DNA of 64,000 bases from Trichormus sp. ATA11-4-KO1 (GCA_019358915.1 JAHHIM010000025.1:1-64000), one strand, 5' to 3'; shown: positions 1-64,000, counted from the first letter of the stretch. Program-made: numbers and translations. Notes: a model not told the origin generated them from the sequence alone.

Positions 1-126
1 GTAAGCGCAGGGGAATAATAATATCCCTGACCATCCTACAAACACGAAGCGATCGCGCTTTAACCAGTCGTCTAGTACGTCAAACCACCCTCTTGTGCTG
101 GGGGCGCGTCCTACTGCGATGGTCAT
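1..126 (-). CDS. psbD: Photosystem II D2 protein, 5' part only (runs off the window start)
   Basis: Manual translation from ATG at 126: [42 protein letters not shown], the D2 N-terminus; absent from the ORF track. Confidence 0.97.
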
Positions 127-573
127 TGAACTAAAATCCTCTTTTTACTAAAATTGCAACGTTTTACAAGCAGTGCTATCGGTGGTTTTCCCGAATTAAT
201 GCACCTGCCACGAGGAATTAACGTTTTTTTTGACAATCTCAGCCGTCTAAAAACAACTGAGATTCTGAGAGGATACCGTCTTTATGAGTCAGCATTTCTC
301 AGAGTGATGCCATTACACGTACCATTGGCTAGTAATCTAGCTTGTGGTAACTTAATGATTCTTAACTTATCACATTAGTTCGGGTTTTCGCCCAATCCAT
401 GTCAGTAAATCAGGTATTAAACACAAACCTATTACATATTATGAATATCAGAATTTTAACAATCTGACACAACTTTTCTCATAAATTTTAAAAGTATAGC
501 CCTGCAACTTGCAAGACAAGCTCTTAAAATGGCAGACTTTGAAAGGGAAGAACTCACGGGCCAAGGTAGTTCA

Positions 574-1170
574 ATGACGGCATCAACAACAATCAACCAA
601 GGCGATTCACCTAATGGCGATCGCAACCCTTCACTTATCCTGCATCAAAATGTTCTCGGTTCTCGTCGGTTTAGCAACTACTGGTGGGCAACTATCGTGA
701 CATTAGGAGCCACAGGCTTTTTGTTAGCAGGGATCTCAAGTTATCTAAAAGTAAATTTACTTCTAGTCAGCGATCCAACTCAACTGATATTTGTACCCCA
801 AGGACTAGTTATGGGGTTATATGGCACTGCGGGCTTACTTTTAGCTTTGTATCTATGGCTAGTGATCTTATGGGATGTTGGCGGCGGGTACAACGATTTT
901 AATCAAGAAACGGGTAGCATAAAAATTTTTCGTTGGGGATTTCCTGGCAAAAATCGTTGCATTGAAATTGACAGCCGTATCCAAGACGTGCAGTCTGTAA
1001 GAATAGACATCAAAGAAGGTCTTAATCCCCGTCGCGCCCTGTATCTACGCATTAAAGGGCGTAGAGATATTCCCCTAACAAGGGTAGGTCAACCTTTATC
1101 GCTATCAGAGTTAGAAACTAAAGGCGCAGAATTAGCACGCTTTTTGCGAGTACCCCTGGAAGGGCTTTAA
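574..1170 (+). CDS. ycf4: Photosystem I assembly protein Ycf4
   Basis: GSRRFSNYWW, PQGLVMGLYG, IFRWGFPGKNR motifs; divergent from psbD; start at MTASTT (574) preferred over 529. Confidence 0.96.
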   Translation: MTASTTINQGDSPNGDRNPSLILHQNVLGSRRFSNYWWATIVTLGATGFLLAGISSYLKVNLLLVSDPTQLIFVPQGLVMGLYGTAGLLLALYLWLVILWDVGGGYNDFNQETGSIKIFRWGFPGKNRCIEIDSRIQDVQSVRIDIKEGLNPRRALYLRIKGRRDIPLTRVGQPLSLSELETKGAELARFLRVPLEGL

Positions 1171-1323
1171 AGGATAGGGGGGATTGGGGGACAAGGCGAG
1201 TGAGTGGGGGAGATTACTAAATAAATATAAGTTCTTTCACCTCTGCCCCCCATCCCCTCTGCCTCATTCCCCATTCCCCTTTTGGAATCGGATAAGATAC
1301 TGTGGTTGAATCAGTAACCGGTT

Positions 1324-2115
1324 ATGCGATTAAAAGTTTCACAATTTCTAGTTGCGTTTTTGATGGTCGGTGCTTTGATGTTGGGAGGATGTACACCACA
1401 AGAGGTTACTTCCAATGCCTCTTCTCCAACGTCAACAGCAGGTGAGGCAAACACTACAACAAATACTGAAGCAACATCTGTATCAGAAACCACAAGTGAG
1501 AGTGTTCCTGGAATGAAAGATTTACCACGGCTCGAAGGCAAGGCTACTGTGGTGATGATGGTTAAAGGTTCGCCGATTACCATTGAAGTAGACGGCACCA
1601 ATGCCCCAATCACAGCTGGCAACTTCGTCGATTTAGTCCAAAAGGGTGTGTATGATGGGTTGGTTTTCCATCGAGTTGTGCGCGAACCCCAACCTTTTGT
1701 AGTGCAAGGGGGCGATCCCCAAAGCAAAGACCCGAAAGTTCCAGCCAACAGACTAGGAACGGGTGGTTATAGTGACCCAAAAACAGGCAATCAACGTTAC
1801 ATACCCTTAGAAATTAAGCCCGAAGGAGAAGCCAACCCAGTTTATGGCAAAACCTTGGAGTCAGCTGGTGTAACTAAACCACCCCAGTTGCAGCATAAAC
1901 TGGGCGCGGTGGCAATGGCGCGATCGCAAATGCCTGATTCCGCTTCTTCACAGTTTTATTTTGCTCTAGCAGATTTAGCTTTTCTAGATGGTAACTACGC
2001 TGTATTTGGTAATGTTACCGAAGGCTTTGATGTAGTTAACAAAATTCAGCAAGGCGATCGCATTGATTCTGCTAAAGTCACTCAAGGTGCAGAAAATTTG
2101 AAAACACCTGATTAA
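1324..2115 (+). CDS. Cyclophilin-type peptidyl-prolyl isomerase, probable lipoprotein
   Basis: [40 protein letters not shown]; lipobox-like LGGC after hydrophobic N-terminus. Confidence 0.93.
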
Positions 2116-2153
2116 GAGGGAGTAGGGAGTAGGGGACAAGAACAAAAATACTT

Positions 2154-2235
2154 CCCCATTCCCCATTCCCCATTCCCCATTCCCCATTCCCTATTCCCCA
2201 TTCCCCATTCCCCATTCCCCATTCCCTATTCCCCA
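2154..2235. repeat. STRR-type heptamer tandem array (CCCCATT)x11 plus partial unit
   Basis: 11 full units counted; units 6 and 11 are CCCTATT. Confidence 0.95.
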
Positions 2236-2237
2236 AA

Positions 2238-3392
2238 TTGGTTGTTGTTACTGGTATAGGCTTAGTCTCATCCTTGGGTGCAAACTTAGAGGATAGTTGG
2301 CAACAGTTAATTGCAGGTAAATCTGGTATTCGATGGTATCAACCATTTCCAGAACTGGAAGCATATCCTTTAGGTTTGATTGGGAAACAACCTGCTGAGT
2401 TGAGAATTTTGACTCAGCAGGTTGTCGCTTCTGCATTAAAAGATGCTGGATTGGTGCCGCCTTTACCTGATTCTGCTGTGGTTATTGGATCGAGTCGCAG
2501 TTTTCAGGGTGCTTGGGAATTGCTGGCGCAGCAAATGTATGGTGATCATTCCCGCCAAACTTCCTTAAATACAGGGGAAGTCGTAATAGAGAATTGGTTA
2601 AATTATTTACCTCATATGAATGCGATCGCAGCTGCGCGACAAATTGGTGCTACTGGGATAGTTTTAGCACCGATGGCGGCCTGTGCTACTGGTATTTGGG
2701 CAATCGCTCAAGCAGCTTTACTAATTAAAACCGGGCAATGTCAACGAGCGATCGCTGGGGCTGTGGAAGCACCAATTACACCTCTGACTTTGTCAGGGTT
2801 TCAACAAATGGGCGCTTTGGCAAAAACTGGGGCATATCCCTTTGATTTGCGCCGCGAAGGTTTAGTACTAGGTGAAGGTGCGGCAGTGTTTGTCTTAGAA
2901 TCAGCCGAATTGGCAAAGCAGCGTCAAGCCAAAATTTATGGTGAAATCCTTGGTTTTGGCTTGACAACAGATGCTTATCATACAAATCAACTAGATCCTA
3001 CTGGAAAAAGTGCGATCGCGGCTGTGCAAAAATGTCTAAAACAGAGTTCTCTAACACCAGTCGATATTGATTACATTCATGCTCATGGTACTGCTACACA
3101 GCTGAATGACCAAATAGAAAGTAAATTAATACAACGGTTATTTCCCCATCAAGTTGCAGTTAGCTCTACTAAAGGAAGTTCAGGTCATACTTTAGGAGCA
3201 TCAGGAGCTTTAGGTATAGCTTTTTCACTTTTAGCTTTGCAAAATAAAGTACTACCACCTTGTGTAGGATTACAGACACCTGAATTTGATTTAAATTTAG
3301 TGACGGCAGCACGCCAAAGTGAAATTCAGCGTGTATTATGTTTTAGTTTTGGCTTTGGTGGTCAAAATGCAGTAGTGGCGTTAGGTATATAA
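2238..3392 (+). CDS. Beta-ketoacyl-ACP synthase (FabF-like)
   Basis: VVVTGIG, AACATG catalytic Cys, HAHGTAT, STKGSSGHTLGA, SFGFGGQN. Confidence 0.92.
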   Translation: MVVVTGIGLVSSLGANLEDSWQQLIAGKSGIRWYQPFPELEAYPLGLIGKQPAELRILTQQVVASALKDAGLVPPLPDSAVVIGSSRSFQGAWELLAQQMYGDHSRQTSLNTGEVVIENWLNYLPHMNAIAAARQIGATGIVLAPMAACATGIWAIAQAALLIKTGQCQRAIAGAVEAPITPLTLSGFQQMGALAKTGAYPFDLRREGLVLGEGAAVFVLESAELAKQRQAKIYGEILGFGLTTDAYHTNQLDPTGKSAIAAVQKCLKQSSLTPVDIDYIHAHGTATQLNDQIESKLIQRLFPHQVAVSSTKGSSGHTLGASGALGIAFSLLALQNKVLPPCVGLQTPEFDLNLVTAARQSEIQRVLCFSFGFGGQNAVVALGI

Positions 3393-3440
3393 AGTGCTGA
3401 GTGCGCTGGTCCTGAGCGAAGTCGAAGGGGAGTGCTGAGT
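3393..3440. repeat. AGTGCTG heptamer units interrupted by a small dispersed repeat (CCTGAGCGAAGTCGAAGG)
   Basis: agtgctgagtgc ... cctgagcgaagtcgaagggg ... agtgctgagt between convergent genes. Confidence 0.55.
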
Positions 3441-3477
3441 AAAGAATTATTATTTATCCCCTGATTCCCCCTGTCAC

Positions 3478-5109
3478 CTATTCCCTGTCAGTAATCACAG
3501 GTAATAAAACCTGAGAATTAGTATCGCTTCCACAACTGACTTTTAACGTGATGATCTCAGCGTCCAATAAACTGTCACTATTAATTACTGCACCATGACC
3601 AGAATTCATAACATATGCGGGAAAGCACGCAGCACTTAAACTCAAGCGCAGTGCATTACCTTTGGCAATTCGTACACAAGTTGCTTGCAGTTGAATTTTG
3701 ATCGGTAGGTGATCTATCCCTTGCCGACAATGCATGTAACCTTGGGTTAAATTATACACACGGCCATCAGGATGTACTTCTGACAGCACTGCACACAAAT
3801 CATAACTAGGTTGGTCAGCACTACACCAAATTTCGACTGCGACATCCCCTGCTAAATGCAAGTCTTTGATTAACGGTTGACTAGTATAAGTTAAGACATC
3901 AGAACGACAATCAATGTGCGATCGCTCAAATACACCAGCTGGCATGGCTGCATGACCACCTAACGTTGGAACAGGTCGCCAAGGGTCATGAACTAATACG
4001 TCAGTGGTGCTGAGAGTAGAGTTTTGAGTGTTAAGAGTTCCAGAATCTTCTCGGATGCTAGCTAGTCCGGTAGTTGACAAAAAATAGGATTTCTGGTTTT
4101 GTATAGGTAATCTAGGATAATTGCGCCAAATATTACTTCCCATTTCAAATAAGCAAACAGACTGGTCCTCAAGTAAGCCTGTATCCACACCTTTAAGGAA
4201 CTGATCAAACCACCGGATTTGCATCTGATCTACAGGACTCGCAGCCGTAGCGCCAAAGTCGATTTCACCAACTTTGCGACTCCAAGGCAAGTGTGTCCAA
4301 GGGCCAATTAACAGATGTTGGGGTGTGGTGCTACGGGCTGTTATATCTTTATATAAATGCAAAGTTCCACGCAGATAAGTATCAAACCATCCTCCGATAT
4401 GGAACATGGGCAAGTCAACATTTTGCAAATGGCTGTTGGGCGAAAGTTGTTCCCAATAAGCATCTGGCTGAAAATGTGCCAGCCACTCATGATAAAACGA
4501 CTCTGGGGCGAGTTGCTGGAGAATTTCTGGATTAGTTAAAGGTAAATTGCGAGAAGCCGCAAACAAAGCTTGATAGGCAGGTTTGTCTTTTCGCAAACGG
4601 GCGGTTTCTGTAGCTAATTGAATTGCCCAAGCGAGGTTAGTTTGTAAACAAAATGCACCACCTTCATAAGCCCAATCTGTGTACAAATCATAGCCAATCA
4701 TCGCCGGACAAATTGTTGTTAAAGCTGGTGGTTGGGCAGATGCGGCATAAAGTTGAGTCATTCCCTGATGGGAAAAGCCATACATTCCGACTTTGCCATT
4801 GCTACCAGGTAGATTAGCTACCCAATTTACTGTATCTTCACCATCGGCGATTTCATGAACAAATAGCTGAAATTCACCTCCAGAAGTACCACGTCCGCGC
4901 ACATCTTGAATAACTACGATGTAGCCGTGGGCAGCATACCAAGTAGGATGGGCATAGACAACAGTAGAGGCGATCGCTCTACCATAAGGTTGTCGCATTA
5001 ATAAAACAGGAAACTCACCATCTGCATCAGGGCGATAAATATCTGCATCTAGGCGTACACCATCGCGGGTGTACACGGAAGCGGTTTGTTTCGGGAGGAT
5101 TTTCAGCAT
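3478..5109 (-). CDS. CocE/NonD family serine hydrolase
   Basis: RDGVRLDADIYRP, RQPYGR, QDVRGRGTSGG, GFSHQG nucleophile elbow, GGWFD, IGPWTH. Confidence 0.93.
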   Translation of the reverse strand: MLKILPKQTASVYTRDGVRLDADIYRPDADGEFPVLLMRQPYGRAIASTVVYAHPTWYAAHGYIVVIQDVRGRGTSGGEFQLFVHEIADGEDTVNWVANLPGSNGKVGMYGFSHQGMTQLYAASAQPPALTTICPAMIGYDLYTDWAYEGGAFCLQTNLAWAIQLATETARLRKDKPAYQALFAASRNLPLTNPEILQQLAPESFYHEWLAHFQPDAYWEQLSPNSHLQNVDLPMFHIGGWFDTYLRGTLHLYKDITARSTTPQHLLIGPWTHLPWSRKVGEIDFGATAASPVDQMQIRWFDQFLKGVDTGLLEDQSVCLFEMGSNIWRNYPRLPIQNQKSYFLSTTGLASIREDSGTLNTQNSTLSTTDVLVHDPWRPVPTLGGHAAMPAGVFERSHIDCRSDVLTYTSQPLIKDLHLAGDVAVEIWCSADQPSYDLCAVLSEVHPDGRVYNLTQGYMHCRQGIDHLPIKIQLQATCVRIAKGNALRLSLSAACFPAYVMNSGHGAVINSDSLLDAEIITLKVSCGSDTNSQVLLPVITDRE

Positions 5110-5158
5110 GGATATGATTTTAGGCGATCGCTATAATTTGGATGATTACTGCTGTATT

Positions 5159-5522
5159 AAAACAAACCGCCCAGAAAAAAAGTCATAAATTTTTAACAAG
5201 GCATTAAAGCATCTAATCTCCCCAAAACTGCCATATCTTCCGCATCTAAATCTACAGGAATACCACTGCGAATTAATTCCGAAAAATCTTCATTGGGAAC
5301 CATCACTGTCAAAGTGTATAAGCGGGTAGTACCTATATTTTTAATTAAATGTGTTCCAGTGGGAGGTACTAACAAACTATCCCCGGCTTTAATTTGGACA
5401 CTTTTACCATCACACATAGCTATGGCTTCTCCTTTGAGGACAAAAAACATTTCCACCGCCCATTGATGACGATTTGGCGGTGTTTGCCCACCCACATCAA
5501 AAATTTCGATGCAGCAAGTTAA
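5159..5522. repeat. Direct repeat copy A (about 364 bp) flanking the integron
   Basis: Aligned by eye to 8134-8496, including about 34 bp downstream of the cupin stop. Confidence 0.95.
5193..5522 (-). pseudogene. 5'-truncated duplicate of the cupin gene at 8167-8622
   Basis: Matches 8167-8496 at offset 2974 with 10 substitutions; lacks the first 42 codons; the ORF-track start at 5495 is an internal Val codon. Confidence 0.93.
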
Positions 5523-5603
5523 CGGCTCAAATCAGCGGCGGCAGATAAATTTGAACTAAACATCAGCGACGCTTATCCGTCCGTTGCATTTGAATTGTTA
5601 GCC
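5517..5603 (-). mobile_element. Integron attC site 2 (87 bp)
   Basis: Minus strand: R'' GGCTAAC (5603-5597), imperfect palindrome ttcaaatgcaacgga...gccgctgatttgag, R' G|TTAACT (5523-5517). Confidence 0.9.
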
Positions 5604-5830
5604 TGCGCGGTTGGATCAGAAACTTGATTATCTCGCATCACTCTAATCAAAAAACGTAATGCTTCATTAACCGCATCAGCATTAGGAAACATCTCTGCAA
5701 CATCAGGTTCTAAACGGACAGTTGCTCCACCAAAACTTTTCCTCCCAGAACCTAGCCTTCTAACTCGTAGGCTCTTCAAGTCATACTCTGCACGCAAATC
5801 ATCTTCCATTTCTGAATTATTTCTCTTCAT
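5573..5830 (-). CDS. BrnA-like antitoxin (cassette 2); stop codon lies inside attC
   Basis: DDLRAEYD...VRLEPDVAEMFPNADAVNEALRFLI; overlaps the end of brnT. Confidence 0.8.
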   Translation of the reverse strand: MKRNNSEMEDDLRAEYDLKSLRVRRLGSGRKSFGGATVRLEPDVAEMFPNADAVNEALRFLIRVMRDNQVSDPTAQANNSNATDG

Positions 5831-6089
5831 AAGCTTCTCGCTCAGTTCGTGTCACTTCTCTAGCACTGATGAGACGAATCAAATCTCCTCTTTCAGTATA
5901 CGAAACGATCAACAATCGCCCTCGATCCGACTCTCCAACAATGAGATACCTCTCCTCGTCTTCAGAGTGGTCTGGATCATAGAAGTCAACATAGAGAGGA
6001 TCATCAAAAACAGTTTTTGCTTCTTCAAACGAAACTCCATGTTTCGATAAATTGCGTGCTGCTTTGCTTTCATTCCATTCAAACTGCAT
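5817..6089 (-). CDS. brnT: BrnT family ribonuclease toxin (cassette 2)
   Basis: MQFEWNESKAARNLSKHGVSFEEA...HSEDEERY...IRLISAR. Confidence 0.93.
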   Translation of the reverse strand: MQFEWNESKAARNLSKHGVSFEEAKTVFDDPLYVDFYDPDHSEDEERYLIVGESDRGRLLIVSYTERGDLIRLISAREVTRTEREAYEEK

Positions 6090-6095
6090 AAAGTT

Positions 6096-6104
6096 ATTGT
6101 AACA
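6096..6104 (-). promoter_or_regulatory. Putative extended -10 promoter (TGtTACAAT) for brnTA
   Basis: Minus strand ggTGtTACAATaactttATG; 6 nt before the start codon, no SD sequence, consistent with a leaderless transcript. Confidence 0.5.
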
Positions 6105-6108
6105 CCGC

Positions 6109-6480
6109 CTACTTAAACCAATTGTTCATTTCAAGGGTGCAGTTGAATTGGCTTTGAATGCTCGTAAAGTTTGCTTTTTTTTGCAAAAGATTCATAGTGG
6201 TTAAATCTAAATCATCTGGATCAAAACCTTCCAATCGAAATCTTTTCCTCCGAATTCGTTTCATCCACGGTTTAAAAACAAAATCTGCCAATTCGTCTAC
6301 GAAAATTCCAATTGGGTAAACAACAGCAAGCCCTACAAAGGTAAGAATTGTGGTGAAGTCTTTTAGAACTGTTAGATTAATCCAATTCCAACCAAATGCC
6401 GTTAAAACAAGCAGTAACAACCAAATTACAGCCTGTAAACCTGTTATAAGATGCTCTATTACAAGTGCTGTAGTTGACAT
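6109..6480 (-). CDS. Cassette-borne hypothetical membrane protein, possibly 3'-truncated
   Basis: Two hydrophobic segments; GGAGG upstream; starts about 73 nt after the attC1 crossover. Confidence 0.7.
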   Translation of the reverse strand: MSTTALVIEHLITGLQAVIWLLLLVLTAFGWNWINLTVLKDFTTILTFVGLAVVYPIGIFVDELADFVFKPWMKRIRRKRFRLEGFDPDDLDLTTMNLLQKKANFTSIQSQFNCTLEMNNWFK

Positions 6481-6547
6481 TGATTGGTAATTATCCTCCA
6501 GATTTATCAGTTACTCCACTCTACCAACCATTGCTAAGACTTCCGCA

Positions 6548-6633
6548 GGCTAACGTTCCGGTTGAGCGGCTGCAAGTGACCTTTGCTACAAACCAACTAA
6601 CTTTGTCAGTCCGTTCCAACCGGGTTGTTATGC
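6548..6633 (-). mobile_element. Integron attC site 1 (86 bp)
   Basis: Minus strand: R'' GCATAAC (6633-6627), ccggttggaacgga...gccgctcaaccgg palindrome, R' G|TTAGCC (6554-6548); begins 17 nt after the ORF stop. Confidence 0.93.
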
Positions 6634-6649
6634 CGCCTCAACTCTAACA

Positions 6650-7294
6650 TTACAAAGGATATTTATTTATGAATTCTCTAATTGCAAATTTAAGGTTTTC
6701 TTCTGCCTCAAATTTCATTTGATTTGCCTCTCTTTTTGCTTGTTCCACTTCTTGCTCAACCGATTTCTTTTTTACTTTATCCATTAATAGACCGATACCC
6801 ATACCTATTAATGGCGGAACTACAATCATCATTAAAACTCCGCCACTTGAGAGAATACTAGCCAAGCCAAAATAACCTATTAGTGACGCAGCGCACCCAT
6901 AGCCACATCCCGCAGCCGCTTTTTCAACTGATTTATTCTGGGTCTCTATAATTAGTTTTTCAGCTTTTTTCTCTGCGTTTGGAATAGCCTCAAGATAGGG
7001 ACCAACTTCAGCTACAAAGCTATTCATATAAGCTCGATCTTGTTCTCTAGCTAAATCCAGTGTCCTACCCGTTGAGTTCTTAACTACTTGAAGAATCTTG
7101 TAGAGGTCTGCGGCTTTCCAAGAAGTTCCACAATCAAGGCAAGCGTTTACATTTCTATCTTCTCCGGTAACTGCTCCAACTGCTCCACCTACCACTCCAA
7201 ATAAAGCCCAGCCAGCAACGGCACGTCCCCAACTAACATTTGTCTCTTTTTTAAGAGTGACGTGACTAGAACCACAGTTAGGACAATTAGCCAT
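6650..7294 (-). CDS. Cassette 1 hypothetical protein: CxxC...CxxC zinc ribbon-like motif, glycine-rich hydrophobic segments, coiled-coil C-terminus
   Basis: MANCPNCG...CLDCG; GGAG RBS before ATG at 7294 (preferred over 7369). Confidence 0.8.
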   Translation of the reverse strand: MANCPNCGSSHVTLKKETNVSWGRAVAGWALFGVVGGAVGAVTGEDRNVNACLDCGTSWKAADLYKILQVVKNSTGRTLDLAREQDRAYMNSFVAEVGPYLEAIPNAEKKAEKLIIETQNKSVEKAAAGCGYGCAASLIGYFGLASILSSGGVLMMIVVPPLIGMGIGLLMDKVKKKSVEQEVEQAKREANQMKFEAEENLKFAIREFINKYPL

Positions 7295-7499
7295 TTCTTC
7301 TCCAAGACAACACCTAAATATCAGCTTAAGCAACTCATGTTTCGGGGCTCTTCTGAGACAGATCACCACTCAAACATCACTCTGCTTTTCAAGTCCGTAA
7401 GGCTAGAATCCGCACACTTTCTTCAGCAAGCTGCTAAATTTCATAAAAAGTCTTGAACGTTGACAGACAAATTTCAAGAACTGTCCCCACCGAGGACTT

Positions 7500-7540
7500 G
7501 CGGCATAACTATTTATTATACGGTAACTTTCCGTATAATC
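7500..7540 (-). mobile_element. Putative integron attI site
   Basis: Core G|TTATGCCGC (7509-7500) is the exact complement of attC1 R'' GCGGCATAAC; adjacent inverted repeat ttatacgg-N7-ccgtataa; lies between divergent intI and the first cassette. Confidence 0.8.
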
Positions 7541-7726
7541 TTTTTTCAATCATAAATATATCAAGCATTCCAAGGAATTTCTGTTTGAATATACGGAAGA
7601 CTTTTTTTTAACCCCTTATTCGGGTATTATACAAAATTTTTCCGTATATCCCCTGGTGTTATCAAGAATTTTTCTGTATAACATCCTTTTTTAGAGTATT
7701 AAACGGAATTTTTCTGCATAACATCG

Positions 7727-8089
7727 ATGGAACAACGCCCAAAGAAACTGCTTGAACAAGTACAAGATGTTATTCGGCTGAAACACTATTCTTACCAAAC
7801 TGAGAAGACTTATATTTACTGGATTAGGCGCTATATTCTTTTTCATGGCCATCATTTACACGAGAGTAGTTTACAAAAGGCATTAAAGCAAGTGGTTCGT
7901 CAAGCTGGTATTCAAAAAAAGGTGGGTTGTCATATGTTTCGTCACAGTTTTGCTACTCATTTATTACAAAACGGCTATGACATCCGCACGGTACAAGAAT
8001 TATTGGGACATAAGGATGTAAAAACAACAATGATTTACACCCATGTTCTTAACCGTGGTGGTAAAGCTGTTCGTAGTCCCCTTGATTAA
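7727..8089 (+). pseudogene. intI: Integron integrase with a large in-frame internal deletion
   Basis: N-terminus [33 protein letters not shown] joined directly to [11 protein letters not shown]...[51 protein letters not shown]; 120 aa versus about 320 typical; catalytic box I absent. Confidence 0.93.
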
Positions 8090-8133
8090 CCAGGGTTTTC
8101 TAGTTAACGGTATTTACCTATGCAAAAGATGAA

Positions 8134-8496
8134 AAAACAAACCGCCAAGAAAAAAATCATAAATTTCTAACAAGGCATTAAAGCATCTAATCTCCCCAAA
8201 ACTGCCATATCTTCCGCATCTAAATCTACAGGAATCCCACTGCGAATTAATTCGGAAAAATCTTCATTGGGAACCATCACAGTTAAAGTGTATAAGCGGG
8301 TATTACCTATATTTTTAATTAAATGAGTGCCAGTGGGAGGTACTAACAAACTATCCCCGGCTTTAATTTGGACACTTTTACCATCACACATAGCTATGGC
8401 TTCTCCTTTGAGGACAAAAAACATTTCTACCGCCCATTGATGACGATTTGGCGGTGTTTGCCCACCTACATCAAAAATTTCGATGCAGCAAGTTAA
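8134..8496. repeat. Direct repeat copy B flanking the integron
   Basis: Matches 5159-5522. Confidence 0.95.
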
Positions 8497-8622
8497 AGAA
8501 GTATTAGCATTGATGGAATCAAAAATAATCGCCAACCGATTAGAATCATGTGGACTAATACGATATGTTTGATAATCTTTGGGAGACTTGATGACAGGAA
8601 TTACACATCTAGTAGCGTGCAT
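8167..8622 (-). CDS. Cupin domain protein (intact copy)
   Basis: GGQTPPNRHQWAVEMFFVLKGE and AGDSLLVPPTGTH.IKN cupin motifs. Confidence 0.9.
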   Translation of the reverse strand: MHATRCVIPVIKSPKDYQTYRISPHDSNRLAIIFDSINANTSLTCCIEIFDVGGQTPPNRHQWAVEMFFVLKGEAIAMCDGKSVQIKAGDSLLVPPTGTHLIKNIGNTRLYTLTVMVPNEDFSELIRSGIPVDLDAEDMAVLGRLDALMPC

Positions 8623-8664
8623 TTATTTATCCCCTTTCAATTGATAACTGTAAATACTCCCCAC

Positions 8665-9435
8665 TCAGGAAGGAAGCACTTTGAGAAAAGCTTGCGAGTC
8701 AGTCACAAAACCGAAACATTGCTTGACGTTATACAAAGTTGCTAGCCAACAATACTCAGGAGAGGTCGTAGCAGTACAATCTTTAACTAAAATGCAGTCA
8801 TAGCCTAAGAAGTTGGCATCACATAGCGTGGCCATCACACATTGGTCAGCATTGACACCCCCAAATAATAGTGTCGTTATTCCCAAGTTCCGCAGAATAC
8901 TATCTAAAGGCGTATCCCAAAACCCACTCATGCGGTATTTATCCACACGAATATCTTCCGGTAGCTGTTGGAGTTCGTCTACCGCCGCCGCCGCCCAACT
9001 ACCTGCCATGAGTACTTTAGCACCATTACTGGGCAAGGGATCGCCCAATCCCACCCCGTCGCCTGTGGGGTTGTACACGTGATGTAAACCAGCACTAATA
9101 TTTAATAAGTCGGGACGGTTGCCCCAGTTTAACCAAATTACAGGCACACCAGCTGCACGCAGTTCTGGAAGTAACCTGTTTAAAGGTTCGATGGGCTGAC
9201 GTGCTGGTGTGACATCCACGCCGATATGCGCTAACCAACCATCAGGGTGACAGAAGTCATTTTGCATATCAATGACGAGGATAGCGGTTTTTGCCAAGTC
9301 TAAACGCAGATTTTTGGTTTCTGTTGATAAGATAACGGGTTGTGGGGTCTTTTGAGGACGAGTGATATCTGCGATCGCCTGATTCACAGTCCACGCATTT
9401 GGTGCAACTCCCAATGTCCGAGAAGGTAGATTCAT
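8665..9435 (-). CDS. Cysteine hydrolase (isochorismatase family)
   Basis: VIDMQNDF, KYRMSGF, GVNADQCV give the D-K-C triad; start approximate. Confidence 0.9.
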   Translation of the reverse strand: MNLPSRTLGVAPNAWTVNQAIADITRPQKTPQPVILSTETKNLRLDLAKTAILVIDMQNDFCHPDGWLAHIGVDVTPARQPIEPLNRLLPELRAAGVPVIWLNWGNRPDLLNISAGLHHVYNPTGDGVGLGDPLPSNGAKVLMAGSWAAAAVDELQQLPEDIRVDKYRMSGFWDTPLDSILRNLGITTLLFGGVNADQCVMATLCDANFLGYDCILVKDCTATTSPEYCWLATLYNVKQCFGFVTDSQAFLKVLPS

Positions 9436-9518
9436 ACATGACAACACCCAAGACCATCTTTAAATTTGTAGCTTGAATTGTTACTGCGTGTTCGATAACT
9501 TAATCAAGGTTAAATATC

Positions 9519-9821
9519 GTGAATTTGACTAGCAAGACTGGGCAGCCGATGACTTCCCTAAAAATGTTTGAGATTTGGAAACAATCACGATCTAAAGGAG
9601 GCAAGTACAAGTACTCAGGCGTGGTTCAATCCTTGGCAGACGAAGAGAAATTAACTTACCTCAAACCTTACGCTACAAGGCACACGTTCGCTACTTGGGC
9701 AATAATTAGTAGTGGTATCAGTCCCGACAAGGTAGCGCTGTGGATTGGCGACACTGTAGAGACGGTTTTGAAATATTACTGCCATCCAGAAATAGTCAGC
9801 GCCGAGTGTCCAGACTTTTAG
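9519..9821 (+). pseudogene. C-terminal remnant of a tyrosine recombinase
   Basis: KPYATRHTFATWA...VALWIGD...VLKYY box II-like motif; no N-terminal domains. Confidence 0.8.
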
Positions 9822-9893
9822 TTTTGCTACTCATTTTTTCTACTCAAAACGGTAGTCTTAGAGTGGTGGTTTGAGTCACTTCCAGACATTCTT

Positions 9894-12119
9894 ATGTTAC
9901 CTAAACCCAAGAAATATTGGACACCCCAGCATTGGGCTAGTTGGAAACCATTTGGCGTTGGCGAACAGTACCCCAACAACTATTGGGAAGTGCTACGGGC
10001 AATTTGGCTATCTCGTGACCAGCTGCCCTATGCGTGGAATATCCTGAATCAGGGTGTTTGTGATGGTTGCGCCCTGGGAACTACTGGCATGAAAGATTGG
10101 ACGTTAGATGGCATTCATCTATGTAATGTACGGCTGCGGTTGTTGCGGATGAATACTATGCCAGCTTTTGAACCTGGGTTACTAGAGGATGTCTCCCAGT
10201 TGCAAAAGCAAAAAAGCGCCCAGTTACGTGACTTAGGACGACTGGCTTACCCGATGATGCGTCAACGAGGAGACAAAGGTTTTCATTGTGTGAGCTGGGA
10301 TGAAGCTTTACAAGTAATTAGCGATCGCATCTCCTCTACTACACCAAATCGCCTCAGTTTCTACATTACTAGTCGCGGCACTGTGAACGAAACATATTAT
10401 GCTACCCAAAAAGCTGTGCGGGCAATGGGAAGTAATAATATTGATAATGCTGCTCGGATTTGTCATTCTCCTAGCACAGCTGGACTCAAAGCTACCCTCG
10501 GTGTCGGGGCTACCACTTGTGCTTATAAAGACTGGATTGGTACGGATTTATTAGTATTTATTGGCTCTAACGTTGCCAACAATCAACCTGTTACCGTCAA
10601 GTATCTCCACTACGCTAAGAAAGCTGGTACCAAGATTGTGGTAATTAATACTTACCGCGAACCAGGAATGGAGCGATATTGGGTACCTTCAATTCCCGAA
10701 AGTGCGCTGTTTGGGACTAAATTTGCCGAAGATTTCTTTTTGGTGAATTTGGGTGGAGATATGGCATTTTTGAATGGCACAATCAAATATATGATTGCTA
10801 ACGACTGGATAGACCAGTCATTTATTGCAAATTACACAGCAGGCTTTACAGAACTACAAGCTGAGTTAGAAAATCAATCTTGGGAAGAATTAGAGCGAAT
10901 TTCTGGCGCATCCCGTGAGCAAATGTATGCCTTTGCCAAAATGGTTGGAGAAGCCAACAAAGCTGTATTTGTGTGGAGTATGGGCATTACCCAGCATGAA
11001 TGTGGCGAAGATAATGTACGCAGTATCATCAACCTAGCACTCACCAAAGGTTTTGTTGGGCGGGAAGGTTGCGGTTTAATGCCAATTCGTGGTCACTCTG
11101 GGGTACAAGGTGGGGCAGAAATGGGATGTTACGCTACTGTTTTCCCTGGTGGTCAGCCCATCACCCCAGAAAATGCTGCCCAGTTCAGCCAGGTTTGGGG
11201 TTGGGAAGTACCTGAAAGTCCAGGTTTAATTGCCCCAGAAATGATTGATGCAGCCGATCAAGGGCAGTTAGATTTGTTGTTTTCCGTAGGTGGTAATTTC
11301 TTAGAAGTACTGCCAGAACCAGATTTTGTAGAAAATGCCCTGAAGCGGATACCGTTGCGGGTGCATATGGATATTGTTCTTTCTAGCCAAATGTTGGTGG
11401 AACCTGCTGACACAGTGGTGCTGTTACCTGCGACTACTCGCTACGAAGTACCAGGGGGAGTCACACAAACCAATACCGAACGCCGAGTAATTTTCAGTCC
11501 AGAGATTCCGAGGCCACGGGTGGGAGAGGCGCGTCCAGAATGGGAAGTATTTATGGAATTAGCAAGACGAGTCCGACCAGATTTAGCAGACAAGCTGACT
11601 TTTACTGATACATCTGCCATCCGAGAAGAAATTGCTCAAGTCGTCCCACAATACGCGGGGATTCAACACTTGCAGCAGGCTGGTGACCAGTTTCAGTATG
11701 GCGGGTCACATTTGTGCTTTGGTTGGCGCTTCCCCACACCCGATGGCAAGGCTCATTTTACTTCACTTTCTCCCGCCCACAGAGAATTACCAGATGGGTA
11801 TTTTTTCGTAGCCACACGCCGGGGCAAGCAATTTAATAGTATGGTGCAGGAGTGCAAAGATGCTATTACTGGAGCAGTGCGTGATGCTGTACTAATGAAT
11901 GCTGGGGATGCAGCAAAGTTGGGCTTAAAAAATGGTGATGTAGTAATTCTTAAAAATGAGTTAGGCAAGTTACACGGGCAAGTATATATTGTGCCTATTC
12001 AGTCAAGTAATTTACAAGTGCATTGGCCAGAAGGTAATGTACTACTAGATAAAAGCAAGCGATCGCTTGAAGGTGTGCCCGATTATAACGCCGTAGTACA
12101 CCTAGAAAAACAAAGTTAA
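9894..12119 (+). CDS. FdhF/YdeP family molybdopterin oxidoreductase
   Basis: CDGCALG, FYITSR, NNIDNAARICHSPS, PIRGHSGVQG, TRRGKQFNS. Confidence 0.92.
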   Translation: MLPKPKKYWTPQHWASWKPFGVGEQYPNNYWEVLRAIWLSRDQLPYAWNILNQGVCDGCALGTTGMKDWTLDGIHLCNVRLRLLRMNTMPAFEPGLLEDVSQLQKQKSAQLRDLGRLAYPMMRQRGDKGFHCVSWDEALQVISDRISSTTPNRLSFYITSRGTVNETYYATQKAVRAMGSNNIDNAARICHSPSTAGLKATLGVGATTCAYKDWIGTDLLVFIGSNVANNQPVTVKYLHYAKKAGTKIVVINTYREPGMERYWVPSIPESALFGTKFAEDFFLVNLGGDMAFLNGTIKYMIANDWIDQSFIANYTAGFTELQAELENQSWEELERISGASREQMYAFAKMVGEANKAVFVWSMGITQHECGEDNVRSIINLALTKGFVGREGCGLMPIRGHSGVQGGAEMGCYATVFPGGQPITPENAAQFSQVWGWEVPESPGLIAPEMIDAADQGQLDLLFSVGGNFLEVLPEPDFVENALKRIPLRVHMDIVLSSQMLVEPADTVVLLPATTRYEVPGGVTQTNTERRVIFSPEIPRPRVGEARPEWEVFMELARRVRPDLADKLTFTDTSAIREEIAQVVPQYAGIQHLQQAGDQFQYGGSHLCFGWRFPTPDGKAHFTSLSPAHRELPDGYFFVATRRGKQFNSMVQECKDAITGAVRDAVLMNAGDAAKLGLKNGDVVILKNELGKLHGQVYIVPIQSSNLQVHWPEGNVLLDKSKRSLEGVPDYNAVVHLEKQS

Positions 12120-12132
12120 TAGAAGATTAAGT

Positions 12133-12921
12133 ATGTTAGGAGCGATCGCAGGTGACATTATTGGTTCAGTATATGAAGGCAAAAATTTCAAAACGAAAGA
12201 TTTTCCACTTTTTAATCGCGAATGCCGCTTTACTGACGATACAGTTTTGACTGTCGCCGTTGCCGATGTCATTTTAAACAATGGCAAGTCACTGGAAAGT
12301 AGTCAATACATCGACCACTTCAAGTCGTACTACCGCCGCTATCCTTATGCTGGTTACGGACGTAATTTTAGAGAATGGGCCAACTCTAGCAGCCGCCAAC
12401 CTTATAACAGTCTGGGTAACGGTGCAGCCATGCGAGTTAGTCCCATTGGATTTGTCTTTAATGATTTAGATACCGTAATCCGAGAAGCCCAGCGTAGTGC
12501 AGAGGTTACCCATAACCATCCTGAAGGGATCAAAGGCGCTCAAGCAACTGCTGCTGCCATTTTTCTCGCACGTACAGGTCATGATCAAGCCAAGATTAAA
12601 TCTTACATTCAAAGTACTTTTGGCTATGATTTAGAGCGAACCTTGAACCAAATTCGACCAACCTATCAATACGATCCTACCTGTCAAGGTTCTGTGCCCC
12701 AGGCAATCATTGCTTTTTTGGAATCCACTAATTTTGAAGATGCTATCCGTAATGCTGTGTCAATTGGTGGTGACAGCGACACCATTGCTTGTATTACAGG
12801 TGGTATAGCCCAAGCATTTTACGGTGGCGTACCCAGTGCGATCGCTAAATTGGCTTTATCTCATTTAAATGAACATTTGTGTACTGTGACCGAAACTTTT
12901 ATGTTTCAGTACTGTGATTGA
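12133..12921 (+). CDS. ADP-ribosylglycohydrolase family protein
   Basis: GAIAGDIIGS, FTDDT, SLGNGAAMRVSP, GGDSDT. Confidence 0.93.
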   Translation: MLGAIAGDIIGSVYEGKNFKTKDFPLFNRECRFTDDTVLTVAVADVILNNGKSLESSQYIDHFKSYYRRYPYAGYGRNFREWANSSSRQPYNSLGNGAAMRVSPIGFVFNDLDTVIREAQRSAEVTHNHPEGIKGAQATAAAIFLARTGHDQAKIKSYIQSTFGYDLERTLNQIRPTYQYDPTCQGSVPQAIIAFLESTNFEDAIRNAVSIGGDSDTIACITGGIAQAFYGGVPSAIAKLALSHLNEHLCTVTETFMFQYCD

Positions 12922-12962
12922 CCTGATTAGCCGCTTCTTCCACCCTGTACACCCTGGTTTTT

Positions 12963-13196
12963 TTAAGAAAACTTTTCCCAGGATTGAGTCAGCAATTGAC
13001 TCAGCCAGCGTCGTTGCTGCTGATCCAGTACAGGGTCATCAGCTAATACTTGAGCGGTTAATTCCTCCAAGGATTGACCCTGAGAACGCACAAGTTTAAT
13101 AACTCCAGCAATTGCTGAGGCTACGAGTTCTTCATCAACTGGCTGTTGTCTCAAGGCAAAAATTTCCTGGGGACTGTCTGGGATGGGATAATTCAT
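12963..13196 (-). CDS. Small hypothetical protein
   Basis: 77 aa ORF with ATG start and protein-like composition, fills the gap between genes. Confidence 0.7.
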   Translation of the reverse strand: MNYPIPDSPQEIFALRQQPVDEELVASAIAGVIKLVRSQGQSLEELTAQVLADDPVLDQQQRRWLSQLLTQSWEKFS

Positions 13197-13357
13197 GGCG
13201 TGGTCTTAAAAAAAATAAAAATGAACAATAGACTTTGACAAACTATTAAAAACTCTTTACTGAATCTTTATTGAACTAATAGGGCGGAGTTTAGCGTATT
13301 TTCTGCCTTTTTAAAATCTGTCTTAGTGAATAGATTTATCGGAGATGTCAGCAAAAA

Positions 13358-15493
13358 ATGATGAAAGAAATACTTTATCTAGAAGTTCCGACTCCAAATA
13401 TTGCGGCTGTACGTAGTTGGCTGCAAGTAGATTTTCAACCAGGACATGGGGAAAAAATCCTCACCTCGGATGGCTTTCGTTGGCAAATGTCGGCTGAGAC
13501 TACAAATGCTAGTGCGGCGATTCCCGAAAAATTACCGGCTGAACTTTCTGTATTTGTTTGGTCAGTGCAGCGAACTACTTACCTAAAAGTGTTCCGTTGG
13601 GCAGACAAGCCCCTTCCTGGAGAAAAGCAAATCCTGCAACGCCTAAGGATGGAAATTAGACAGCAATTTCCCCATAACTACCCTGAACCTCCAGCCATTG
13701 ATTCCCAGCAATCGATTTTTGAGGCATTAGCGTCATATTACCCTCTCACCGTTAAATATTTTCAGCAAATGCCCAATGGGGAATATGACCTCAAGCGTGC
13801 CTACTGGTGGGAGCAAAAATGGCGCGAAGGGGTGCGGAATCCTCGGCAGCCAAAGCAGGTAGTGTTTTTGCAAAGCAGGGGAGCAGGGGAGCAGGGGAGC
13901 AGGAGAGCGGGGGAGAATAGCCTTCCAACTCTCTCCCCCACCTACGACCTCATCTACATCGGCGGAGCCTTAGGGGTGATCCATGCGGCTGTCATGGCCA
14001 AGGTGGGATATAAGGTGCTGCTGGTAGAGCGAATGCCTTTTGGACGAATGAATCGAGAATGGAATATTTCCCGTGATGAACTCCAAAGCATAATTAACTT
14101 GGGTTTGGTCACAGTAGCCGAATTAGAAACCGTGATTGTCCGGGAGTACAAAGATGGATTTAATAAGTTTTTTGATGGCAATAATCCAGACAAATTGCGA
14201 TCGCCTATTTTGCACACACCCACAGTGTTAAATTTAGCCTTAGACTCGGAAAAATGGTTGCAAATGTGCGGGCAAAAGCTGCGGGATGCAGGCGGTGAAA
14301 TCTGGGATGAAACAGAGTTTATGCGTGCGGATGTTGATAAATCACAAGTTGTGATTACAGTCAAGCATTTACCTAGTCAAAATGAGCAGCAAGTAAGTGG
14401 GCGACTGTTAGTAGACGCCATGGGAACTGCTTCCCCAATTGCCTGGCAGTTAAATGGTGGTCGTGCCTTTGATAGTGTTTGTCCGACGGTGGGAGCGGTC
14501 ATTGCAGGAGGATTTGAACCGGGAGTCTGGGATTCTCAATATGGAGATGTGCTTTATAGTCACGGAGATATTTCCCGGGGAAGACAGTTGATTTGGGAAT
14601 TATTTCCCGGAATGGGTGAAGAACTGACGATTTATTTATTTCATTACCACGAAGTTAATCCCGAAAATCCTGGTTCTTTGCTGGAAATGTACGAAGACTT
14701 TTTCACAATTTTGCCAGAATATCGCCGTTGTGATTTAGACAAGCTGGTATGGAAAAAGCCGACATTTGGCTATATTCCCGGGCATTTTAGTGTGGGGAGT
14801 AGCGATCGCACCGTTGCTTTTGATAGATTAATTGCCATCGGAGATGCCGCATCTCTCCAGTCTCCCCTGGTTTTCACTGGTTTTGGTTCCTTGGTGCGGA
14901 ACTTGGAGCGCTTAACAGTACTTTTAGATACTGCTCTCAAGCATGATTTACTCAGTTTCCGTAACTTAAATAGAATTCGCGCTTACCAAAGTAATGTTTC
15001 CGTAACTTGGTTATTTTCTAAAGGTATGATGGTACCGACGGGGAAATTCTTACCACCCCAAAGGATTAACTCCATGCTCAATACCTTCTTTGGGTTATTA
15101 GCAGACGAACCCCCAGAAGTAGCAGATAACTTCATCAAGGATAGATGTGATTGGTTAACTTTTAATCGTTTAGCCCTGAAAGCAGCTCGCAAAAATCCTG
15201 CCTTGCTGTTGTGGATTTGGGAACTAGCTGGGTTTAGAGATTTGGTCAGGTGGCTGGGAAATTATGTTAATTTCGGTCTTCATTCCTTAGTCAGTGCTTT
15301 ACTGAGTGCATGGTTACCGCGCTTCTTGGTGCAAAGCCAACCTTGGCTAGAACCACGCTACCCAGCATTGTGGTTAAGGCTGCTGGTGATTAACTACGCT
15401 ATCACCACTGGTAAGCTGCGATCGCACCATCAAATCACACAAGTCAACCCAGAAGCGATCGTGCGAAAATCAGAGGCGAGAATTCTCAATTAA
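13358..15493 (+). CDS. cruA: Flavin-dependent enzyme, CruA-type lycopene cyclase-like
   Basis: YDLIYIGGALG, REWNISRDEL, DAMGTASPI, IGDAASLQSPLVFTGFG; length fits CruA rather than CruP. Confidence 0.7.
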   Translation: MMKEILYLEVPTPNIAAVRSWLQVDFQPGHGEKILTSDGFRWQMSAETTNASAAIPEKLPAELSVFVWSVQRTTYLKVFRWADKPLPGEKQILQRLRMEIRQQFPHNYPEPPAIDSQQSIFEALASYYPLTVKYFQQMPNGEYDLKRAYWWEQKWREGVRNPRQPKQVVFLQSRGAGEQGSRRAGENSLPTLSPTYDLIYIGGALGVIHAAVMAKVGYKVLLVERMPFGRMNREWNISRDELQSIINLGLVTVAELETVIVREYKDGFNKFFDGNNPDKLRSPILHTPTVLNLALDSEKWLQMCGQKLRDAGGEIWDETEFMRADVDKSQVVITVKHLPSQNEQQVSGRLLVDAMGTASPIAWQLNGGRAFDSVCPTVGAVIAGGFEPGVWDSQYGDVLYSHGDISRGRQLIWELFPGMGEELTIYLFHYHEVNPENPGSLLEMYEDFFTILPEYRRCDLDKLVWKKPTFGYIPGHFSVGSSDRTVAFDRLIAIGDAASLQSPLVFTGFGSLVRNLERLTVLLDTALKHDLLSFRNLNRIRAYQSNVSVTWLFSKGMMVPTGKFLPPQRINSMLNTFFGLLADEPPEVADNFIKDRCDWLTFNRLALKAARKNPALLLWIWELAGFRDLVRWLGNYVNFGLHSLVSALLSAWLPRFLVQSQPWLEPRYPALWLRLLVINYAITTGKLRSHHQITQVNPEAIVRKSEARILN
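13874..13913 (+). repeat. Octamer tandem repeat (AGCAGGGG)x5 inside the CDS
   Basis: 3 perfect and 2 degenerate units encoding SRGAGEQGSRRAG. Confidence 0.85.
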
Positions 15494-15555
15494 TCAAAAG
15501 TTCATTACTCAGTGCTGAGTACTTTCTTCCTCTTCTTCTGACTCAGCACTCTTGA

Positions 15556-17097
15556 CTATTGATTATTGGGGCGAAAATTCGGCAGTTCTACAGATGACAA
15601 CGACTTGCGCCCTTTAGGTGGACGCTGAGGATAAACTACTGGTGAAGGTGATTGCATATCGTTGGTGTAATCATTAAATGATTCTTGGGGTAAATCAGTA
15701 GTCGATGATTCTTCCTCATGTTTATCTGCTTCTATGGCTACGTCTATGGTTTCGCCACGCACACTATCAGCATTAGCTTCGGTGAGAGGGAAGGTGAATG
15801 ATGCTGGTGAAGGTGTAGAATCTGCCCCCAAAGAAGAATTTATTGCTTCTGCATATGGCTGTTCTGGTAAAGTTTCTGGTTGCTCATCATCTTCAAGGGT
15901 TTTGGCTCTAGTTTCCCAAAAAGGCGTATCAGTTTGATTTGTGTTGATATTGGTTTCGGTTGCAGGTGGTGATCCAGATACAGGCTGAGGGGTAAAAAAC
16001 AGTTGGATGAGACTATCTAGTTGCTCATCTAGGTTTGATGATCCCGTAGAGGAAACGGTTTCTGGTTTAGTGAAAAAATCATCAATTTCTGAGGACGCAG
16101 CTGGTTGTGAAGGACTGGAAGTGTCTTCCTTAACTGGCCAGTTCCAAGGAGATGATGGATTAGGAGCAGGATGATGGCTTTTGTATGGGGGTGATGTGGA
16201 AGATTGACCCTGAGGATAATTGAGTCTATCGATAAAAGATTCTGGTTCTGCTGACCAAGGTCTAATTGGCTGCACGTTAGGAAATAAAGACCGAGCCTTT
16301 CTAGAAAATCTTGTTTGGTGGTTGGTAGTGTCGTCTGAGGAGTTATTCGGAGCTGGTGTCTCTAGGCATTTTTCTAAAGCCGCTTTGAATTGTAAAGTCT
16401 GGCGTTGTTGGCGCATCAGCCTAGTACGTAACTCCCGACAAGTATTTTCTGATTGCAATGCCTGCTGAGACTGTTCGTTATAGTTAGTTTGCAGTAACGC
16501 ACATTCTCGCTCTAACTGAGCCAGGCGCTGTTGGCTAATTTCGAGTTGTGCTTTGTAAGTTTCAATAAAGTTTTCTTGGCGTTGAACTGTTTGTACAGCA
16601 GTTTCTAACTCTTGGAATAGAGATTTAATTTGTTCTTGGGCTGCGGCTAGTTCCTGAGTTTGTTGGTTAAGCATTGACTCGGTAACACTGGAGCGTCTTT
16701 TTTGCCACTGCAAAGCTTTTTCCGATTCAGCTAGGTCATCTTTGAGATGCTCCACCTGCTCATACAATTCATTGTTAGCAGCACGCAATTCTTCATTCAA
16801 TGCCAGTAGCTGCTTAAATTCAGCATCAATCAGTTTTTGTTGTTCGCTATTAGGCTCTACAACCCAGTCCTGCTGAGTAGTATTTTGTGGGGAATTAGGA
16901 GTTTGCACCTCTGGCTGTTGATTTGGCGCTGGCTTGAGGAGTGGTAATTGCGTATTTACCATATTTTCAGGAGGCACAACTGAGTAAAAGGGACAGCTAG
17001 GCTGCTCCGGTTGTAGCGAATTGTCAGAATTTAAGGATTCCATCACAGCCCTGTTGTTTGAGGTGTCAGGTTCATTCATCACTCTTGACCCACTCAC
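15556..17097 (-). CDS. Hypothetical coiled-coil protein with low-complexity termini
   Basis: Long Q/E/L heptad region; C-terminal SPSPVVYP...SVELPNF; start uncertain. Confidence 0.8.
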   Translation of the reverse strand: MSGSRVMNEPDTSNNRAVMESLNSDNSLQPEQPSCPFYSVVPPENMVNTQLPLLKPAPNQQPEVQTPNSPQNTTQQDWVVEPNSEQQKLIDAEFKQLLALNEELRAANNELYEQVEHLKDDLAESEKALQWQKRRSSVTESMLNQQTQELAAAQEQIKSLFQELETAVQTVQRQENFIETYKAQLEISQQRLAQLERECALLQTNYNEQSQQALQSENTCRELRTRLMRQQRQTLQFKAALEKCLETPAPNNSSDDTTNHQTRFSRKARSLFPNVQPIRPWSAEPESFIDRLNYPQGQSSTSPPYKSHHPAPNPSSPWNWPVKEDTSSPSQPAASSEIDDFFTKPETVSSTGSSNLDEQLDSLIQLFFTPQPVSGSPPATETNINTNQTDTPFWETRAKTLEDDEQPETLPEQPYAEAINSSLGADSTPSPASFTFPLTEANADSVRGETIDVAIEADKHEEESSTTDLPQESFNDYTNDMQSPSPVVYPQRPPKGRKSLSSVELPNFRPNNQ

Positions 17098-17479
17098 TTA
17101 ATTGCTAGGGTTAGCATTGCTGAACAATTGCATCAGATCAGGGTTTACTCTAGAAGCCAAGTCGGACTTTCCCCAAGCATGAGTGATTAGTCATGAGTCA
17201 GTGTTCCCCTTTTTGCATCTAGAACTGATGCCGTTATAACATTATGAGCTTATCCCTCGTCAACCTTCGGAATCAAGGGGTATCTTAGTTTAAATGCTAC
17301 CAATATACGGGCTTGATTACAGATACCGAAGCAGATTTTATCCTAACTTGGCTTTGTTAAACTCATTCTGCCTCTACAACTGTTAACTTGAGAAATCAAG
17401 TTTCAGCTCAATCACGAGTGTAATCGCAACATGCATTATTAACACAACGCCTCAGAAAAAAAAGTAAATTTGGTTTGTA

Positions 17480-17671
17480 TTAACTAGCTTGTTGTCCGAA
17501 CCGTCTTTGTAATTCAGCCTCCACTTCCTCGATTGTCATAGAAACAGGATTTGGAGATGCAGCGCGTCTTCTATCGATGTAAATATGGAATGCTTCATCG
17601 TCGTTACGGTGCGCCAAAATATAGGATTTTAGCTGCTCTAAAGGCATTTCTTGAAAGTTAGGTTTTGTCAT
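17480..17671 (-). CDS. Small protein, DUF6887-like
   Basis: MTKPNFQEM..EQLKSYILAHRNDDEAF pattern; family recalled, not searched. Confidence 0.65.
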   Translation of the reverse strand: MTKPNFQEMPLEQLKSYILAHRNDDEAFHIYIDRRRAASPNPVSMTIEEVEAELQRRFGQQAS

Positions 17672-17701
17672 AGCCAAAAAACTTCTCCACCCAGCGCTTC
17701 C

Positions 17702-19195
17702 TCATGGTAACCAACGGGGATGAAATCCAACTAAGGGAAGTTTCTCTGGCCCGATTGTGGTAGTGGGAGCATCGGCAATAGGTAACAATGGCATTAGCCA
17801 TAAACTGCTGGTAGCGATCGCTTCTCCATCCTCGGTCTTTAATGGGTTTACAGACAAGGGTAAGGGTTCTGTTTGTGGCATTACTTGATCAAATAACAAG
17901 CCCAAACCATCTGGGGATAAACTCATTTGCACATTTCGCTGATCAATTGGGAGTGCTAGCAGGGGTTTTTGTTCTCCAGTTTTCAGGTCAATTGCCACTA
18001 AATAAGGCTGTTCCACATATTCTTCATTAGAGACTAACTGTGTTAGCAAGCAGTAGAGGGTGGGTGAAGCAGGGTCAAATTGGCAGTTGCGAATGGAGCC
18101 TGTGGTTTTTAGCAGAGGTTTTTGGATGCCTTGGTTGGTCACCAAAAACAAATCACGTGTGTAGTCAGTATTAAATTTTACCATTGCTGCTTGGGAGCCG
18201 TCTTTAGAGAAAGCCTGGACTAGCCCAAATTGCGGTAGAAAATCTAGGGGTTTACTGGCATCACTTTGTAGTGGTAAGATGGCTGCTCCTTGACCTTGGG
18301 CAACCGCTACGGCTTTACTATCGGGAGTGATCATAAAGTCTCCCCCTGGTTGGCTTTGCAGGCGTTTAGGGGTGGGTTTTTCTGACCTGTCACTAGTTGC
18401 TGGCATAAACCAGAGACCAAAATCACCGGGATTAGCTTTGTTCCCTCGCTGAACGACAATAGTTTCCCCATCCGGTGATAAGTCAAATTTGAGGTTTTGG
18501 TATTTTTTGTTATCTAAAATCAGGTCAACTTTACCTGCTGGTTCTGCTGGGGTTTCAGGCTGTACGGAAATGCCTGTGGTTACCGTGTACAACTGCGCCG
18601 ATAGTAAGTCTTGGTTATTGGAGGTGCGAGCCGAAAATAAAATTTTGCCCCCGTCTGGAAATGGCTTAAAGTCCATGACAATCAGGTCTTTGGGGGTAAT
18701 TATCTGCTTTTGCTCTTCGGTTAAGTTGTAGAGAACTAACTGACCTTGGTTGTCTGGATCGGCTCCTATGTAGAGAATGACGCGATCGCGAGTGCGGAAA
18801 TTGCCTGTAAAGGGCTGGATTACCCGATTTTTAGCATCTTGTTGCGAAAACCTATCTTTCGCGTCTTGCAACTGTACTTCATAATTTGTGCCATAGGGTG
18901 CTGGTGTGAGCAATGTATAAACCATCCGCCGCCCTGCCCAACTAATTTTACCTGCTAAAGGCGGCTCAATTTTCAGATTCTCTTCTACGCTCTTGATGTC
19001 CATTGGGCGACTAAAGGTAAGGCTAAAGGAGATATCTTCTGCGCCAATTTGCCGATTTTGCCAGGTAAAATCCCGGACACGAGATGTCACCACATCACCT
19101 TGCAGGATGATGAATCCAATCAGCAGGCTCAGCAGCAACATCAGTGCGATCGCCACACGATCTAGTGGTTGGATAAATGCTTTGGATGTAGTCAT
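17702..19195 (-). CDS. Membrane-anchored Ig-like plus beta-propeller (TolB-like) protein
   Basis: N-terminal TM, LTFSRPMD..SVE Ig-like motif, repeated SPDG motifs. Confidence 0.75.
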   Translation of the reverse strand: MTTSKAFIQPLDRVAIALMLLLSLLIGFIILQGDVVTSRVRDFTWQNRQIGAEDISFSLTFSRPMDIKSVEENLKIEPPLAGKISWAGRRMVYTLLTPAPYGTNYEVQLQDAKDRFSQQDAKNRVIQPFTGNFRTRDRVILYIGADPDNQGQLVLYNLTEEQKQIITPKDLIVMDFKPFPDGGKILFSARTSNNQDLLSAQLYTVTTGISVQPETPAEPAGKVDLILDNKKYQNLKFDLSPDGETIVVQRGNKANPGDFGLWFMPATSDRSEKPTPKRLQSQPGGDFMITPDSKAVAVAQGQGAAILPLQSDASKPLDFLPQFGLVQAFSKDGSQAAMVKFNTDYTRDLFLVTNQGIQKPLLKTTGSIRNCQFDPASPTLYCLLTQLVSNEEYVEQPYLVAIDLKTGEQKPLLALPIDQRNVQMSLSPDGLGLLFDQVMPQTEPLPLSVNPLKTEDGEAIATSSLWLMPLLPIADAPTTTIGPEKLPLVGFHPRWLP

Positions 19196-19236
19196 TTTTC
19201 AGTTATCAATTATCAGTTATCAATTATTAGTTACTA

Positions 19237-20001
19237 CTAATAACTGTAAGGATTTCGGGGTTGGGGAATTTCTTTCATGGAGTTAGCAGCAATGGTAAGT
19301 TGGCGTTTACCTGCTAGATTTTCTGTGACCATTTCTCCTTCTACTTCCAACCAAACATCAGGAGAATAGCGATTTTGATTTTCTGGTAGTTTGACTGGCA
19401 ATCCCACAGGATATGCGTCTGCTGCACAACAAGTCAGGACAAATCGCGCTAAGAACAAATATTCACTTTCTAAATTTGGTGGGTGAATCACAAATCCCTG
19501 AACTTTGACTTTTTGCCCTGTGTATGCGTCTGGTTCTGGATAGACGTTGAGTGTGCGTACCCAATCTACTAGCGATCGCTCTTCTGGTCGAGTAGAAGCT
19601 CGAAAGGATTGGGGTTGGACACGTCCGGTGGTTAATAAATCATTCACACCTAGTTGAATAGCGCTGTCGCTGGCAAAAACTCGGGGTGTAATCGTCAAAC
19701 CCACAATTGCTGTGGTTAACAACAAGATACTACCCCAACCAGGGGGAAATAAATTCAAATGCTGGGTGCTGGATGTCACCATCCGGCGACGTTGGCGCCA
19801 AATTTCTCGCATCTTTAACAAGCCAATAACTAGCAAGGCAATGCCACACACAATCACCAACCCAAAGAAATTGGGGTGAATCAATAAATATAACTTGCCT
19901 GTGAGCCAGTATTGCAGCATCAAAATTCCCCAAGTTGTAATTGCTAGGGCATCTAGCCAGGGGAATAATAGATTTGGGCTTTTAGATTTGGGATTGGTCA
20001 T
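19237..20001 (-). CDS. TIGR03943 (YcgQ-like) putative permease subunit
   Basis: LLIHP, ARFVLTCCAADA, WLEVEG, PQPRNPY.Y. Confidence 0.88.
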   Translation of the reverse strand: MTNPKSKSPNLLFPWLDALAITTWGILMLQYWLTGKLYLLIHPNFFGLVIVCGIALLVIGLLKMREIWRQRRRMVTSSTQHLNLFPPGWGSILLLTTAIVGLTITPRVFASDSAIQLGVNDLLTTGRVQPQSFRASTRPEERSLVDWVRTLNVYPEPDAYTGQKVKVQGFVIHPPNLESEYLFLARFVLTCCAADAYPVGLPVKLPENQNRYSPDVWLEVEGEMVTENLAGKRQLTIAANSMKEIPQPRNPYSY

Positions 20002-20028
20002 TAGTCATTAGTCATTAGTCATTGGTCA
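19994..20028. repeat. STRR heptamer array (TTRGTCA)x5
   Basis: ttggtca, ttagtca x3, ttggtca, overlapping the start codon. Confidence 0.85.
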
Positions 20029-20086
20029 TGGGAAAATTTTTTTACCTATTCCCTGTCACCTGTTTATTGTCATCTGTCAACTGAAA

Positions 20087-21157
20087 TTAAAGCACATATA
20101 AGTTCATGAACAGGGTAAACAAAAATGTTAATTGTGCTGCTAAAGCAAATAAGTAAAAGATTGTTCTGGGACTAAAAACAGATAACATCAAACCAACGCT
20201 TTTAATGTCAACCATTGGGCCAAAGACTAAAAAGGCCAATAAAGAACCAGAACTAAAAGTCGAGGCAAAAGATAGAGCAAAAAATGAATCGACAGTCGAA
20301 CAAATTGAGACAACTGCGGCTAAAAGCAGCATGACCAAAATTGAACTAACGTGTCCTGCACCCAGACTCAGGATTAATTCACGGGGGGCAAATACTTGCA
20401 CAGCAGCTGCGATCGCACTTCCTAAAATCATTACTCCTCCCAATTCCCGCAATTCCTGGATGACATTATCCAAAACTAGACGTAGTTTATCTACCACAGA
20501 TTTGCTGGTGGTGGAGTTGGGGATAGTCTCCTGCATAAAATTAGGATCTAACCGTGTCGATAGACCTGCTTTGCCTCCTAAAATGTAAGTCCCTGATTTC
20601 AACACACTGGATACGGCTGCTTCCTGCTGTGCTGGGTAACGTCTCCCACGGCGTTTTGTTTCTGGCTTGGCTGGGGGATTGAATTTCAGATAACGGGCGA
20701 TCGCTGGTTGGACAATCGGATTGACATCCTTTTGAAAACTAAACACAAAACCGATAATTACGGCAATTGATAGGGAAAATACCACTCGTAAAACTACTAT
20801 TTCTGGCTGGTCTCGAAAGGCTATCCAAGTTGCCCAAATTACAATGGGGTTAATCGTTGGTGCTGCTAGTAAAAAACCAATGGCCACGGGTGTGGGTACT
20901 CCCTGCATCAGCAATCGTCGCGCTACTGGGACATTACCGCACTCACACACCGGAAACAGAAAGCCGATCATACTGCCTGCTAAAGCACCCAGTACCGGAT
21001 TTCTGGGCATTTTTGCTACTAATTGGCGCTCATCGATAAAAATCAGCAGCACACTGGAAAATAACACACCAAACAGCAAAAACGGCATCGCCTCGACTAG
21101 CAAACTCAGAAATATAGTGAAACCATTGTTCAGTTGATTCATGGGTGTCGCAGTCAA
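20087..21157 (-). CDS. Permease, DUF318/YcgR-like
   Basis: EAMPFLL, FPVCECGNVPV, AAPTINP, SICSTVDSF, GPMVDIK. Confidence 0.9.
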   Translation of the reverse strand: MTATPMNQLNNGFTIFLSLLVEAMPFLLFGVLFSSVLLIFIDERQLVAKMPRNPVLGALAGSMIGFLFPVCECGNVPVARRLLMQGVPTPVAIGFLLAAPTINPIVIWATWIAFRDQPEIVVLRVVFSLSIAVIIGFVFSFQKDVNPIVQPAIARYLKFNPPAKPETKRRGRRYPAQQEAAVSSVLKSGTYILGGKAGLSTRLDPNFMQETIPNSTTSKSVVDKLRLVLDNVIQELRELGGVMILGSAIAAAVQVFAPRELILSLGAGHVSSILVMLLLAAVVSICSTVDSFFALSFASTFSSGSLLAFLVFGPMVDIKSVGLMLSVFSPRTIFYLFALAAQLTFLFTLFMNLYVL

Positions 21158-21870
21158 AAGCGGTTTAAAGTTTTTAGGTTATGCCTTGTCATTTTATCGG
21201 AACGGGGATCAAAAGCATGTCAGGGTAACTCAACCTTATTTAAACAGTAAGTTCGTGTTTGATTTCTAGTTACGCTACGGCGATTACGAGCGCTAGCAAG
21301 TTGTCGATAGTCATGTTTAGCTGTGTGCATTTACTGATGATGACTAATCTTAAGATTGCTGAATTTCCGAAATTGTTCCGAGTTATGGGAAATAGTGAGC
21401 TAGCTGCATGACGTTTAATTACTTAATGTTTATACTGACTGTAAACTAGTCGGTCAGGATGTTATCTTCCACGCATTTTCATAAATGATTCATAGTTTTT
21501 AAACATTCGGGGATCGCTGGTGATTGCTAACAACCGTAATTTTGACTATTATTTTTGGCAAAATCAAACATACGCTTTGGTTGATTTCTTACTATAAAAA
21601 CTGCCAAACTGCAAGCTCAAGGGGGAACAAATAAGTACATGAGAATGAGGATTTTAACAAAAAAGTACCTCTATGACTTAAAGGCCAAGTAAAATCGCGG
21701 AGCTGCAACGGCTCTCCATCTGACAAATTCTGCTACGATTCATCAATCAATTAGTCCTGAAGCTGTTTGTTTTGTTCTCTAGCGCCTCTATCTGCCAATT
21801 CAGTAGATACTGACAGGGACTAAAATATTAGCTTATTACTTGCCAGATTTTCTATATATTAGAGTCTCCA

Positions 21871-23229
21871 GTGCCACAAGAATTTAGTTCCCTCATCTCA
21901 CCGCCAATTTTGTCTGGTGGTAGCGATCGCGATCTCGGCTTAGAATCAACACTCCAAGAACTACCCATGTACAACTTTCAGGTAGAAATTAGTTGTACTG
22001 GTGCAGAAGTTGCTAATTTTTTTGAAAAGTACCCACTGCTACCAGGAGCAATTTTACTAGAACAGGGCAAATTCATGGGGATGATTTCGCGGCGGCGACT
22101 GCTAGAATTTTTGGTTCGTCCTTATGGACAAGAGTTATTTACCCAAAAAACTTTGGATGTGCTTTACAGCTATGCACGTACAGCTATAGTGCTACTTCCC
22201 GATACAACATCGATTTTGACAGCGATACAACATACATTGAGGCGATCGCCTGAACTTTTGGCAGAACCAATTGTAGTGCAAACAGCAGCTAATACCTACA
22301 GATTATTAGATATACATGACTTGAATATTGCTTCTTGGCAAATTCAGGGAATAGAAACTCAAGTGCGCTATGAACGTAGCCAAGCCCAAATGATTCAAAA
22401 TGATAAAATGGCACGTCTAGGGCGTTTGGTAGATGGGGTAGCACACGAAATTTTAGATCCAGTTGGGTTTATTTGGGGTAATTTAACTTATATTTCTAAT
22501 TACAGTCAAGATTTACTCAAGCTAATAGCTGCTTACGAAAAAGATTTACCTCACACTTCCCAGGCAATTCAACATATTAAAGAAGAAATTGAATTTGATT
22601 TTCTCGAACAAGATTTATCAAAGTCGCTTGCTAGCATTCGTACTGGTGCAGAAAGATTAAAAAAACTGGTCACCAGTTTACAAAACTTCTGTCATATCGA
22701 TGAAGTTCACCCTAAACCAATAGACTTACATGCCTGTATAGATAGTATTGTCCTGCTGATTAAAAGTCGTTTAAAAGGAGAAATTGAAGTAATCAAAGAC
22801 TACGGTAAATTGCCACCAGTTTCTTGCTTTATGGGACAGCTAAATCAAGTATTAATGAACATTTTGAGTCAAGCTGTGGATGCTTTGCTAAATGAAGCTG
22901 TGCGACAAAAATTTCAGCAAAATTATTCGCCAACTGCTACTAAACCACAAATTAAAATTACTACAGCAGTTATCTCGCTAGAAGCCACCAAACCTGATGC
23001 ACCAGATTCTCGTTGGGTTTCTGTGTGCATTGCTGATAATGGCCCAGGAATGTCTCCAGAGTCGCAACAGCAAATTATAGAGTTTTTTTCTTTGGAAAAA
23101 TGGGCTGATAAAGAAACTAGTTTAGGGATGAGTTATAGAATTATCACCGCAAGACATGGTGGCAAATTAAAGTTTCGTTCACAACTTGGTGTAGGTACTG
23201 AATTTGAAATATTATTGCCCTTAGTGTAA
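21871..23229 (+). CDS. Histidine kinase-like protein with degenerate ATP-binding boxes
   Basis: GVAHEI H-box, ADNGPGM G1; N-box SQAVDA, G2 ETSLG. Confidence 0.85.
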   Translation: MPQEFSSLISPPILSGGSDRDLGLESTLQELPMYNFQVEISCTGAEVANFFEKYPLLPGAILLEQGKFMGMISRRRLLEFLVRPYGQELFTQKTLDVLYSYARTAIVLLPDTTSILTAIQHTLRRSPELLAEPIVVQTAANTYRLLDIHDLNIASWQIQGIETQVRYERSQAQMIQNDKMARLGRLVDGVAHEILDPVGFIWGNLTYISNYSQDLLKLIAAYEKDLPHTSQAIQHIKEEIEFDFLEQDLSKSLASIRTGAERLKKLVTSLQNFCHIDEVHPKPIDLHACIDSIVLLIKSRLKGEIEVIKDYGKLPPVSCFMGQLNQVLMNILSQAVDALLNEAVRQKFQQNYSPTATKPQIKITTAVISLEATKPDAPDSRWVSVCIADNGPGMSPESQQQIIEFFSLEKWADKETSLGMSYRIITARHGGKLKFRSQLGVGTEFEILLPLV

Positions 23230-23392
23230 TTATAGGAATCCTCTTGGATTTGCCAACATCAACAGACTCATTTCTCTAAATTCTTGTAGAAACCTCTAGA
23301 GTGGCTTCCCGGAGGGTAGAAGTCGATGTTTTTTTGTACATAATACATTGAGCATTGCTATATGTATTCTTATAGCCGTATTCACATAGACT

Positions 23393-23474
23393 ATACCAAT
23401 TCACAATTAAGAAAGCCAGATTTTACAAGAGTTTCTACGCTTGGATCTGTTGCTTAATTTTGGTGAATTGGTAT
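23393..23474. mobile_element. MITE-like element (82 bp) with 12-bp terminal inverted repeats
   Basis: ataccaattcac ... gtgaattggtat. Confidence 0.65.
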
Positions 23475-23549
23475 TAGGACATTACTGATTGCTCAGAGCA
23501 ATGAAGCAACTGGGTTTATACTCAGGAGGGAAGCAATTTGCTATATAAA

Positions 23550-24152
23550 TTAATCCTGCTTGTCCACAGGGACTAAAATATATGTAGTCTGGTTATTAGG
23601 TTTGTTAACACTCTGACTACCAGATGTTGGCACATCCTTAACTGCACTTTTTGCTACATTGATTGTGCCTTTAATCGTGTCCTTAATCCCTTCATCGGCT
23701 CCCTTAACGATGTCCACAGTGTTTGTGAAAGTATCGTTAACATCTACAGCTACACCCTTGACACTAACCACGGTATTTTTCACAGTGTCGTTAACATCTA
23801 CAGCTGTACCCTTAACGGCATCACTCACATCTTTTACAGTATCGTTAATGCCTTCAGCTACAGTTTTAATTGCATCTCCTACACCTTTTACGGTGTAATT
23901 AAAATTATTAGTTACGCCCTTAACTACGTTCCCTACACTTTTGATAGTTTCGTTAACTTTTTGGGCTGAATTTCTCATAGCTAAAGCCCCAGCCACAGCG
24001 CCTAAAGTAGCACCAATAACTGTTCCAAATACTACTTTCCCAAACTCATTATTTGAGTCTGCGCCTACTTGCTCATTATCAGCTTGATTTGCCTGACTAT
24101 TTCTATTTTCTGTAACTTGATCGGAAAACTGCTGGTTGCCATTCATCATCAT
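23550..24152 (-). CDS. YtxH/LEA-like protein with glycine zipper and 18-aa helical repeats
   Basis: GTVIGATLGAVAGALA followed by VKGxxxxxNDTVKxxxxx repeats. Confidence 0.7.
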   Translation of the reverse strand: MMMNGNQQFSDQVTENRNSQANQADNEQVGADSNNEFGKVVFGTVIGATLGAVAGALAMRNSAQKVNETIKSVGNVVKGVTNNFNYTVKGVGDAIKTVAEGINDTVKDVSDAVKGTAVDVNDTVKNTVVSVKGVAVDVNDTFTNTVDIVKGADEGIKDTIKGTINVAKSAVKDVPTSGSQSVNKPNNQTTYILVPVDKQD

Positions 24153-24203
24153 TACCTCATTTTAAGTGTGAAATAATAAGTAACTTGAGGACAGAGCTTA
24201 TAT

Positions 24204-24352
24204 TATTATGTCCGGTTAATCAAACTAAATAAAAAATGTTTGCTCGTAGTCAGGACTTTAGTCCTGTCTATAGGGACTGTAGACGCGTAGCGGCTTCTCG
24301 CAGAGTAGTCCATACTACAACAGGGCTTCTTATAGGTAGGCGGACAACATAT
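24204..24352. mobile_element. MITE-like dispersed repeat copy 1, containing a REP-like doublet and a 26-bp insertion
   Basis: 24208-24267 identical to 41145-41204; ends atgtccg/cggaca. Confidence 0.8.
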
Positions 24353-24529
24353 AACTAATCATTAGGAAGGGCACAGAAATAGTTAATCTATTTATGTGCG
24401 CTTCCTTCATGATTAAAGATTAATTTGATTGCAAAAAGGTTCATCAAAGGGTCATATTTAAAGAAATGTTTGTATTTGTTACTAGGTAGTTAAACCCCAA
24501 TTCTAATGACCTTTAAATTTATGCTTATT

Positions 24530-25366
24530 TTAACTATCAATCCGATTAATCTCTTCTTCAATCGCACTATCTTCAAAAGAAGATACTGAAATTCTTTCAT
24601 TGACAAAATTTGTTGATTCGCCTACATATCCTTCTGTACGCTCTGGAGTTGAAATGTACATCGACTGAGTACTAATATCTTGCTGACCTATGCCGACATC
24701 ATCATTTTTAGTTTGCTGATTGTCTGCGACTGTCTGGTCTTGATGTTGCTTACCCGTATTTTCAAATGGTCTGGTATTCTCTGCTGCTTCCTTTGTCCTC
24801 TCAGCAGAATCTTGTACAGCTTGGTTAATATCCTGAGATGTCTTCTGTACTGCGTTCATTGCACCGACTGCGGTTTGTCTAGCTCCCTCTGCCGCACTCT
24901 GAACTGTCTCTAACCCATCCCTATCACCAATAACAGCGTAGCTGGCACCTTCAGCAACACTCTTTGCCACATCTCCTAAACCTTTGGCTGTATGACCAAG
25001 ACCTTCACCTATAGTTTTTGCTGCGTCTTGGACACCTTTCATAGTGTGGTTAAATCCCTCACCCAGTCTTTTACCAGCTAAAGCACCAGCTAGTGATCCC
25101 AAAGTACCACCAATGAGTCCACCAATGATTGCTCTACTTAATGCTGGATTAACTTGTCGTCCGTTTGTGGTGCGACTAGTATCGGGTTGAGATCCAGTTT
25201 TTGCGGTACCAATACGAGATTGGTCTGTAGACGTGCGGTTAGCCTCTTCGGGACTAGATACTTTAGTCCCCGTATTCGTGCTTGCTGTACCAACACAAGC
25301 TTGGTCTGTAATTGTGCGATTAGTATTTTCACTCTGATTATTCACAGCCTGTCTGCTCTCAACCAT
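24530..25366 (-). CDS. YtxH/LEA-like protein related to the neighbouring gene
   Basis: GGLIGGTLGSLAGALA followed by 18-aa repeats (GEGFNHTMKGVQDA / GEGLGHTAKGLGDV). Confidence 0.7.
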   Translation of the reverse strand: MVESRQAVNNQSENTNRTITDQACVGTASTNTGTKVSSPEEANRTSTDQSRIGTAKTGSQPDTSRTTNGRQVNPALSRAIIGGLIGGTLGSLAGALAGKRLGEGFNHTMKGVQDAAKTIGEGLGHTAKGLGDVAKSVAEGASYAVIGDRDGLETVQSAAEGARQTAVGAMNAVQKTSQDINQAVQDSAERTKEAAENTRPFENTGKQHQDQTVADNQQTKNDDVGIGQQDISTQSMYISTPERTEGYVGESTNFVNERISVSSFEDSAIEEEINRIDS

Positions 25367-25594
25367 ATTAAGAATCTCCTTAGTTAAAAACGATTAACAT
25401 CAACTGTTATGTGTTGTTATCTAAAGACAATTTAACGATTATAGATTCAGGCTTAACCGTTCTGAAGGCAGACATATTAGACCATACTGTCTGTCTGGAG
25501 TTGAGTTAATTGTATTTTTTAGTTGTGACTAGCAATACAAACTTATTTAACCCATTGAAAATGGCTATAAACACGCTAATTGATGATATTTCTC

Positions 25595-27076
25595 TCAGTG
25601 GAATCTCGTTGACAGCAAGTTTTCACCACTTTGGTAAATTTTCCGCGCATAGTCAGTCCAAGAACCTTGCCCCCAGTAACGAAAACAACTAGTTTGTAGC
25701 AAAAGGTTATGTAAAAGAATATTGCGATATTCAGAAGAATTAGTTGACAATACTTTACTAATATTTTGGTGAAATAAGCTGCTTAATTCATACATGGGAG
25801 ATAGCACATTTTCATATCCTGTTACCCAACTAATATGATTTGTCCATGAGGCTCCATCCATGTGAAAATTAGGGTTATTTTGTTTTAATTCTTGAATGGC
25901 ATTTTCTACAGTATCAGGTTGGCAATTTTCGGGTGAAACTCGCTGCCAGATTTGATGTTGTCCTACTGGCTGGCATGTGGGATAGTCTTCAGAATAGCAA
26001 CCAGCAGCAGCGATTAATTCTAAATATTCCGTGCCACACACCCCAACAACACCAGATTTGCCTCCTCCTTGATTCACCATGTCTCCCCATGCTTGTTTAA
26101 AAGCACTAGGAAATTCATTCATCATCACACCACCATTTTCACCATCCCCAATTTGGCTCACTATTGGGGGGATCAATACATTGCCTACTTGTTGTTTAGA
26201 TAGAGTTTTGGCTTCATAGTAAGGCTGCATTTGAGCCACTAATTTAGTATCGGAACCCTGGGTTTTAATTAAGGCTGTAATGCTAATTGTTTCGCCTTGA
26301 GAATTACGGGCAATAAGACGGTGAGGTAAGTGTTTGTGAGTAAGAGGTTGACCGTTAATTGTTTCTACAGAATGTTCTTGCACAAGTAACCAGCGATATC
26401 CACATTCCTGGAGAGCTTTGACAAATGCAAATAAAGTATCAGGGTGATTTGGTAGGTGCATTTCTGGGAGTGAAAAACCTTTGACTCGCGCCAATGCTTC
26501 CCAACCAAAAATCGCGGCAAAGTGATGTTGCCAGGCAATGATATGTAACTTAATATCTGGTATGGGAGTCGAAGGAACTACAGCATGACCCCACATCGTT
26601 CCCAGCCATTCTACATGAGGTTGATAGGTAGGGTCGCAAGTGATGCGTTTGAGATTATCTAAAATATCATCTCGTCCCATTTGTCTGAGTCCCCACAAAA
26701 GATTACCAGAGTAATCCAACATCACACGGGGGTTACAGCCTTGATTAACGAGTTCGGGGATAAAGTCACCCATGCGGCTGTAACAATAAGCAAAAGGTGC
26801 AGCATTATGATTATCCCCGAACTGGGGATGCTCAAACATATATTGCAGATTATTGATCAGTCCACCATCATGTCCAGCAGGTATAGTAGGCTGGTGCATA
26901 TGTAAGGCGATCGCAAATACAGCATTCAAGTCCTCTAACCGGATATTCGTTGAGGGTAAAAATACAGGCGCATCATGGTTAACTACAGAGAGCACCTCTG
27001 TTTCCCAACCAGAAATATTCGGCAAACCATCTATGATTTCGGGCAAAGAAGGAAGATTTGTAGGTAATGTCAGCAT
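25595..27076 (-). CDS. Glycoside hydrolase family 57-like protein
   Basis: ALHMHQP, GFSLPEMHLP, IGDGENGG, QTSCFRYWG. Confidence 0.85.
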   Translation of the reverse strand: MLTLPTNLPSLPEIIDGLPNISGWETEVLSVVNHDAPVFLPSTNIRLEDLNAVFAIALHMHQPTIPAGHDGGLINNLQYMFEHPQFGDNHNAAPFAYCYSRMGDFIPELVNQGCNPRVMLDYSGNLLWGLRQMGRDDILDNLKRITCDPTYQPHVEWLGTMWGHAVVPSTPIPDIKLHIIAWQHHFAAIFGWEALARVKGFSLPEMHLPNHPDTLFAFVKALQECGYRWLLVQEHSVETINGQPLTHKHLPHRLIARNSQGETISITALIKTQGSDTKLVAQMQPYYEAKTLSKQQVGNVLIPPIVSQIGDGENGGVMMNEFPSAFKQAWGDMVNQGGGKSGVVGVCGTEYLELIAAAGCYSEDYPTCQPVGQHQIWQRVSPENCQPDTVENAIQELKQNNPNFHMDGASWTNHISWVTGYENVLSPMYELSSLFHQNISKVLSTNSSEYRNILLHNLLLQTSCFRYWGQGSWTDYARKIYQSGENLLSTRFH

Positions 27077-27420
27077 TTCTGATTGCTCCGAAATAAGTTT
27101 TATTTTTCAATCTTGCACCAGCTAACTGATTTTGCGTACATAACACGCTATTTTCAATCTGGTATTTTTTAGGCAACAACAAATCTGGCAATGATCGTCA
27201 GTGCCGTCTTACCAGATATTCCCATCTTTGTGTGCCACTTGGTGATGAAGTTTGTTTACCGTCTGTTGTCAACGAAGTCAGAAAGAGGGAAGACGGAAGA
27301 AGGATGATCCTTATGCTTCTTCCTCCTGACTTCGCTTTGAATTGAGACACTCAAATTTTAGCGATCGCTTGTCCCTACGTCCGCGATAAAATTCTCAAGC
27401 ACAACAGTGTCGTTATTCCC

Positions 27421-28254
27421 ATGCAAGTCAACTGGCAAACTGTCAAAACTTACGAAGACATCCTGTATCACAAAACAGATGGCATCGCTAAAATAACCAT
27501 CAACCGACCCCACAAACGTAATGCTTTCCGCCCCAAAACTGTCTTTGAACTATACGACGCTTTCTGTGATGCCCGTGAAGATACGAGTATTGGAGTAGTA
27601 CTATTTACGGGGTATGGCCCACACACCGATGGTAAATATGCCTTTTGTGCTGGTGGTGACCAAAGTGTCCGGGGACAGGCGGGTTATGTTGACGATGCTG
27701 GTATCCCCCGCTTGAACGTGTTGGATTTACAACGTCTCATTCGTTCCCTGCCGAAAGTCGTGATTGCTTTGGTCGCTGGTTATGCTATTGGTGGTGGACA
27801 CGTCCTGCACTTGATTTGTGACCTCACCATTGCTGCTGATAACGCTATTTTTGGACAGACTGGCCCCAAAGTTGGCAGTTTCGATGGTGGTTTTGGCGCC
27901 AGCTATCTCGCCCGCATCGTGGGACAAAAAAAGGCGCGAGAAATTTGGTTTCTCTGCCGCCAATATAATGCACAACAAGCTCTAGATATGGGTTTGGTAA
28001 ATTGTATCGTCCCCATAGAGCAACTAGAAGCCGAAGGAATTCAATGGGCGCAAGAAATTTTAGAAAAAAGCCCAATTGCAATTCGGTGTCTGAAAGCGGC
28101 ATTTAATGCTGATTGTGATGGTCAAGCCGGTTTACAAGAACTTGCTGGTAACGCCACCTTACTGTATTACATGACAGAAGAGGGTTCTGAAGGCAAACAA
28201 GCCTTTTTAGAAAAGCGTCCACCGAATTTTCGCACCTTCCCCTGGCTACCTTAA
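27421..28254 (+). CDS. menB: 1,4-dihydroxy-2-naphthoyl-CoA synthase
   Basis: [46 protein letters not shown]. Confidence 0.97.
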
Positions 28255-28257
28255 AAT

Positions 28258-28296
28258 TGCCAAAATCGCACCTTAAAACAAGGTGCGATTTTGGCA
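28258..28296. terminator. Perfect 17-bp stem-loop between convergent genes
   Basis: tgccaaaatcgcacctt-aaaac-aaggtgcgattttggca, 3 nt after the menB stop. Confidence 0.7.
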
Positions 28297-28381
28297 GATG
28301 TCAAAGTTAACAGCACTAGAAATCTTAATAGATAAATCTTAATTTTAAGTAAACTACAAACCGAGTCCAGTCATTAAGTGA

Positions 28382-28696
28382 CTAAATTCGCACTGCCCTA
28401 GTCTTAGCCTCTTGTAAGGTACAGTTAGCTACTTCCTCTACAGGGGCAAGAGTCTTATTGTCTATATCTGAAGCCAGAGTATGAGAAGAACCTAAAACTC
28501 GTGTCGCATCTGGCAAACTCCAAGCATCTTCCAGGGTTTCCCAAGAAGGTGCAAAAGGTGGTAACGCCAATGAGCAAGCTTTCCAACTGGCTTGAACTGG
28601 CGATCCCAACTGTTGGCACATTCCGCCACGGCGACCCTCTGGCTGGTAATGACGACAATATCGACAGGCAGATGTCAAGAATTTAATGGGTTTCAT
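28382..28696 (-). CDS. Hypothetical Cys-rich protein
   Basis: CRYCRHY.PEGRRGGMC...WKAC. Confidence 0.75.
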   Translation of the reverse strand: MKPIKFLTSACRYCRHYQPEGRRGGMCQQLGSPVQASWKACSLALPPFAPSWETLEDAWSLPDATRVLGSSHTLASDIDNKTLAPVEEVANCTLQEAKTRAVRI

Positions 28697-29093
28697 TTGG
28701 GTTCATCTTTAGTGCCGTTTAGGGCTGATTTGCATCCTTATATTCTGCGCTTAGATGTAAATACGGAATATAGCCAAAAAGCCATTATTTTCCCTAGGTT
28801 TCAGCGATCCCGACGAAAAAATAAACTTTAGGATGTTTTTAGATTCTCGTTATATTTGTCAATGATCACTATAGTAGTTACACACTTGATTTTGCCTAAA
28901 AAAGGTAGGGGATCAAGGTTAAAGCTAAAGATTTTGATTTCAGGAAAATATTAAATTCATTACTAAGGTATTCTTCATATCTGTCTTTGGCAATGAAGTG
29001 CTGTGTATCATTTAGGATAACTAGCTTAATTTTACATCAATAAAAAGGTTAAACTCAAGACATAACAAAAAATCAACCGCTTAATGGCAGTCT

Positions 29094-29510
29094 ATGGCGG
29101 CGAAGGACATTTTTCATGATGTAGTAAGACGCGCTTTAGAGAAAGAAGCGTGGTTGATCACCAATGACCCTCTTTTCCTGCGTTTTGGTGGTTTGGATAT
29201 GTACATAGACCTCGGTGCAGAAAAAATTCTAGCGGCTGAACGAGGTGAAGAAAAAATCGCCGTTGAAGTTAAAAGTTTTGTCAGTCCATCTACTACAACT
29301 GAGTTTAGTACTGCTTTGGGACAATTTCTTAAATACCAGCTAGCACTGGAAGAAGAGCAACCGGAAAGGCTTTTATACTTAGCGGTTCCTGCGGATACTT
29401 ACCGTTCCTTTTTTACTCTAGAACTACCGCGCTTGTTAATTCAACGCTACCAAGTGCGACTGATTATTTTTTCTCCAGAAGAGGAGGTAATTGTCAAATG
29501 GCAAAAGTAG
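29094..29510 (+). CDS. xisH: XisH family protein
   Basis: MAAKDIFH..V..AL, IDLGAEK, KIAVEVKSF, ALGQF..Y, LYLAVP. Confidence 0.94.
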   Translation: MAAKDIFHDVVRRALEKEAWLITNDPLFLRFGGLDMYIDLGAEKILAAERGEEKIAVEVKSFVSPSTTTEFSTALGQFLKYQLALEEEQPERLLYLAVPADTYRSFFTLELPRLLIQRYQVRLIIFSPEEEVIVKWQK

Positions 29511-29833
29511 AACAATATCGTCAACTAATTCAAGAACTGTTACAGGCTTACAGCGAAATTAAGGCTAGTAACGAAGAAGTCGAAGCAGAAGTAATTTTTG
29601 ATAATGATCGCGATCGCTATCAACTAGTTCATGTAGGCTGGTCAAATAAACGGCGTGTGTATGGTTGTGTTTTACATCTAGACATTAAAAATGGCAAAAT
29701 CTGGATTCAGCACGATGGTACTGAAGTAGGTATTGCCAATGAACTTACTAACCGAGGTGTACCTAAACAAGATATTGTCTTGGCTTTTCATTCCCCTTTC
29801 AAACGACAATTTACTGAGTTTGCTGTTGGCTAA
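29498..29833 (+). CDS. xisI: XisI family protein
   Basis: DRYQLVHVGW...LHLDIKNGKIWIQHDGTE.GIA..L...GVPKQDIVLAF; overlaps xisH. Confidence 0.94.
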   Translation: MAKVEQYRQLIQELLQAYSEIKASNEEVEAEVIFDNDRDRYQLVHVGWSNKRRVYGCVLHLDIKNGKIWIQHDGTEVGIANELTNRGVPKQDIVLAFHSPFKRQFTEFAVG

Positions 29834-29895
29834 ACTCTCTACAAAGTCAGTATCGTTAGTGTTTCCCAGATGGGATAATTGCTAGCACAAAGACT

Positions 29896-30303
29896 TTAAT
29901 TTCCAGTTCCCAACATGCTGAAGAATTCAATCAGATTACCATCAGGATCGCGGAAATGAGCCGTCCGTAGCCCCCATGCTGGGCGATCTTCAGGTTGAGT
30001 GACAATGGTGACGTTTTGGTCTTTGAGGTACTGATATAGCTCGTCCACGTTATCCACGGCAAAAACTAGAGCTACTTTGTTATGACAGTCAACAGCCGAA
30101 GGTTGATAAGCACTGGGGACGGCTTCAGCCATCAACTCTTTTCTGAACAAAGCCAGCTTGATATTATCTCCGGTGTGCAATTCGGCGTACCAACTATTTT
30201 CGTCGCCCCAATCAATATCAAATCCCAGTACATCACGGTAAAACAGAAAACAATCTTTGAAGTTGGAGACTAGCAGCCTGATGTGTGTTAACTGAAGCAT
30301 CAT
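29896..30303 (-). CDS. VOC/glyoxalase family protein
   Basis: FYRDVLG, WGLRTAHFRDPDGNLIE. Confidence 0.92.
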   Translation of the reverse strand: MMLQLTHIRLLVSNFKDCFLFYRDVLGFDIDWGDENSWYAELHTGDNIKLALFRKELMAEAVPSAYQPSAVDCHNKVALVFAVDNVDELYQYLKDQNVTIVTQPEDRPAWGLRTAHFRDPDGNLIEFFSMLGTGN

Positions 30304-30321
30304 ATCTCTTACGTGATTCTA

Positions 30322-30921
30322 CTAACTATGAATTCTAGGCTCTGGATGTAACTTTTCTAGCAAATCACTTTCGATATTCGCCAGTTCATCTAGCCTTTGC
30401 CTGACAATTTCACGGTCAAAATAAGTATCAGCTAAAACCCAATAAGTACCGTAGTGTCGTGCTTCTGAAGCCATCAAGCCCCGATAGAATTTAGCTAATT
30501 CTGGTTCAGGACAATGTGTAGCTAATAGTCCTAAGCGTTCGTGACTACGAGCTTCAATTAAACCAGTGACGAGTAAGGAATCTAAAAAACGATGAGGTTC
30601 TTGAGGACGCACGTTGGCTCTCAGTCCAGCACCGTAGGGAGGGGGTGGTAAGGGAGCAAGGGCTATATTTCGGCTCTCTAGCCATTGATTAACTAATTCA
30701 AAGTGTTCTAGTTCTTCGCGAGCGATCGCTGTTAATTCCCGTACCATTTTAGTATTGGAAGGATAGCGAAACATAAAATTTAACGCTACGCCAGCAGCTT
30801 TGCGTTCACAGTGGGAGTGATCAAGCAAAATGATGTCTAAGTTAGCTAGAGCTTGTTCTACCCAAGCATGACTAGTGGGTTGCTTGAGGGCGTTGATAAT
30901 AGGTAACTGAGAGGTAAGCAC
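30322..30921 (-). CDS. miaE: tRNA 2-methylthio-N6-isopentenyladenosine hydroxylase
   Basis: DHSHCERKAA, EELEHF, IEARSHERL, SEARH. Confidence 0.93.
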   Translation of the reverse strand: MLTSQLPIINALKQPTSHAWVEQALANLDIILLDHSHCERKAAGVALNFMFRYPSNTKMVRELTAIAREELEHFELVNQWLESRNIALAPLPPPPYGAGLRANVRPQEPHRFLDSLLVTGLIEARSHERLGLLATHCPEPELAKFYRGLMASEARHYGTYWVLADTYFDREIVRQRLDELANIESDLLEKLHPEPRIHS

Positions 30922-31179
30922 AGGGTAACAAAACTCCGAAAATTTTCATGTTGCTGAATAATCCCAGCAAATAGATTTTAATAGTGGATGGGACAATCAG
31001 GTATGCGCCATTAAAATGTTTGCCTGATTCTTAAAAATAAATTTTCTAAATAATCTAAATAACTTTATATATATTCATGGTTTGTAGTGAGTGCTTGAGC
31101 GCTCAACATCAAGATTCTCAGAGCTAGAGGCGTGACCCTTTTCCTGTGATTGACGCTACACAGTAAGCACAACTATGTC

Positions 31180-31285
31180 GGGATGATTTTGCTGGTTTTG
31201 TGGTATGGGCATCTTGCCCGTCCCTTGTATTTCCGGGTGGGCAAAGATACGCAGCCTACAAGAATCATCCCTTGATTCAGCAACT
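31180..31285. repeat. REP/MITE-like inverted repeat element
   Basis: gggatgatt...aatcatccc ends; internal gggcatcttgccc and gggcaaagat; right end matches 55192-55217 in reverse orientation (25/26). Confidence 0.6.
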
Positions 31286-31601
31286 CCCAAAATTTAATTT
31301 ATTTAGCAAGCCCAAAAATAAGTAAATCACCAAAGCGGAGGAAACTACTCATACACTTTCACAAGTTGCAATTGATGAATATCAATCACACTTGTTAGGG
31401 TAATTTCCTATCGCTCTGGTGCTTCTTTAGCGGAAATTTCCGCCGTAAGGGTATAAGTAAAGGGCTTTAAAAGCCTATAACAGTTATTTAGAATGTATTG
31501 TATCAGTCCACACATTTTGTCCTAGATTTGAGAATGTTAGGCTAAATAAGTGCTGAGTTGTTTTTCCCACACAGAATACACTCTCATCAAGAAACATTTT
31601 G

Positions 31602-32318
31602 TCACCAATCAATGAGTTGGCGATCGTGGAAAAATCCCCCTGTAGTACCATCATCTGCAAGAGTTGCTAGCCAAACAATTGTATCAACTCCTTGTTCTGG
31701 GGTTAGTGTTGCATCTTGTCCACCCATATCAGTTTTTACCCAACCTGGACATACAGAATTAATTAAAATATTCGTGCCTTTTAACTCGCTAGCAAAAATC
31801 CGTGTTAAAGCATTCAAAGCTGTTTTAGAAACACGATATCCTGTAGATCCTCCCTCCATATCAGTTAGTTGTCCCATACCAGAAGAAACATTGACTATGC
31901 GTCCATAATTCTGTTTTTTCATTATAGGAATTAATGCTTGAGTTACTCGTAAAACGCCGTAGACATTCGTTTCCATTGTTTGTCGCAAAGTGTCAATTTT
32001 GGCATTGAAAATACTATTTTCATTGGCTTGACCATCGATATATATACCAGCGTTATTTACCAAAACATCGAGTTTACCAAACCTCTGGCGAATGAATTCA
32101 GCTAATTTACGGCTGCTTTCATCACTAGTGACATCAAGGGGATAAGAAATGACATTTAAACCTTCAGCTTGTAACTGTTGAGCCGCCGCATTACCTTTTG
32201 CTTCATGCCGACTGGTGAGAATTACTTGATATCCTTTTTTAGCCAATTGGCGAGAAGCTTCTAATCCTAAACCACGATTTCCACCAGTGACGACTGCAAC
32301 TTTTTGATTTGAACTCAT
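31602..32318 (-). CDS. SDR family oxidoreductase (carbonyl reductase-like)
   Basis: TGGNRGLG, NNAG, YRVSK, CPGWVKTDMGG; start at MSSNQK preferred. Confidence 0.92.
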   Translation of the reverse strand: MSSNQKVAVVTGGNRGLGLEASRQLAKKGYQVILTSRHEAKGNAAAQQLQAEGLNVISYPLDVTSDESSRKLAEFIRQRFGKLDVLVNNAGIYIDGQANENSIFNAKIDTLRQTMETNVYGVLRVTQALIPIMKKQNYGRIVNVSSGMGQLTDMEGGSTGYRVSKTALNALTRIFASELKGTNILINSVCPGWVKTDMGGQDATLTPEQGVDTIVWLATLADDGTTGGFFHDRQLIDW

Positions 32319-32473
32319 GATAGTTATCTCCTGTTGCTCATCAATCAAACTATTAATAAGTTAGTCGATATTTAACTATCAATCTTCAACCAAATGAATT
32401 ACTTTAGTGTATACTCTGGTTGATATTCAACTAACTCAATTTCGTTATCATCTGGGTCATTGATATAAATTCT

Positions 32474-33100
32474 GTGCTAAATATGACACCTAACAAATTC
32501 AAAATTCTTGACCCATTGGCTACATACACCTTTAGTCAATATTTCCAACTAAAAAATCCAATAAAAGAAGTCTTGGCGGAATTTGATTATGCTTACGAAA
32601 GAAAAATACTAGAATTACCTCGCTATGACAAAGAGATTTCTTATCTAGAATTTCTGAATAATTATATCCGAAGAAACATTAGGTTAATCAACCCTTCGGT
32701 AGAAATATCTATTCGAGAATTTCTTATTGCACCAATTATTGTTGAGGTGTGTGACCAGACTAATGCCGAATTATACAGTGAGTATGCACTTGATATTGAC
32801 AATAGACTAAAAGGAAGTCTTGATTATCTACTGAAAGGAAAAAACACAATCCTAGTGATTGAGGCAAAGCAATCAGATATCCGTCGAGGATTTACCCAAC
32901 TCGCGGTAGAACTAATTGCATTAGACAAATCTTTAGGTAATGACTCAAATATACTGTACGGTGCGGTTACTAATGGGGATGACTGGAAATTTGGTACATT
33001 AGATAGAGAGAAGAAATTGATTACTGAAGACGTTAAATTGTACCGTGTCCCTGAAGAATTGGAGCAATTAATCAGGGTATTAGTTGGAATACTTCAATAA
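32474..33100 (+). CDS. Hypothetical protein with PD-(D/E)XK-like motif
   Basis: GSLDYL...VIEAKQ...GFTQLAVEL...YGAVTNG.W.F. Confidence 0.7.
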   Translation: MLNMTPNKFKILDPLATYTFSQYFQLKNPIKEVLAEFDYAYERKILELPRYDKEISYLEFLNNYIRRNIRLINPSVEISIREFLIAPIIVEVCDQTNAELYSEYALDIDNRLKGSLDYLLKGKNTILVIEAKQSDIRRGFTQLAVELIALDKSLGNDSNILYGAVTNGDDWKFGTLDREKKLITEDVKLYRVPEELEQLIRVLVGILQ

Positions 33101-33478
33101 AATAAATTATTGACACACATTATGTATAGTATTCGGTTTAAAGCTTTATCAGATAAAGCTTTAAAAGGTAAACTCACTCAGCGAGAAAGTGATTCAGCAC
33201 TTTTTATCCTACGAAATATCCAAAAACATCATCACTACAAAGCCCAACATCACACCAATTGATTATGATTTGCAAGTATTTAAAACAAAAAATCGCAGAC
33301 TTATATCCCGCCTGCGATTCACCCTAAACCCTGAGTTATGAGGGTGTAAGATCCTATGTGTCTTCCGTTCAATTCGGATTGCTATAGAGCGTCGAAAGCT
33401 TTTCTATCCTACCCTTAGTCAGAGGGTGATTAATATTGACATGAGGCGATCGCTTGATACAAAAAAGTATTACACCCG

Positions 33479-34900
33479 CTATGTCATCTCTCGACGGACA
33501 ATTTCAATACAGTAATCATCCTTCAGCTTCTTCAAAGGAAATTGCACAAACTTTGGTTCGCCCGTTAAATGCCAGTCAAAGGCTTGCAGCACATGGGATG
33601 CAAATATTTTTGTGACCGCGATCGCCATTTGTGCTCCCAAACAAGCATGTACACCGCCCCCAAAGGGGATAAATTCGTACATCTTACCTTCGCCACGTTC
33701 TGGGAGAAAACGCTCTGGAGCGAATACTTCTGGTTCATGAAAATGTTCAGGCATAATGTGTGCAAGCCTTGGCTCTGCCATGAGAACACAACCCTGCTCA
33801 TACAACACACCATCCAGCACTACAGACTTGGTGAGTTGGCGACTAGCCGTAGAACTAGGCGGTAGAGTTCGTAGTGTTTCCTTAATTGTGGCTTCCAGAA
33901 ATACCATCTGCTTCAATTGCTCTGGTGAAAACATCTGGAAATTACCATTTTCTCCCACCAGATTCGCTTGTTCCTGCCGCAGTTTTTGTAAAACTTGCGG
34001 ATATCTAGCAATCTGGTACATTAGCGAAGATATGAGTCCAGATATTTCGTAGTGTGATGCCCACAATTGCAGCAAACATTGGTTCTCAATTAGAGCATCA
34101 CTAAATATGCCATCGGGATTTTCTTCCTGTCCAGCCAGCATCATTGATAAAAAATCAGATGTGGGGTTGATGTCTTGACCCTCTGCTCGGCGCCGCCGTA
34201 CCACAGCACCCATAAATTCTAGTAGGGCTGCTCGTGCCAAGATTCCCCGCCCGTATTTCGTCAAACGGGACTGCCATTTAAATAATCCATAGAAGCCATC
34301 AAAGTAGGTCTTATACAGAGCTTTTAACTCTGCCTTAGAGGTAATAGGTAACCCCTGGAAAGTAGCGGGGTCAGCATCATTTAAGCTGACTCCTAGTAGC
34401 AGAGGCGTGAGGACATCAAAACATATCTGCTCCACAGCCGGATATAGTGCCATGTGGCTGGGGGTAGACCAGTTTTGCAGACCACGAACAATCACGTTAT
34501 TGATGTGGGGTGTATAACCATCAAGTACACGACCAGTAAGTCCAGGAGCTAAGGCACTTTTGCGCTGACGATGCAAATCAGGACGTTGAAATAAACTATA
34601 CTCGCCAAACATATCCATTGTGGTGGCTGGCAAAGCAATTTCTGTATATTTCAAGTCCCCATTAAATGCCATTTGAATGGCTCTAGAACAACCTAAAAAG
34701 ATAGTGGTGCGACCAAAAACTTTTGTATTAAATATGGGGCCGTACTCTTGCAGATACTTACGGCAAAATTGATCGGGATTTGCCATGTACTTAAACGTGT
34801 CATCCCACCTAGGACGACGTGGCGGAGTGGTAATCCCCACAGGTGGCGATTGTCCTGGCTCCAGCACAAGTACATCTTCAGTGTTGGTAGTATTTTGCAT
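33479..34900 (-). CDS. Cytochrome P450
   Basis: KETLR, PERF, PFGGGVHACLG heme ligand. Confidence 0.95.
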   Translation of the reverse strand: MQNTTNTEDVLVLEPGQSPPVGITTPPRRPRWDDTFKYMANPDQFCRKYLQEYGPIFNTKVFGRTTIFLGCSRAIQMAFNGDLKYTEIALPATTMDMFGEYSLFQRPDLHRQRKSALAPGLTGRVLDGYTPHINNVIVRGLQNWSTPSHMALYPAVEQICFDVLTPLLLGVSLNDADPATFQGLPITSKAELKALYKTYFDGFYGLFKWQSRLTKYGRGILARAALLEFMGAVVRRRRAEGQDINPTSDFLSMMLAGQEENPDGIFSDALIENQCLLQLWASHYEISGLISSLMYQIARYPQVLQKLRQEQANLVGENGNFQMFSPEQLKQMVFLEATIKETLRTLPPSSTASRQLTKSVVLDGVLYEQGCVLMAEPRLAHIMPEHFHEPEVFAPERFLPERGEGKMYEFIPFGGGVHACLGAQMAIAVTKIFASHVLQAFDWHLTGEPKFVQFPLKKLKDDYCIEIVRREMT

Positions 34901-34920
34901 AGCCTGACCGAATAATTACT

Positions 34921-34945
34921 AATTCGTAATTCGTAATTCGTAATT
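34921..34945. repeat. STRR heptamer array (AATTCGT)x3
   Basis: aattcgtaattcgtaattcgtaatt; inverted unit near 35012. Confidence 0.8.
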
Positions 34946-35055
34946 AATGGTTATGGAGATAAAGAGAATTTATTCCTTATTTCCAGCCTCTAGCTTTAGT
35001 TGTGGGGTAATAATTACGAATTATTATGACCAAGCTCAATTTTGAGCAAATGTCT

Positions 35056-35835
35056 TTATTCTAAACTTTGTCGATTAACCAGGGTGGCGCTGGCTTGGTC
35101 AACAGGCATAAGTATCACTTCATTGATATTTACATGAGGCGATCGCGTGATGCAGAAAAATATCACATCTGCCACATCATCGGCTGTCAGGGGTGTAAGT
35201 CCTTGATAAACTTTTTTGGCGCGTTCGGTATCGCCATGAAAGCGGACATCGCTAAATTCAGTTTCTACCATCCCAGGATCAATGGAAGTTACCCTGATAG
35301 GAGTTCCCAATAAATCTTGTTTTAAACCTTCAGAAATTGCTCTGACAGCAGCTTTCGTACCACAGTAGACATTACCACCGGGATAAGTTTGATGTCCGGC
35401 AATGGAACCCAAATTTACCACATGACCGCGATCGCGACTCACCATCCCAGGAACAACATAGCGAGTCAGGTAAAGTAAACCTTTAATGTTGGTATCAATC
35501 ATTTCATCCCAGTCGGGAACATTGCCTTCATGCAACTTATCTAAACCACGACTCAAACCAGCATTATTAATGAGAATATCAATCTCAGACCAGTCGGGGG
35601 GTAGGCTAGAAATAGCAGATTCCACAGACAGGCGATCGCGCACATCCAATGGTAACAAATGAATCTCTACACCATACATTTTATTAAGTGTATCTGCTAG
35701 CTGCTGCAAGCGTTCCCCACGTCGCGCCGCTAAAATCAGTTTTGCACCCTCACGGGCAAAGATTTTGGCGCAAGCAGTACCGATCCCACTACTTGCACCG
35801 GTGATTAAAATTATTTGATTTTGTAAGGCAATCAT
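35056..35835 (-). CDS. SDR family oxidoreductase (YdfG-like)
   Basis: TGASSGIG, NNAGL, YCGTK, PGMVETEFS. Confidence 0.92.
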   Translation of the reverse strand: MIALQNQIILITGASSGIGTACAKIFAREGAKLILAARRGERLQQLADTLNKMYGVEIHLLPLDVRDRLSVESAISSLPPDWSEIDILINNAGLSRGLDKLHEGNVPDWDEMIDTNIKGLLYLTRYVVPGMVSRDRGHVVNLGSIAGHQTYPGGNVYCGTKAAVRAISEGLKQDLLGTPIRVTSIDPGMVETEFSDVRFHGDTERAKKVYQGLTPLTADDVADVIFFCITRSPHVNINEVILMPVDQASATLVNRQSLE

Positions 35836-35931
35836 TGTTACTTAAAGAGTTAATTATCAAAAAGAAAGTAGGGGTGCAGAGGGGATTACTAAATATAAGT
35901 TCTTTCACCTCTGCCTGTTTTCTCCCATTCC

Positions 35932-36897
35932 CTACTTCACAACTTGCAGACGCTGAGTTACCATTGTCATCCCATCACCCCGGAGAATCACCGCAGAAAC
36001 CCATTGGTTACCAGGGGTAGATGGTGCGCGTCCCACTTTAAAGAGTCCGCCAGATGTCAGCAATTCCAAATCTACAGATGTCGGGTTGAGATATTTGTTA
36101 GCTTGGACAGGTTCTTCCAGTGCTGTTCCCAGCAGAAAATCATCACCTAGGGGTTCTTGAACAATTGCATCAAAATTATACTGCTGTCCTACTTTCACCT
36201 GCTGGGGTAAATTCACATCAACTTGGGGTGGTTTGCTACCAGCAGTTAGTAAAGTTCGTTCAGATAAAATTTCTTGACTGACGATTTTTGCATCTTGAAT
36301 GCGCTGGCGGGATTTAATTGTGGCATTGAGAGCCAAATTATTACTGTTAGCAGAAGGTAAGCCTGTAATATTGGTTACTGTTTCAGCGACAATAACATTG
36401 CCTTCAGATTTCCAAGATTCCAGTTGTGTACTGTATCGTAACTGGGGATGTCGCTGCCAAAGAGAAGTTAGGGATTGTTCCAAAGTCTGGCGATTTAATC
36501 CATCCCCATGAGTAAAGTTGGGACTGTATAATTGCATGACTGCTTTGATATCGCCTTTGCTAGCTGCTTCATCAATTTGCGTCAAGAGGTTTTTTAATTC
36601 AGCAGGTGCATTTTGGGAGACAATGGGAGAAGCAGGTCGCTGTACTTGTACTCCTTCTGATAAACCGTTAGACTTTCTGCTTTCGCTCCAGTCGATTAGC
36701 CGTTGCCGCAGAGTAATTGTTTCTGTTCGTTTAGCGTCTACCACCGGAGATGAATTGGGTGGCAAATTCCTTGGTGTACTGGCTTGAACAGATTGCCAAC
36801 TACTAGTTACACCCAGTGTCAGCAGGGATAAAATTAACCAGATGCCAGTGGGAAATCTTCGTTGGTGTATCAATAATAAGGCAGTAATGTTAGTCAT
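35932..36897 (-). CDS. Exported NTF2/SnoaL-like domain protein
   Basis: Signal-like N-terminus; IDEAASKGD..AVMQLYSPNFTHGDG. Confidence 0.7.
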   Translation of the reverse strand: MTNITALLLIHQRRFPTGIWLILSLLTLGVTSSWQSVQASTPRNLPPNSSPVVDAKRTETITLRQRLIDWSESRKSNGLSEGVQVQRPASPIVSQNAPAELKNLLTQIDEAASKGDIKAVMQLYSPNFTHGDGLNRQTLEQSLTSLWQRHPQLRYSTQLESWKSEGNVIVAETVTNITGLPSANSNNLALNATIKSRQRIQDAKIVSQEILSERTLLTAGSKPPQVDVNLPQQVKVGQQYNFDAIVQEPLGDDFLLGTALEEPVQANKYLNPTSVDLELLTSGGLFKVGRAPSTPGNQWVSAVILRGDGMTMVTQRLQVVK

Positions 36898-36976
36898 TTT
36901 GTCAGAGTTTACTGATTTGAGTAGAGAACGTCAGGAAATTGTTTTATCTTAGTTAAGCTAGGCGCTAAACGGTAGA

Positions 36977-38056
36977 GTGTTGATGGCAAACGCACCGATA
37001 AAATTACTCATAGCTGCCAGTGGGACTGGTGGACACTTGTTTCCAGCGATCGCATTGGCTGAAAAACTGCCAGACTATGAAATTGCCTGGTTGGGTGTCC
37101 CAAATCGTTTAGAAACTCAACTTGTCCCTAAACGGTATCCCTTGCATACTATTGCAGTTGAAGGGTTTCAGCAAGGCTTTGGATTGTCCACATTTCGGAT
37201 TTTGGGTAAACTCATTGCGGCAATTGTGCAAGTGAGGCGAATCCTGAAACAAGGAAATTTTCAAGGTGTATTCACTACAGGCGGTTATATTGCCGGGCCG
37301 ACTGTCATTGCAGCGCGTTCCCTTGGGTTACCTGTGGTTTTTCACGAATCTAACGCCTTACCAGGAAAAGTCACTCGCTTTTTTGGGCCTTGGTGTAGTG
37401 CGGTAGCCTTAGGATTTGCCGTAGCTGCAAAGTACTTACCTCGGTCCCAAAATGTCTGTTTGGGTACTCCTGTACGTTCCCAATTCCTAGATGCAGGACT
37501 TGACAAATCGTTAGATTTACCCATTCCTGATCATGTGCCTTTAATTGTAGTCTTTGGTGGCAGTCAGGGCGCGGTTGCGGTCAATCAGTTGGTGCGCCAG
37601 TCAGCTAAAGCTTGGTTTGATGCGGGTGCTTATGTAGTACATTTAACAGGCGATCTCGATGCCGATGCCGATAGTCTTAAGCATTCAAATTACATAGCAT
37701 TACCGTTTTATGACAACATGGCGGCATTGTTACACCGAGCTAATTTAGCGATTAGTCGTTCTGGTGCTGGGAGTTTGACAGAATTAGCAGTATGTGGAAC
37801 GCCAGCAATTTTGATTCCTTATCCTTTTGCGGCCGAAGACCATCAATCTTATAATGCAGACGTATTTACTAAAGCTGGTGCAGCATTAACGTTTAAGCAA
37901 TCGGAGTTAACAACAGAGATATTGCAAACTCAGGTTTTGCATTTATTACAATCGCCCGCAGAGTTAGCCAAAATGGGCGAGAATGCAAAAGCGATCGCCG
38001 TTCCCGATAGCGCAGAGAAGCTAGCCTCTCTAGTACGCGAGATAGTGGAGAGTTAA
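36977..38056 (+). CDS. murG: Undecaprenyl-PP-MurNAc-pentapeptide GlcNAc transferase
   Basis: SGTGGHLFPA, HESNALPG, GGSQGA, SRSGAGSLTE, DHQSYNA. Confidence 0.97.
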   Translation: MLMANAPIKLLIAASGTGGHLFPAIALAEKLPDYEIAWLGVPNRLETQLVPKRYPLHTIAVEGFQQGFGLSTFRILGKLIAAIVQVRRILKQGNFQGVFTTGGYIAGPTVIAARSLGLPVVFHESNALPGKVTRFFGPWCSAVALGFAVAAKYLPRSQNVCLGTPVRSQFLDAGLDKSLDLPIPDHVPLIVVFGGSQGAVAVNQLVRQSAKAWFDAGAYVVHLTGDLDADADSLKHSNYIALPFYDNMAALLHRANLAISRSGAGSLTELAVCGTPAILIPYPFAAEDHQSYNADVFTKAGAALTFKQSELTTEILQTQVLHLLQSPAELAKMGENAKAIAVPDSAEKLASLVREIVES

Positions 38057-38362
38057 ACATAAAAACCACAAAAACAAATCTGAGCAGCAAAAGCCGCCGC
38101 TCAGAAATTGAATAGATGCAAAAGCTAAGTACATAATTTCACAAGTTCGTAGCGAAAAAAAATTGCCTTGATTAAACCTTTGCGTTACTCTGCGCTCACC
38201 TTGGCGATCCTTTGCGTTTAAATTCCCACCCTCAATTCGCCATGAATTTATGCAAAGTTTAAAGGGAAATGTATGATTTTATTTAGTCACACCAATTCTT
38301 GATAAAACACAACCTCACTTAGAATTTAGTATCAAAGGAATTTCTCACCATTTTCTTGAGAA

Positions 38363-39130
38363 TTAAGGATAATTAAAAACTACGCGGCCACCAGGACGCC
38401 AATCACAATGGATGAAACCTCTATGCATTCCTCTTCCCAATCCCGTGCAATCAGAGGCGCGACAAATTTCCATTAATCGCCCAAAGTTACCATCTGCGGG
38501 ATAAATATCAATTGCTAATCCTTGGATATGCTGGGAACGGGAAGCACCTCCTATGCGCCGATTCACAGCAGGTGGACGATAGCCGGAAGTGACAGCAATT
38601 GGACTACCGTATTTATCGCGGATTTTCCCAAACCCTTGAGCCGTCTTCATCATATTATTAATAATATTTCTGGACTCTGGTGCTCTTTCGGGGTCACATC
38701 CTTTGGTGAATTCACCCCAAGTTAAAGGAACACCAGGAACAATCAATTCATTACAGTAAACTGTAACACCAGTTACTAACTTCATAGCGCGACCAGTCTT
38801 AGTGCCTAAAGTTGATGTGGGTAAGGGTGTGAGTTTCTGGTTTTGTTCATCAACAGCTTTATGTCCTTCTGCTATCTCCAATAATGCAGCAGCAGTAGTT
38901 GGCCCCAGCAATTCTGGAGAATCAAGCCAAACACTTTCTTTAAATTGTGCAAAGGCTTTTTGGGTTAAATCACCTGCAATACCATCAACTTTACCTGTAT
39001 AAAGACTTGTCTTGTTAAGCAAAGTTTGGATTTCCGCGATGGTTTCAGTATCGGCCTCTGTGATTTTGATCGTGCTATTAGAGGACTGAATTTTTGCCAA
39101 GTTGAGGAATTCCCCCGTAGAATCTTCCAT
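38363..39130 (-). CDS. Peptidoglycan-binding domain plus peptidase M15A
   Basis: YTGKVDGIAG; TSGYR...N..IGGA..SQH..G.A.D; FIHCD. Confidence 0.88.
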   Translation of the reverse strand: MEDSTGEFLNLAKIQSSNSTIKITEADTETIAEIQTLLNKTSLYTGKVDGIAGDLTQKAFAQFKESVWLDSPELLGPTTAAALLEIAEGHKAVDEQNQKLTPLPTSTLGTKTGRAMKLVTGVTVYCNELIVPGVPLTWGEFTKGCDPERAPESRNIINNMMKTAQGFGKIRDKYGSPIAVTSGYRPPAVNRRIGGASRSQHIQGLAIDIYPADGNFGRLMEICRASDCTGLGRGMHRGFIHCDWRPGGRVVFNYP

Positions 39131-39721
39131 TGATATATCTCCTTGAATTATTAGAGTTTGAATAATTGCAACTTCAGTTGCGTACTAAGTAATTCCTGAA
39201 AATTAATATGAGCAGTGTCCAGTGTTTATGGCGTTTTACTTTGATAGCAGTTATGCCCAAAGGATTATACCCACCATGATATGTACTGTTATCTGCTGGT
39301 TGAGATAGTGCATTTAGTCACTTATGGCACATGGTACTTATTTCCTTTCAATGATATTATTCATACACAAGGTATCCTTAATTTAAGAAAATATCAATGC
39401 AGATACCCTTCACCGAGGAAAGCAGCTCTGCGTCCAGCCTGTGTAGCAGTGACTTCCACTCGCCTGGTACTGTACCTTTGTCTTTTTCCCGCAGTTAAAT
39501 CAAGTACATACATCAACCTAATCAAAATTATTTGTTACTATACAAAGATAAAATAAAGCAGTAAATTTTAGATACCATTATTGCCTGAGAAAATGCTGAG
39601 AATTAACTAAATTTTCTCAAGGAATAAACTCATGAAAATCATCGCTTAGATTCAGATGCACTTCAGTTACAACTGACATACTCTTGGACATTCAGAATAA
39701 CTCAAACACCAGGAGTCATAA

Positions 39722-40084
39722 ATGAAAATCGCCCCTCTACTCACAAGTTTTGCCTTAGTTGGTTTTTTCACGGTTTGGGACGCACCACTCAAGGTGATTA
39801 ATCCTGCATTAGTGCAGGCATCAGCAGCCGAAGAATTATCCATAGCACAGAAACTAGACTTGCTTACCAAGAGTAAGGGACAGATTGGTAGTGGCGATCA
39901 ACTGCGTCGTTTCTTTTTTGGTGACTTGGACCCAATCGGTATCCAATCCGGTGGTGCAGGTCAAGTTGTTAACCTTTATAACAAAGCCAACGATGTCACA
40001 TTCTCTTACTGCTCACACTTCGATGTGATTGTCGCAATTAAGAAAGGCAAGGTGCCTAAGTTTGAGGCTAGTGAAGTAAAATAA
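39722..40084 (+). CDS. Hypothetical exported protein
   Basis: AGGAG RBS, signal-like N-terminus. Confidence 0.7.
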   Translation: MKIAPLLTSFALVGFFTVWDAPLKVINPALVQASAAEELSIAQKLDLLTKSKGQIGSGDQLRRFFFGDLDPIGIQSGGAGQVVNLYNKANDVTFSYCSHFDVIVAIKKGKVPKFEASEVK

Positions 40085-40224
40085 CCCAGAATTTGCTCAT
40101 TTTTTAGGCATTTAAGCTTATCCGCGTGCTATTAGCAGCCTGAGAAAATAAAAAATTATCAGGGTAGTATGCCACAGACAGGAATTACCTGTGGATAAAA
40201 CTAAATATAGTTTTAGATATGTGC

Positions 40225-40284
40225 AAAAAGTGCAACTAAGCAAGAAATTGAGGCAAAAGTTTCTTGCTCAGTTGCACTTTTTTT
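40225..40284 (+). terminator. Long stem-loop with T tract
   Basis: aaaaagtgcaactaagcaagaaa ... tttcttgctcagttgcacttttttt. Confidence 0.65.
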
Positions 40285-40547
40285 TGAAAGGCTTTAACAG
40301 TAGTGGATTGACACAGCTAAAGTAGCGCAGATGATTTTCTTGTGGAACAGGCAAGATGTCTTTTCTGGGCAGGCTAGAAGCCCACCTTACAATAATTATT
40401 TTTATACACTAAATTAGTCTGGTCACGCTAGTAGTTATAGAACTCAAATTAATATTAATTTTTATTTACTAAGATTGACATTATTGCATATTTAGTATGT
40501 AGCTTTATTTTGCCTAATTTTGTTTTACAATTTGTTACAAAGACGAT

Positions 40548-41090
40548 TTGTGGATTTGCCAAACACAATCAATGTTTGAACAAAAGCCAAAAACTTTAAT
40601 AAACATGCTTCAGAATAGCTTCATCGCCAAATTAATCTGGTTTCCCGTCATGGCTTCTTTGCTGATAGGATTGCCAGATAAGTTAGCTATTAGCCAAAAT
40701 CCCAAAAACTATTTGCAGATAGGGCTGAATTCCTCACCATTGTTTGCAGAGTTAGATCAACCCACTGCTGTCAATGTTTCTCAGACTACCAAAGAAATTG
40801 ATGAAAAGACAGCCTTTAATTTAGTTTGGAAGCTACCGCTAGTACAACGTAAAGCACGAGAAATTCAACGGCTTTCTCAAGGGAAGATCCGGGTAGGTGC
40901 GATCGTCGATGGTTATCCCACACCAAATAACCCATACTACACAGTTCGAGTATTTGAAGATGAGCCAGATCACAATACAACGATTTATTGGTTTCGTGTC
41001 TTGAATACAGGTGATGTCATTGAAGCTCTAGATGTGGTGGATAATAAATACATCTCCTTGGAAGAATGGAGAGCACAATTGAAACGCTAG
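40548..41090 (+). CDS. Hypothetical exported protein
   Basis: 180 aa ORF; true start probably downstream. Confidence 0.65.
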   Translation: MWICQTQSMFEQKPKTLINMLQNSFIAKLIWFPVMASLLIGLPDKLAISQNPKNYLQIGLNSSPLFAELDQPTAVNVSQTTKEIDEKTAFNLVWKLPLVQRKAREIQRLSQGKIRVGAIVDGYPTPNNPYYTVRVFEDEPDHNTTIYWFRVLNTGDVIEALDVVDNKYISLEEWRAQLKR

Positions 41091-41140
41091 AAATTTGTTA
41101 GATCAAGAGCGCGCTCATTTTTTAGTTCACTCAGCACTGA

Positions 41141-41266
41141 TATCATGTCCGGTTAATCAAACTAAATAAAAAATGTTTGCTCGTAGTCAGGACTTTAGTC
41201 CTGTTTGTGGGGACTTCAGTCCCTGCTACAACAGGACTTATCATGGGTGATTTGGCGGACATCATA
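41141..41266. mobile_element. MITE-like dispersed repeat copy 2 (no 26-bp insertion)
   Basis: Terminal inverted repeats tatcatgtccg / cggacatcata (10/11); 60 bp identical to copy 1. Confidence 0.8.
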
Positions 41267-41296
41267 TGAATCAGGTAAATTTAGCAAATAAAACTA

Positions 41297-41542
41297 ATGT
41301 CTCAACAAAAGTCTTTAAGTCCTTGGCAATACAAACCTTGGTGGTGTCAGCCTTGGTCTATACTGCTTACAGGTGTGATACTGATTAGCAGTAGTTGGTT
41401 ATTATTTAAAAATATTTGGCTGACAGTTCTTGTTTCCATACCAGTTTTTATTTGGATGGGATTTTTTTTGTTAATATGGCCGCAACTAATGATTCGCAGT
41501 GGGGTTTTGGAGTCGCATCAAACTGATTCTGTACAACAGTAA
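41297..41542 (+). CDS. Small membrane protein, DUF6737-like
   Basis: SPWQYKPWWCQPWSILLTG plus two TM segments. Confidence 0.75.
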   Translation: MSQQKSLSPWQYKPWWCQPWSILLTGVILISSSWLLFKNIWLTVLVSIPVFIWMGFFLLIWPQLMIRSGVLESHQTDSVQQ

Positions 41543-41552
41543 TTATTGCTTG

Positions 41553-43406
41553 CTATTCGTGATGCTTTTGATCTGGCAGAAACAGAGTAAATTGACTGCC
41601 TACACCCAATGTTGAGACGACTGTGACATCTCCGCCATGCAAACGCGCTAACTTGCGTGTCAAGGCTAAACCTAAACCGGTGCCTTCGTACTGACGATTT
41701 AATCGGCTGTCTAGTTGTTTAAATGGTTCAAATAAAAATTGGAACTGATTGTTGTCAATACCAATCCCAGTATCTGAAACCGTGAAATTAGTGCCTTCAG
41801 GTACTTTTTTGACTGCTAAAGATACGTAACCTACTGGGGTAAATTTAATGGCGTTAGTCAGGAGATTGAGTAGCATTTGTTTGAGGCGTCGTGCATCAGC
41901 GATGCACACATCTGCTTTTGGGTCAATTTCACTTGTTAGTTGTAAGCCTTTCGCTAAAGCGCGATCGCGTACTGTCGATAAAACATAATTACATAACTCT
42001 GGTACTGATAAACTCAACAAAGATAGTTCTTCTTTTCCAGCCTCGACCTTAGATAAGTCTAAGATATCGTTAATCACTGTCAACAGATGTTCCCCACTGT
42101 TATATATACAACTTATATATTCCTTCTGTTTATCATTGAGCGAGCCAACCATTTCTTGTTGTAGCAACTGGGATAACCCCATAATTGCATTGAGAGGTGT
42201 TCGCAGTTCGTGGCTCATGGTTGCTAAAAATTCACTTTTTGCCCGACTACCAGCTTCTGCTGCTGCTTGCGAGGCACGTAGTTTTAATTCTGTTTGTTTG
42301 CGCTCAGTAATATCCTCAATAATTGCTAGGAAAAATTCAGGTTCATCATTATAATCTGGCAGTATGGAAACAGAGAGGTGAGTCCAGACTAAACCACCGT
42401 CTTGATGCAGGAAGCGTCTTTCCATCTCAATATGATGTATGTCAACCAACTGTTCAGCATTATCTACACGCATTCCTGAAATTAGTTGTTTGTAAAGCGC
42501 TAAATCTCCCTTTTGGTGTGCAATGTAATTGATAAAGCGCTGACCACATAGTTCTTCCCGACTGTATCCCAACATCTGACACAGTGCCGGGTTGGTATCA
42601 ACTATTTGTGCTTTCATATCTATTAGCCCAATGCCCACAGAGGAACGCTCGAAAATTGCCCTAAATCGGGCCTCACTTTGTCGCAGTGCCTCTTGTGCAG
42701 CGTTGCGATCGCTTGCTTCTATGGCCAGGGTGACAAAATCTGCGATCGAGCCTGCAAAATTTTCTTCTGCCAAAGTCCACTGGCGGACCTCCCCAAAGTG
42801 TTCATGGCACACTACCCCCACCAAACGACCCCCAAGCCAAATTGGTGCCGCCAGCAGGGATGCGATGCCAAATACAGAAAGATAAGAAGTGGATAATTCT
42901 TGGGTTCTTTTGTCCTTGATGGCATTATCTACTGCAATGCTACGTTCTTCTTCCAAAGCTTTAAAGTATGCAGGATAATTCGCTTTTAAAAAAGACATAC
43001 CACAGGTGTGCTCTTTTTGACTAACGTCATATAAATCGACGCATTCAATAGCTGAACAGTCTTCCTTATATAACCACACGCCAACTCGCTTCACTAAGAG
43101 TGTCTGAGCCGCAGCTTCTGTAATTTCTCTAAGCGCCGCTTTGAGATTGCCTTGCTGGAATGTCTGGCTTCTAGCTAACTGCACTAGCGTCTGGCTTTGT
43201 TTTCGCCGCTCATTTTCTTTGATTTGCAAAGCCTTTTGTACTTGCTGATGTTCTGTAATATCTCTAACTACCACCATTTGCATATGTTGCCCTTGGGGAG
43301 AAACCATTTTGCCTTGCAGGTCTACAGGAAAGGTAGAACCGTCTTGATTAACTACAATTACTTCACAGGGTTTTTCACAACCGTAGAGTATATTTTTATT
43401 CATCAA
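41553..43406 (-). CDS. Sensor histidine kinase (partial PAS, GAF, PAS, HisKA, HATPase)
   Basis: [34 protein letters not shown]. Confidence 0.93.
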
Positions 43407-43945
43407 ATCTTATAACTAAATTTATTGAGTCTGTGAAATTTATACCCTCCAGGAATTAGCGAGTCTGAATTAGCAGAAACAGTAGGTGGCAGTCAATGTC
43501 TTTGATACTGACATCAGTTAACATGGCAGATACCAAACTAGCATCACTCTTGCAAGGTAGATTTGCTAGGGTGAATGCTCTAACTTCTGTATGATTACCA
43601 TAAAACAGTAAATTGTTAATGTGATATTGATCGTATTCTTTGATATCTATAAAGCAGCTTTATCCAAAAATTGACAGAAAACAAGGTGCTTCATACGCAT
43701 ATTTAAAATAAAGATTAGACTTATACCTAAGAGTAAATAATTACTGCATAGCTTATGTATTGCAGGGAACAGGCTAGATAATCTCTTCGTGTCTGGGTTT
43801 GATGATTGGTTGATGTTCTTACCTACGTGGCAACTGCTATAAATACTGACTATCAGAACAGCAGTGCATTCATCTAGAGAAAGATACCCGAATGCTGAAA
43901 GTTTGTCAGAATTAAGATAACAGCAGCTGTTCTGGAGGTGACACA

Positions 43946-44872
43946 ATGAAAAATAGCAGTGTGAGAATTGTTTCTTTGATTCCCAGTGGAACTGAAATTT
44001 TAGCAACCCTGGGACTGACTGAGCAAATTGTCGGGCGATCGCATGAATGTGACTACCCTCCAGAAATTCAGAATCGCCCCGTTTGTACCCAAGCACGCTT
44101 GGACTCTGATGCACACAGCCGCAAGATTCATGATGATGTCAACAATTTGTTACAATCCGCTTTAAGTATTTATCAAATCAAAACAGATGTCTTAGAGCAA
44201 TTACAACCCACACACATTGTCACTCAGGATCAGTGTGATGTCTGTGCCGTTAGCCTGCCAGAAGTTGAAAAAGCTGTTGCCAGTCTTATCCATACCTCAC
44301 CTGCAATTATTTCCTTGCAACCAAATATTCTTGAGGATGTGTGGGCAGATATTGAGCGAGTCGGTAACGCCTTTAGTGTAGACTCAGTTCAGGTATTAGA
44401 GAACTTAGAAGCTCGCGTGACAATTTGTCAGCAAAAAATCCAAGGGCTATCTTTAACAGAACTACCCACCGTTGCCTGTATTGAGTGGACTGAGCCTTTA
44501 ATGACGGCTGCAAATTGGATTCCTGAATTAGTGAACTTGGCAGGAGGACAGTCACTATTTAGTGTGATTGGTAAACCTTCGGCTTGCATACCTTGGGAAA
44601 CACTAATAACCAGCAATCCAGATATCATCATATTTATGCCCTGTGGCTTTGATTTAAATCGCACTCGCCAAGAAGCCAAGTTATTAACTCAACGTCCAGA
44701 ATGGCAAAAACTCCACGCTACCCAAACTGGCAGAGTTTACATTACTGATGGCAATGCTTACTTCAATCGTCCAGGCCCACGATTAGCAGATTCTCTGGAA
44801 ATCTTGGCAGAAATTTTACATCCGGAAATTTTTGATTATGGCTACAAAGGAACCGCCTGGGAAACTTTATGA
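43946..44872 (+). CDS. BtuF-like (cobalamin/Fe-siderophore) substrate-binding protein
   Basis: RIVSLIPSGTEI, GRSHECDYP, FNRPGPRL. Confidence 0.85.
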   Translation: MKNSSVRIVSLIPSGTEILATLGLTEQIVGRSHECDYPPEIQNRPVCTQARLDSDAHSRKIHDDVNNLLQSALSIYQIKTDVLEQLQPTHIVTQDQCDVCAVSLPEVEKAVASLIHTSPAIISLQPNILEDVWADIERVGNAFSVDSVQVLENLEARVTICQQKIQGLSLTELPTVACIEWTEPLMTAANWIPELVNLAGGQSLFSVIGKPSACIPWETLITSNPDIIIFMPCGFDLNRTRQEAKLLTQRPEWQKLHATQTGRVYITDGNAYFNRPGPRLADSLEILAEILHPEIFDYGYKGTAWETL

Positions 44873-44873
44873 A

Positions 44874-44905
44874 GAGTGCTGAGTGCTGAGTGCTGAGTGC
44901 TGAGT
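44874..44905. repeat. STRR heptamer array (GAGTGCT)x4
   Basis: Direct count. Confidence 0.9.
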
Positions 44906-44970
44906 AGGGTAAATATTAGTCATTGGTCATTAGTTATTGGAAAGTCACAATCGTTTCCCCCACTCCCTAC

Positions 44971-45690
44971 CTACTCCCTACTTCCCCCAAACACAGCTAA
45001 ACCGTAATATTTCCAAGGTACTACCACTGTCTTGAATCCAGATGTTGCCAGCATTTGCAAATGGGTATCTAAAGTAGCTAATTGGTCTTGACTAGAGTAT
45101 CCTTGTGTACTACTAGTGCCTAGCTTGGCGCGAACTTCTGTTAAATTAGTTCCTTGTTGACTAGCCCATTCCTCTCGTGCCAACTTGTAAACTTCTGCTA
45201 AGGTAGGTGACTCTGGTAAAACAGGGTCTGCATTCCAAAAATAACCGCCTTGTTTGAGACTGACAGCAATACGCTGAAATAACTTTAACTTCATCTCATC
45301 ATGGAGATGGTGAATTGCCAAAGAGGACACACAGGCATCAAATTCGCTACCAATATTTAACTTTTCTGGATTATTTGCCCATGCACCAAAATCGCCTTGT
45401 ATCCCAGTCCAGCGTTGTTGATGTCCAGCTACTGTGATTTTATTTTCGGCAAATTGCAGCATTCGGGGTGAGTAATCTAAGGCAATTATTTCGGCATTGG
45501 GAAAACGTTTGAGTATTTTAAGACTTAGTTCCCCTGTACCACAGCCTAATTCTAATAAACGATGAGTTTTGGCAGGCAAACAATGAGTAATTACCTGCAA
45601 CATTTCATCATATCGGGGTATAAGTTGGCGAATACCTGTGTCAAAATCCGCCGTGTTGGCGAAGACTTCTCCGGGAAATAGCTGTTGCAT
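44971..45690 (-). CDS. Class I SAM-dependent methyltransferase
   Basis: LELGCGTG, LDYSPRML, SSLAIHHL. Confidence 0.92.
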   Translation of the reverse strand: MQQLFPGEVFANTADFDTGIRQLIPRYDEMLQVITHCLPAKTHRLLELGCGTGELSLKILKRFPNAEIIALDYSPRMLQFAENKITVAGHQQRWTGIQGDFGAWANNPEKLNIGSEFDACVSSLAIHHLHDEMKLKLFQRIAVSLKQGGYFWNADPVLPESPTLAEVYKLAREEWASQQGTNLTEVRAKLGTSSTQGYSSQDQLATLDTHLQMLATSGFKTVVVPWKYYGLAVFGGSRE

Positions 45691-46028
45691 GGGAATTTTA
45701 TAGATAAATGTACTCTTAATTATGATGACGCATCATTGTAAGTAATCGGCACAAAGCGATCGCATCTTCTGAGCCTGAGCCTAAAAAAATACTCAACTAA
45801 TATCTTTATTTATGAGGTTATATAATTCTTTAATTGAGGACTTTATGACCAGCCTCCAGTTGGGGAGCACGAGGTTTTGGGTGAATTAACTTGTATCATA
45901 TGTGACATTAATCCGTAGCTTCCCTGCACTAGCTTAGAATAGGAAGTAGTACACTGGAGAATCAAAAGATAGCGACTTAGTTAGCTATCACTAGCCCTAA
46001 CTTTCTCTTCCCATACTTGGGAAATTCT

Positions 46029-47075
46029 ATGCTACAGCTTGTAATTATTGTGTTTGTTGTCATTTTAGGTTCAGCTTTTTGTTCTGGTACAGAAACGGCG
46101 CTGTTTTCTGTTTCGCCCTTGAGAGTCAGGCAATTAGCACAATCACATAACCCTTCAGCAGTTGCACTTTTGGCAATTCGAGAAAACATGAATCGCCCTA
46201 TTGCGACTATCGTAATTCTGAATAATATTTTTAATATAGTTGGCAGTATTCTTACAGGTAATATTGCTACTCAAGTATTAGGAGACATTTGGCTGGGGAT
46301 ATTTTCAGGAATACTGACATTTTTAATTATTATTTTTGGTGAAATCATCCCTAAGACAATTGGAGAGCGTTATGCTGAACCAATTGCCCTACTGGCAGCC
46401 CTACCTGTTACTGGACTTTCTATTATTTTTACACCCTTGGTTTGGATTATAGAAAATGTGACTACGCCTTTTGTGAAAGGCAAAAAACGACCAACAACAA
46501 ATGAGGCTGAAATCAAACTACTAGCAAATATCGGTCAACAAGAAGGGATTATTGAAAGCGATGAAGCAGAAATGATCCAACGAGTGTTTAGATTAAATGA
46601 TGTGACAGCCTCTGACCTGATGACACCTCGAATTATGCTGACATATATATGGGGAAATTTAACTCTTGCTGAAGCTAAAAAAGATATTATTGCCTCCCAA
46701 CATACCCGCATTATTGTAATTGATGAGTCTATTGACCAAGTAATTGGATTTGCCTTAAAGCAGAATTTATTAACAGCAATGGTTGAAGGAAAAAACAATG
46801 AAAAAATTGCTAATTTAGCTCGGAAAGTTCACTTTGTTCCTGAAATAATTCGGGCAGATAAACTGCTGAAAAATTTCATAGAAGCACGTGAACATCTTGC
46901 AGTGGTGGTTGATGAGTATGGGGATGTTGCTGGTGTTGTTACTTTAGAAGATGTGCTGGAGGTGATCACTGGTGAAATTGTAGATGAGACTGATAGAAGC
47001 GTAGATTTGCAAGAGATTGCACGTAAGAAGCGAGAAAAAATGTTGCAGTCCATGAATGTTGGCAATATACGTTAA
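46029..47075 (+). CDS. CNNM/CBS (hemolysin/CorC-like) membrane protein
   Basis: SGTETALFS, FGEIIPK, MTPR, VVDEYG..AGVVTLED. Confidence 0.92.
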   Translation: MLQLVIIVFVVILGSAFCSGTETALFSVSPLRVRQLAQSHNPSAVALLAIRENMNRPIATIVILNNIFNIVGSILTGNIATQVLGDIWLGIFSGILTFLIIIFGEIIPKTIGERYAEPIALLAALPVTGLSIIFTPLVWIIENVTTPFVKGKKRPTTNEAEIKLLANIGQQEGIIESDEAEMIQRVFRLNDVTASDLMTPRIMLTYIWGNLTLAEAKKDIIASQHTRIIVIDESIDQVIGFALKQNLLTAMVEGKNNEKIANLARKVHFVPEIIRADKLLKNFIEAREHLAVVVDEYGDVAGVVTLEDVLEVITGEIVDETDRSVDLQEIARKKREKMLQSMNVGNIR

Positions 47076-47507
47076 TTCTGGTTAGCACCGCTAAAAAATT
47101 GGGAAAAATCTAGTCAGTAACAAAAAACTAACTGGCTAGGAAATAGCGCAGTAACTGAGTGCTGAGTAAAAATACTAATTCCACTCCCTCAGCCTCTTTC
47201 TCCGTTTGTCAGCCGGGGGATGTGCTGAAATAATTATAAATTTACAGTATTAATATTATAATTAATTGGCTTTTAAATTTTTAATTAGCTGGATACTAAC
47301 AACATACTTAAGTAATTTTAAATGCCAAAAATCAACAAATTTGAAAGTTTTGAAAAACTGGTGCCATCATTTTTTTTGGAAATAAAATATTAAATAATTT
47401 AAAATAAACATTTATCTATCAAGAAATCCATCATTATGTCATTACCATTGGGACTTTAAAAAATATAAATTAAAAGTCTGGGCGACAAGTTCTGGAGGAT
47501 TAATGAA

Positions 47508-50500
47508 GTGGGTAGGTGGCACAGATATCATCGATTTAAATCTGTGAACTTTTTTAGCAAACAAGTGTTGTTGCCACTTTTAGTGGGAATTTTCGTCTCA
47601 ATTGCAGTGATTATACTATGGCAAAGACTACTAATTGAAGAGCAGAGCAACATTGAACAACTTGTACAACAACAAGCGATCGCCCTGCAAACAGAATTGA
47701 CTAACGAACTCAAAACGCGCATTTTAGCATTGGAGCGCATGGAAAAACGCTGGCAAATGCGTGGCGGAACTCCTCGCGCAGAATGGGAAGCAGATGCAGC
47801 AGCTCAAGTAAAAGACTTTAGAGGATATCGAGCCATTGAATGGGTTGACCCATCATTTCGGGTACGTTGGATTGTACCTTTGGAGGGAAATGAAACCGCC
47901 CAAAATCTTGATCTCAGCCAGGAAGCACGGCGACGGGAAGCATTAGAAACAGCGCACGATCGCCATCAAATTACTTTTAGTCGTACAGTTAATCTTGTCC
48001 AAGGTGGCAAGGGATTGTTAGCATACGTACCTCTGCTGAAAAAAAATCAGTTCGATGGATTTATCTTAGGAGTTTTTCAGATTCAACCCCTGCTGGATTC
48101 ACTTGTCCATTTACCATTGGGTTACAAAGTGAGAGTCTTTGACGGTCAGGAGTTGATTTACAGTCATGATTCACCACTTCTAGCACCACCATCTTCTTGG
48201 CAGCAAGATGTAAAAATCGACTTGTATGGAATCAACTGGCGTGTGCAAGTTTACCCCACTCCAGAGTTATTAAAAAACTTGCGATCGCCTCTACCAACAG
48301 TTGTCTTGATTGCTGGATTATTACTAGCTGGAACACTAACTTTATTAATCTATTTTGCTCAAGCTACTAAATTGAGTAGCTGTCAAATAACAGCATTCAA
48401 TCAAGAACTAGCTCACAGAATCTTTGAACAAAGACAGATAGAAATCGCCCTCGCGGAGCGCGAAACTCGTCTGCGGCAGTTATTAGAAACCGTTAAAGTG
48501 ATCCCCTGGGAATTAGACTGGAAAACCTGGCGATTTACTTATGTCGGGCCGCAAGCAGAAGTATTACTGGATTATCCCATCAATGAATGGTATCAAGAAA
48601 ATTTTTGGATTAGTCATCTGCATCCGCAAGACCGAGAAAAGTCTTTGCATTTTTGCCAGGAAGCAATCACTAGGGGCGAAAATCACGAATTTGAATACCG
48701 CATGTTAGCAGCCGACGGGCGAGTTGTTTGGCTGCGAGACATTGTAAATGTAGTTCAGGAAGCTGGATATCCTACTATTTTACGGGGATTCATGTTTGAT
48801 ATTACCGACCTGAAACTAGTAGAAGAAACCTTGAGATTGCGAGAACGGGCACTTGCAGCCACCAGCAATGGAATTGTGATTGCCGATGCCAGACTTCCCA
48901 ATAATCCAGTGATTTACGTCAATGCAGCCTTTGAGCAAATCACAGGCTACAGCGCCACTGATGTCATCGGGCATAACTGTCGATTTTTACAAGGCCAAGA
49001 TATCCAGCAATCAGCAATTGATGAATTGCGTTCATCTCTGCAAGCTGGAACCAGTTGTAAAGTGATTCTCCGCAACTACCGTAAAGATGGCACTTGTTTC
49101 TGGAATGAATTGAGTATCTCACCTATCCATAATGAAAACGGACAATTAACTCATTTTGTGGGAGTGCAAAATGATATTAGCGAACGGCAAGCCGCGCTAC
49201 GCGAACTCCAAAAAGCAGAAGCAGCCCTCAGAGAACAAGAAGAACGCTTGCAACTAGTGATTGAAGGCAACCAAGATGCGATTTGGGATTGGAATATAAT
49301 TACAAATCAAACTTTTCGTTCTGCCAAGTGGGCTGAACTTGTAGGGGAACCAGAACATCAATTCATCAGTAGTAATGAGGATTGGGTGAGCCGGATTCAT
49401 GCCGATGATTATGACCGGGTAATGATGACTAGGCAAGATTATCTCAGTCAAAAAATCCCCAATTATGTGATTGAGTATCGCCTGCGCTGTAATGATGGCA
49501 ATTATAAGTGGGTGCTGGTACATGGCACAGCTCAATGGGATCAACAGGGTAATCCAGTCAGGATGGTTGGCTCAACTAAAGATATTACTGAACGCGTGCA
49601 AACACAAGATGCACTCAAGCGCCAATTTAATCGGACGCTGCTGCTGGAACAAATCACGCAGAAAATTCGTCAGAGCCTCGATACCCAAGGCATTTTAGAG
49701 ACGGCTGCCATTCAAATTGGTAAAGCCTTTGGAGTGCATCGCTGTCTAATTCACTCTTATATTAATGACCCTATTCCCCGCATCCCTGTAGTAGCACAGT
49801 ACGTAGTCTTGGGTTACCCCTCCATGCTGAACGTAGAAATTCCCATCATTGGTAATCCTCATACTGAACTGATGATATCCCAGGATCAGGCGATCGCCTC
49901 CCCAGATGTCTACGTTGATCCTTTAATGCAAACAACCGCACCCATCTGCCAAGAGATGGGGTTAAAGTCGATGCTGTCGGTTCGTACCTCTTATCAAGGA
50001 GAACCGAATGGAGCCATTTGCTTACACCAGTGCAGTTATTTTCGCGAGTGGATTCCAGACGAAATTGAATTATTAGAGGCAGTTGCTGTGCGACTAGGCA
50101 TTGCTTTAGCCCAGGCTCACTTGCTAGAGCAAGAAACCCGCCAACGTGAAGAACTCACCGTGAAAAACTTCGCTCTGGAACAGGCAAAACGTCAGGCAGA
50201 AACTGCAAATCGCGCCAAAAGCGAGTTTTTGGCGATGATGAGTCATGAAATTCGTACTCCCATGAACGCTGTAATCGGGATGACAGGGCTGCTGCTAGAT
50301 ACGGATCTGACTGCCCAACAGCAAGACTTTGTAGAAACAATTCGCAGTAGTGGAGATGCCTTACTGACCATCATCAACGACATTTTGGATTTCTCCAAAA
50401 TTGAATCGGGCAAATTGGAACTGGAAGAAAAACCTTTTGATTTGAGAGCTTGTATAGAGAAAGTCATTGACCTCTTAGCCCCAAAAGCATCGGAAAAAAA

Positions 50501-52181
50501 TATTGAACTAGCTTATTTAATCAAGCCTCAGGTGCCGGCGCAGATTATGGGCGATTTAACTCGTCTACGCCAAGTCTTAATGAATCTTCTCAACAATGCC
50601 ATTAAGTTTACCCAACAAGGAGAAGTGATACTCTGTGTTGAGGCTAGGCAACTGACAAGCAAAAAAAACAACAACGTCTACAAAATTCTATTTACCATCA
50701 AAGACACAGGCATTGGCATCGCCCCAGAAAAGATGAAACACTTATTCCAACCTTTTGCGCAGGCAGATGCCTCCATGAATCGGCGATATGGAGGCACAGG
50801 ACTGGGGTTAGTTATTAGCAAAAGGTTAAGTGAAATGATGGGCGGCACTATTTGGGTAGAAAGCCAAGGCTATGTGGGTGGTAATCCCCGTTCTGGATGG
50901 CGCGCATCCAATCATTCTGCCCCAGGTTCCACCTTCTACTTCACAATTACTACCCAAGTAGTTGCTAATTCAGGTTCAGATGCGTTGCGCACCTCACCAG
51001 ATGGGCTGGTTGGTAAGCGGTTGTTGATTGTGGATGATCATCCCAGCAACCGCAAAATTCTCAGCTTGCAAGCAGAGTCTTGGAAGATGCAGGCTACAGC
51101 AGCTAAATCTGGTCAGGAAGCTTTAGCTGAACTTGCCAAGGGAATACAGTTTGATATTGCCATTCTGGATATGCAGATGCCTGATATGGATGGACTAACC
51201 CTAGCAAATGAGATTCGCCAGCAATTGGGCTGTCAGCACATGCCCTTAGTGATTCTCACTTCTGTGGGTAAATCGGAAATTTACGCTCAATTGAGTAATT
51301 TGCCATTTATTGCCTGTTTGACTAAACCCGTCAAACAGTCACAGCTATATAATGTCTTGACCTCTGTTTTGAGTAATCAGCCGATTAAAGCTAGCATCTC
51401 TCATCGTCATGCTCCTGATTTGTCGCTGCATCTAGCAAAGCAACTGCCTTTACGAATTCTTTTGGCAGAGGACACAGTAGTAAATCAAAAAGTTGCCCTA
51501 CTCATGCTAAAAAAAATTGGTTATCGGGCAGATGTAGCAGCCAATGGGCTAGAAGTACTCAAAGCATTGCAACGCCAGCCTTATGATGTAGTGCTAATGG
51601 ATGTGCAAATGCCAGAAATGGATGGACTAGAAGCAAGTCAGAAAATCTGTGAGCAATGGCAAGCTAGTTCTCGCCCTTATATTATCGCTATGACTGCCAA
51701 TGCCATGCGGGGCGATCGCGAAATTTGTTTGGCGGCTGGGATGGACGATTACATCAGCAAACCAGTTCAGATCGAAGATTTAGTCCAAGCACTCAGCAAA
51801 TACCGACCTAGAGTAAATTCTCAATTCACAGTAATTGATGCCAAAATTTTGCAATCTTTGCGGGATATGCTGGCAGGAGATCAGTCGGCATTTGGGGAAC
51901 TGCTCAATTGTTATTTAGCAGAAACTCCCAAGCTCATACAAGATATTGGCGCATCTGTAACAACTCAAGATGCTCAGGCTTTATGGCAGACAGCCCACAA
52001 ACTCAAGTCCAGCAGTGGCTCTGTCGGGGCCACAATCCTCGCGCAACTTTGTAAGCAGCTAGAAGTTAAGGGACGAAGTCACAACTTAGCAGGAATTGGA
52101 GAAATATTTTCACAACTTGCTCAGGAATATGAGCTAGTTAAAACTGCTTTGCAAATAGAACTAGAGAAGGAGGCAGATTGA
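47508..52181 (+). CDS. Hybrid histidine kinase (CHASE-like, 3 PAS incl. a LOV-like one, GAF, HisKA, HATPase, 2 REC, Hpt)
   Basis: GHNCRFLQG, MSHEIRTPMN, GGTGLGL, LDMQMPDMDG, MDVQMPEMDG, AHKLKSSS. Confidence 0.94.
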   Translation: MGRWHRYHRFKSVNFFSKQVLLPLLVGIFVSIAVIILWQRLLIEEQSNIEQLVQQQAIALQTELTNELKTRILALERMEKRWQMRGGTPRAEWEADAAAQVKDFRGYRAIEWVDPSFRVRWIVPLEGNETAQNLDLSQEARRREALETAHDRHQITFSRTVNLVQGGKGLLAYVPLLKKNQFDGFILGVFQIQPLLDSLVHLPLGYKVRVFDGQELIYSHDSPLLAPPSSWQQDVKIDLYGINWRVQVYPTPELLKNLRSPLPTVVLIAGLLLAGTLTLLIYFAQATKLSSCQITAFNQELAHRIFEQRQIEIALAERETRLRQLLETVKVIPWELDWKTWRFTYVGPQAEVLLDYPINEWYQENFWISHLHPQDREKSLHFCQEAITRGENHEFEYRMLAADGRVVWLRDIVNVVQEAGYPTILRGFMFDITDLKLVEETLRLRERALAATSNGIVIADARLPNNPVIYVNAAFEQITGYSATDVIGHNCRFLQGQDIQQSAIDELRSSLQAGTSCKVILRNYRKDGTCFWNELSISPIHNENGQLTHFVGVQNDISERQAALRELQKAEAALREQEERLQLVIEGNQDAIWDWNIITNQTFRSAKWAELVGEPEHQFISSNEDWVSRIHADDYDRVMMTRQDYLSQKIPNYVIEYRLRCNDGNYKWVLVHGTAQWDQQGNPVRMVGSTKDITERVQTQDALKRQFNRTLLLEQITQKIRQSLDTQGILETAAIQIGKAFGVHRCLIHSYINDPIPRIPVVAQYVVLGYPSMLNVEIPIIGNPHTELMISQDQAIASPDVYVDPLMQTTAPICQEMGLKSMLSVRTSYQGEPNGAICLHQCSYFREWIPDEIELLEAVAVRLGIALAQAHLLEQETRQREELTVKNFALEQAKRQAETANRAKSEFLAMMSHEIRTPMNAVIGMTGLLLDTDLTAQQQDFVETIRSSGDALLTIINDILDFSKIESGKLELEEKPFDLRACIEKVIDLLAPKASEKNIELAYLIKPQVPAQIMGDLTRLRQVLMNLLNNAIKFTQQGEVILCVEARQLTSKKNNNVYKILFTIKDTGIGIAPEKMKHLFQPFAQADASMNRRYGGTGLGLVISKRLSEMMGGTIWVESQGYVGGNPRSGWRASNHSAPGSTFYFTITTQVVANSGSDALRTSPDGLVGKRLLIVDDHPSNRKILSLQAESWKMQATAAKSGQEALAELAKGIQFDIAILDMQMPDMDGLTLANEIRQQLGCQHMPLVILTSVGKSEIYAQLSNLPFIACLTKPVKQSQLYNVLTSVLSNQPIKASISHRHAPDLSLHLAKQLPLRILLAEDTVVNQKVALLMLKKIGYRADVAANGLEVLKALQRQPYDVVLMDVQMPEMDGLEASQKICEQWQASSRPYIIAMTANAMRGDREICLAAGMDDYISKPVQIEDLVQALSKYRPRVNSQFTVIDAKILQSLRDMLAGDQSAFGELLNCYLAETPKLIQDIGASVTTQDAQALWQTAHKLKSSSGSVGATILAQLCKQLEVKGRSHNLAGIGEIFSQLAQEYELVKTALQIELEKEAD

Positions 52182-53125
52182 AAGCAGACCAATTTTTAGT
52201 TCTAATTGTTGATGATGAACAATTTACTAGGATGCAGTTGCGACTTGCTCTCGAAAGGGAAGATTATCAAACAGCAGAAGCTGAAAATGGCAGAGAAGCT
52301 TTAAATGCTTGTCAGCAACTGCACCCCGATATTGTCCTCCTTGACGCAATCATGCCTGATATGGATGGATTCGAGTGTTGCACTCGACTGCAAGCTCTAG
52401 ACTGTTGTCAGCACACTCCAGTTTTGATGATTACAGGACTTGATGATCAAGAATCAGTTGACCGGGCATTTGAAGTGGGTGCCATAGATTTTGTCACCAA
52501 ACCAATTCACTGGCCTGTTTTGCGCCAACGGGTAAGACGCTTGATTCAGCAATCCCAAATTCAGCGACAGTTAGAAGCAGCTAACCGAGAATTGCAGAGA
52601 TTGGTGACTATTGATGGATTAACTCAAGTAGCTAACCGCCGCCGCTTTGAAGAGTATTTTTTCCAAGAGTGGCAGCGAATGGCACGAGAGCAAATGCCTA
52701 TTTCTTTGATTCTTTGCGATGTCGATTTCTTCAAATTTTACAACGATACCTACGGTCATCAGGCAGGCGATCGCTGTCTGCAAGAGGTGGCCATAGCGAT
52801 TAAAAATACTGTGAAACGTCCTGCGGATTTAGTAGCCCGTTATGGAGGTGAAGAATTTGCTGTAATTTTACCCAAAACCGATATGGAAGGAGCTATTCTC
52901 ATTGCTGAAACTATTTGCTCTGTTGTCAGGAAATTAGCATTCCCTCATATTAATTCTCAAGTTAGTTCTTATGTCACAATCAGTGCCGGGGTAGCTACAG
53001 AAATTCCCCAGCCTGGCTCTGACTTGCAAGCCATAATTGCTATGGCTGATCAAGCATTATATCAGGCAAAAACTGAAGGACGCGATCGCGTTAAATTCAT
53101 GCCATTAAAAAGTGCTGAGTGCTGA
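52178..53125 (+). CDS. Response regulator-diguanylate cyclase (REC-GGDEF)
   Basis: LLDAIMPDMDG; RPAD I-site; ARYGGEEF; 4-nt overlap with the kinase stop. Confidence 0.93.
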   Translation: MKADQFLVLIVDDEQFTRMQLRLALEREDYQTAEAENGREALNACQQLHPDIVLLDAIMPDMDGFECCTRLQALDCCQHTPVLMITGLDDQESVDRAFEVGAIDFVTKPIHWPVLRQRVRRLIQQSQIQRQLEAANRELQRLVTIDGLTQVANRRRFEEYFFQEWQRMAREQMPISLILCDVDFFKFYNDTYGHQAGDRCLQEVAIAIKNTVKRPADLVARYGGEEFAVILPKTDMEGAILIAETICSVVRKLAFPHINSQVSSYVTISAGVATEIPQPGSDLQAIIAMADQALYQAKTEGRDRVKFMPLKSAEC

Positions 53126-53186
53126 GTGCTGAGGAGCCAGTGCGTTGGGCGGCTTTGCCGACTTGTAGCATCTGGCGTTGCTGAGT
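53111..53186. repeat. AGTGCTG heptamer array interrupted by a roughly 45-bp hairpin-forming dispersed repeat
   Basis: agtgctg x3, gagccagtgc...gcatctggcgt, then tgctgagt. Confidence 0.7.
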
Positions 53187-53195
53187 CAGGAATTA

Positions 53196-54209
53196 TTATT
53201 TATCCTGCTCCCCTGCATAAACTGCACCCATACTATGATCGGGATGAATTTCTATTACTAAATCAACAGATGAAGGCGATTTAACTAACGGCTGGATGAA
53301 TAATTCTGGGTGGAGCGATCGCCAAAAATAATTGACAAATTCTTCTATTTGTGTATCATTCATTCCTGATTTACCAGCAGCGATCATCTGTTGTTCTGCT
53401 TGTTTACGCCATGCCAAAGAATAACGGTAATCAATGGGATATAGCACAAATAAGCTGTCTAATCGCTCCCACAAGGGCAAATAATTTTTTAGCTGATGAT
53501 TCATATCACGGGCAAATGCTTGATCCTCATCTGTGAGAATTGGTGGCGGGGCATGATCAAATACATCGGGATTAATAGGTCGCACGCCGACAAACCAACC
53601 TTCAAATAAAACAATATCAACACCATTGACAATTTCTGGAGTAGTGCGATCGCCTGCACCGTTGTATGCAGATTTATCAAAGCGGGGAATACTAAATGGA
53701 CTGTTGCCCTGACGAATTTGATCTAGTAGATTGAATCCTATATCTAGATCGTGGGTTCCTGGTGGGCCACGCCAAATTAAACGGGGATCTTGCTGTTTTA
53801 AAGCCAAGCGATCGCTATAAGTTTTATACAAATCATCTAAGGATAAACACAGGGTACGATATCCCAACTGCTGGAGAATGAGACTAAGAGCCTGGGACAT
53901 GGTGGTTTTACCTGTACCTTGACTTCCTAAAATTCCCTGAATCAAGGGACGCTCCAACTGTTGGCGATGCGATGCAAGTTTAATCCCCAGAGGTAACCAC
54001 AAGTCCCACAACACACCTAACATGGCTTGAGGTGAAAGTTGCAGCTTGGTTTGGCAGAATCGGCTAAAACTTGGTAGTACAGATTTAAATAAACGCGATC
54101 GCGCTTGGATGATTTCATCGACATTTTCCGGTGTGATGCCAAAAGCTTTTGCTCTTAAGGTATCTGCTAGGGCTGCTTTTCTTGCTTCTGCATCATTTAG
54201 CCAATGCAT
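53196..54209 (-). CDS. Glycerate kinase, plant-type GLYK-like
   Basis: GSQGTGKTT, SLDDLY, RGPPGTHD, PRFDKS..GAGDR, FEGWFVG. Confidence 0.85.
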   Translation of the reverse strand: MHWLNDAEARKAALADTLRAKAFGITPENVDEIIQARSRLFKSVLPSFSRFCQTKLQLSPQAMLGVLWDLWLPLGIKLASHRQQLERPLIQGILGSQGTGKTTMSQALSLILQQLGYRTLCLSLDDLYKTYSDRLALKQQDPRLIWRGPPGTHDLDIGFNLLDQIRQGNSPFSIPRFDKSAYNGAGDRTTPEIVNGVDIVLFEGWFVGVRPINPDVFDHAPPPILTDEDQAFARDMNHQLKNYLPLWERLDSLFVLYPIDYRYSLAWRKQAEQQMIAAGKSGMNDTQIEEFVNYFWRSLHPELFIQPLVKSPSSVDLVIEIHPDHSMGAVYAGEQDK

Positions 54210-54301
54210 CCAACACCTCTAATGAGTACAAACGTTTTTGCGATCACCCAATGAATCAATTCAAAATTCAAAATAAAAACGGTTACACCAGATTCTGCGT
54301 A

Positions 54302-55105
54302 TTAGCGGGGTTGGGGTTGCTCAAAAGCATAGATATCTTGAATAACTTGTACCCAACCATCAGATACAGATTCGAGGATGCGATCGCCTTTTTCTTTAGT
54401 TGCAGTTGTCGCATCACCAATCACTCCACTTTTACTAACATCCCGCGTTACCCAAGCCACAGGGAGTTTACCTTCCAAACTTAGTAAACTACTTTGTGAT
54501 TGTTCTGGCGGATACTCAGCAACAGCTTGATCCAGCTTTACCTGTTCTGGCAAAATCGCCAACATAATGCTAGTTTCTGCATCTCCGGCGTGCATTCCCA
54601 ATGCGGCTTCCTTCGGAGATAATAATTCTTTAGTAATATGAGGCACACGCCAAGTAAACAAAGGAAACACCAAAAAATCATCATACTCGACATGCAAATC
54701 CCGCGCTGCCATTTGCATAACTTGGGGTTGTCCACCGTGGGAGTTCATCAACACCAGTTTTTTAAACCCAGCACGGTAAATACTTGCCCCCACTTCCATA
54801 ATAGTTGCGGTCAGGGTTTCCGTACTCAAAGTAATTGTACCGGGAAAATGCCAATGCTCGTTAGATTTACCATAATAAAGAGGGGGTAGAGCATAGGCGG
54901 GAATGCTAGCATCCAGTTTTTTCAGGGCTTCTCCCAAGACTCCCATACCGATCGCAGCATCGACAATCAGTGGCAAATGGGGGCCATGTTGTTCAATTGC
55001 CCCTACTGGTTGGATGATTACCACATTTTCCTTATTTGGCATAGCCTGGACATCAGTCCAAGTCAGGTAAGGAAAAAAGCGTTCTGGGGGAATAAAGCTG
55101 TGCAT
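54302..55105 (-). CDS. Creatininase family amidohydrolase
   Basis: GAIEQHGPHLP..D, SNEHWHFPGT, NSHGGQ, HAGDAETS. Confidence 0.92.
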   Translation of the reverse strand: MHSFIPPERFFPYLTWTDVQAMPNKENVVIIQPVGAIEQHGPHLPLIVDAAIGMGVLGEALKKLDASIPAYALPPLYYGKSNEHWHFPGTITLSTETLTATIMEVGASIYRAGFKKLVLMNSHGGQPQVMQMAARDLHVEYDDFLVFPLFTWRVPHITKELLSPKEAALGMHAGDAETSIMLAILPEQVKLDQAVAEYPPEQSQSSLLSLEGKLPVAWVTRDVSKSGVIGDATTATKEKGDRILESVSDGWVQVIQDIYAFEQPQPR

Positions 55106-55471
55106 CTTACTACTATCGCGTCATTTTTATGTTACCGGATGGGGGAATGAGGCAGGGGAGCAGAGGGGAAAAGAACAAAAATAGTGGTGTGGCTGAATGA
55201 AGGGATGATTCTTGTAGCGACTGTCTTAAAAGTCAAGAGATCGTAAGCGAAAAAAATCAATAAGAAAATCGGCATTCATACGCCAGGATGCAACGCCAAT
55301 TTTTCAAATATATTCAACTTTGCAGACATCCCGCAAATATGCAATGCCAAGTGTCTTAATAGCGAGGTAGTGCAAGTGTGAAAATTTATACGAGACCACA
55401 GACGCGATCGCTTGCATGTTGCTAAATTAACAAAGAATATTAGAATCAAGCCAAGCTACTTGCAATAGATC

Positions 55472-57505
55472 ATGGTGTCTACTACTACCAGCTTCCCGGA
55501 TGTGCAAAATCATTGGGCCCGCCTATTCATTGAAGCCTTAGCAACACGGCGCATTTTGAATGGCTATCCGAATGGCACTTTTCGTCCAGATAACTCAGTT
55601 ACTCGCGCTGAGTTTGCTGCCATCATTGGCGCAGTTTTTACGGGAACTCCCAAGCGGCAATATGTTCCTTTTGTTGATGTACCGACTAATCACTGGGCGA
55701 TAAGTGCCATTAAAAAAGTCTACGAAGCAGGATTTCTCATCGGCTATCCCGATGGGCGTTTCCGCCCCAATGACAGGATTTTTCGCGGCGATGTCTTTGT
55801 GGCCATAGTCAATGGTTTAGAAATTGCCACTCAGGTAAAACCTGACTTGCTAAGTGCGTTACCACAAATTTATCAAGATGCGGATAAAATCGCTGGTTAT
55901 GCTAGAAACCAAGTCGCGATCGCTACTAGTACAGGTTTAGTAGCTAGTCACCCGAATGTAAAATTACTTAACCCAACTGTAGCCGCAACTCGTGCTGAGG
56001 TGGCAGTAATTGTCTATCAAGCTTTAGTGTATCTGGGTCGAGCTGACAAGATTGCTTCTAACTACATCGTACTTCCGCCAAATACTACTCCCACACCAAA
56101 ACCCACACAGCCTGGTAGCATTAGGCTAAATCATCAGCGAGAGTTCCGGGGAGCGTGGGTAACCACAGTCTGGAATAGTGATTGGCCTGCCAAAGCCGGA
56201 CTCCCGGCGGCGCAACAGCAAGCTGAATTTTTGGAAATTCTCAACCGCTTACAAACACTGAATTTCAATGCCCTAATTTTACAGGTGCGACCAGAAGGAG
56301 ATGCTTTGTATGCTTCCCAGTTAGAACCTTGGAGTGCTTGGCTAACAGGAACTCAAGGTAAAGCACCAGAACCATTTTACGATCCGTTAGAGTTTGCGAT
56401 CGCTGAATGTCACAAGCGGAATCTTGAACTTCACGCTTGGTTCAACCCCTACCGCGCTAAAACTAGCATCAAAGCTGCGCCCAATGTTCGCCCCCACCTA
56501 GCCGTGATAAATCCCGAAGTAGTTTACCAATGGGGCAATCAACTATGGATGGACCCAGGAATTAAGATTGTTCAAGACAGAGCTTACAACGTAATTATGG
56601 ATGTTGTCCGGCGTTATGATGTCGATGCCATTCACTTAGATGATTATTTTTATCCTTATCCTATCCAGGGTCAGTCTTTCCCCGATGATAAAACTTACGC
56701 AGCTTATAGGGCATCTGGTGGTGGACTGGGCTTAGCTGACTGGCGGCGAGAAAATGTCAATCAAATGGTGCTACGTTTATTTCAGGGAATCAAAGCAACA
56801 AAGCCCCACGTGAAATTTGGTATTAGTCCTTTTGGCATTTATCGCCCAGGGCAACCACTAGGAATCATTGGCTTGGATGCCTATAATGTACTTTATGCTG
56901 ATGCTAAAAAATGGTTGGAGCAAGGTTGGATTGATTATATAGCTCCCCAACTCTATTGGCGCACCGATCAACCTGGACAAAGTTACCCTGTATTGCTCAA
57001 ATGGTGGACAGAAATTAATCCCCAGCAGCGACATATTTATGTAGGTAACAATATTAGTCAACTCGATGGCAAGGCATGGAAAGATGAGGAAATTGACAAA
57101 CAAGTCAAGATTACTCGCAACCTAGCAGGAAACTTGTCACTGGGGAATATCTTTTTCAGCATGAGTTCTATCAATCAAAATCGTCAGGGCATTTCTGACA
57201 GATTCCAAAATTCGCTTTATGCCAGTCCCGCCATAGTACCTACTATGTCATGGCAGAATGCAGCTGCACCACCATCACCCAAAGAATTGCAAGTCAATAA
57301 TCGCAGACTGAGTTGGCAACCTGGGGATCATCAGCCTGTTCGTTCCTGGACGTTATATCGGCAGACTGGGGATACATGGATACTTCAGCGTGTTTTGTCT
57401 GCTGGTACAACTTTTGCCACTGTGCAACAAGCGGGAACCTATGCTGTATGCGCCGTTGATAGGTTGGCCAATGAGAGTGCGGGAATTATGATTAATGTGA
57501 TTTGA
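55472..57505 (+). CDS. SLH domains plus glycosyl hydrolase-like 10 (YddW/DigH-like)
   Basis: GYPNGTFRPDNSVTRAEFA; EFRGAWV, QVRPEGDALY, HAWFNPYR, HLDDYFYPY. Confidence 0.92.
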   Translation: MVSTTTSFPDVQNHWARLFIEALATRRILNGYPNGTFRPDNSVTRAEFAAIIGAVFTGTPKRQYVPFVDVPTNHWAISAIKKVYEAGFLIGYPDGRFRPNDRIFRGDVFVAIVNGLEIATQVKPDLLSALPQIYQDADKIAGYARNQVAIATSTGLVASHPNVKLLNPTVAATRAEVAVIVYQALVYLGRADKIASNYIVLPPNTTPTPKPTQPGSIRLNHQREFRGAWVTTVWNSDWPAKAGLPAAQQQAEFLEILNRLQTLNFNALILQVRPEGDALYASQLEPWSAWLTGTQGKAPEPFYDPLEFAIAECHKRNLELHAWFNPYRAKTSIKAAPNVRPHLAVINPEVVYQWGNQLWMDPGIKIVQDRAYNVIMDVVRRYDVDAIHLDDYFYPYPIQGQSFPDDKTYAAYRASGGGLGLADWRRENVNQMVLRLFQGIKATKPHVKFGISPFGIYRPGQPLGIIGLDAYNVLYADAKKWLEQGWIDYIAPQLYWRTDQPGQSYPVLLKWWTEINPQQRHIYVGNNISQLDGKAWKDEEIDKQVKITRNLAGNLSLGNIFFSMSSINQNRQGISDRFQNSLYASPAIVPTMSWQNAAAPPSPKELQVNNRRLSWQPGDHQPVRSWTLYRQTGDTWILQRVLSAGTTFATVQQAGTYAVCAVDRLANESAGIMINVI

Positions 57506-57508
57506 GCA

Positions 57509-57567
57509 AAAGCGTCGCTTGCTAACTGCTGATGTTGGGTATATAGTCTTTGGCTAAGCGACGCTTT
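57509..57567. terminator. Inverted repeat between convergent genes
   Basis: aaagcgtcgctt ... aagcgacgcttt. Confidence 0.5.
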
Positions 57568-57607
57568 CAGTGTGACAGGCTTGTTTGTTTCAGTGAGCAA
57601 TTACATT

Positions 57608-59005
57608 TTATGTAGTTGGTTTGATTTGTGTTAGCAAGATTTTCAACCAAGAGGAAACTGCTTCTTCCATTTCCCATCTATGAGAAGCTTCGAGATTTTG
57701 AGTAACTTCATAACTAACAACAGCATAGTAAAGAGCAGCTATAGGTTGTGCTTTTTCAAACACAGAAATTAGTTGCTCTATCGGCATATAAACTGTCCAG
57801 GGTTCTAGATAAGCATTACGTAAACGTACTTGCACATCAGTTACATCGGGAAGTTGATGTGTAATATCTTGCAAAAATAAAATTACATCGAAAAAGGGAT
57901 GAGATATTGCGGCATCAGACCAATCGAAATAGATAAAATTTTCATCAGTAACAATCACATTTTCGCAATGAAAATCGCCGTGTATTAAAGTTTGAGGTAT
58001 ACCACACATTGCTAATTCATAACACATTGCTATTAATTCAGGAGCTAAAAAGCTTAATCTCTTGATCTCAGATTCTAAAAAACGTGGATTATTTGGTGGC
58101 ACTAGTAATGTGGATGTGTCTGCTAATAGTGGCTCAACTTGACTAACGAGACGCTCTATACCTCGGTTAGGACAGCCAATATCCAATAACTTATTTATCT
58201 GAGCAACAGCCTGAATTTGCATCTTAGCAAACAAACTAAGTGCTTCTTCCCATTGAGTAATATCGGTGATTTTCCCCAGATGCTTGCCACCAAACTCTGT
58301 CATTAACATCCAGTGCTGTTGTGTCTCTATGACTATCAAATCTGGCAAGTTTTTGGAATAAAATTCAGATAATAAATTGGTTATAGCAGGTTCATTATAA
58401 AATATCCCAAACGTCGCTTTGAAGTAAATATTTCCAGATGTAGTAGTGACTTTTAAAAGGCAAGAACGAGTTTGAGATTTCACTTGTTCAATTGGAGCAA
58501 TTACATTCATATTTCGGGAATAAATTTGTGAATTAATCCAGGACACTACTTTTTCAAACCAGCCTATTTTCGCCCAAGGAACTCGTTTCTCGGGAATATT
58601 ATTTTTGCTAATTTCAGCAAACCAAGCATCAAGGATTCGGCGAATTTTAGGTTTAATAAATTCGACACTATCTAAATCCTCAAACCCAAACCAACGTGCA
58701 TTTTGAGGTGGTGTCCACAATGGAGAGTGATTTTCCATTGCATACGTCCTACACCCAGTTTTGGTTTCTAGGCTGTAATCTTCATAAAAACAGCGCAACA
58801 CAGTTACATCCATTCCCAATTGTGCTTTAATCGCTTGATTTATATGGTTTACAACCCCAAAGTGATGCTCGTAAGGCACAAACCACGGCAAAGACCAGCC
58901 ATTTTCGTCAGTTAGCATTAATACTTGTGGCTTCGTTCTGTGGAGAATAATGCTGTAATAGTCGAAATGGAAATTTGGAAAGTTAACTACAACTATTGGA
59001 CTCAT
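57608..59005 (-). CDS. Aminoglycoside phosphotransferase-like kinase with N-terminal extension
   Basis: YFKA, TLIHGDFHCENV, FDWSDA. Confidence 0.85.
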   Translation of the reverse strand: MSPIVVVNFPNFHFDYYSIILHRTKPQVLMLTDENGWSLPWFVPYEHHFGVVNHINQAIKAQLGMDVTVLRCFYEDYSLETKTGCRTYAMENHSPLWTPPQNARWFGFEDLDSVEFIKPKIRRILDAWFAEISKNNIPEKRVPWAKIGWFEKVVSWINSQIYSRNMNVIAPIEQVKSQTRSCLLKVTTTSGNIYFKATFGIFYNEPAITNLLSEFYSKNLPDLIVIETQQHWMLMTEFGGKHLGKITDITQWEEALSLFAKMQIQAVAQINKLLDIGCPNRGIERLVSQVEPLLADTSTLLVPPNNPRFLESEIKRLSFLAPELIAMCYELAMCGIPQTLIHGDFHCENVIVTDENFIYFDWSDAAISHPFFDVILFLQDITHQLPDVTDVQVRLRNAYLEPWTVYMPIEQLISVFEKAQPIAALYYAVVSYEVTQNLEASHRWEMEEAVSSWLKILLTQIKPTT

Positions 59006-59272
59006 AACTAGGTATCTCTTTCATGAATTTGCTGGACTTAATTGGCATGAAAGAAGCCTCGTAACCCAAAAAATTTTTTACCCAGTCGCACAAAAGTTTA
59101 TCAGACAGATGCTTTACTTGTCTGTTGCAACTGATAAGGGGGTTACGAGACGTTACTAGCGAATCCGAATAAACATAGATAATCAGTTATGAAAATAAGG
59201 TATTTGGCAAATTTATTTTCAGTATATGGCACTTTTGAAAGTTCATTGCAAATCAAAACAGCACACCAAAGC

Positions 59273-60283
59273 TCAGGTTTTGTCAACTTCTTGTAAAGTA
59301 TCTAAAAGTTTCGATTCATTCGTGGAACATTCAAATAGATGTAACCCCAACTGCTGGGAAAGTTCTTCACACACCTTAACTCCCCGCACACTATTACCAC
59401 GCACGTCTAGCAGTGGCGAAAATACGCCAATGCCCATTTTATGAGGGACAACAGCCATAATCCCACCACAAACACCACTTTTAGCAGGAATGCCAACTGT
59501 GTAAGCCCACTCACCTGCAAAGTTATACATGCCGCAGGTGTACATGACGCTAAGAATATCTTTGATATAACGGCTATCTACCGCCTGTTCACCTGTGATG
59601 GGGTTAATACCTTTGTTAGCCAGGGTAGCCGCCATCACAGCTAAATCTTGACAATTCACCATCACAGCACACTGCTGAAAGTAAAGATCCAACGCTTCTT
59701 CGATATTTTGGTCAATCATGCCAAAGTTGAGCATCAGATGTGCCATAGCGCGGTTACGATGTCCCGTGCTACGTTCAGATGTAAACACTGATATATCAAC
59801 AAATGCATCATGTCCGGTGTATCTTTGAAACATCTCTAAAACTCGGTTAAGACGCTCTGTGGGGCCAGATCCTTTAATTAAGCTAGTAGTGGCGATCGCT
59901 CCCGCGTTTACCATTGGGTTATAAGGTCGCTTTGATTGCTCATCCAGCATAATCGCGTTGAATGCATCCCCTGTCGGTTCTACGCCAACTCTAGTTAAAA
60001 TGTAATCCCTTCCATGATCTTCTAAGGCGAGTCCGTAAGTAAACACTTTAGAAATAGACTGGATAGTAAATAGTTGTTGGTAATCCCCAACTTCGTAAGT
60101 GTGTCCATCTACAGTCACAAGGCAAATACTAAATAATTCCGGATTTACCTTCGTTAGTTCTGGAATATAGTTTGCTAATGTGCCCTCATTTAGTGTCTTG
60201 TATTTGGAATACAAGTCATTGAGAACAGTTAAAAATGGCGATGAGACTACTTCTAAATCTCCTAGATGTGTTTGGTTTGCCAT
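59273..60283 (-). CDS. glsA: Glutaminase A
   Basis: [46 protein letters not shown]. Confidence 0.95.
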
Positions 60284-61082
60284 AAGGCTGATAATTTACT
60301 CTGAAAAATCATACTTTATTAAATATGGCAAGCGGAATTATACGTGATTTTTATTACACCTTAACTTATTTACCCATGCCTGAGAAGCTATTTTTAATAG
60401 TCTCATCATCAATTTTACTTTGCTAGTAAAAAATTTTTAGCTACATTATTGTTATACTTGTTTAAGTATAAACTCTAATAAAACTTGTTACTTATAATAC
60501 AAATAAATTTGAATATTTTCAAAGTATTTACGCATAAAGTATGTAATAAAAGTAAGTTAATCAAAAATGGACAATACTAGCTCATTTAAAAAATCTATGA
60601 TTTGTAAGTCTTGATACCGCTTGTTTATATTAAAATTTAAAAATTTTATAAACTAAATACAATTAATCATTTATGGTGGTTTTTTTCTCCAATATATTAA
60701 ATTATTATAGGTAAGATTTTAATTTTTTATATGTTATTTTAAATACAGTTTTGCATCAGGAGAGTTACAGCTAATTAAAAATCAGCAAAATATTAAATTT
60801 TCATATGAAAAATTTTGTTAAACGAAAAAAACGTTACATAGTCGAAATCCGCATTTACAAAAGGTTTTACCCTAGAAATTGGGATCAGAATTTGATGAAG
60901 TTATGATTATCTACGCTAAAACCCTGATCCCCAAGCTAAGAAGTTCATGTTAGTCTGTTGCAGTTATAAACAAAAAGTGAAAGCGGAACAAGTTCGAGTT
61001 ATTAGGAATACGTCATGTTCTGTGACACAAAATCCCACGAACTAAGAAACTGCTGTTCTACAGTCGCTTTAAAATCGGACGC

Positions 61083-62216
61083 ATGAATCAAAGATATTTG
61101 TGGACTATTGTCGCCCTGTTTCTGACTGCTTTGGGGATGCCCTTAGTCGGTCACACTCAAACTACTAAGGCAAAGGAAACCACTCCAGTTTCCCAAGAAT
61201 CATCAGTTAGTGATGTAGTCAAAGTAGGAGAGTTTCAATCCTCGGCAGGGAAACGTACCTCGGATGCTGTGATTACAAACATTCATCCTCACAATATTGG
61301 AGGTCGGAAGGCGGCAACCCTGTTTATCAAAAATATTCCAGTTCTCACCTTTTTAAGTTCTCAGCCAGTTGCGAGTGTTGATACGAAAGTTGGAGAAGTT
61401 GGAGATAATGAGGGCGTACAATCGTATGCCCTTATTGCTGGTGACTCAGCCAAATTGACCAGTGTGGGGAATTTAACAAATGCGAGAAATCAAAAAAGCT
61501 CGCCTCAAGATGACCCGGTGCATAGAGCTGGTTTAATAGCAGCTAATATCAACCAGCTAGTCCGAAACGGTATGGATGCCGAACAGATTACTGTTAGTTG
61601 GAAGGGCGAGAACAAATCTACAGTTACCAATCCAGTAGAGAACAAAAACGCCTCTGTCCAACAAAAACCAAGCGTTAGCAAAGCTCCTCCCAAGGAAGCT
61701 CGCTATACGATCAAAATCAATGACCAAGAATTGGTGGAAATTAATCAAAATACCCGGCTAGCAGGTACCACCAAAAATCTCGCAGAAGATGCATTGCAAG
61801 CAACCAATCGTTTGCGGAGACTCATCGGCAATGCATCTCCCATCAATGAAATTGCTAACTTACCAGTACGCGCACCAATTTCCTTGCCCAAGCCAGCACA
61901 ACAAATTGCTACCAATGTGCGACTTAGTTTTCAAGGCATAGCTTCCTTTTACGGTCGGGATTTTGCTGGCAGACCAACTGCGACTGGTGAGAGGTTTAAT
62001 CCAGAAGCCATGACCGCCGCCCATCGTAGTTTACCCTTTGGGACGCGAGTCCGGGTCACCAACACCCGCAATGGTCGTTCTGTCGTGGTGCGAATCAATG
62101 ACCGTGGCCCATTCATCCGGGGTCGAGTGATCGATTTATCTACTGGTGCAGCTCGATCTATAGGCATGATCAGTAGTGGTGTAGCACCTGTGAAGATTGA
62201 AGTCCTGGGTCGTTAA
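61083..62216 (+). CDS. rlpA: RlpA family lytic transglycosylase
   Basis: [38 protein letters not shown]. Confidence 0.9.
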
Positions 62217-62411
62217 TCATTAGGTACTTCAAGTTTTTCTAAAATCAGGGATCAGAGGACAAGGGGACAAGAAAAATTAAAGCCAAACTATCTCCCCATC
62301 CCCCATCTCCGCATCCCCCCAATTCTTAATTCCCCTAGTTCAAGTGTTTCTTCCCCCTATTTCAGATATAAACTAACGGGTGAGAGGCTTAAAAAGAACT
62401 AGGGGAATTTT

Positions 62412-64000
62412 GTGCGCCTGCTGACAACAGTCGCAGCTTTACGCTGCTATTTAACTAAACGCTGCTCAGAAAATAAGCTTACGGTTCCAGAGGAACTGGG
62501 AATAGATGAAATGGCTAGCTGGTATCAGACAGCTGTTGGTCTAGTCCCAACGATGGGAGGGTTGCATCAAGGTCATTTAAGCTTGATTGAAAGAGCGCGG
62601 CAAGAAAATTCCACGGTGATTGTCAGTATTTTCGTCAATCCCCTGCAATTTGCTCCACATGAAGATTATGAACGTTATCCACGTACTTTAGAGCAAGACC
62701 AACAACTTTGCACACAGGCAGGGGTGGATGCAATTTTTGCACCGACTCCGGAAGAAATGGGTGTTCCTCAGAAAAGTATACAAGAATCTAAAGTTACACA
62801 AGTAACACCGCCATCTGCTATGATAACAGGCTTGTGTGGTCGTTCTCGGCTAAGTCACTTTCAGGGTGTGGCTACGATTGTGACCAAGCTTTTGAACTTG
62901 GTACAACCTGACCGAGCCTACTTTGGACAGAAAGATGGTCAGCAACTAGCTATTATTAGACGGTTGGTGGCCGACTTAAATTTGCCAGTAGATATTGTTG
63001 CTTGTCCTACAGTGCGGGAAGCGTCGGGACTCGCCTTGAGTTCTCGCAATCAATATTTGACTGCACAGGAAAAAGAGCAAGCAACGGCTTTATATCGAGG
63101 CTTAGCGCAAGCAGAAGCTGCGTTCAAGGCAGGTATTCGTGATAAAAGCAAGCTGATAGCAGTGGTACAGCAAGAATTGGCAAAGGTTAGTACTCTATTC
63201 GTGGAATATATTGAATTGGTTGAACCGACTACGTTAATGTCTTTAGAAACAGTTGAGGAGGAAGGAATGCTGGCGATCGCAGCTCGTCTTGGTTCTACAC
63301 GTTTGATTGATAATACCATCTTGAGCGATCGCCAACCCATCATCGCCATTGATGGGCCAGCTGGTGCTGGTAAATCTACGGTGGCTCGTCAAGTAGCAGC
63401 CAAGCTGGGTTTAGTGTATCTAGATACAGGCGCTATGTATCGTGCTGTTACTTGGCTAGTGCTACAACAGGGTATTGCCATTGATGATGAATGTGCGATC
63501 GCCCAATTAGCCAACCAGTGTAATATTGAACTTACTCCCAGTCGTGATTTGCAATCTCCAGTTAGGGTTTGGGTTAATGATACTGATGTTACCCAGGCAA
63601 TTCGCACCGTTGAGGTCACATCTCAAGTATCGGCAATAGCCGCACAGAGTGCTGTGCGTCAAGCACTGGTGAAAAAACAGCAAAACTGGGGTAAGAGAGG
63701 TGGTTTAGTGGCTGAAGGTCGGGACATTGGGACGCATGTATTCCCCGATGCCGAAGTGAAAATCTTCTTAACCGCCTCTGTGAATGAACGCGCCCGTCGC
63801 CGTCAGCAAGACTTTAAAAAACAGGGTCAACCCGAAGTTACTTTAGAACAGTTGAAACGGGACATTGCTGAACGTGACTGGAAAGATAGCACCCGTAAAG
63901 TTTCCCCTCTGCAAAAAGCAGCAGATGCAGTGGAAATGCAAACCGACGGTCTAAGTGTGGCTGAAGTCGCAGCACAAATTGTTAACTATTACCAACAGCG
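62412..64000 (+). CDS. panC-cmk: Bifunctional pantoate-beta-alanine ligase / cytidylate kinase (runs off the window end)
   Basis: Manual translation from GTG 62412: MRLLTTVAALR, VPTMGGLHQGH, FVNPLQF, FGQKDGQQ, ALSSRN, RLIDN, then AIDGPAGAGKST, LDTGAMYRA, EGRDIGT; absent from the ORF track. Confidence 0.96.
   Translation, partial: MRLLTTVAALRCYLTKRCSENKLTVPEELGIDEMASWYQTAVGLVPTMGGLHQGHLSLIERARQENSTVIVSIFVNPLQFAPHEDYERYPRTLEQDQQLCTQAGVDAIFAPTPEEMGVPQKSIQESKVTQVTPPSAMITGLCGRSRLSHFQGVATIVTKLLNLVQPDRAYFGQKDGQQLAIIRRLVADLNLPVDIVACPTVREASGLALSSRNQYLTAQEKEQATALYRGLAQAEAAFKAGIRDKSKLIAVVQQELAKVSTLFVEYIELVEPTTLMSLETVEEEGMLAIAARLGSTRLIDNTILSDRQPIIAIDGPAGAGKSTVARQVAAKLGLVYLDTGAMYRAVTWLVLQQGIAIDDECAIAQLANQCNIELTPSRDLQSPVRVWVNDTDVTQAIRTVEVTSQVSAIAAQSAVRQALVKKQQNWGKRGGLVAEGRDIGTHVFPDAEVKIFLTASVNERARRRQQDFKKQGQPEVTLEQLKRDIAERDWKDSTRKVSPLQKAADAVEMQTDGLSVAEVAAQIVNYYQQ

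Follow-up and report, generated by a model that had tools for sequence, protein, structure and literature searches.

Two copies of a cupin gene end bracket a chromosomal integron in Trichormus sp. ATA11-4-KO1, one of them starting at an attC crossover point

Structure of the cupin-CocE interval

The stretch analysed, which we call the window, comprises 64,000 nucleotides of Trichormus sp. ATA11-4-KO1 (JAHHIM010000025.1:1-64000), and all coordinates are counted from its first letter; a slash marks a crossover or junction. Sequence, open reading frames and Pfam matches gave the minus-strand order full cupin, intI remnant (itself on the plus strand), attI, cassette 1, attC1, cassette 2, attC2, cupin 3' piece and CocE, in agreement with the order read in an earlier note on this DNA. 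The intact cupin gene (8167-8622, minus strand) encodes 151 aa. Its native upstream neighbour, adjacent in nearly all relatives, is an isochorismatase-family gene (8665..9447, minus strand; Pfam Isochorismatase, 4.4e-40). Its native downstream neighbour, which adjoins cupin in relatives, is a CocE-type S15 peptidase gene of 543 aa (3478..5109, minus strand; Pfam Peptidase_S15, 1.1e-76; PepX_C, 1.5e-22).

Two direct repeats, each holding the 3' 330 nt of the cupin gene plus 34 nt, lie at 5159-5522 (copy A) and 8133-8496 (copy B), offset by 2974 bp and about 96.7% identical; the repeat search itself paired 5159-5458 with 8133-8432, again 2974 start to start. Copy A (5159..5522, minus strand), identified by alignment, repeat family D1, a Cupin_2 match (2.1e-14) and the codon table, consists of a cupin part at 5193-5522 (codons 43-151 and the stop) and the 34-nt tail, and the first 42 codons are missing. 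Copy B (8133..8496, minus strand), identified by alignment, repeats and Pfam, is the 3' part and tail of the intact gene. In a MAFFT alignment with flanks, the likeness of the copies begins at TTAACTTGC (5522 in copy A, 8496 in copy B) and stops 34 nt beyond the cupin stop codon (5159 and 8133). Counted on this alignment, the copies are separated by 11 substitutions and a single 1-nt indel; without gaps, the indel inflates the count to 18 mismatches in 364. The DNA between the repeats holds attI, two cassettes, two attC sites and an intI reduced by deletion to 120 of about 320 aa.

Two spacers complete the interval. Spacer y (5110..5158, minus strand) runs from copy A to CocE; its homology to the sister species (contig G001:C30) ends at 5136, and the common part, 5110-5136, lies upstream of CocE there as well. 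Spacer x40 (8090..8132) runs from the intI stop codon to the repeat and is common to the sister species and absent beside other intI copies. Neither strand of x40 has an attC-like fold, and the covariance model described below does not match it. The motif GTTAAC within x40 (8103-8108) was considered as a second att-type site and rejected on the same two grounds; ccGTTAACT also occurs at the attC2 junction, the sister species reads GTTAAG, and the motif is unexplained or due to chance.

Components of the integron

The intI remnant (7727..8089, plus strand, 120 aa) matches, in a tblastn-type search, residues 1-41 and 242-320 of the 320-aa IntI of the related genome G016, residues 42-241 having been removed by an in-frame internal deletion. 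Because of this deletion, its best family match, TIGR02249, reaches 161.9 bits in two stretches against a cutoff of 265; the G016 protein scores 470.4 bits. The window's intI is a remnant and not a working member of the integron integrases. Full-length intI was not found in the organism's own genome, which holds three remnants only (residues 100-320; 1-41 plus 242-320; 272-317), and so an integrase process cannot be running now. Integrase activity at this locus would accordingly belong to the past.

The attI region (7509..7726, minus strand; repeat families D2, D9 and I1) adjoins intI in divergent orientation, carries repeated GAATTTTTCCGTATA-like motifs across 7514-7725 and is homologous to the stretch upstream of the full intI in G016. 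Its crossover, aaataG/TTATGC at 7509/7508, joins cassette 1 at G/TT. Cassette 1 (6554..7508, minus strand, 955 bp) starts with TTATGC, complementary to the R'' box GCATAA of attC1; its open reading frame, listed as 6650-7369 with a likely ATG at 7294, has no match in Pfam or NCBIfam and is of unknown family. Cassette 2 (5523..6553, minus strand, 1031 bp) starts with TTAGCC, complementary to the R'' box GGCTAA of attC2, and holds ORF123 (6109-6480), a BrnT toxin gene (5817-6089; BrnT_toxin, 6.5e-29) and an open reading frame in the BrnA position (5573-5830). A third cassette, with an attC between ORF123 and BrnT, was rejected: the model has no match there, and the start of cassette 2 fits the R'' box of attC2. 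A BrnTA homologue in the sister species (G001:C21) was likewise rejected as a copy of cassette 2 with its junction, lying as it does at another locus with another attC. The soil run X2 yielded nothing beyond short pieces at low depth that resemble the BrnTA cassette and the attI region.

Since Rfam at gathering thresholds gave no matches in the whole window, attC sites were examined by hand and with a covariance model that we built from such sites. attC1 (6548..6633, minus strand) has R'' GCATAAC, R' G/TTAGCC and its crossover at 6554/6553; its fold has a z-score of -2.26, and as a training member it matches the model at 6546-6636 with 87.8 bits. attC2 (5517..5603, minus strand) has R'' GGCTAAC (5603-5597), R' G/TTAACT and its crossover at 5523/5522. 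The fold of its bottom strand, much like that of attC1, comprises an R stem, a 2x2 loop and an L stem in which two bases are bulged; the site is 78% identical to an attC in the G016 integron, and it matches the model at 5515-5606 with 90.8 bits, also as a training member. In the structure of the attC family, 85.9% of cells are paired; sliding the partners lowers this to 28-44%, and compensatory changes occur in 9 of 20 pairs. Within the 64-kb window the model matches exactly two sites, both of them training members, and it recovers untrained attCs in other loci (E 6e-10 to 3e-17). Judged by fold, boxes and model, attC2 is a bona fide attC. The identification of the element as an integron, made in the earlier note, is thus upheld by the cassette starts, the attC folds and the attC model.

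The junction at attC2

Copy A starts exactly at the G/TT of attC2. The junction reads gagccG/TTAACTTGC at 5523/5522, and the corresponding place at copy B reads acttcT/TTAACTTGC at 8497/8496; attC2 keeps its 5' part up to the G, as an attC joined to a genomic site would. Alignment, junction letters, fold and model all place the edge of copy A at the attC2 crossover point, as had been proposed. The proposal that cupin was duplicated exactly at this crossover therefore stands for the breakpoint and needs amending for the copies, which are about 96.7% alike and not identical. The original R' of attC2 would be expected to read G/TTAGCC, and because TTA is common to this box and to the cupin TTAACT, the crossover can be placed only within a four-position window (G/T/T/A), which includes the canonical G/TT. 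For a breakpoint placed at random in the 2974-bp unit, the chance of landing on these four positions is about 0.0013.

These figures bear on whether an integrase made the join. Homology-facilitated illegitimate recombination imports foreign DNA by one homologous anchor and one non-homologous join, and usually deletes recipient DNA without duplicating the anchor. Such a process, anchored in cupin and closed by a chance 3-nt TTA microhomology at the attC2 core, would suit a cupin site that lacks the canonical G, the TTA common to the expected attC2 R' (TTAGCC) and cupin (TTAACT), and a genome with no active intI left. It would nevertheless have to place its breakpoint by chance inside the 4/2974 window that holds the integrase cleavage point (about 0.0013), and the anchor here is duplicated, against the usual loss of recipient DNA. 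We consider it very unlikely and infer that IntI made the attC2/cupin junction.

The cupin partner site is less typical. The intact copy reads T/TT there, and among genome alleles the third base of the target codon is always T or C (17 of 17); G/TT occurs in 2 of 79 metagenome alleles, both distant. A synonymous TCG codon creating G/TT, predicted earlier for donor alleles, was accordingly found in none of the 17 genome alleles and only in those two distant metagenome alleles. The 5'-GWT-3' core is absent from the known close target alleles, GWT being the consensus of IntI1 and maybe not that of this cyanobacterial IntI. Since T or C precedes TT in the close alleles, the exchange probably used a non-canonical site, barring an unusual allele since lost.

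Such a structure might also be an assembly artefact, or a chimera put together from two strains of one sample, one with and one without the integron: the 364-nt repeat exceeds short-read length, the genome is a 73-contig draft, and the sole run with the stretch is probably its source data. However, the copies are distinguishable at 12 positions, and A-type and B-type middles lie on separate contigs with no other letters and at equal depth (1022 and 1037). Flank depth is 999-1060, where a two-strain mixture would split the depth. Contigs also bridge 5159, 5522/5523, 8132/8133 and 8496/8497 with at least 60 letters on each side; they come from one public run with a depth of about 1000-1060, probably the source sample and hence not independent support. 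An artefact is in our judgement hardly credible.

The interval in relatives and in the sister species

Cupin adjoins CocE without an integron at 7 of 15 genome loci and 27 of 78 metagenome loci, so that the integron-free relatives foreseen in the earlier note do exist. An IntI match or a second cupin piece was found at none of the 93 loci (15 genome and 78 metagenome), and the duplication without the integron, which would have spoken against that note, was likewise seen at none. At the level of gene order, this comparison shows the ancestral arrangement to be isochorismatase-cupin-CocE without an integron. Insertions between cupin and CocE in G036, G014, G020, G049 and G007 were considered as integrons and rejected, as they consist of unrelated genes and hold no intI. 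The cupin-CocE spacers of relatives are too diverged for an alignment across the 5158/5159 boundary that would show copy A and its spacer to be the native sequence.

The genus has one other species, the sister species (G001), and an integron remnant occupies its cupin-CocE interval as well. Its junction is identical in layout, with cupin, the 34-nt tail, x40 and the end of intI, followed by three cassettes with attCs and by a truncated cassette-type gene fused to the CocE upstream region. The fusion marks a deletion, joined at the position equivalent to 5136 in the window. With cupin, an intI remnant, cassettes and one cupin copy found, it matches the predicted donor type. As the same interval is occupied in both species, the integron may never have moved in this genus.

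Allele-like divergence of the two cupin copies

Copies A and B differ by eight synonymous changes and one non-synonymous change (dS 0.123; dN/dS 0.03). The dS of neighbouring genes between the two species is 0.15-0.20, which puts the A/B value at about the between-species level. Neutral drift of copy A over half that path would be expected to leave 15.8 non-synonymous changes (P(≤1) = 2e-6). The near-exclusively synonymous differences therefore indicate that copy A is not a decayed in-place duplicate, and suggest either that two functional alleles were merged or that copy A is still functional. The synonymous-dominated pattern makes the copies look like two functional alleles, as the merger of DNA from two lineages predicts; were copy A translated and useful, the pattern would not date the event.

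The 3' part of copy B differs from the sister species at 5 of 327 positions, against 6 of 126 (Fisher 0.08, marginal); measured against the isochorismatase rate, the same excess similarity gives P = 0.006, although rates differ among genes. The copies seem to switch near 8386-8404, but without significance (Fisher 0.067, uncorrected for the choice of breakpoint). The first 95 nt of copy A together with the last 237 nt of copy B show 3 differences from the sister species, and the reciprocal pieces show 11. The tree has the shape ((B, G001), A), with about four derived states common to copy B and the sister species, polarised by eye against G016, G029, G033 and G019.

This tree shape would also result from an old in-place duplication that predated the species split, with copy A kept by selection as a working truncated cupin and lost from the sister species by deletion. 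The integron lies in the same interval in both species, and the sister-species deletion, fused at the 5136 equivalent, would have removed copy A. Copy A moreover retains almost all of Cupin_2 (profile positions 8-69 of 70), and its frame stays open for 100 codons after a GTG. Strong purifying selection would, however, have to have acted since the species split on a promoterless fragment that is 5'-truncated and shows no evident start signal, and the jump in divergence between the 5' and 3' parts of copy B would go unaccounted for. As to origin, such a duplicate could come, among other routes, from a deletion after sister copies had exchanged unequally at attC2 x cupin; in the sister-exchange version, the deletion must stop exactly at the end of the A/B homology. 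We hold an in-place origin to be distinctly unlikely.

A probable recombinant of two haplotypes

We favour, with moderate confidence, the reading that the locus is a recombinant of an integron-bearing and an integron-free haplotype, produced by one integrase-type exchange between attC2 and cupin and one homologous exchange. The first haplotype would have carried isochorismatase, cupin, intI, attI and cassettes, with the integron just downstream of cupin as in the sister species; the second would have carried isochorismatase, cupin and CocE without an integron, the form of most relatives. An integron integrase would have exchanged strands between the G/TT of attC2 and a TTAACT inside the cupin gene of the integron-free haplotype, the TTAACT acting as a non-att, genomic secondary site. 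An ordinary homologous exchange in or upstream of cupin would have completed the product: an intact cupin gene, the integron, and a second cupin end, 5'-truncated and joined to attC2, with the native spacer and CocE after it. The integrase gene would have decayed later, leaving the structure frozen.

The homologous step and the direction of transfer are inferred, and three routes would fit equally. In the one that we favour slightly, though it is itself less likely than not, a resident chromosome with the integron exchanged unequally with an incoming allele that lacked it. Another, unlikely in our view, is an incoming linear strand anchored on one side by cupin homology and closed on the other by attC2 x cupin.

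The route proposed in the earlier note is self-excision and homing: attC2 of a donor would recombine with a cupin site upstream of intI to release a 2974-bp circle holding the cupin 3' end, intI, attI and two cassettes, and a single homologous crossover would insert it into an integron-free cupin-CocE locus. This route is a sub-case of the two-haplotype explanation and not a true rival to it. In experiments, an attC has recombined with a nearby genomic site to give excision, according to the part of the preprint available (bioRxiv 10.1101/2022.09.11.507474). The topology is exact for the observed structure, the donor-type arrangement is present in the sister species, empty sites are common among relatives, and copies A and B are allele-like; the split of differences would also fit a crossover near 8386-8404, the donor-like pieces being nearer to the sister species (3 against 11). 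Against this, the A/B mosaic is not significant (Fisher 0.067), and the route requires a lineage once integron-less, yet the sister species has an integron in the same interval. A double-stranded circle unable to replicate would have to travel from one cell to another; what natural transformation brings in is linear single strands (PMC12614218). In one public run no circle junction or empty-site joint was found, and none is expected with a dead intI. The integron, the attC2 edge, the empty sites, the donor type and the allele-like copies of that proposal are thus borne out, whereas the circle and the order of events are not evidenced, and at least two other routes would give the identical product. 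We regard the circle as rather unlikely, and it is equally doubtful that the whole platform acts as one giant cassette, with the piece of host gene guiding it, as a homing arm, to an allele without the integron in a related cell. Were that so, it would amount to transposon-free horizontal movement of 'sedentary' chromosomal integrons.

How chromosomal integron platforms reach their sites, and how intI genes change lineage without transposons, is an unsettled question. On the two-haplotype reading, the locus would be a natural, datable scar of an attC x genomic-site event in a cyanobacterium, taking in the gene beside intI. Whichever DNA was resident, a host gene would then be a possible recombination partner for the end of an array, and an attC could be the point at which haplotypes of one locus with and without an integron are spliced together. 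A concrete, testable pair of substrates is attC2 with the TTAACT site in cupin.

Comparison with known systems

A search of the full-text literature, judged by title and the start of the abstract and with subscription journals outside its scope, did not find any description of a complete integron set between copies of a host-gene fragment duplicated at an attC. The nearest precedent is recombination between attC and genomic attG sites, for which insertion (at the GWT consensus, with IntI1) and excision via nearby genomic sites have been shown experimentally, as far as the preprint is available (bioRxiv 10.1101/2022.09.11.507474). As here, an attC is joined to ordinary genomic sequence at G/TT. 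The work described in that part of the preprint concerns single cassettes and plasmids, E. coli and V. cholerae, an over-expressed integrase and GWT sites, whereas the partner site at the present locus falls within the gene next to intI and reads T/TT or C/TT in known alleles, and the unit bounded by the exchange is the whole platform of intI, attI and array.

Xanthomonas integrons are fixed downstream of ilvD, and in X. arboricola intI was replaced by horizontal transfer (PMC12444791, in its accessible part). The likeness lies in a sedentary integron tied to one conserved host gene throughout a genus, in decaying integrases, and in a sharp change of identity between host gene and intI, read there as recombination via the flanking gene. 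The string 'duplicat' is absent from that text, and that part of the article does not describe a host-gene duplication or an attC-host-gene junction, whereas here the exchange scar is preserved. In natural transformation, linear single strands with folded attCs can be recruited by one strand exchange (PMC12614218, in the portion available). This would suit the linear-strand route, but what is recruited in that account is cassettes into a resident attI, not a whole platform into a host gene.

Campbell-type single-crossover integration likewise leaves an insert between direct repeats of the homology arm, each repeat potentially a hybrid of both alleles, with an empty site in relatives. Here, in contrast, the circle is hypothetical and would be the work of the integrase encoded by the integron itself, and an attC marks the end of one repeat. 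Compared with homology-facilitated illegitimate recombination, finally, the join lies at the integrase cleavage point, the anchor is duplicated and recipient DNA is not lost.

The cupin gene is partly duplicated on either side of an integron

On the minus strand, the locus opens with an isochorismatase-family gene (9447-8665), followed by an intact cupin gene of 151 aa (8622-8167) and, after a 34-nt tail and a 43-nt spacer, by a tyrosine-recombinase ORF (7727-8089), a remnant of the integron integrase gene intI lying on the strand opposite to its neighbours. An A+T-rich region with repeated motifs leads to two ORF blocks, each closed by an imperfect palindrome; the minus-strand order is then completed by a cupin piece (5522-5193), an 83-nt spacer and a CocE-type S15 peptidase gene (5109-3478). 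As the earlier note claimed, there is a direct repeat, with a spacing of 2974 between copy A (5159-5522; the cupin piece plus its tail) and copy B (8133-8496; the same part of the intact gene). In alignment, the repeat starts at TTAACTTGC and runs to 34 nt beyond the cupin stop codon. The copies are approximately 96.7% identical, with 11 substitutions and one 1-nt indel counted on the alignment; the indel accounts for the 18 mismatches in 364 positions of an ungapped comparison. The outer repeat end (5159 / 8133) lies within GGTTTGTTTT, where homology ends just past a G|TT. This end would fit an integrase-type junction from the platform's original insertion into the cupin–CocE spacer, a reading made ambiguous by the T-run.

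The assembly was assessed against one public run that contains 94% of sampled words and that, being probably the source sample, gives no independent support. Its contigs span all four boundaries, reaching 60 letters or more beyond each in both directions, and keep the A-type and B-type middles separate with no other letters. Depth was equal across the boundary contigs (999-1060), and would be split if an integron-bearing and an empty strain were mixed. No excised-form joint was reported in this run.

The enclosed element is a dead integron

Compared with the 320-aa integron integrase of a relative (G016, locus L029), the ORF at 7727-8089 retains residues 1-41 and 242-320. It scored 162 bits, in two stretches, against the NCBIfam integron-integrase model (cutoff 265), which the G016 protein passes with 470 bits. 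No intact intI was found in the whole genome searched, only three remnants, the other two lying at G000:C5:123493-124155 (L023 5521-6159; residues 100-320) and G000:C37:43173-43310 (residues 272-317). The window element is an integron, but dead, and the genome holds several decayed integrons, none intact. Beside the C5 remnant lie an attC (L023 5296-5388) and another BrnT/BrnA-like pair.

The attI crossover reads aaataG|TTATGC (7509|7508) and the R'' box of attC1 is GCATAAC; attC1 ends in G|TTAGCC (6554|6553) and the R'' box of attC2, the last attC of the array, is GGCTAAC. These matching boundaries delimit two cassettes, of 955 and 1031 bp, as had been proposed from inspection of the sequence; the second contains an ORF of unknown family and a BrnT/BrnA-type pair. 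Both attC bottom strands adopt an identical fold, with an R stem, a 2x2 loop, an L stem and two bulged bases. Nine sites, drawn from the window, from the sister species and from G016, were aligned and their structure drawn by hand; 85.9% of cells were paired compared with 28-44% with slid partners, and compensatory changes occurred in 9 of 20 pairs. A covariance model built from the nine sites detected additional non-training attCs in other loci; across the 64-kb window it returned only the two known attCs, which as training members score there by construction, and the next match had an E of 0.26. Independently of this model, attC2 shares 78% identity with one of the attCs in the G016 array.

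The attI region (7514-7725) carries five or six copies, direct and inverted, of a GAATTTTTCCGTATA-like motif, which is conserved 5' of the intact intI in G016 (L029 6723-6879) and recurs on another contig as an orphan copy with an adjoining attC (G000:C73:20954-21090). These repeats are candidate binding sites for the integrase or a regulator.

The sister species carries an integron in the same interval

The genus comprises only two species in the collection. In the sister species (G001), the cupin gene, which gave the only cupin match, is followed by the same 34-nt tail and spacer, the last ~16 codons of intI, three attC-bearing cassettes in the same orientation, and IS fragments. On another contig, the CocE upstream region is fused, at the equivalent of window position 5136, to the 5' part of a truncated DUF433-like gene closely similar to one of the cassette genes on the cupin contig; beyond the fusion, IS1-like and IS110-like genes extend to the contig end. 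Array DNA therefore adjoins both cupin and CocE in G001. The two species have the integron in one and the same interval; its cassettes differ between them, and the integrases decayed independently. A copy A, had G001 possessed one, would have been lost with the fusion at 5136. The fusion is marked by a 13-nt insertion and by the frameshift and truncation of the DUF433-like gene, and the array in G001 is broken up by the IS1-like and IS110-like elements, which also terminate the contigs (L021 5485-6292; L022 2646-4531).

Among the 61 genomes searched, many had cupin and CocE matches close together on one contig. The integron-free cupin–CocE strains that the earlier note predicted do exist: isochorismatase, cupin and CocE share one stretch in 7 of 15 fetched loci from other genera (the remaining 8 had no CocE within the ~3 kb fetched), and CocE lies downstream of cupin in 27 of 78 metagenome loci, a 79th being the window's own record. 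An IntI match or second cupin piece was found in none of the 15 and none of the 78. These two sets of loci make the integron-free arrangement the ancestral one.

Larger cupin–CocE gaps in five of the 15 loci were considered as integrons and rejected, their contents being unrelated genes. The spacer is an insertion hot spot in other genera (L024-L028, from G036, G014, G020, G049 and G007), with 1-5 kb inserts including a Ser/Thr kinase fusion, Uma2-like genes, toxin–antitoxin pairs, a cyclase/hydrolase pair and tandem 142-bp repeats.

The attC2–cupin junction lies within four positions that include the integrase cleavage point

The G of attC2 is followed directly by TTAACTTGC, which is cupin from codon 43 on. 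Because the cassette's own R' is expected to be TTAGCC, the point of exchange can be placed only within G|T|T|A. This four-position window contains the canonical cleavage point, and a random breakpoint within the 2974-bp unit would fall inside it with a chance of ~0.0013; an integrase-free illegitimate join could have used the shared TTA, at the price of a striking coincidence. A G|TT on the cupin side, as earlier predicted, was not borne out: the intact cupin site is T|TT, all 17 genome alleles carry T or C ahead of the TT, and among 79 metagenome alleles G|TT was confined to two, both of them distant. Under any of the homologous routes, the allele that was cut has been lost.

Two further observations concern the flanks. 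The spacer between intI and the repeat (window 8101-8112) contains ccGTTAACT, a 9-mer identical to the attC2–cupin junction, with no attC-like fold or covariance-model match at that position; its G001 equivalent is GTTAAG, and the motif is either chance or a relic of an older junction. Beyond the isochorismatase gene, positions 9519-9821 encode a C-terminal fragment, 100 aa long, of a further tyrosine recombinase (Phage_integrase E 0.005), directly followed by a ~33-nt scrap nearly identical to part of intI (9820-9839 versus 7946-7965, 95% identity). G001 is without the 9519-9852 stretch, its homology stopping near 9540, which suggests an older integrase-related rearrangement on the far side of isochorismatase–cupin.

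Copies A and B look like alleles

Nine of the 327 coding positions distinguish A from B, with eight synonymous changes and one non-synonymous, the latter at a residue variable among genera. The dS between them is 0.123; between the two species, isochorismatase gives 0.152, CocE 0.148 and a neighbouring synthase gene 0.203. Neutral drift of A over half the A–B path would give 15.8 non-synonymous changes, compared with 1 observed (P = 2e-6), and the 95% bound on A's neutral time is ~0.018 substitutions/site against a path of 0.123. The copies look like two alleles, and A does not look like the decayed remnant of a duplication: either A belonged to a working gene until recently, two diverged alleles having been joined, or A is itself under selection.

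Approximately four derived states, polarised by eye, are common to B and G001 against A and four outgroups. B differs from G001 at 5 of 327 positions in the 3' part and 6 of 126 in the 5' part, the 3' part being closer; the 5'/3' ratio is 3.1 versus 0.51-1.37 in 15 outgroup comparisons, with marginal tests (Fisher 0.08). A possible crossover near 8386-8404 was not significant in the three-sequence data (0.067 before correction).

Origin of the structure

Any route to this structure would need two exchanges: attC2 must recombine with the cupin site, and a homologous exchange must join two haplotypes, one with the integron and one without. The integron could have been excised as a circle and integrated by a single crossover, as first proposed. 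A linear strand from an integron-bearing donor could instead have come in, anchored by isochorismatase–cupin homology, its folded attC2 then recombining with the resident cupin. Alternatively, a resident integron-bearing chromosome could have undergone unequal exchange with an incoming integron-free allele, an event easily pictured in a polyploid cyanobacterium. The products of the three routes are identical. Because the sister species has an integron at the same place, we give slightly more weight to an integron that stayed while an empty allele came in than to a circle. The logic of the earlier interpretation, integrase exchange with a neighbouring gene plus homology, is partly supported. 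Its details, namely self-excision as a circle, recent arrival and use of a G|TT site, are not supported.

In published experiments, attC sites join to genomic GWT sites and excision proceeds via nearby genomic sites (bioRxiv 10.1101/2022.09.11.507474), and transformed single strands are used (PMC12614218); in Xanthomonas, intI has apparently been exchanged beside ilvD through recombination (PMC12444791). The present locus is probably a variant of known integron secondary-site recombination, of interest as a natural scar that encloses a whole integron platform.
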